From the NCBI GenBank assembly GCA_964551375.1, contig CAZKBG010000001.1, positions 630,001 through 662,000 of the forward strand: a stretch of DNA of 32,000 bases, read 5' to 3'. This stretch comes from an uncultured archaeon (GTDB taxonomy: Archaea > Iainarchaeota > Iainarchaeia > Iainarchaeales > JAAZKV01). The translations under genes and the position numbers were made by a program. Below are positions 1-32,000 of this stretch, piece by piece (position 1 is the stretch's first letter; every line of letters begins with the position of its first letter). Below the pieces are notes generated by a model that was given only the letters and a program-made list of their open reading frames with translations, made no database searches and was not told the origin of the DNA.

Positions 1-397
1 AAAAAAACCGGCAGTATACAGGGCGCCTCCAACACCTTTGCCAAGCAATACTGCAAATATTATTGACGCTGAAGCGCAAGTAGAAGCACTGCAGGAAAAA
101 GCACACGACGGCGAAACAGTAGTTCCACACGTTGAAAAAAAGGACATTTCTTACAAAGACTCTGAAATCACAGGATTTGTTCCAAAACCAAGAACTGCCT
201 CGAGAAACGCGCAGGTAAGCTCGGCTCACGGAAGCATTATTAGAAACATTGCCGCAGAATCTGACAGATCTTCCCAGTTAGGCGCAACTACAAGCTGGCA
301 GGAATGCACGCACAGAAAAGAAGGTTTTGGAAGAGATTACTGCAAAGAGTACCATTCAATTTGCTACAAGGAAAAATGCAGCAGAGCAAGAAAGTAA
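1..397 (+). CDS. hypothetical protein, C-terminal fragment (ORF open at left window edge)
   Basis: The frame is open from nt 2 with no stop before the track's TTG at 38, and ends at TAA 395-397. The tail is Cys/His-rich (WQECTH..CKEYHSICYKEKC). No family recognised. Confidence 0.3.
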   Translation, partial: KKPAVYRAPPTPLPSNTANIIDAEAQVEALQEKAHDGETVVPHVEKKDISYKDSEITGFVPKPRTASRNAQVSSAHGSIIRNIAAESDRSSQLGATTSWQECTHRKEGFGRDYCKEYHSICYKEKCSRARK

Positions 398-532
398 GTT
401 TACACTAATTCAATCCTTTGCCGGACTTGCCGGCCTTTACCAAGAAAAACAATCCATAGTGATAACTGGCTAACTTAAAGAGAGGCGAAGCTAACTTACA
501 ATCTTTTAAGCTTTTTTGAACAGGATTTAGTT

Positions 533-2266
533 ATGTGTAACGAGGAAAACAACTATTATGACAAATTCTGGCACACAGCAGCGCACGTGTTTGCAAATGC
601 CCTCGTTGAACTTTACCCTAACGCAAAAATCGCAATCGGACCGCCGATTGAGCAGGGATTTCATTATGATTTTGAACTTGAAGAAAATCTTGACGCAAAA
701 GCTCTTGAAAAAATTGAAGCAAAGATGAAAGAAGTGCTGGCCAGAAAGGAAAAAATGGTCCGAGGAGAAATGACAATAGACGAAGCGCTTGAAACTTTCA
801 AAAACAATCCTTACAAAGTTGAAATGATAAAAGACCTTGCAGCCGCAGGCGAGACAAAGATTGGAACTTACACAAACGGCAAGTTCATGGACATGTGCAA
901 AGGACCGCATATTGATTCAATAGAAGAAATCGGAGCAATAAAATTACTAAAAGTGTCAGGCGCGTACTGGAAAGGAAATGACAAAAACAAAATGCTGCAA
1001 AGAGTTTACGGAATTGCATTTAAGACACAAAAAGAACTTGATGAATTCTTGGAAATGAGAAAAAAAGCCGAAGAAAATTCTCATGTTAAACTTGGAAAAG
1101 AACTTGATCTTTATTTACTAAGCGAAGTTGTGGGAAAAGGACTTCCGCTCTTTACTCCACGCGGAGCAATGATGATGCAAGTACTGCAAAGATTCATTGA
1201 AGACGAGGAAACAAAGAGAGGATACTTAAGAACACGAACTCCAGTAATGACAAAGGCGGAGCTTTACAAAATTTCAGGACACTACACGCACTTCAAAGAA
1301 AATATGTTCCAATTAGACATTGAAGGAAACGAATATTTCCTAAGGCCAATGACATGCCCCCACCAATACATGGTGTACAAAGCAAAACAATACAGCTACA
1401 GAGACATGCCAGTAAGACTTGGCGAAGTAGCGCAGTTATTTAGAAAAGAGCAGAGCGGCGAACTTCACGGAATAGTAAGAGTATGGCAGTTCACATTAAA
1501 CGATGCTCACTTAATATGCCGAGACGACCAGTTGGAAGCAGAAATAAACTCCACAATTGATTTAGTCCAGTACTGCATGAAGAAACTCGGCATCAAAGAC
1601 TACTGGTACAGATTCAGCAAATGGGACCCTAAAAACAAAGAAAAATATATTGACAACCCGGCAATGTGGGAAAAATCACAAGCAATACTAAAAACAGTTC
1701 TTGATAAATCAAAAATGAAATATGTCGAAGCTGATAACGAAGCCGCATTCTACGGACCAAAAATTGATATCCAGGCAAAAAATGTTTACGGAAAAGAAGA
1801 CACATTATTCACAGTGCAGGTAGATTACGCTGCGGCAGAGAAATTTGACATGACTTATATCGACAAAGATGGAGCTAAACAGCGCCCAGTAGTAATACAC
1901 AGAGCAGCAGTAGGATGCCTTGAAAGAACCGTGGCATTCATACTTGAACAAACAGGCGGGAACTTGCCGTTCTGGCTTGCTCCTGAACAGATAAGAATAA
2001 TCCCAGTATCTGAAAAGTTCGTTGAGGATGCTAATGAAGTAAAGAAAAAACTCATACTTGAAGGATTCAGAGCAGAAGTTGACTCAAAAGACCAGACGCT
2101 TGGAAACAAAATCAGAAACGCGCAGGGATTGAAAGTCCCAATAATGCTAGTATTTGGCGAAAAAGAAAAAACAACAAACGAATACCAAGTGAGAGAAAGA
2201 AACGGAACACAATACAAACTAAATTACACTGACTTAGTTGCGGCTCTTAAGAAGATGAGCGAATAA
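533..2266 (+). CDS. thrS: threonyl-tRNA synthetase (bacterial/eukaryal-type N2 editing domain, no TGS domain)
   Basis: 577 aa with a class II aaRS core (FRKEQSGELHG, HRAAVGCLERTVAFILE) and a C-terminal anticodon-binding domain. Editing-site motifs are HTAAH (aa 14-18) and CKGPH (aa 122-126), spaced as in E. coli ThrRS H73/H77/C182/H186. The ORF starts directly at the N2 domain. Confidence 0.93.
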   Translation: MCNEENNYYDKFWHTAAHVFANALVELYPNAKIAIGPPIEQGFHYDFELEENLDAKALEKIEAKMKEVLARKEKMVRGEMTIDEALETFKNNPYKVEMIKDLAAAGETKIGTYTNGKFMDMCKGPHIDSIEEIGAIKLLKVSGAYWKGNDKNKMLQRVYGIAFKTQKELDEFLEMRKKAEENSHVKLGKELDLYLLSEVVGKGLPLFTPRGAMMMQVLQRFIEDEETKRGYLRTRTPVMTKAELYKISGHYTHFKENMFQLDIEGNEYFLRPMTCPHQYMVYKAKQYSYRDMPVRLGEVAQLFRKEQSGELHGIVRVWQFTLNDAHLICRDDQLEAEINSTIDLVQYCMKKLGIKDYWYRFSKWDPKNKEKYIDNPAMWEKSQAILKTVLDKSKMKYVEADNEAAFYGPKIDIQAKNVYGKEDTLFTVQVDYAAAEKFDMTYIDKDGAKQRPVVIHRAAVGCLERTVAFILEQTGGNLPFWLAPEQIRIIPVSEKFVEDANEVKKKLILEGFRAEVDSKDQTLGNKIRNAQGLKVPIMLVFGEKEKTTNEYQVRERNGTQYKLNYTDLVAALKKMSE

Positions 2267-2343
2267 ACCGCTAATTAAACATCAACTTTTCCCTAATGCC
2301 ACGATTTTAAAATACTACTCGAACAATCATTAATAGGATAAAC

Positions 2344-3789
2344 ATGCCTCAAACAAATCTTCCTGATAAGGCAAAACAGCCAAGCGAATGGTACACCCAG
2401 ATAATAAAAGAAGCTGAGCTTGCGGACATTAGATACGGCGTAAAAGGATGCATAGTATTTCAAAACTGGGCAGTAGAAGCAATGGAAAAAATGTATGATT
2501 ACATGGAAGCTGATTTGAAGAAAAGAGGACACAAAAATTACTGGTTTCCAACACTTATTCCTGAAAGTTTTTTTCACAAAGAAGCAGAACATATTGAAGG
2601 ATTCACTCCTGAAGTATTCTGGGTAGAAAAAGGCGGAACTGAAAAACTTGAAGAAAGATTAGCCTTAAGGCCTACAAGTGAAACCGCATTTTACTCAATG
2701 TTTGCATTATGGATACGCTCATACAAAGATTTGCCTTACAAAACTTACCAAAGAGGAAATGTATTTAGATACGAATCAAAAGCAACAAGACCATTTTTAC
2801 GAAGCAGAGAATTTTATTGGATAGAAACGCACTGCGCATTTAGAACAGAAGAAGAAGCATTTGAAAATGTATTAGGCGACATGGAGACAACAAAAAGAGT
2901 GGTGTACGGAATATTTGGCGTTCCAACAATTGTATTTGAAAGACCTGACTGGGACAAATTCCCAGGAGCCTTGCGAACATTTGGAGCTGATGCAATCACC
3001 CCACAGGGAAGAGTAGTACAACAGCCAAGCACGCACATGATAAAACAGCACTTTGCGGAAGCGTTCGGAATAAAATATGTGGACAAGGACGAAAAAGAAA
3101 AAGTTCCCTTCACTACATGCTACGGTCCCGCAATATCAAGAATATTTGCTTCAGTAATACTAACACACGGAGACAATAACGGACTAAGATTTCCATTTGA
3201 AATTGCTCCAAAACAAGTTGTGATTATTCCAATACTTGCAGAAAAAGAGCCAAAGGTTTTAGCAAAAGCAAAAGAACTTGCAAATAAACTTGAAGAAGAA
3301 GGATACCGAGTAGAGCTTGACGACAGCGACAAAAGACCCGGAGAGAAATTCTACTTTTGGGAAATGAAAGGAGTTCCGCTTAGAATAGAAGTAGGCCCAA
3401 AGGATTTGGCTGAAAAGAAAGTAATGATGTCAAGAAGAGACACAGGCAAGAAAACTGCTGTACTTGAAAAAGATTTGCCAAAAGAAATTGCAAAACAAGG
3501 AGAAGCACTTAGCAAAAACATCAAAGAAGAAGCAAAAAAGAGCTTTGAAGGGCTGATTAAAGACGTTAAAAGCATGGCTGAAATTAAAAAAATTGTAGGA
3601 ACAGGAATTGCAAGGGCAAATTTCTGCTCAACTGAAAAAGAAGGGGAAAAGTGCGCTGAAAGTATTGAAAAAGAAGCAGGCGGAAAAGTGCGCGGAACAA
3701 GAATTGATGTTAAAGAAAAAGCGGAAGGAAACTGTGTTATCTGCGGAAAAAAAGCGCACAAAGTAGTGTATATTGCAAAAGATTACTAA
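2344..3789 (+). CDS. proS: prolyl-tRNA synthetase, archaeal/eukaryotic type
   Basis: 481 aa with class II motifs (RPTSET, FRYESK, WIETHCAF). The C-terminal Cys-containing domain (CVICGKK) ends in the characteristic terminal Tyr. Confidence 0.93.
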   Translation: MPQTNLPDKAKQPSEWYTQIIKEAELADIRYGVKGCIVFQNWAVEAMEKMYDYMEADLKKRGHKNYWFPTLIPESFFHKEAEHIEGFTPEVFWVEKGGTEKLEERLALRPTSETAFYSMFALWIRSYKDLPYKTYQRGNVFRYESKATRPFLRSREFYWIETHCAFRTEEEAFENVLGDMETTKRVVYGIFGVPTIVFERPDWDKFPGALRTFGADAITPQGRVVQQPSTHMIKQHFAEAFGIKYVDKDEKEKVPFTTCYGPAISRIFASVILTHGDNNGLRFPFEIAPKQVVIIPILAEKEPKVLAKAKELANKLEEEGYRVELDDSDKRPGEKFYFWEMKGVPLRIEVGPKDLAEKKVMMSRRDTGKKTAVLEKDLPKEIAKQGEALSKNIKEEAKKSFEGLIKDVKSMAEIKKIVGTGIARANFCSTEKEGEKCAESIEKEAGGKVRGTRIDVKEKAEGNCVICGKKAHKVVYIAKDY

Positions 3790-3847
3790 TTCTACAAGCA
3801 GGCTAAAATCGCAACTAAATAAAAAAATAAACACTAATCGGCAAGGC

Positions 3848-3855
3848 TTAAATAA
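3848..3855 (+). promoter_or_regulatory. TATA-like box about 25 nt upstream of the ATPase ATG (implies a leaderless mRNA)
   Basis: TTAAATAA lies about 25 nt upstream of ATG 3876. There is no Shine-Dalgarno sequence, and the start context is TTTTAGCATG. Confidence 0.35.
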
Positions 3856-3875
3856 TCCAAAACCATATTTTTAGC

Positions 3876-5588
3876 ATGGCAACTGATTATCTTGACGACT
3901 TAATCGGCGCAGTAAAACAAGGGGCGCAGGAAGAGCAAAAAAAAGGACAAAAACCGCAGACTCCCGCGCAGATAATCCAAAACGAGCAAAATCAGGACAA
4001 AACTCCTGAAGAAAGAGAAGAAGCGCTCGCAAAAAGCATTACTCAAAAAGAAATGAAAAACTTGAACCAGGATGTTGAAGCCGGAGATCCGAGCGAAAAA
4101 ACAAGCATTGAAAAAGAACTTGACATGCAGCAAAAAACCGAAGTAAAAAGCTATGGAAAAGTAAAAATCTATAAAATCCCCGGAAAACCTCTTGCATATT
4201 ATTTTGTTCCCACAACAAGACCCACTGCTGTTGAGCGAAAAATGATAAACACGCTCAAAGAAGCGACAACAAGACTGATCAGCATCGCGCCTTACAAAAT
4301 CAGAAACGCGGATGAAAGGAGAATTGTTTACAAACAAAAAGTAATTGAAATAATAAAAAGCAACACCACTCTAAAAATCCCAGAAAGCAAAATAAACTTC
4401 TACGCCGACGCGGTTGTAAGGGAAATGGTGGGGTATGGAATAATTGATGACTTAATCAAAGATGACTTTCTTGAAGAAATCATGATAGTCGGCCCAAAAA
4501 AACCTGTTTATGTATTCCACAGAGAATACGAAATGATGCTGACTAATATCGAATTTTTTTCAGAACAAGAAGTTGAAGACCTGATAAATAAAATTGCCCG
4601 CGAAGTAGGAAGAAGAGTAGATGTATCATCCCCGCTGCTTGATGCAAGACTTGGAGACGGGAGCCGTGTTAACGCAACAATTCCGCCCGCAAGTATTAGC
4701 GGAGGAACTGTAACTATTAGAAAATTCCGTCAGGATCCTTTTTCAATAATTGATTTAATAAGAATGGGAACACTCTCAAGCGAAGCGGCTGCGTTCTTGT
4801 GGCTCGCAGTTGAAGGAATGGGAACAAAACCTGCAAACATCCTAATCGCAGGAGGAACAGGCTCGGGAAAAACAACGCTGCTAAATGTACTGGCGTCATT
4901 TGTTCCTGACAGAGAGAGAGTAATCACAATCGAAGACACAGCTGAATTAAGTTTGCCTATAAAACACTGGATAAGACTTGAGTCAAAACCCCCAGGACTT
5001 GAAGGAACAGGGGAACTGAAAATGGATATACTCACAAAAAACTCTTTGAGAATGAGGCCTGATCGAATAATAGTTGGAGAAATCAGACATGAAGAAGCAT
5101 TCACACTTTTTACTGCAATGAACACAGGACACGACGGATGCTTGGGAACCGTGCACGCAAACAGCCCTGATGAAACGCTAATAAGATTAACAAGCCCGCC
5201 AATGAATGTTCCAAGCATTATGATGAGCGGACTTGACATGATGATAATTGAACACAGATATTATGACAGAAAAAAAGGAACGATGAGAAGAGTAAGCGAA
5301 ATCGCGGAAGTATACGGCGCGCTAAGCGGAAACCCAAAAACACAAATAATTTACCAAAGAGACCCTGCAAAAGATGTTCTTGAAAGAACGCTTGTTGACA
5401 GCGCATACCTTAAAATTATCCAAAATTTTACAGGAACATCAAAAGAAAAGATAAATGCAGAAGTGCAATCGCGAAAAATCTTCCTTGACACCCTTGTGCA
5501 AAAGAATATAAGGAACTTAAACGAAGTATCTGAGAAGGCAAAGGACTTTTTGATACAAAGAAACATTGGTGGAACTAATGACATATGA
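3876..5588 (+). CDS. type IV pilus assembly ATPase (FlaI/VirB11/GspE superfamily)
   Basis: Walker A GGTGSGKTTLLN, Asp/Walker B region RPDRIIVGEIR, His box GHDGCLGTVHAN, and the family-typical LLDARLGDGSRVNA. The N-terminal ~100 aa are Q/E/K-rich low complexity. Confidence 0.9.
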   Translation: MATDYLDDLIGAVKQGAQEEQKKGQKPQTPAQIIQNEQNQDKTPEEREEALAKSITQKEMKNLNQDVEAGDPSEKTSIEKELDMQQKTEVKSYGKVKIYKIPGKPLAYYFVPTTRPTAVERKMINTLKEATTRLISIAPYKIRNADERRIVYKQKVIEIIKSNTTLKIPESKINFYADAVVREMVGYGIIDDLIKDDFLEEIMIVGPKKPVYVFHREYEMMLTNIEFFSEQEVEDLINKIAREVGRRVDVSSPLLDARLGDGSRVNATIPPASISGGTVTIRKFRQDPFSIIDLIRMGTLSSEAAAFLWLAVEGMGTKPANILIAGGTGSGKTTLLNVLASFVPDRERVITIEDTAELSLPIKHWIRLESKPPGLEGTGELKMDILTKNSLRMRPDRIIVGEIRHEEAFTLFTAMNTGHDGCLGTVHANSPDETLIRLTSPPMNVPSIMMSGLDMMIIEHRYYDRKKGTMRRVSEIAEVYGALSGNPKTQIIYQRDPAKDVLERTLVDSAYLKIIQNFTGTSKEKINAEVQSRKIFLDTLVQKNIRNLNEVSEKAKDFLIQRNIGGTNDI

Positions 5589-6687
5589 TTCAAGCGCAAA
5601 CCACGAAGAAGTAGACCAAATACTTGAAACAATGAAGAAAAAGTACCGAAAGGAAGGAATGCAATTTGAAGAAGTATCAGGCGGATTAAAAGAACTAAGA
5701 GGAATAATTGCAGAAGACACTTACGCAAAAGAAGATATTGAAACAAAAGACGATCTTGACGCATTTAACTCAAATCTTGCAACACAACTTGGAACATTTT
5801 ACTTAAAACTAAAAAACTTTCTAAAACCGGTACAGGAAATGCTCAAAAAACTTCCATTCACCGAAGAAATCGGATACTATTTGTACTCGGCAAATATGCC
5901 TTACTCTTCAAACCAGTACCTTGCGCTGACAAGCGCAGCAGGACTTGTTGGAGCCCTTGTTGGATTAATAATTGGATTATTTGTTGGAGCGCTGCTTGCC
6001 GCAACAACACAAAACATAGCGCTTGGAGCAATTATACCCCCAGTTACTGCACTAGTGCTTGGAGTAGGAGCAACATTTGTAATGCTAATGATACCAAAAC
6101 AAACTGCGGTGTCAAGAGGAAATGCATGCTCTGTTGAGCTTCCATTTGCGCTAAGACACATGGCAACTGAACTAAAAGCAGGAATAGGACTTTACAAAAC
6201 AATACAAGCAATAACCGCAGCTGATTACGGCGTGCTAAGCGAAGAATTCGCAAGAACTATTACAGAAATTGAAGAAGGAACTGACACAAGCGTTGCGCTA
6301 AAACACTTAGCTCTAAGAACACAAAGCAAACCGCTTCGCTCAGCAATAAACCATATGCTAAGAGCAATGAGAGTGGGAGGAAATTTATCAGCAATCATGA
6401 GCGAAATTGCGGAAGACGTTTCAGAAGACTTAAAAAACAGAATCAACGCATTCGCACAGCAGATGAACTTCTTTGCAGTAGTATTTATTTTCCTATGCAT
6501 CGTACTCCCTGTTGCAATTATGATACTTGGCGCAATAAGAAACTCTCCAATAGGCTCAAGCGCGGGAGAATTATTCAAAGCAGTGCCGCTTGACCCAACA
6601 GTAATGACACTATTCTTTGTAGTAGCAATGCCAATAGTTTTTATTGTAATGAATTTAATTGTGTACATGGCACAGCCAAAGATGTGA
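5578..6687 (+). CDS. pilus platform membrane protein with a single T2SSF domain (TadB/TadC/FlaJ-like)
   Basis: One cytoplasmic T2SSF-like domain (LPFALRHMATELKAGIGLYKTIQAI...VGGNLSAIMSEIAED) is flanked by TM helices. ATG 5578 is preferred over the track's TTG 5566 and overlaps the ATPase 3' end by 11 nt. Confidence 0.8.
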   Translation: MTYDSSANHEEVDQILETMKKKYRKEGMQFEEVSGGLKELRGIIAEDTYAKEDIETKDDLDAFNSNLATQLGTFYLKLKNFLKPVQEMLKKLPFTEEIGYYLYSANMPYSSNQYLALTSAAGLVGALVGLIIGLFVGALLAATTQNIALGAIIPPVTALVLGVGATFVMLMIPKQTAVSRGNACSVELPFALRHMATELKAGIGLYKTIQAITAADYGVLSEEFARTITEIEEGTDTSVALKHLALRTQSKPLRSAINHMLRAMRVGGNLSAIMSEIAEDVSEDLKNRINAFAQQMNFFAVVFIFLCIVLPVAIMILGAIRNSPIGSSAGELFKAVPLDPTVMTLFFVVAMPIVFIVMNLIVYMAQPKM

Positions 6688-6691
6688 TTAG

Positions 6692-7612
6692 ATGGAACTG
6701 ACAAAATTTTACGAAACCTACGCGGATTGGATGGAGTTTTCCAAAATCAAATACCCTCCGACAGTATGGATAGCAATGGCGCTTGTAATAACAGCAGTAG
6801 TAGGATTTGTAAGCTTCATACTCAGCGCGCTAATCATAAGAGAAGTAACACTTCTACCCGTAGCATTTGCAATTTCAGCGCTGGTGCTTGTACTGGGATA
6901 CCCATACATGCGAAAAGAAGCAATTATTGACTCAATTGAAAAAAACTTCAGCGACGCGCTAAAGCAAATGGCTGACACACTAAAAGCAGGAGACACTTAC
7001 GAAAGCGCACTAAGGGAAGTTGCAGAAGCGGATTATGGAAGATTATCGGAAGAAATGCAACTGGCGCTAAGAAGACTTGAAGACGGAGAAAACCTTGACA
7101 GCGCACTAAGCGGATTTGCGGAAAGAATTGATTCCACTACTATAAAAAGAACAATCACAATCGTGCTTGACTCAATAAAAACAGGAGCAAGCCTTGCGGA
7201 CATACTTGATGATATCGCTGATGATGTAAGAGACTTCCAGAGACTAAAAGAAGAAAGAAAATCAAACACAACAATGCAATTCATGTTCATGATAGCATCA
7301 GGCGGAATAATTGCTCCAATCATTTTCGGGGAAATAAACGCGGTTGTAGGCGGATTCTCAAACATAGGCTCACAGACACTTGACCCAAGCCAAATAGCAG
7401 CAGCGGCTTCAACAAACGGGCTAATACTCACACTAATACAGACTTATATCATAATTGAAGTTTTAGGAAGCGGAGCAATGATGTCATTCATCAGAGACGG
7501 AAAACTTAACAAAAGCATTATATACATCCCAATCCTTTTATTAATGGCATTCGTGGTATATTACATATCAATGACATTTATCAAAGGAATGCTTGCAGGT
7601 GCCAGCGCATGA
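6692..7612 (+). CDS. pilus platform membrane protein with a single T2SSF domain (second paralog)
   Basis: N-terminal TM pair, a T2SSF-like domain (FSDALKQMADTLKAGDTYESALREVA...TGASLADILDDIADD), then C-terminal TMs. It starts 4 nt after the previous gene. Confidence 0.8.
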   Translation: MELTKFYETYADWMEFSKIKYPPTVWIAMALVITAVVGFVSFILSALIIREVTLLPVAFAISALVLVLGYPYMRKEAIIDSIEKNFSDALKQMADTLKAGDTYESALREVAEADYGRLSEEMQLALRRLEDGENLDSALSGFAERIDSTTIKRTITIVLDSIKTGASLADILDDIADDVRDFQRLKEERKSNTTMQFMFMIASGGIIAPIIFGEINAVVGGFSNIGSQTLDPSQIAAAASTNGLILTLIQTYIIIEVLGSGAMMSFIRDGKLNKSIIYIPILLLMAFVVYYISMTFIKGMLAGASA

Positions 7613-7755
7613 TGGAAGAAAGAGCCCAAGTACAAATGGAAATGATGCTAATACTAGCAGGAGTAATCGTTGTAGTGACAGTTGTTACGCTATTTATCAA
7701 AACTACTGCAAACACAGTAGGCGGAACAGCACAAGATGCCGCAAAAAAGCCATAA
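7609..7755 (+). CDS. minimal pilin-like protein with class III signal peptide (48 aa)
   Basis: Below the track cutoff and read by eye. ATG 7609 overlaps the upstream stop (ATGA). MMEERAQ|VQMEMMLILAGVIVVVTVVTLFI has a short charged leader, Q at +1, E at +5 and a hydrophobic helix. Stop is TAA 7753-7755. Confidence 0.55.
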   Translation: MMEERAQVQMEMMLILAGVIVVVTVVTLFIKTTANTVGGTAQDAAKKP

Positions 7756-7788
7756 ATTAAGTTTACAACTCAAAAGGGAGGTATGAAA

Positions 7789-7968
7789 ATGGAAGAAAAA
7801 GCACAAGGAGCTATTGAATACCTATTAATCATAGGAGCCGCAATCCTAGTAGTAGCAATCGTAATAATAGCAGTAACAGGAGCACTAGGACAAGGAACAA
7901 AACAAGGCGGAGATGCAAACAAAGTACAAGTAGATGCATATAACGACCTAAACTCAATGATTAAGTAA
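7789..7968 (+). CDS. short pilin with class III signal peptide (DUF361-like, Q+1/E+5); candidate major pilin
   Basis: The track ORF is 7783-7968. ATG 7789 is preferred because SD GGGAGGT (7776-7782) sits at 6-nt spacing. Sequence MEEKAQ|GAIEYLLIIGAAILVVAIVIIAV, followed by a hairpin plus T-tract. Confidence 0.75.
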   Translation: MEEKAQGAIEYLLIIGAAILVVAIVIIAVTGALGQGTKQGGDANKVQVDAYNDLNSMIK

Positions 7969-7987
7969 ATCAGCAAATTGTAATTAA

Positions 7988-8023
7988 AGGAAAAGGCAAC
8001 TGCCTTTTCCTAATTCTATTTTT
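7988..8023 (+). terminator. hairpin plus T-tract after the first QGAIEYLL pilin gene
   Basis: AGGAAAAGGCA-ac-TGCCTTTTCCT inverted repeat (7988-8011) followed by AATTCTATTTTT. Confidence 0.4.
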
Positions 8024-8125
8024 AGTCAATCTAAAGCAAGCATAGTTTGCCAAGCAAAAACTAAACCTTTAAATATCACAAAAAACATGCTATTCAATAT
8101 TCTTAACTAAAAAGGAGGTTATGAA

Positions 8126-8413
8126 ATGAACTATAAAGGACAGGGTGCAATTGAATACCTGCTAATTATCGGCGCAGCAATACTTGTTGTAGCAATCGTA
8201 ATAATAGCAGTAACAGGAGCACTAGGACAAGGAACTACACAGGGCGGACAAGCACAAAAAGATCAGAACGTACAAAACAACAAGCTTGCATGCATGGCAG
8301 ACTGCAACGTAGCAGGACCATGTTACACAGCATCAGCAAATGCAGGATGCGCAATCCTACAACCAACAAGATGCGTACCACAAGCAACAACAGGCACAGC
8401 AATGTGTAAATAA
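8126..8413 (+). CDS. pilin with class III signal peptide and a 6-Cys C-terminal module
   Basis: SD AGGAGGT (8113-8119) at 6-nt spacing. MNYKG|QGAIEYLLIIGAAILVVAIVIIAVTGALGQGT is identical to the upstream paralog over the helix. Cys at aa 56, 60, 66, 75, 83 and 94. Confidence 0.8.
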   Translation: MNYKGQGAIEYLLIIGAAILVVAIVIIAVTGALGQGTTQGGQAQKDQNVQNNKLACMADCNVAGPCYTASANAGCAILQPTRCVPQATTGTAMCK

Positions 8414-8433
8414 TAAATAAAACCTCTTTTTTA

Positions 8434-15319: not shown

Positions 15320-17071
15320 ATGAATTCAAAGAAAAGAATCGCAGTAATTGACTACGAGTCATGCAATTATGACAACTGCGGAAATTACCTTTGCGAGAAA
15401 GTATGCCCTGTAAACAGAACTGGAAAGAAATGCATAGTGCACGAGCCGCTCCAAAAGCCGATAATTTCAGAAGAACAATGCATTGGATGCGAAATATGCC
15501 AAAACAGATGCCCTTTTCGCGCAATAAGCATTGTAAATATAGCGTTTAACCTTGACGAGCCGATACACTCATTTGGAAAAAATCAATTTAGATTACACGG
15601 ACTTCCAATTCCAAAAGAAAAATCAGTGCTTGGAATAGTTGGAAGAAACGGAATAGGAAAAACAACAATAATGAAAATACTCTCGGGCGCAATAATACCA
15701 AATTTCGGGCAAAAAGAAGCAAGCAAAGACAAAGTGATTGAATTTTACAGAGGAAAAGAAGCCCAGGGATTTTTCAAAAAGGTTTATGGAAAGGGAATAA
15801 AAATTGCAACAAAACCCCAGAATATTGAATCAATAAAACCTGAAGGCACGGTAATCCAATTACTTGCAAAAATTGCAGGCGCAGAGAAAGCAATTGAAGC
15901 GGCAAAAGCGCTTAACATTGAAGGAATACTTGACAGAGACGCTTCAAAACTATCAGGCGGAGAATTTCAAAAAGTCGCAATTGCAGCAACCGGATTAAAA
16001 GAAGCTGAAGTTTATTTCTTTGATGAACCAAGCTCATTTTTGGATATACGCGAAAGACTAAGAGCTGCCAAATATATCCGAAGCATTGCAGAAAGAGCAA
16101 GCGTGCTTGTTGTAGAACATGACTTAGTTCTCCTTGATTACTTATCCGATTATGTGAACTTAATGTACGGAAAACCAAGAGTATACGGATTCAGCTCGCA
16201 GATAAAAACAACAAGGGAAGGAATCAATATTTACCTTGAAGGGTATTCCAAAGACGAAAATTACCGATTCCGAGATTATGAAATTGACTTTTTCACACAC
16301 CAGAGAAAAGAAAAGAAAGAGCGAAAAGACACTATCATCAACTGGCCGGATATTACTAAAAAACTTGGAACATTTAATTTAGAAGTTAATGCAAACACTG
16401 TTAAAAGAAACGAAATCATAGGAGTAGTTGGGCCTAATGGAATAGGAAAAACAACTTTTATGAAAATACTTGCGGGGGAATTAACTCCAGACAATACAAA
16501 ACTTGAAAACAAAGTTAAATTTTCATATAAACCGCAGTACATTTCATACACTGGAGAAAAAACCGTTTCAGAACTATTTGAAGCAGGAGTAATTCCTGAA
16601 ATAAGACAAAGCGTGCTCCGCCCTCTTGAACTTGAAGAACTTTTGGAGAAAAAAGCAAAACACTTATCAGGCGGAGAAATGCAGAGAATAGCAATCGCGA
16701 TATGCTTGAGCAAAAAAGCTGATCTTTACCTTCTTGACGAGCCAAGCGCAAACCTTGATGTTGAACAAAGAATTGCAGTGGGAAAGGCGATTAAAAATCA
16801 CATTGATATTACTGACTGCTCCGCAATGGTAATTGACCACGATTTGACATTTGTTGATTACTTAAGCGACAAAATAATGGTGTTCAACGGAGAAAGCGCC
16901 AAAAACGGAATTGCTGAAGGGCCGTTTGATGTTGAAGACGGAATGAATATGCTTCTAAAAAACCTTGATATTACAGTAAGACGAGACAAGGACTCAAAAA
17001 GACCAAGAATTAATAAACATGATTCAGTTCTTGACAGGGAACAAAAGCAAGAAGGAAAATATTATTACTAA
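15320..17071 (+). CDS. abce1: ABCE1 / RNase L inhibitor (ribosome recycling ATPase)
   Basis: N-terminal double 4Fe-4S Cys clusters (CNYDNCGNYLCEKVCP, CIGCEICQNRCP). Two NBDs (GRNGIGKTT, GPNGIGKTT) carry LSGGE signatures. Confidence 0.95.
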   Translation: MNSKKRIAVIDYESCNYDNCGNYLCEKVCPVNRTGKKCIVHEPLQKPIISEEQCIGCEICQNRCPFRAISIVNIAFNLDEPIHSFGKNQFRLHGLPIPKEKSVLGIVGRNGIGKTTIMKILSGAIIPNFGQKEASKDKVIEFYRGKEAQGFFKKVYGKGIKIATKPQNIESIKPEGTVIQLLAKIAGAEKAIEAAKALNIEGILDRDASKLSGGEFQKVAIAATGLKEAEVYFFDEPSSFLDIRERLRAAKYIRSIAERASVLVVEHDLVLLDYLSDYVNLMYGKPRVYGFSSQIKTTREGINIYLEGYSKDENYRFRDYEIDFFTHQRKEKKERKDTIINWPDITKKLGTFNLEVNANTVKRNEIIGVVGPNGIGKTTFMKILAGELTPDNTKLENKVKFSYKPQYISYTGEKTVSELFEAGVIPEIRQSVLRPLELEELLEKKAKHLSGGEMQRIAIAICLSKKADLYLLDEPSANLDVEQRIAVGKAIKNHIDITDCSAMVIDHDLTFVDYLSDKIMVFNGESAKNGIAEGPFDVEDGMNMLLKNLDITVRRDKDSKRPRINKHDSVLDREQKQEGKYYY

Positions 17072-17093
17072 AAACAGGTTTTTTAAATTAAGC

Positions 17094-17516
17094 CTAATCA
17101 AAAAGAGCCTTTTTTGAAATCGGTGCAAGAGAAGAAGGGACAATTTCATTTTTTGGAATAAAAATAATCGCTGAATGATCCCCGCTTAATTTTATTTTCC
17201 CATCAATGCCGCACAAATAAACAGTTAAACAAACATTTGACTTTTTACCGCGAAAAACAGAAGAAAAAGAAACCTGCTTTAATAGTTTAATTGAAGAACA
17301 ACCGCAGTCAGTCTCCTCAAGAACTTCCCTTTTAATGGTATCAAGAGGAGTTTCCCCGGGCTCTGATTTCCCGCCAGGAAGCTGCCATTTATTCACATAC
17401 AAATCATTTGCCTTGCTTCGCTTAAGAAGAAGAACTCCGTTGCCGGTTTCAATTATGGCTTCAGAAATGCAAATTTGACTCTTTTTGGCACCATTTGGCA
17501 ATTTGGCTTTAGGCAT
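17094..17516 (-). CDS. Nudix hydrolase
   Basis: Nudix box GGKSEPGETPLDTIKREVLEETD (Gx5Ex7REUxEE). Confidence 0.85.
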   Translation of the reverse strand: MPKAKLPNGAKKSQICISEAIIETGNGVLLLKRSKANDLYVNKWQLPGGKSEPGETPLDTIKREVLEETDCGCSSIKLLKQVSFSSVFRGKKSNVCLTVYLCGIDGKIKLSGDHSAIIFIPKNEIVPSSLAPISKKALFD

Positions 17517-17535
17517 GCATTAATGAGGGTTAAAA

Positions 17536-17545
17536 TGAATTTAAA
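17536..17545 (+). promoter_or_regulatory. TATA-like box about 28 nt upstream of the pelota ATG
   Basis: TGAATTTAAA is centred about 28 nt before ATG 17570, with no SD. The same 10-mer recurs at 19039. Confidence 0.3.
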
Positions 17546-17569
17546 ACAATATCCCGCTGAAAAATAATT

Positions 17570-18601
17570 ATGAAAGTGCTGAAAATTGACCGCAAAACAG
17601 GCGAAATAACCTGCATCCCTGAAAATATGGATGACTTGTGGCACCTTGAAAAAATTACTGATAAGAACGATACAGCCTACGGCACAACGGACAGAAAAAT
17701 AAAGCCTTCAAAAGAAGGCGAAAAAACAATCCGGCAAAAGATATTTGTGGAACTTAATATCAGCGATGTTCACTTCACTGAATACAGTGAAAATTTAAAA
17801 ATCAACGGAACAATCATCGGCGGACACCCAGAAGAGTTTATTGAACTCAAAAGCCACCAAAGCATAGAAATCAAAATAGGGGATAAGTTCAAAATCACAA
17901 AGCCTGAAATCAAGCAGTGGCAGATTGACCGATTGAGAAAAGCCGAAAGCGAGAGCGCAAGCGCAAAAATGCTTGTAATTCTGCTTGATGATGAAGAAGC
18001 CGAACTGGCATTTGTAAACCAGTTCTCCATTAATAAAAAAGCTTCAATTAAAGAAAAGAGAAAGGGGAAGAGATTTGAAACGGAAAAGAGCGACTATTTT
18101 GAATTGATATTTGAAAAAATCAGCGGACTAGCGCCGAAGAAAATACTTCTTGCAGGGCCGGGATTTACAAAGGACAATTTAAAGAAATTTATTGATGACA
18201 AAAAAATTAAGGGCTTCCCGCAGGTCATGACTGAAAGCGTCTCTTCAGTCGGCGAAGCAGGATTTAGGGAATTAATCTCGCAGGGAAAACTCAGCGGAAT
18301 TGAAAAACAATTACAGATGACTAAAGAATCAAAATCAATTGAAGAATTCCTTTTTGCGTTATCAAAAGGAAAAGCTGAATACGGCCCAGCAAAAGTGGCT
18401 GAAGCAATCAAAATGGGCGCGGTGGGAAAGCTGATACTTAGCGAAACTTATTTACTGCAGAACAGAAAAGAAGCCGAAAGCGTGCTTGACAGCGCTGAAG
18501 CGATAAAATGCGAAACTGAAATAATTTCATCCAAAAATCCGCAGGAAAAAAACATAAACGGATTTGGCGGAATAGTTGCAATACTAAGATACAAACTTTG
18601 A
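17570..18601 (+). CDS. pelA: Pelota (aPelota/Dom34, ribosome rescue factor)
   Basis: 343 aa. The N-terminus MKVLKIDRKTGEITCIPENMDDLWHLEKI is typical of the family, and the eRF1-like domain organisation continues through the C-terminus. Confidence 0.9.
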   Translation: MKVLKIDRKTGEITCIPENMDDLWHLEKITDKNDTAYGTTDRKIKPSKEGEKTIRQKIFVELNISDVHFTEYSENLKINGTIIGGHPEEFIELKSHQSIEIKIGDKFKITKPEIKQWQIDRLRKAESESASAKMLVILLDDEEAELAFVNQFSINKKASIKEKRKGKRFETEKSDYFELIFEKISGLAPKKILLAGPGFTKDNLKKFIDDKKIKGFPQVMTESVSSVGEAGFRELISQGKLSGIEKQLQMTKESKSIEEFLFALSKGKAEYGPAKVAEAIKMGAVGKLILSETYLLQNRKEAESVLDSAEAIKCETEIISSKNPQEKNINGFGGIVAILRYKL

Positions 18602-18642
18602 AAATGCGCCACAAAAAAGCCAAACTTGAATTTAATAATTAA

Positions 18643-19002
18643 TTAATCAGCTCTTAATTCAAACCATTCAACTTTCTTTTTTTCAACTAAATCGCGAACT
18701 TTCTTTTGAGCGTCATTAAGCGAACTTTTATTTGATTTGAACTCAACAAAAACAATTTTATCATCTTCAAAGCTTATTCCGTCAATTGGCTTTCCAATAA
18801 AACGAAAATTCTGCGAATTATAAGGAAACTTTGAAGAAAACGGAATCCACTGCTCTGTGAGCTGGCCGTATTTAACGCTTTGAGAAGCTTTTGAAAAAGC
18901 AAGTTGAGAATACCTTGACTTAAGATCGAAGAAAAAATAAAGCGCAATAACAAGCGCAATAATAAGGATTAGAATTGCCGCACCAAAGTATAATTCAAAC
19001 AA
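18643..19002 (-). CDS. membrane-anchored endonuclease distantly related to archaeal Holliday junction resolvase (COG4741-like)
   Basis: N-terminal TM helix (GAAILILIIALVIALYFFF), then a nuclease-like core FRFIGKPIDGISFEDDKIVFVEFKSNKSSLNDAQKKV (D...E-x-K pattern). Confidence 0.5.
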   Translation of the reverse strand: MFELYFGAAILILIIALVIALYFFFDLKSRYSQLAFSKASQSVKYGQLTEQWIPFSSKFPYNSQNFRFIGKPIDGISFEDDKIVFVEFKSNKSSLNDAQKKVRDLVEKKKVEWFELRAD

Positions 19003-19097
19003 TTAATCACCAATTATCAAACAGAACAAGAGAAACTTTGAATTTAAATCTTAGCCATGCAAATTACCGCTGAAAAATAATGAATTATGCGGCAAAA

Positions 19098-20684
19098 TCA
19101 AATTTTCTTTGACATATAGGGCCCATCTTTTTTATAATCAAAATTGTTTTTATAATACTCCTTAACGCCAAGCCCTGAAATAACTGTAAGCTTATCTGCC
19201 CCAAATCTCTCTTTTGCAATTTTTTCAGCCTCAAGCATAAGCTGTTTTCCCAAACCCTTATGCTGGGCGCTGTCAATAGAATGCGCGCCAAGCGAAAGAC
19301 CTTTGCCGTAAACATGAAGCTCCCTTATAAGAGCTGTTTTTGAAGTAATCTGAGGCATAAACGCAGAGGCTGGATTTCTTAATCTCAAAAATCCAAATAA
19401 AGCATCCTTTGATTCAAAAGAAATAAATGCCTCCTCCTCTTCGCTTGCATCATAATATTCAACCTTAAGCTTTGGATTCAAATCAACAACCTGATTCTCC
19501 CTTGTCATGATTCCAACCTCGCGGCACCTGATGCAATTACACTTCTTGCCGTGCTTTTTGAGCTCTTTTTCAACAAGCTGACGCAAATTAGTCTTCATAA
19601 CGCCTGCGCTAATTACAGTGCTTGGAATATCCCTATTAACCCTCATTACCCTTACCCACTTTGGAACAGTGGATTTTATTTCTGCAAGAAGCTTTGCAGC
19701 AGATATTTCATCCATGGGCTTAAAATCCCCATTTTTCCAATCATCATAAACTTTTGTTCCCTTAATTACAAGACAGGGATAAAATTTTACCATATCTGGC
19801 TTAAACTCAGGATTTGAAAAAATTGATTTAAAATTTTTTAAGTCATTTTTATAAGAACTCCCAGGAAGTCCCGGCATTAAATGATACAAAACCTTAAACG
19901 CAGAATCTTTTAGAAGCGCGGTTGAAGTTACTACATCCTCAACAGAATGCCCCCTGCAAACTTTTTTGTACACTTTATTATCAGGATTTTGCACTCCTAA
20001 TTCAACCCTTGTTCCGCCAAGGTTTAGCATTTTTTTAATATCATTTTTATTGCAAATATCAGGGCGGGTTTCAAAAGTAATTCCAACAACTCTTCGCTTT
20101 GATTTTTCCGCCAAGAGCTTTGCCTGCGAAAGAGAGGAAGTTTTTCTCCCAAGCACTCCATCAAGACTTTTCTTTACAATACTTTCTTGTTTTTGTTTTG
20201 AAAGACACGTAAAAGAACTTCCCTGAAAAATTAACTCAATCTTTTCAGCATTATTTCCAGTAATATCAAGCTGATGAACCCTATTTGCAACAATTTCATA
20301 AGGATCATAATTAAGCCTCTGCGCCCTCAGAGCAGAAGGCTCAAAACCAGTGTAAGATTTTGGCGCGTCATTGCCGTCAAACGCTGACGGACAATAAGTG
20401 CATTTCCCAGGACAGGCAAAAGGAGGAAGCATCACCGCAACAACCTGAACTCCTGAAATGCTCCTTGTAGGCTTGACTGAAAGAAGGGAAAGAACTTTCT
20501 TTGACGGATTCTTTGAATTTGAAAGAATGAAAGGATGCGGAGGCATTTCACTTAACCTCAGCTCTTTGCTCCAAAAAAACTGGCGCTGATTTAAGTCTTT
20601 TTCATTATTAATGACGCCTGACTCAATCTCTTTTAAAATCGAGACGGCAAACTTCTTTTCAGCGGCTGAAAATAACTTACGCAT
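19098..20684 (-). CDS. elp3: Elp3-family radical SAM / GNAT acetyltransferase (tRNA wobble-uridine modification)
   Basis: 528 aa with radical-SAM CPGKCTYC (Cx3Cx2C) and a C-terminal GNAT motif QHKGLGKQLM. Confidence 0.93.
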   Translation of the reverse strand: MRKLFSAAEKKFAVSILKEIESGVINNEKDLNQRQFFWSKELRLSEMPPHPFILSNSKNPSKKVLSLLSVKPTRSISGVQVVAVMLPPFACPGKCTYCPSAFDGNDAPKSYTGFEPSALRAQRLNYDPYEIVANRVHQLDITGNNAEKIELIFQGSSFTCLSKQKQESIVKKSLDGVLGRKTSSLSQAKLLAEKSKRRVVGITFETRPDICNKNDIKKMLNLGGTRVELGVQNPDNKVYKKVCRGHSVEDVVTSTALLKDSAFKVLYHLMPGLPGSSYKNDLKNFKSIFSNPEFKPDMVKFYPCLVIKGTKVYDDWKNGDFKPMDEISAAKLLAEIKSTVPKWVRVMRVNRDIPSTVISAGVMKTNLRQLVEKELKKHGKKCNCIRCREVGIMTRENQVVDLNPKLKVEYYDASEEEEAFISFESKDALFGFLRLRNPASAFMPQITSKTALIRELHVYGKGLSLGAHSIDSAQHKGLGKQLMLEAEKIAKERFGADKLTVISGLGVKEYYKNNFDYKKDGPYMSKKI

Positions 20685-20719
20685 AAAATAAGATTAATAT
20701 GCTCAAATTAAAATAGGAA

Positions 20720-21514
20720 CTATTTGAACACAACAGCAAGTATTCCGTCTATAAAATAACTTGGAAGAAGAGAAAATGAAAAGAAAGGAAATCCCTCAGT
20801 AACAGCTGAAAACTTGCTTGTAATTGTAGGCTTTGCATCAACTTCGTAGGAGAAAACATTCGAAGTGTTTTCATAATCAACTTTAACCTTAAACTCTTTC
20901 TTTCCCTGCATTCTTGGATAAACTACTAAAGTTTCTTCTAAATTCTGTCTTTTTGGAACAACAACTCTTTTTGTAACTTTATCCTTTAAAGAAGCATTAG
21001 CCTGCTCCCAGTCAGCCCTCAAATCAGTTGAAACATCAAAAACAGCCTCTGAATCAGTATTGTTAACAAAGAATAATTTATACTCCACGCTTTTTCCAAC
21101 AACAGTTTCCTGAACAGCAGCGCTTGCTGGAGAAACATTTGTTGAGCCGGAAATTACCGAAAACATAACGCTAAAATCATCAACCCTATTTGCTCCGGAA
21201 AGCTTCAAAGACAAAGGATAATCGCCAATAACTGCATCAGCAGGAACTGAAACAAAAAGCTTTATTGATTCCCTTTCAACCCTGACATCAGACCGAAATC
21301 CTTCAGGAAGAATTGAAACAACATCAAGCTTCTCATACTTGTCAGTTAATTCTTTTGAAAAAATAAGCTCAAGAGTTCCGCCAGGAGAAACAGTTCCTAC
21401 AAAATTCTCGCCAGTGAGAGTAATTTCCTTTGAAAGAGGATCAATTAACCTTACTGAAAAAGCGCTTGAAGCCAAAATTAAAACTACAAGCAAAATGAAT
21501 GCTTTTTTAAACAT
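20720..21514 (-). CDS. secreted/cell-surface hypothetical protein
   Basis: N-terminal signal-like segment MFKKAFILLVVLILASSAFS, a beta-rich body and a hydrophobic C-terminal segment. No family recognised. Confidence 0.4.
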   Translation of the reverse strand: MFKKAFILLVVLILASSAFSVRLIDPLSKEITLTGENFVGTVSPGGTLELIFSKELTDKYEKLDVVSILPEGFRSDVRVERESIKLFVSVPADAVIGDYPLSLKLSGANRVDDFSVMFSVISGSTNVSPASAAVQETVVGKSVEYKLFFVNNTDSEAVFDVSTDLRADWEQANASLKDKVTKRVVVPKRQNLEETLVVYPRMQGKKEFKVKVDYENTSNVFSYEVDAKPTITSKFSAVTEGFPFFSFSLLPSYFIDGILAVVFK

Positions 21515-21562
21515 ACTAAATCAAACAAATACTTAAAGGAATAGAATAAAAAGGTTATTCTT

Positions 21563-22210
21563 GTGGATAAAAAAAAGCCAATTGACAAAAGAAAAGAGCT
21601 TGCAGCCTCGCAGAACCAAACAATTGACGAAATAACGCGATTTGACATGATAAAAAAGCGCCACAAAGAGACTTATGAAGAAGCGAAGAAAATAGGCAGA
21701 ATGGACGCTGATTTTATCCCGCTCTGCGATTACATAATAAAAACCAAAAATTACTTCACAAGCAGCTCATGCGCCGGAAGAATAGCATTAATTTCACTTG
21801 GAGAAGAAGAAACAAAAATGGAAAGCGCATTTTACAGAAAATGGCACAGAAAAGTAACTGAAAACGAAGTGCTTGAAGCAATAAAAGAATTCAAGGGCAA
21901 AGTGATTTACTTCAAACAGGAACCTCTAATTCTGCACCTTGGAACTAATACTATTGAAAACGCGAGAAAGATTCTTGAGCTCTGCGAAAAAGCAGGAATC
22001 AAAAGAGCCGGAATTAAAGTCGCAAAAGAAGGAAAATTTATTGTAGAAATGCTTGGAACACAAAGCATCACCGCGCCTGTGAAGGATGCTGCAATTACCG
22101 CAAGCGAAGAATATGTTAAATATTTAGTAAAAAAAGGGAATGAGAAATTTGAGAAAAACCAAGCGCTTATACTAAAGCTACACGCGCTTGCAAAGAAAAT
22201 GCTAAAGTGA
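21563..22210 (+). CDS. taw3: tRNA wybutosine-synthesis methyltransferase Taw3 (TYW3 family)
   Basis: Family-typical D..FIPLCDYI....NYFTSSSCAGRIALI motif. The GTG start is taken from the track, so the true start is uncertain. Confidence 0.75.
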   Translation: MDKKKPIDKRKELAASQNQTIDEITRFDMIKKRHKETYEEAKKIGRMDADFIPLCDYIIKTKNYFTSSSCAGRIALISLGEEETKMESAFYRKWHRKVTENEVLEAIKEFKGKVIYFKQEPLILHLGTNTIENARKILELCEKAGIKRAGIKVAKEGKFIVEMLGTQSITAPVKDAAITASEEYVKYLVKKGNEKFEKNQALILKLHALAKKMLK

Positions 22211-22257
22211 AATAAAAAAAAAAGTATTTTGAGATTAGAATTTAAAATTAAAACTAA

Positions 22258-23787
22258 TTAGTCAAGCTCGTTAATTGTTGACAACACTTTGTCAGGATTG
22301 TAATAATAACTCTCAATAACTTCCAAAACTTCCATCGGCTTTCTAATTCCCTGGCGAATCATCCACTCAAGAATCCCCTTTCTTACTTTTATTTCATTAC
22401 TTATATCAGTTCGATTCATTGAATTCCTTGAAGCAATTTCCTCAACAACAGCCCCCGCAAGCTCAGTCCGTTTTAATGAATCGCTCTTATCATCATACTC
22501 AAACAAAGTCCCGAATAGAACTTTATCTTCCATTCTTGAAAGCTCGACAATCTGCATAATTCTTCTCTGCGCTCCAATATCTTTCATATGCCTTCTCTGC
22601 ATAACTACAATAATATCCAGAAGAGGAAGCATTGCTTGAGGAACTGAAAGAGGACGCTCCTGAAGTTTTAGAATAGTTTCTCTTGCATTATTTGAATGAA
22701 TTGTGCCCAAACACCCCTGATGTCCTGTATCCATCGCTGTAAAAAGAGTCAAAGCTTCAGGACCCCTAACTTCTCCCACAATAATTCTATCAGGACGCAT
22801 TCTCATCGCGTTTCTCAAAAGCGCATCCATAGTAACTTCGCTTGAAACACTGCTTCTTGCTTCAAGCGGAACCCAATTATCCCTTCCAAGAAGAGCAAGC
22901 TCAATTGTATCCTCAATTGAAACAATTCTTTCATTTAACCTGATAAAATGAGACATGATATTTAGAAAAGTTGTTTTACCGCTTGCCGTTCCGCCCGCGA
23001 TTAAAATATTTTGCGGAGAATTTCCAAACCCATCAACCATCAGCCACAAAAAAGCAGCCGCTTCGGAAGAAATAGTATTTGATTCAATAAGATCAAGAAT
23101 TGTTAGAGGAATTGAAGAAAATTTTCTCACAGTAAGAGTTCCGCCAACAGGGGAAAGCTCGCTTAAAGTCGCATTCACACGGCTCCCGTCAGGAAGACGA
23201 GCATCAAGAAGAGGGTTTTTTGAATTAAAATCCTTCCCGATTGTAAGGGCAACTCTTTGAACAATATCAGACAAATCCTTATTTCCAAGAACTACATTAG
23301 TCTTGCACATCCCAAAACGCTTATGAAAAACAAAAACCTTGTCGTTGGAATTAACCATCAACTCTTCAAGATTATCATCCCTTGAAAAAAAAGAAAGCTT
23401 TCTAAGCCCGATAGAATTATGAAGAACAAACTCAGCAAAGGCTTTCTTTTCCTTGACAAACTTTATTTTTTCAAGAATCTTCTCAAAAGAAACAGAAAGA
23501 AACGCAAACTCGCTCTTTGAAGGAAGCTTTTCATTCAAGCGGTTAACCTGAACAAACGAAACCACCGTGTCATAAAAAGCATCGTTAAAATCTTCCCCCA
23601 CCCCTTCAAATCCTTTCTTAAAAAGAGACTCCTTATTTATCTCCTTCTCCAAAAAATCGGCAAAATCAAACTCTTTTCCAGAAAAAGCAGGCTTCTTTAC
23701 TTCATAAAAATTATTTGACAAACCCTGCTCAATATCCGCAAAATCAGTGGAATCAATCTTCTTCATCCTAAAGTCAGTGAACTTCAT
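22258..23787 (-). CDS. second FlaI/VirB11-family secretion ATPase (orphan paralog)
   Basis: Walker A GGTASGKTTFLN, RPDRIIVGEVR, GHQGCLGTIHSN and LLDARLPDGSRVNA. It is collinear with the 3876 ATPase core but has a different N-terminal domain. Confidence 0.88.
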   Translation of the reverse strand: MKFTDFRMKKIDSTDFADIEQGLSNNFYEVKKPAFSGKEFDFADFLEKEINKESLFKKGFEGVGEDFNDAFYDTVVSFVQVNRLNEKLPSKSEFAFLSVSFEKILEKIKFVKEKKAFAEFVLHNSIGLRKLSFFSRDDNLEELMVNSNDKVFVFHKRFGMCKTNVVLGNKDLSDIVQRVALTIGKDFNSKNPLLDARLPDGSRVNATLSELSPVGGTLTVRKFSSIPLTILDLIESNTISSEAAAFLWLMVDGFGNSPQNILIAGGTASGKTTFLNIMSHFIRLNERIVSIEDTIELALLGRDNWVPLEARSSVSSEVTMDALLRNAMRMRPDRIIVGEVRGPEALTLFTAMDTGHQGCLGTIHSNNARETILKLQERPLSVPQAMLPLLDIIVVMQRRHMKDIGAQRRIMQIVELSRMEDKVLFGTLFEYDDKSDSLKRTELAGAVVEEIASRNSMNRTDISNEIKVRKGILEWMIRQGIRKPMEVLEVIESYYYNPDKVLSTINELD

Positions 23788-23810
23788 GCAACCACTACGG
23801 CAAAATGCAG

Positions 23811-23819
23811 ATATATAAA
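23811..23819. promoter_or_regulatory. single palindromic TATA element between divergent genes
   Basis: ATATATAAA lies about 28 nt from the minus-strand ATG (23787) and about 33 nt from the plus-strand ATG (23848). Confidence 0.3.
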
Positions 23820-23847
23820 GGAAAAGTAGTATAATAAGTTAATCAAG

Positions 23848-25224
23848 ATGATTAGGATGAAAGCCATTTACAACAAAATTCTAAAGAAAATCACGCCCAC
23901 AAAAAGCGAGATTTTAGAAGAACAAATGCTTGTTGCAAAAATACGCGAACAAATAGACTCTCTTGAAGGAAAACACTCCCATCTTGAATGGTGCGGCTCA
24001 AGCGCCCGCGGAACACACCTGCGCGGAGACAGGGACCTTGATTTATTTATCATGTTTGACAAAGCAATGCCGGGAGAAGAGCTTGAAAAAGAAGGGCTTA
24101 GAATAGCAAAGAAAATATTTAAGGGACATAAATGGGAACTTGCCTACTCCCAGCACCCGTACATCCGCGGAGAAATAAAAGGATTTGAAGTTGAAATAGT
24201 GCCATCATACATTGTTGCTAGCGGGGCTGAAAAACAAAGCGCAGTTGACAGAACCCCATTTCATAATAAATATTTACTAAATAAGTTGAGCGCAGAAGAT
24301 AAACAAGAAGCAAGACTGCTAAAACAATTCCTAAAAGGAATAAACGCATACGGCGCGGATTTGAAGAACTGCTCTCTCCCGGGATACGGAGTGGAACTAT
24401 TAATTGTAAAATACGGAAGCTTTGACAATGCAATACTTGAAATAAGCAGATGGTGGGCTGGAAAAATAATTACTTTCTCAAACCAGACTGAAGAAAACGC
24501 AAAAAAAGCATTTGCGAAAGAAAATTACCCCTTAATATTAATCGACCCTGTTGATTCATCAAGAAACGTTGCAAGCGCGCTCTCACGCGAACAATTTGAG
24601 AGAATTGTTTACGCAAGCCAATTGTTTTTAAAAAATCCAAGCGAAAAGTTCTTTTTCCCAAAAAATAAAAAACCGTGGGCGAAGAAAAAAGTCCTAAATG
24701 TGCTTAAGAAAAAAGAGCTTATTGCACTGCACGCGCACTTTCCAAAAAACGAGCTGAGCGACATTGTGTGGGGGCAACTAAGAAGATTTGAGAAAAAAAC
24801 AGCAAACCACTTAAAAGAAAAAGATTTTAGCGTAATGCAAAGCGGGGTATGGAGCGATGAGAAGGAAATAATATTCATGTACGAACTTGAAACCCTCACG
24901 CTTCAAAAGTCAAAAAAAGTAAAAGGACCAATGGCAAGCGACAAAGAGAATACCAAAAAATTCCTTGATAAAAAAAGAAAAATACTTTCAGGGCCAAGAA
25001 TAGAAGACGGACATATTGTTATTGAAATAGAACGCGAAGAAACAAGCGCGCACAAAGTTCTTGAAAAGTTCATAAAACTTGGAAAAAAAGACGAGAAAAA
25101 CGCGGTTAAAAAAATGCTCCAAAAAGCAACTGTTCTAAGCGAAGCCCAGATAATAAAACATTATAAAGGAGAATTCGCAAGCCACTTGACAAACTATCTT
25201 GAAGGAAAAGAAATATTTGAGTGA
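23848..25224 (+). CDS. cca: CCA-adding enzyme (archaeal class I tRNA nucleotidyltransferase)
   Basis: GSSARGTHLRGDRDLDLFIMF nucleotidyltransferase motif, with family-typical YSQHPY and DRTPFH segments. 458 aa. Confidence 0.9.
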   Translation: MIRMKAIYNKILKKITPTKSEILEEQMLVAKIREQIDSLEGKHSHLEWCGSSARGTHLRGDRDLDLFIMFDKAMPGEELEKEGLRIAKKIFKGHKWELAYSQHPYIRGEIKGFEVEIVPSYIVASGAEKQSAVDRTPFHNKYLLNKLSAEDKQEARLLKQFLKGINAYGADLKNCSLPGYGVELLIVKYGSFDNAILEISRWWAGKIITFSNQTEENAKKAFAKENYPLILIDPVDSSRNVASALSREQFERIVYASQLFLKNPSEKFFFPKNKKPWAKKKVLNVLKKKELIALHAHFPKNELSDIVWGQLRRFEKKTANHLKEKDFSVMQSGVWSDEKEIIFMYELETLTLQKSKKVKGPMASDKENTKKFLDKKRKILSGPRIEDGHIVIEIEREETSAHKVLEKFIKLGKKDEKNAVKKMLQKATVLSEAQIIKHYKGEFASHLTNYLEGKEIFE

Positions 25225-25228
25225 GAAA

Positions 25229-25468
25229 ATGAACAGAGAAGTAAAAAAAGGGCAGAAGTGGATTCACTACAAACACCCTGACAGAGAATACGCAATTATG
25301 GGAATTGCACAGGACTCAGACACGCTTAAAGAAATGGTTATTTACAAAGCGCTGTATAAAGATGAATTCCCTTACGGACAGCTTTGGGTAAGACTGCGCG
25401 AAGAATTCCTTTCAAAAGTAATGAACAAAGAAGGAAAAGAAATTGAGAGATTTACGAGAATCAAATAA
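25229..25468 (+). CDS. DUF1653-family small protein
   Basis: WIHYKHPDREYAIMGIAQDSDTLKEMVIYKALY...QLWVRLREEF matches the DUF1653 pattern. ATG 25229 is preferred over the track's TTG 25199, which overlaps cca. Confidence 0.7.
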   Translation: MNREVKKGQKWIHYKHPDREYAIMGIAQDSDTLKEMVIYKALYKDEFPYGQLWVRLREEFLSKVMNKEGKEIERFTRIK

Positions 25469-25494
25469 ACCATACTAATAAAGCTTGATAAATT

Positions 25495-25505
25495 AAAAAA
25501 AAAAA
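25495..25505 (-). terminator. oligo-T terminator after the tRNA
   Basis: T11 on the minus strand, 4 nt downstream of the tRNA 3' end. It is also positioned after the convergent DUF1653 gene. Confidence 0.4.
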
Positions 25506-25509
25506 GAAG

Positions 25510-25581
25510 CGAGCCCGGAGGGAATCGAACCCCCATCTCGAGATCCGAAGTCTCGCCGGTTATCCATTGCCACACGGGCCC
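25510..25581 (-). tRNA. tRNA-Arg(UCG)
   Basis: The reverse complement folds as a cloverleaf. Acceptor stem GGGCCCG/CGGGCTC has one G-U, and the D arm carries GG. Anticodon stem is CGAGA/TCTCG with loop CU-UCG-GA, and the variable region is 4 nt. T arm is GGGGG-TTCGATT-CCCTC and the discriminator is G. There is no intron and no encoded CCA. Confidence 0.85.
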
Positions 25582-25689
25582 TTTTTACGCAGTCTAAATA
25601 ACCCCCAAGTTTTGACTTGAAGCGATATTTATAAACGTTGCTTCTTAGAAAATACTTAGAAAGTTGAATATTTAAGCGTTGGTGAGACG

Positions 25690-25845
25690 ATGAAAACATG
25701 CACATCATGCAATAAAGTAGTAACAAAGAACCACATAGAGTTCAAATGCCCAAGCTGCGGCAAAAACACTCTGGTTAGATGCCAGCACTGCAAAGAAAGC
25801 TCAAAAGAGTACACTTGCAAAGAATGCGGATTTGTTGGACCATAA
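25690..25845 (+). CDS. small Zn-ribbon protein (COG2888/DUF1610-like), 51 aa
   Basis: Not in the track. SD GGTGA (25681-25685) precedes MKTCTSCNK..CPSCGK..CQHCK..CKECG, which has four CxxC pairs. Its position just upstream of aEF-1beta is a commonly conserved archaeal arrangement. Confidence 0.7.
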   Translation: MKTCTSCNKVVTKNHIEFKCPSCGKNTLVRCQHCKESSKEYTCKECGFVGP

Positions 25846-25884
25846 ACAAAGCTAATTTTTGATTAAAAGAACGAAGGTGAAAAA

Positions 25885-26145
25885 TTGGGAAAAGTAATGG
25901 TAATATTTAAAGTATTCGCGGACCCTGAAAACTTAGACGCTGTATGCGAAAGACTAAAAGCAGTAAAAGAAGGCGCATTTAGAGACTTAAAGAGAGAACC
26001 AATCGGGTTTGGAATCGAAATTATAAGAGTTGGATATGTAATCCCAGACAAAGTTGACGGAGCAATGCCCGCACTTGAAGCAGCAGTAGCAAAAGTTGAA
26101 GGCATAAAAAACTCAGAAGTTGAAGTTGCTACTTTAATTTCATAA
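25885..26145 (+). CDS. ef1b: translation elongation factor aEF-1 beta
   Basis: 86 aa. The TTG start gives MGKVMVIFKVFADPE, collinear with archaeal aEF-1beta N-termini, and SD AAGGTGA (25874-25880) lies upstream. The sequence ends in the typical ..EVATLIS-type tail. Confidence 0.85.
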   Translation: MGKVMVIFKVFADPENLDAVCERLKAVKEGAFRDLKREPIGFGIEIIRVGYVIPDKVDGAMPALEAAVAKVEGIKNSEVEVATLIS

Positions 26146-26192
26146 AAAAAGACAAACAAAAATAAACACGCTTATTTTGCTTTGAAAAAAGC

Positions 26193-26203
26193 ATTTTTTA
26201 TTA
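26193..26203 (+). promoter_or_regulatory. TATA-like box about 27 nt upstream of the rad50 ATG
   Basis: ATTTTTTATTA precedes ATG 26225 with no SD. It overlaps the T-tract following a small hairpin (TGCTTT-gaaa-AAAGCA, 26178-26193) after ef1b. Confidence 0.3.
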
Positions 26204-26224
26204 CTTCCCAAGCATGAGTTAGCT

Positions 26225-28279
26225 ATGCTCACTTCACTTACACTAAAAAACTGGCGAACGCACAGAGAAACCACGCTTGAATTTGGAAAAGGCACTAATG
26301 TAATTGTAGGAGTAATGGGAAGCGGAAAGAGCTCAATAGTAAATGCTATTAGCTACGCGCTGTTTGGAACATTCCCTGCAGTGAAAGGAAGAAGCGTATC
26401 GCTTGAAGAAGTAATTATGAACAAGCCAAACGAACAGGCAAGAGCTGAAACTATTATTGAATTCACACAGGAAGAGAACAAGTACAGAGTTGAAAGAATA
26501 ATAAAACGAGACGGAACAAACGAAGCAAAATTATACGAAAATAATAAACTTGCCGCCGGACCAAAACAAAAAGATGTAAATGAACGCGTGGAAAAACTCC
26601 TCGGGCTTAATTATGAACTCTTCAGCAGAGCGGTGTACGCCGAGCAAAACGAACTTGACTTTTTTTTAAAACTTTCCCCATCTGAGCGAAAGAAAAAGTT
26701 TGACGAACTTCTTGATTTGGCAAAATATGAAGATGCGCGCAAGAACTCAACCACTCTTCAAAACGAACTTGTAAAAGAAAACAAACAGAGAAAGGAATCA
26801 ATTGAACAGCAGAAGCGAACTATTCACAGCCATGAAGAAGACAAACTTGCAAAACAAATCAAGGAAGAAGAAGAGGCAATTAAACAAATAGAACACGAAT
26901 TAACAGGGCTTAAAAAAGCAATTGAGCAAACTGAAAAAGAATACAAACAATTATGCGAGACTGAAAAACAGAACAAAACGCTTGAAGATTTGATTCTAAA
27001 AACAACCTCGAGAATTGAGGGTCTCAAAGAGGATATTTCAAAAGGCGAGAAAATCAATCTTGCTGAAATAAAAACAAAAATTGAACACCTGACAAAAGAA
27101 GCCCTAAGAGCAAAAGAAGCATATCTTCAGTTTGAAAAAGAGCAGAAAGAATACGAAAATTCCTCAAAAAAAATAGGAGAAGAAATTAAAGTCCTTGAAT
27201 ATGAAAAAGACAGGCAAAATAGAGAAGAAAAATCAATCAAGGGCTTAACCGGCAAATGCCCCACATGCAAACAAGAGCTCAACGAAGCGCACAAACACTC
27301 AATTACAAGCGAAATAACCTCTCAAATAAAAAAAATTGATTCTGAACTTGTTGAATTAATGAAAAAAAAGAAAGAATTTGCAGCAAAAACAACAGAATGC
27401 GAAAAACAAAAAAACAGCGCAAGAAATGTGCAAGATGAGGCAAACAAGGAAATTTACAAACTTGAAGCAACGCAAAAAGAAGCGCATGCAATTGAAGAAA
27501 AGAAAAAGCAACTGCATCTGCTCGGCGAAGAACTGCCAAAAATAAAAAAAATGCTTGCTGACACCGGATTTGACAAGAAAAAGCTTGACAACACGCGCGA
27601 CGAACTTTACAAAAAGAAAAGCGAAATAGCTGTCGGGGAAACAAAAATAAAATCAAAAATAGAGCTGAAAAGAAGCTATGAACTAACGCTGGCAAAAATC
27701 GCTGAAATTAAGAAAAACATAATTGAGCAGGAAAAACAAATGATTAATGTCGAAGAAGCAACAAAAAATATAGGGATATTTGCAAACTGCCTTAGCGCAA
27801 CACAGGTTGAACTAAGAAGCTCGATGATTGAAACAATAAACTCCGCAATGAACATGATTTGGAGCGCGGTTTACCCGTACAAAGACTTCACTGATGCGCG
27901 ACTTAGCGTTGTTGAAGGCGGATATGATCTTGAAGTAAAAACAAGAAACGACAAATGGGTAAGAGTTGAAGGAATACTATCAGGCGGAGAGAGAAGCGCC
28001 GCAGCGCTTTGCATTAGAATCGCATTTGCGCTTGTGCTGACTAAGAAACTTTCAATGCTTATACTTGACGAGCCCACCCACAACCTTGATTCAAATGCAG
28101 TGCTCAAACTTAGCGCAATGCTTCGCGACGATTTGCCAAAGCTTGTTGAACAAATATTTATTATCACTCATGATAAAGAACTCGAGGCTGCTGCATCAAG
28201 CAACTTATACCTGCTCACAAGAAACAAAGACATTGACGAATCAACAAGAGCTGAAGCGCTTAATGCGAATTACAAATAG
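26225..28279 (+). CDS. rad50: Rad50-like SMC-family ATPase (compact, 684 aa)
   Basis: Walker A GVMGSGKSS, a long coiled coil with a central zinc hook C345-P-T-C348 (27257-27268), signature LSGGERSAAAL, Walker B MLILDEPTHNLD and His switch IITHD. Confidence 0.85.
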   Translation: MLTSLTLKNWRTHRETTLEFGKGTNVIVGVMGSGKSSIVNAISYALFGTFPAVKGRSVSLEEVIMNKPNEQARAETIIEFTQEENKYRVERIIKRDGTNEAKLYENNKLAAGPKQKDVNERVEKLLGLNYELFSRAVYAEQNELDFFLKLSPSERKKKFDELLDLAKYEDARKNSTTLQNELVKENKQRKESIEQQKRTIHSHEEDKLAKQIKEEEEAIKQIEHELTGLKKAIEQTEKEYKQLCETEKQNKTLEDLILKTTSRIEGLKEDISKGEKINLAEIKTKIEHLTKEALRAKEAYLQFEKEQKEYENSSKKIGEEIKVLEYEKDRQNREEKSIKGLTGKCPTCKQELNEAHKHSITSEITSQIKKIDSELVELMKKKKEFAAKTTECEKQKNSARNVQDEANKEIYKLEATQKEAHAIEEKKKQLHLLGEELPKIKKMLADTGFDKKKLDNTRDELYKKKSEIAVGETKIKSKIELKRSYELTLAKIAEIKKNIIEQEKQMINVEEATKNIGIFANCLSATQVELRSSMIETINSAMNMIWSAVYPYKDFTDARLSVVEGGYDLEVKTRNDKWVRVEGILSGGERSAAALCIRIAFALVLTKKLSMLILDEPTHNLDSNAVLKLSAMLRDDLPKLVEQIFIITHDKELEAAASSNLYLLTRNKDIDESTRAEALNANYK

Positions 28280-28346
28280 ACGCGGCGAGATGAAAAATAT
28301 TTATTAAAAAAAGCACTAAAATTAGAAAAAGAAATAATTGGAAGCA

Positions 28347-28553
28347 TTAATTTAATTTTTCTGCTTCCTTTCTCTTAGCAAGTCTGCAAATGTAACCAGC
28401 AAGAATATTTCTTGTAACTTTTGAAAGCTTTAAATCCTTCATTTCATCAAGATGCTTCTTGTTGTTGTCAAACTTATCGTTGAATTTTTCAGGGAACTCT
28501 TCAAGAAGAACTTCTCCCTTGTACTTTGTACCCTTTGCGATAGACTTTCCCAT
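28347..28553 (-). CDS. rps17e: 30S ribosomal protein S17e
   Basis: 68 aa. MGKSIAKGTKYKGEVLLEEFPEKFNDKFDNNKKHL....RNILAGYICRL is collinear with archaeal eS17. Confidence 0.85.
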   Translation of the reverse strand: MGKSIAKGTKYKGEVLLEEFPEKFNDKFDNNKKHLDEMKDLKLSKVTRNILAGYICRLAKRKEAEKLN

Positions 28554-28566
28554 TAAATCACCAAAA

Positions 28567-28776
28567 TTAATCGAACAATTCCACTCTTTTATTTAATCCG
28601 TTAGGAAACTTCCTTAAAATTGACAAAGGAAGAACCTTCTGATTAAATTCTTTTTCTGCAACTTCAAGCATTGAAAGTTCGCTAGTCCTTTTAACCAAAG
28701 GAGGCGCGCCCAAAGATAATTGAAGAGCTCTTGCAGAAAGCACTCTAGTAAGTTCAAATCTAGTCAACCTGCTCAT
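28567..28776 (-). CDS. rpoK: DNA-directed RNA polymerase subunit K (Rpo6)
   Basis: MSRLTRFELTRVLSARALQLSLGAPPLV is the canonical Rpo6 core. ATG 28776, preceded by SD GGTGG, is preferred over the track's TTG 28809. Confidence 0.85.
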   Translation of the reverse strand: MSRLTRFELTRVLSARALQLSLGAPPLVKRTSELSMLEVAEKEFNQKVLPLSILRKFPNGLNKRVELFD

Positions 28777-28876
28777 TTTCCCACCAGTATAATACTTCTC
28801 ATAAAGCAACCTTTAAAAGCGTTCCCAAAACACTAAAAAAAGGGAAAACCGCCAAAATAAGCTATTTTAACTAATT

Positions 28877-30475
28877 TTAGGCAAAACCAAGAGCGCGTTT
28901 TGTTGCAAAACCAGCTACCTGCGGCTGGGGGAGATTGGTTTTAGACGCAAAATCCTTTGCAAGCTTTAGAGACGCATGCCCTTTTACAAAAGCATTAGTT
29001 GAATTCGCATGAAGAACCCTATATCCCGCACTTTCGGAGAACTCCTTAAACTTTGCAATAGTAGCATCCTGAATTGAAACAATATTTTTTGCGAGAACTG
29101 TTGAGAAAAACTTTGAATTGGGATTAGTTAATTGAACCGGAATGCCTGACAACGCAATTGAAAGGGAAGAATAGAGTGAATTAAAATAATAAAAAGAAAA
29201 ATTCGGGCTTGTAAATAAATTCTGAGCAACTTGATCCATTCTTTTTCGCAAGCCGAACAAAAACGAGCTTGAAGAGCGCACCTCTTTTGAAAAAAAGCTT
29301 TCCTTATTCAAACAAAACCAGTTTAATTCATGAATGCTTTCTCTATTTTTTGAATTTTCTGCTGTTTCAAAATCTTTGCTTGAAACAAGCACTGCCTTTC
29401 CCTGAGAAATTAACCTCTTCGCATCCATTAAAGGAATACTTTTTGAATCCTCCCTAAAAAACGGGCCAACAGGAAAAGAACTTGTGAAAAACTCTTTTCG
29501 CTTTGAAATTCTCTGCTCTTTAAACGGCATTTCATTATGAAAATCAAGCGAAAAGTTTGAAGAAATTGATTCAAAGAATAAATTATCCTCCAAAAATCTG
29601 ACTTTTATTAATGAAGAGGGAAGCAAATTCTTCGCATCAAGAACAACAGGCGAACAGCATGAACAATTTTTTGTTTCAGGACCGATGTTAAAAAAAGTGC
29701 TTGTGAAGAGCTCTGCCCAAACTAATGAAAAGTCAAGTTTGGACAAAGACTCCCCGCCAAGCGGCTCAAACCCCAATCCCGAATACACTCTCTTAGATTC
29801 TTCAAAAGAAACAAGCTCGCCGTTTTTGAAAAATATATTCTCTATAAATATCTCAATTCGCGAGTCTTTATCCTTTGGCACTAATTCCATCGGAACAGCA
29901 AGCAAGTTACTCCAAGAAGCAAGCTCAACCAAATACAAAGCATCATCTTTACTCACATTCATAGCTTCAGAAAAAGGAATCTCCTTAGTAAGGAAGAACC
30001 CCAAATCAACTTCAGCCGATTTTTCGCTTCCCTGCGAAGATAAATCAATTTTAAAAAAAGAATTGCCTGATTTTTCAAAAGAATCAAAATAACTCCAGTT
30101 TTTTGAAATCAAAAAAGCGCGCTCTGGCTGGGGAACAAGAGGAAGCTTTCCAATATGCCGAGCAAGCGCGTTGGATATTTTTTTTAATTCTGAAAAAGAC
30201 AGCGCTTTAAGGCAAAACATGCCTCCCTCTTCTTCAAGGCTGAACCCCTTAAAGCCAAGGGAGAGAATCAGATCCTCAAGCTTGTCTTTTTCAAAACTAA
30301 ACGAAATCCTGGTGAAAGGAAAGAACTTGTGCCTCTCTACAACACGAGAAGATGAGTTGCTAAACTCAACCAAAACCTCATGCCTTGATTCAAGGTATGA
30401 AACCTTGGTTAAGTAAAATAGTCGCGCAAGCGGATTATTATCAGCGCCGAAAAAGGCATCTTTGTGTTGGGACAT
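28877..30475 (-). CDS. family B DNA polymerase-like protein, truncated and predicted catalytically inactive
   Basis: By-eye collinearity with Thermococcus-type PolB over several segments. PQPERAFLISK matches PFAKRYLIDK, and DALYLVELA..VPMEL matches EDAKVTYELG..LPMEA. YSGLGFEPLGG matches YEGGYVKEPERG. Motif A LDFSLVWAELFTSTFFNIGPETKN matches [22 protein letters not shown]. Motif B YYFNSLYSS matches KILANSYYGY, and motif C GYRVLHANSTN matches GFKVIYSDTDG. The exonuclease region is largely missing and the thumb is absent. Confidence 0.45.
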   Translation of the reverse strand: MSQHKDAFFGADNNPLARLFYLTKVSYLESRHEVLVEFSNSSSRVVERHKFFPFTRISFSFEKDKLEDLILSLGFKGFSLEEEGGMFCLKALSFSELKKISNALARHIGKLPLVPQPERAFLISKNWSYFDSFEKSGNSFFKIDLSSQGSEKSAEVDLGFFLTKEIPFSEAMNVSKDDALYLVELASWSNLLAVPMELVPKDKDSRIEIFIENIFFKNGELVSFEESKRVYSGLGFEPLGGESLSKLDFSLVWAELFTSTFFNIGPETKNCSCCSPVVLDAKNLLPSSLIKVRFLEDNLFFESISSNFSLDFHNEMPFKEQRISKRKEFFTSSFPVGPFFREDSKSIPLMDAKRLISQGKAVLVSSKDFETAENSKNRESIHELNWFCLNKESFFSKEVRSSSSFLFGLRKRMDQVAQNLFTSPNFSFYYFNSLYSSLSIALSGIPVQLTNPNSKFFSTVLAKNIVSIQDATIAKFKEFSESAGYRVLHANSTNAFVKGHASLKLAKDFASKTNLPQPQVAGFATKRALGFA

Positions 30476-30557
30476 TAGGAGGATGTTTTTTCCCCAATTT
30501 AAGTACTATTTGGAAGTATTTTGCCGGTGAGCAGATAAAACTGACAACTATACTAAA

Positions 30558-31577
30558 TTAAAGCTCATTAACAAAACAGCGAACCCCGCCGCCCGCAGCG
30601 CGATTTGCCCTAAGCGCAACAGGGGTAGGAATTACGGTTACTCCATTTGATTTTAGAAGTTCAATAGTTCTCTTTGCTTCTTTATCAACCATCACAGTAT
30701 TTTCGCCAAGAACCAAAAAGTTTGCTGGATAAATTGAAGCTTCTTCTTTAGGAACTGTAATAATTTTTGCCCCTGCTTGTTTTGCCGCAGCAGAAATAGC
30801 CCCTTGATTTTCTCTTAAGAAAAATTCATCAACAAGCATTATCTTCCCAGCTCTTCCGACAAATAAATCAGGATGATCAATATTTCGAAAAACTTTCTTT
30901 CCGACCATTTTTGACAAGTTATGCATTTCCTGCCAGCCGTCCTTTACAAAATAAAACATCATTCCTTCAGAAGCCAATCTTTTTACTGTAGGGGAATTTC
31001 GAAGATTTGCCGAAACAATCATCTGCTTCTCTCCTACTTGAACTACCTGCCCGCCTTCTCCAAAATTGTCAGGAGCGAACAGAGAATTATTTGGTTTGAA
31101 TCTTTTTTTTCCATGCTTAATCCAAAGATCCCTTGTCCAAAGAGCAGCAGGATCCACTGCAGGAACGCTGTTAATTTTTCCCATCTCATTTGCTTTTGCT
31201 TTGAAAACTTTAGCACTTCCTGAAACGCGTTTTAGAATAGCATCCTCGCTGAAAAAATACTTTGGAACAGCAATTTTGAATCCAAGCGAATTAAGTTTTT
31301 TAATAACAGCAATTCTTTCCGCGCTCACACGCCACACGGCTTTAGGATGATTTACAACAAACCCCATCATTGAAAATCCTGCAAAAAGATCTCCCTTCAT
31401 TCTTGTTGAATCAAGAAAAATTCCTTCTTTTGCATGGCGAACCCCTGTTAATCCCTGAAAAGACTTTGGATTTAATTGAGGAGTTCTGCCAGAACGATAA
31501 TCAGCGTATGCGCGCGTTTCCATATCAGGCTTTCTTCCAAGAGCCACTACAAAACGCTTTTTTGCATTAGGATTCAT
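30558..31577 (-). CDS. pentein (amidinotransferase / arginine deiminase-fold) guanidino-group-modifying enzyme
   Basis: 339 aa with the C-terminal nucleophile motif GGGVRC. Upstream are WTRD, FGEGGQ (an EGGD-like motif) and HPD segments in the order expected for the superfamily. Confidence 0.7.
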   Translation of the reverse strand: MNPNAKKRFVVALGRKPDMETRAYADYRSGRTPQLNPKSFQGLTGVRHAKEGIFLDSTRMKGDLFAGFSMMGFVVNHPKAVWRVSAERIAVIKKLNSLGFKIAVPKYFFSEDAILKRVSGSAKVFKAKANEMGKINSVPAVDPAALWTRDLWIKHGKKRFKPNNSLFAPDNFGEGGQVVQVGEKQMIVSANLRNSPTVKRLASEGMMFYFVKDGWQEMHNLSKMVGKKVFRNIDHPDLFVGRAGKIMLVDEFFLRENQGAISAAAKQAGAKIITVPKEEASIYPANFLVLGENTVMVDKEAKRTIELLKSNGVTVIPTPVALRANRAAGGGVRCFVNEL

Positions 31578-31586
31578 CGCTACACT

Positions 31587-32000
31587 TCACAAAAATGAAT
31601 TAATTTCATCCTCTTTAGCCTTATCATCCGCGCTGAATGCTTTTGCAGCGTCCTCTAAATTTGTTTCATGCCTGCTTGGCTGGGACTTTCTCTTTCGCAC
31701 TTTAAAAAAAGTAGGAGCGTTAACTGCCTCTCCAACAATTAGGGCTTCCCCAACCCTTAGAGAAGAAATTATTCCAATGCTTGTCTTATCCAAACCCTCG
31801 CTTGACTGGGAAATATGATCCAAATCGTAAGGATTTGTTATTCTTAGAATTACATTTGTGTTGCAATTTGCAAGAGTTGTGGTGTCAAGCCTTTTTGGGC
31901 GCTGGGAAATTACTACAAGAGATGCTCCAAACTTTCTCCCTTCCCTTGCAATTGTCCTCAAGTACGACCTTGCCACCGCATGCTCTGCAGCAGTTCCTTC
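31587..32000 (-). CDS. herA: HerA/DUF87-type ATPase, C-terminal part (continues beyond the right edge)
   Basis: AREGRKFGASLVVISQRPKRLDTTTLANCNTNVILRITNPYDLDHI is typical of the HerA/FtsK-like C-terminal region. The frame stays open upstream of the track's GVG-coded start, that is GTG at 31976, through to nt 32000. Confidence 0.7.
   Translation of the reverse strand, partial: EGTAAEHAVARSYLRTIAREGRKFGASLVVISQRPKRLDTTTLANCNTNVILRITNPYDLDHISQSSEGLDKTSIGIISSLRVGEALIVGEAVNAPTFFKVRKRKSQPSRHETNLEDAAKAFSADDKAKEDEINSFL

Follow-up and report, generated by a model that had tools for sequence, protein, structure and literature searches.

The 532-aa protein P0001, encoded in the 32,000-nt window (the whole stretch of DNA that was analyzed, to which all coordinates refer except those marked C1, which are contig positions), derives from the archaeal family-B DNA polymerases (PolBs) as a paralog-like, lineage-specific form that has retained their N-terminal domain (NTD), palm, and fingers; nearly all genomes of its order of tiny DPANN archaea keep the gene, on which purifying selection is strong. 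We consider it about an even chance that this dead PolB body, with its GINS-B-like insert, serves as a noncatalytic adaptor in replication-coupled recombination and is co-regulated through the upstream element CACCGGCAAAA. The gene is as follows.

28877..30475, minus strand: coding sequence of the dead PolB-like protein P0001, 532 aa (ORF, homologs, AF2, and Foldseek).

An earlier note on this DNA had read the intact 532-aa ORF as a miniaturized PolB homolog. The P0001 sequence gave zero matches in Pfam, NCBIfam, or the PDB (phmmer), the Pfam DNA_pol_B model matched 0 of 50 members of the P0001 family, and the database names of its homologs were "hypothetical" throughout. The AF2 model of P0001 (pLDDT 86) was then compared with archaeal PolBs by Foldseek and matched them with an E value of 2.5e-12 and a probability of 1.00, with PolBs making up all of the best 50 matches. 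When the family profile was searched against the PDB, PolBs were the sole matches (5mdn, E = 0.009; E. coli Pol II, E = 0.05), and hhalign aligned the P0001 family with the PolB family of the same genome over aa 187 to 518 (Prob 97%, E = 1.1e-10). These results confirm the earlier reading: P0001 has the NTD, palm, and fingers architecture of the PolB fold (Foldseek and hhalign) and is a PolB homolog that is detectable by profile and structure methods alone. Its relatives comprised 80 close homologs and 157 clusters at 50% identity, every one of them no longer than 546 aa, and we found no public description of the family.

The Foldseek alignment covers about 700 columns of the 761-residue PolB 5mdn, and the following parts of the polymerase could be assigned.

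30050..30421, minus strand: PolB NTD equivalent, aa 19 to 142, with the RYLID-like motif PERAFLISKNW at aa 117 to 127 (Foldseek and conservation).
29918..30049, minus strand: short acidic linker, aa 143 to 186, containing KIDLSS (low pLDDT, length accounting, and a pI of 4.05).
29681..29917, minus strand: palm entry and motif A, aa 187 to 265, with LDFSLVWAEL (aa 247 to 256) at nt 29708-29737 (hhalign and HMM alignment to 5mdn).
29120..29299, minus strand: fingers helices, aa 393 to 452, with the degenerate motif B SIALSGIPV at nt 29135-29161 (hhalign and AF2 helices).
28880..29119, minus strand: C-terminal palm, aa 453 to 532, with the dead motif C YRVLHANSTN at nt 28994-29023 (hhalign and profile alignment).

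Within the NTD, residues P117, R119, F121, and L122 are invariant or nearly so in the family, and PERAFLISKNW was equated with the PolB "KRYLIDK" motif by eye, the NTD lying outside the part aligned by hhalign. The linker at aa 143 to 186 stands where a PolB has its 3'-5' exonuclease domain of about 200 aa; its pLDDT is low at residues 149 to 151, its conservation is poor, and its length was accounted for against the 853-aa PolB. The exonuclease domain with ExoI to ExoIII is lacking, in line with the earlier note, which had most of it deleted, and only about 45 poorly conserved residues separate the NTD from the palm; KIDLSS, which had been proposed as an ExoI-like position, is not conserved across the family. 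The palm entry YSGLGFEPLGG was recovered as previously described, at aa 231 to 241, and so was motif A with its Asp kept: hhalign aligned aa 187 to 255 with PolB residues 411 to 491 and placed DFSLVWA opposite DFASLYP, and D248-F249-S250 is conserved, with D248 present in at least 90% of the family. Two AF2 helices (residues 394 to 417 and 426 to 450) make up the fingers, for which the earlier assignment of LLPSSLIK did not hold; that segment (aa 284 to 291) is the start of the insert, and the equivalent of the PolB "GLFPQIL" is ESFFSKEV (aa 392 to 399). The loss of the motif B Lys stood, although not its placement at FNSLYSS (aa 431 to 437), the true equivalent being SIALSGIPV (aa 439 to 447), which hhalign set opposite KIILNSVYG of the KxxxNSxYG motif and whose columns are unconserved in 50 homologs. 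In motif C (aa 485 to 494) HANSTN lies opposite YGDTDS, and in the same 50 homologs the position of the first Asp is occupied by N, G, D, S, or T and that of the second by T, N, Q, R, or K; the catalytic Asp pair is therefore missing from the corrected alignment just as it had been from the original one. The chain stops where the thumb would start, aa 518 corresponding to residue 649 of the 853-aa PolB, and 157 of 157 clusters stay within 546 aa; the earlier claim of a missing thumb is borne out. Because both the motif B Lys and the motif C Asp pair are gone, P0001 is unable to polymerize by the two-metal mechanism. That it could still be an enzyme, acting as a polymerase or nucleotidyl-transferase on noncanonical residues, is in our judgment very unlikely. 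The conserved D248 would fit such a role, and there are precedents in PolB2/Dpo2, which was once called dead and later found active (PMC8764526, PMC11791011), and in pPolB, which lacks the first Asp of motif C and works nonetheless (PMC7544198). Set against these are the variable and often basic residues that replace the motif C Asp pair and the motif B Lys, the missing thumb that would grip a primer-template, and the weak constraint on the fingers described below; PolB2, by contrast, still has a complete thumb and one of the two Asp residues of motif C.

The gene was present in 169 of the 201 sampled genomes of the phylum and in 55 of the 58 high-quality genomes, with its reading frame intact in nearly all of the 169. 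The dN/dS ratio of its orthologs was 0.078 to 0.091 at a dS of 0.7 to 0.9, as measured on closer ortholog pairs, since pairs that include the query itself are saturated (pS of 0.7 to 0.8). The palm entry and motif A region had the lowest pN/pS of the protein (0.23) and the fingers were its least constrained region (0.54), and 16 columns were invariant among 50 homologs. A decaying pseudogene or a miscalled ORF, which the missing Pfam and NCBIfam matches and the uniformly "hypothetical" names might have suggested, is refuted by the intact frames, the low dN/dS, the invariant columns, and the confident AF2 model. The same genome also encodes an intact PolB of 853 aa and PolD. Two checks that the earlier note had proposed, for purifying selection among orthologs and for active replicative polymerases elsewhere in the genome, thus both came out in its favor, and its suggestion that an inactivated mini-PolB is kept for a noncatalytic role is supported by the fold homology, the degraded motifs, the active PolB and PolD, the selection on the gene, and its distribution.

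Compared to the archaeal replicative PolBs (PolB3/PolB1 type; 5mdn, 1tgo, 4flu, and the 853-aa PolB of this genome), with which it shares the NTD, palm, and fingers fold, P0001 has its motifs in collinear order: the RYLID-like motif, EP..G, DFS of motif A, NxxPET-NC...WFC, and an ARWY-like helix before motif C. It differs from them in lacking the exonuclease, the thumb, the motif B Lys, and the motif C Asp pair and in carrying an insert of about 110 aa. An insert between motifs A and B had been noticed before and given as about 130 aa; its existence was borne out, and its size and place were corrected to about 110 aa (aa 275 to 385, approximately) before the fingers. The features of this region are as follows.

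29654..29665, minus strand: invariant Cys triad C271-x-C273-C274, the proximal half of a predicted metal clamp (50 of 50 sequences).
29321..29653, minus strand: GINS B-domain-like inserted domain, aa 275 to 385 (hhalign gap versus PolB, Foldseek, and hhalign to Gins51).
29573-29614, minus strand: beta1-2 of the insert, SLIKVRFLEDNLFF, part of the inserted domain.
aa 302 to 335, minus strand: helical hairpin of the insert, part of the inserted domain.
29390-29470, minus strand: insert signature VGPFF...IPLMDAKRLI, part of the inserted domain.
29312..29320, minus strand: W386-F-C388, with the fourth invariant Cys, which closes the insert (invariance and hhalign).

The insert sits in a loop that is closed by two cysteines in PolBs and is flanked in P0001 by four invariant ones. 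In the hhalign comparison with the genome's own PolB, the NC of the Cys triad lies opposite NC(505) and the NWFC of P0001 opposite TWFC(522), and this common NC...WFC signature suggests, at the level of sequence, that P0001 may have originated locally from the polymerase of its own lineage. Residues 263 to 388 contain 12 of the 16 invariant residues of the family. Modeled alone, the insert folded with a pLDDT of 87, and its best Foldseek match was the GAN-bound Gins51 B-domain of 5ghr_B, with a prob of 0.97 and a TMt of 0.71 but an E value of 0.27; about 30 of its best 50 matches were GINS or CMG chains. Against the B-domain of the lineage's Gins51, hhalign gave a score of 30.3, compared to 10.7±2.3 (maximum, 24.9) for a shuffled null in which 0 of 300 shuffles reached the real score, with a Prob that was weak in each single comparison (58 to 80%). 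The Pfam model Gins51_C (PF22090) touched just 1 of 50 family members (E = 0.032), and in a scan of the genome with this model the P0001 insert was unmatched. The insert thus appears to resemble a GINS B-domain, both in sequence and in its modeled fold; the B-domain fold is small, and the likeness could be convergence. With the Gins51 C-terminal B-domain (PF22090; 5ghr with GAN) it appears to share the fold and the signature beta-beta...GPF-x-G-x-V-x-LP-x-A-x-L. Unlike Gins51, it has a helical hairpin of about 34 aa between beta2 and beta3, lies inside a polymerase palm, and lacks a GINS A-domain. A role for P0001 as a GINS replacement is ruled out, since this genome encodes a canonical Gins51, as do 41 of 41 high-quality genomes of the order; the Gins51 of this genome also speaks against the adaptor reading given below.

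The sequence upstream of the gene was examined for regulatory elements. A first k-mer scan was uninformative, and two features were subsequently assigned.

30519..30529, minus strand: promoter-proximal element CACCGGCAAAA, 54 nt ahead of the ATG start codon (5 exact genome copies and ortholog footprinting).
30496..30505, minus strand: TATA-like box TACTTAAATT (sequence, and spacing to CACCGGCAAAA at 5 of 5 sites).

The exact 11-mer CACCGGCAAAA occurs 5 times in the genome versus 0.5 times in shuffles, and at 5 of 5 sites a TATA-like box follows 22 to 36 nt downstream. These sites lie at MCM, RadA, an operon of RecJ-like HhH and DHH genes, and the P0001 gene, with one at no identified gene, and the promoter of the nurA-herA operon carries a degenerate copy. 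The core ACCGG[AC] was found upstream of P0001 orthologs in 11 of 19 loci versus 0 to 1 for control genes. The short core CACCGG[AC]AA was not enriched in the genome (9 copies versus 8 by chance); only the extended 11-mer with its TATA-like box was. Based on 5 to 6 sites in one genome and on the footprinting, MCM, RadA, the RecJ-like operon, nurA-herA, and the P0001 gene appear to form a candidate regulon marked by CACCGGCAAAA, so that a simple cis-element would define a candidate set of replication and recombination genes. The Cys-clamped GINS-B-like insert, which is the chief derived feature of the protein, the association of the gene with herA-nurA, and the promoter element common to several genes had all been overlooked in the earlier note.

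The neighbors of the P0001 gene are herA, a pentein-fold gene, and the rpoK-S17e pair, the last of which lies directly downstream on the same strand, as had been reported.

28567..28809, minus strand: rpoK, the only copy in the genome, directly downstream of the P0001 gene (Pfam RNA_pol_Rpb6, 8.8e-8).
28347..28553, minus strand: rps17e, downstream of rpoK (Pfam Ribosomal_S17e, 8e-8).

Across the order, the arrangement herA / PolB-like-rpoK-rps17e / rad50 is kept in 15 to 16 of 18 loci from about 15 families. Since the conserved block also includes the unrelated genes CCA, EF1b, rpoK, and S17e, the herA/rad50 synteny may mirror general genome conservation in the order. P0001 might instead be an accessory subunit of a HerA-NurA (and Rad50) end-resection machine, encoded in the slot that mre11 occupies in the operons of other archaea, with the GINS likeness incidental; in 15 of 18 loci the gene does have herA on one side and rad50 on the other, mre11 is about 100 kb away and outside the cluster, and the nurA promoter has a variant of the CACCGGCAAAA element. 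We consider this unlikely because the exact element is instead shared with MCM and RadA and was found upstream of rad50 in 0 of 16 cases, the gene seems from its upstream sequence to have its own promoter and to form a unit with rpoK-rps17e rather than with herA, one family (f6; L057 and L067) has kept the gene without herA, nurA, or rad50 nearby, and the insert-GINS similarity exceeds 300 of 300 shuffles. A replacement of Mre11 itself is excluded by a 409-aa Mre11-type phosphoesterase in the genome (C1, about 545.5 kb; motifs DSHLG, GDLFD, GTHE, and GHLH). The unit with rpoK and rps17e could in turn point to a role in transcription or translation, for instance as an RNA polymerase-associated factor: the three genes share a strand and often abut or overlap, with rpoK adjoining the P0001 gene in 16 of 18 orthologous loci, rpoK is single copy, and, since no CACCGG element was found upstream of rpoK or S17e, transcripts from the PolB-like promoter may extend through both. 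Such a role is distinctly unlikely in our view, given that CACCGGCAAAA otherwise marks DNA replication and recombination genes, that the protein consists of a DNA polymerase scaffold with a GINS-like insert, and that mixed operons with ribosomal or RNA polymerase genes are common in archaea.

In the adaptor reading that we prefer, the dead polymerase body would act as the scaffold, and C271, C273, C274, and C388 would coordinate a structural metal, with Zn the likeliest candidate, and so clamp the insert at its base. Through its GINS-B-like module, P0001 would dock on a partner that normally recognizes a GINS B-domain, such as a RecJ/GAN (Cdc45-type) DHH nuclease or MCM, and would work as an adaptor at stalled forks or DNA ends, co-regulated with MCM, RadA, the RecJ-like operon, and nurA-herA through CACCGGCAAAA; the genome has three DHH proteins (C1:373865, C1:512837, and C1:328888). 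Should P0001 be a scaffold of this kind that docks a helicase or nuclease, archaea would offer an independent case of a dead polymerase recruited into the architecture of the replisome or of repair, the same evolutionary move that gave rise to the essential noncatalytic half of Pol epsilon. A core gene that is near-universal in a DPANN order with genomes of about 1 Mb, and had been no more than "hypothetical", also gains a name and a testable role.

Known inactivated PolB paralogs are PolB2, the C-terminal half of Pol epsilon, and poxvirus F12, and to our knowledge no inactivated PolB described so far lacks both thumb and exonuclease and is built around an inserted GINS-like docking module. 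Like PolB2/Dpo2, the "inactivated" archaeal PolB (Rogozin 2008; Makarova 2014, PMC4104785; PMC11791011), P0001 accompanies the replicase as an additional PolB paralog, its exonuclease being degraded and its polymerase motifs altered, and it has links to DNA damage and repair. PolB2 is nearly canonical in structure, thumb included, still carries one of the Asp residues of motif C, and is catalytically active as an extender polymerase (PMC7544198, PMC11791011); P0001 has neither the conserved motif C Asp nor the complete core with thumb. The loci differ as well, PolB2 being in an operon with iRadA and PPB2/arCOG07300 and no RadA-like gene being adjacent to the P0001 gene in 18 loci. In the C-terminal inactivated PolB module of Pol epsilon (Tahirov 2009, PMC2669801), a dead PolB fold has been kept as a structural element of replication, as is proposed here for P0001; Pol epsilon contacts CMG through GINS, and P0001 has a GINS-B-like module built in. 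P0001 differs from that module in being stand-alone and much smaller and in having no C-terminal Zn modules and no Dpb2/DP1 partner, and we regard the resemblance as a putative functional analogy only. A bolder version of the adaptor reading, which we think somewhat unlikely, is that P0001 is the stand-alone archaeal counterpart of the noncatalytic PolB module of Pol epsilon, its own GINS B-domain plugging into a CMG-type helicase (at the RecJ/GAN-Cdc45 or MCM interface) under the CACCGGCAAAA replication-recombination regulon. The insert itself was also considered as an analogue of the Pol epsilon P-domain or CysX Fe-S module and rejected, with no Pol epsilon chain among its best 50 Foldseek matches; the putative metal clamp on the four cysteines is the sole part of that analogy to survive. 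There is nonetheless a positional parallel with the P-domain, in that three Cys, an insert, and a further Cys lie between motif A and the fingers.

The window carries an intact 532-aa ORF on the minus strand (28877 to 30475), and single-sequence searches with its product gave no match in Pfam, in NCBIfam or, by phmmer, in the PDB. All of its 80 close homologs (28 to 80% identity), which come from Diapherotrites/Iainarchaeia-type MAGs, are annotated "hypothetical", and a literature search found no description of the family, which an exhaustive phmmer scan resolved into 157 clusters at 50% identity with a longest member of at most 546 aa. A profile of 50 members (A1) matched only family-B polymerases in the PDB (P. 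calidifontis PolB 5mdn, E = 0.009; E. coli Pol II, 0.05), in two collinear segments over motif A and the motif B-C region. When A1 was compared by hhalign to A2, an alignment built from canonical PolBs of the lineage, aa 187 to 518 fell opposite PolB 411 to 649 (Prob 97%, E = 1.1e-10). The AF2 model was confident (pLDDT 86, pTM 0.85), and its top 50 Foldseek matches were all archaeal PolBs (best E = 2.5e-12, prob 1.00, TMq ~0.5; 237 matches with E < 1e-3). Profile and structure thus both uphold the PolB homology proposed in the earlier note.

PolB parts kept or lost in the 532-aa protein
N-terminal domain, aa 19-142: kept; contains the RYLID-like PERAFLISKNW
Palm entry, YSGLGFEPLGG: kept
Motif A, LDFSLVWAEL: kept; D248-F249-S250 conserved
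NIGPET-NC: kept
Two finger helices: kept
Palm helix preceding motif C, SKFFS..LAKSI..IQ opposite ARWYS..CA.S.T: kept
Motif C hairpin: kept
Exonuclease domain: lost; ~45 acidic, poorly conserved residues in its stead
Thumb: wholly lost; aa 518 falls opposite PolB 649 of 853
Motif B Lys, Asn, Tyr and Gly: lost; SIALSGIPV opposite KIILNSVYG
Both motif C aspartates: lost; HANSTN opposite YGDTDS

The absence of the thumb, of most of the exonuclease domain and of the motif C Asp pair had each been read correctly from the sequence. The motif B Lys is lost as claimed, with the equivalent site lying 8 residues downstream of FNSLYSS, the segment to which it had been assigned. LLPSSLIK, previously taken for the fingers, opens an insert, and the equivalent of the PolB "GLFPQIL" is ESFFSKEV (aa 392 to 399). 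KIDLSS, the supposed ExoI-like site, showed no conservation across A1. The motif C positions vary among N/G/D/S/T (first Asp) and T/N/Q/R/K (second) across the family, so these substitutions, judged by alignment, are not a conservative alternative active site. It is very improbable that the protein is a cryptic enzyme with PolB2 as its precedent; PolB2 is active, retains a thumb and one motif C Asp, and neighbors iRadA and PPB2 (PMC4104785, PMC7544198, PMC11791011). By the features of thumb, motif C Asp and iRadA/PPB2 setting, the protein is not a PolB2/Dpo2 member. The closest analogy, proposed at the level of function, is with the half of Pol epsilon that is an inactive PolB (PMC2669801). 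The check for active replicative polymerases suggested earlier found, in the same genome (1.09 Mb, 93% complete), an intact PolB of 853 aa in which every Exo and Pol motif is present, as well as PolD DP2 and DP1.

Among the genomes sampled from the phylum, 169/201 had the gene by profile search with A1, as did 55/58 of the high-quality ones. Nearly every family of the order Iainarchaeales has it, with a frame that is almost always uninterrupted; it was not found by this search in families f22 (0/7) or f32. For four unsaturated ortholog pairs, dN/dS was 0.078 to 0.091 at dS 0.72 to 0.87 (Nei-Gojobori). The gene is under strong constraint, as the earlier note had anticipated in calling it retained, and a pseudogene, refuted here, has next to no probability. 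Regional pN/pS was lowest in motif A (0.23), highest in the fingers (0.54) and 0.36 to 0.38 in the insert, N-terminal domain and C-terminal palm.

The insert occupies a gap of ~100 to 110 aa relative to PolB (aa ~275 to 385), between "NC" and "WFC" in the hhalign alignment, and was predicted confidently when folded alone (pLDDT 87). The stretch from aa 263 to 388, 24% of the protein length, holds 12 of the 16 invariant residues, and the family has four invariant cysteines (C271, C273, C274 and C388; A1). In the hhalign alignment, C271 and C388 stand opposite C505 and C522 in the canonical PolB of the lineage (L001 in this genome, G000:C2:92206-94764), which carries an invariant C505-x-H507-xx-C510...C522 directly after motif A (A2). 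In Thermococcales PolB the corresponding cysteines, C428-C442, form a disulfide, which places the two positions side by side in the fold; from this we infer that the four cysteines clamp the insert base through a structural metal. The C505/H507/C510/C522 set may bind Zn in the active PolB and is likely ancestral to the clamp of the dead paralog.

The best Foldseek matches of the insert were 5ghr_B and 5ghr_D, the C-terminal B-domain of Gins51 with GAN (prob 0.97 and 0.94, TMt 0.71, rmsd 2.5 Å). GINS subunits in structures of human, yeast, worm, Saccharolobus and Thermococcus origin came next. GINS or CMG chains made up ~30 of the top 50 matches, individually weak and strikingly consistent. When, independently of the fold comparison, the insert profile was aligned by hhalign with 30 Gins51 orthologs of the order, VGPFFREDSKSIPLMDAKRLISQGKAV (aa 336 to 362) fell opposite the B-domain signature YGPFSEGQSVELPTKVARLFVTRKIAE. 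Against the B-domain alone the hhalign score was 30.3 (Prob 80%), a value reached by 0/300 column-shuffled templates (10.7 ± 2.3, maximum 24.9). A greedier alignment spans the whole 53-column B-domain, with a ~34-aa helical hairpin interrupting the insert between beta2 and beta3. The insert escapes the Pfam model Gins51_C, which hit 1/50 family members (E = 0.032) and gave no match to it in the genome scan. Canonical Gins51 is present in this genome and in 41/41 high-quality genomes of the order, which rules out a GINS replacement and makes the insert an additional GINS-B-like module.

Gene order across 18 loci from ~15 families is CCA(+) EF1b(+) Rad50(+), S17e(-) RpoK(-) PolB-like(-) HerA(-) NurA(-). 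At 15/18 loci herA and nurA adjoin. That the protein is a dedicated HerA-NurA accessory is unlikely. A role linked to RNAP or the ribosome, for which the PolB-like-rpoK-S17e unit (16/18 loci) and the single-copy rpoK would speak, is less probable still. As the block also contains unrelated genes, its conserved order by itself is a weak guide to function. Convergent rad50 was found at 15/18 loci; here it encodes 684 aa with a zinc hook (window 26225 to 28279, plus strand) and is unlinked from mre11, a 409-aa Mre11-type phosphoesterase gene ~100 kb away (G000:C1 ~545554-546783), directly downstream of a 290-aa gene. In contrast to the thermophile operon, herA-nurA also stands apart from mre11-rad50. 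Synteny is broken in family f6 (L057 and L067; genomes G006 and G061), which has the PolB-like gene; herA, nurA, rad50, rpoK and S17e were not detected within ±9 kb of it. Some herA frames (1100 to 1700 aa, among L063, L069, L070 and L059) and one rad50 frame (~1235 aa, L059) are 2 to 3 times normal length, so that in some genomes of the order these genes may contain inteins or be fused. A 339-aa pentein/amidinotransferase-fold ORF (window 30558 to 31577, minus strand; weak DDAH_eukar match, C-terminal GGGVRC) separates herA from the PolB-like gene; it was found there in 1/19 compared loci, the window's own.

Upstream regions of the orthologs share CACCGG(A/C)AA...ACTC ~20 nt before a TATA-like box. 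The genome contains five exact copies of CACCGGCAAAA versus 0.5 in shuffles, and all five have a TATA-like hexamer 22 to 36 nt downstream versus 0.1 expected.

Exact copies of CACCGGCAAAA (G000, the window's own genome; C1, a contig of it)
G000:C1:371530
G000:C1:534578
G000:C1:713502
G000:C1:842203
Window 30519-30529

Four of these sites precede MCM, RadA, an operon of an HhH-protein and a DHH protein (RecJ/GAN/HAN-type), and the PolB-like gene; the site at G000:C1:842203 has no obvious gene. A degenerate copy, AACCGGCAATTTGCTCCAAATTGCTTTAAAT, lies in the nurA operon promoter (~35880 to 35910 in window numbering, past the window end; L052 ~13880). Across loci, ACCGG[AC] within 120 nt upstream was found for the PolB-like gene in 11/19 and nurA in 4/15, compared to the controls rad50 (0/16), rpoK (0/17), S17e (0/17), EF1b (0/15) and CCA (1/14). 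CACCGGCAAAA, with a TATA-like box after ~17 to 20 nt, marks a candidate replication and recombination regulon.

Taken together, the data establish a dead PolB scaffold, thumb-less and exonuclease-less, with a conserved GINS-B-like insert and under strong constraint. On the leading reading, such a protein would be a non-catalytic adaptor, whose metal-clamped B-domain-like module would dock onto a partner of the GINS B-domain, either a RecJ/GAN-type nuclease or MCM. It would act in replication-coupled recombination, alongside the apparently co-regulated MCM, RadA, RecJ-like and NurA-HerA genes.

No gene starts right after the promoter-like site at G000:C1:842203, which leaves room for a long leader or a non-coding RNA. 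A small ORF of ~77 aa (MKPVKSVKVGAIEVAVWEN...) lies ~340 nt downstream (G000:C1 ~841560-841860, minus strand).
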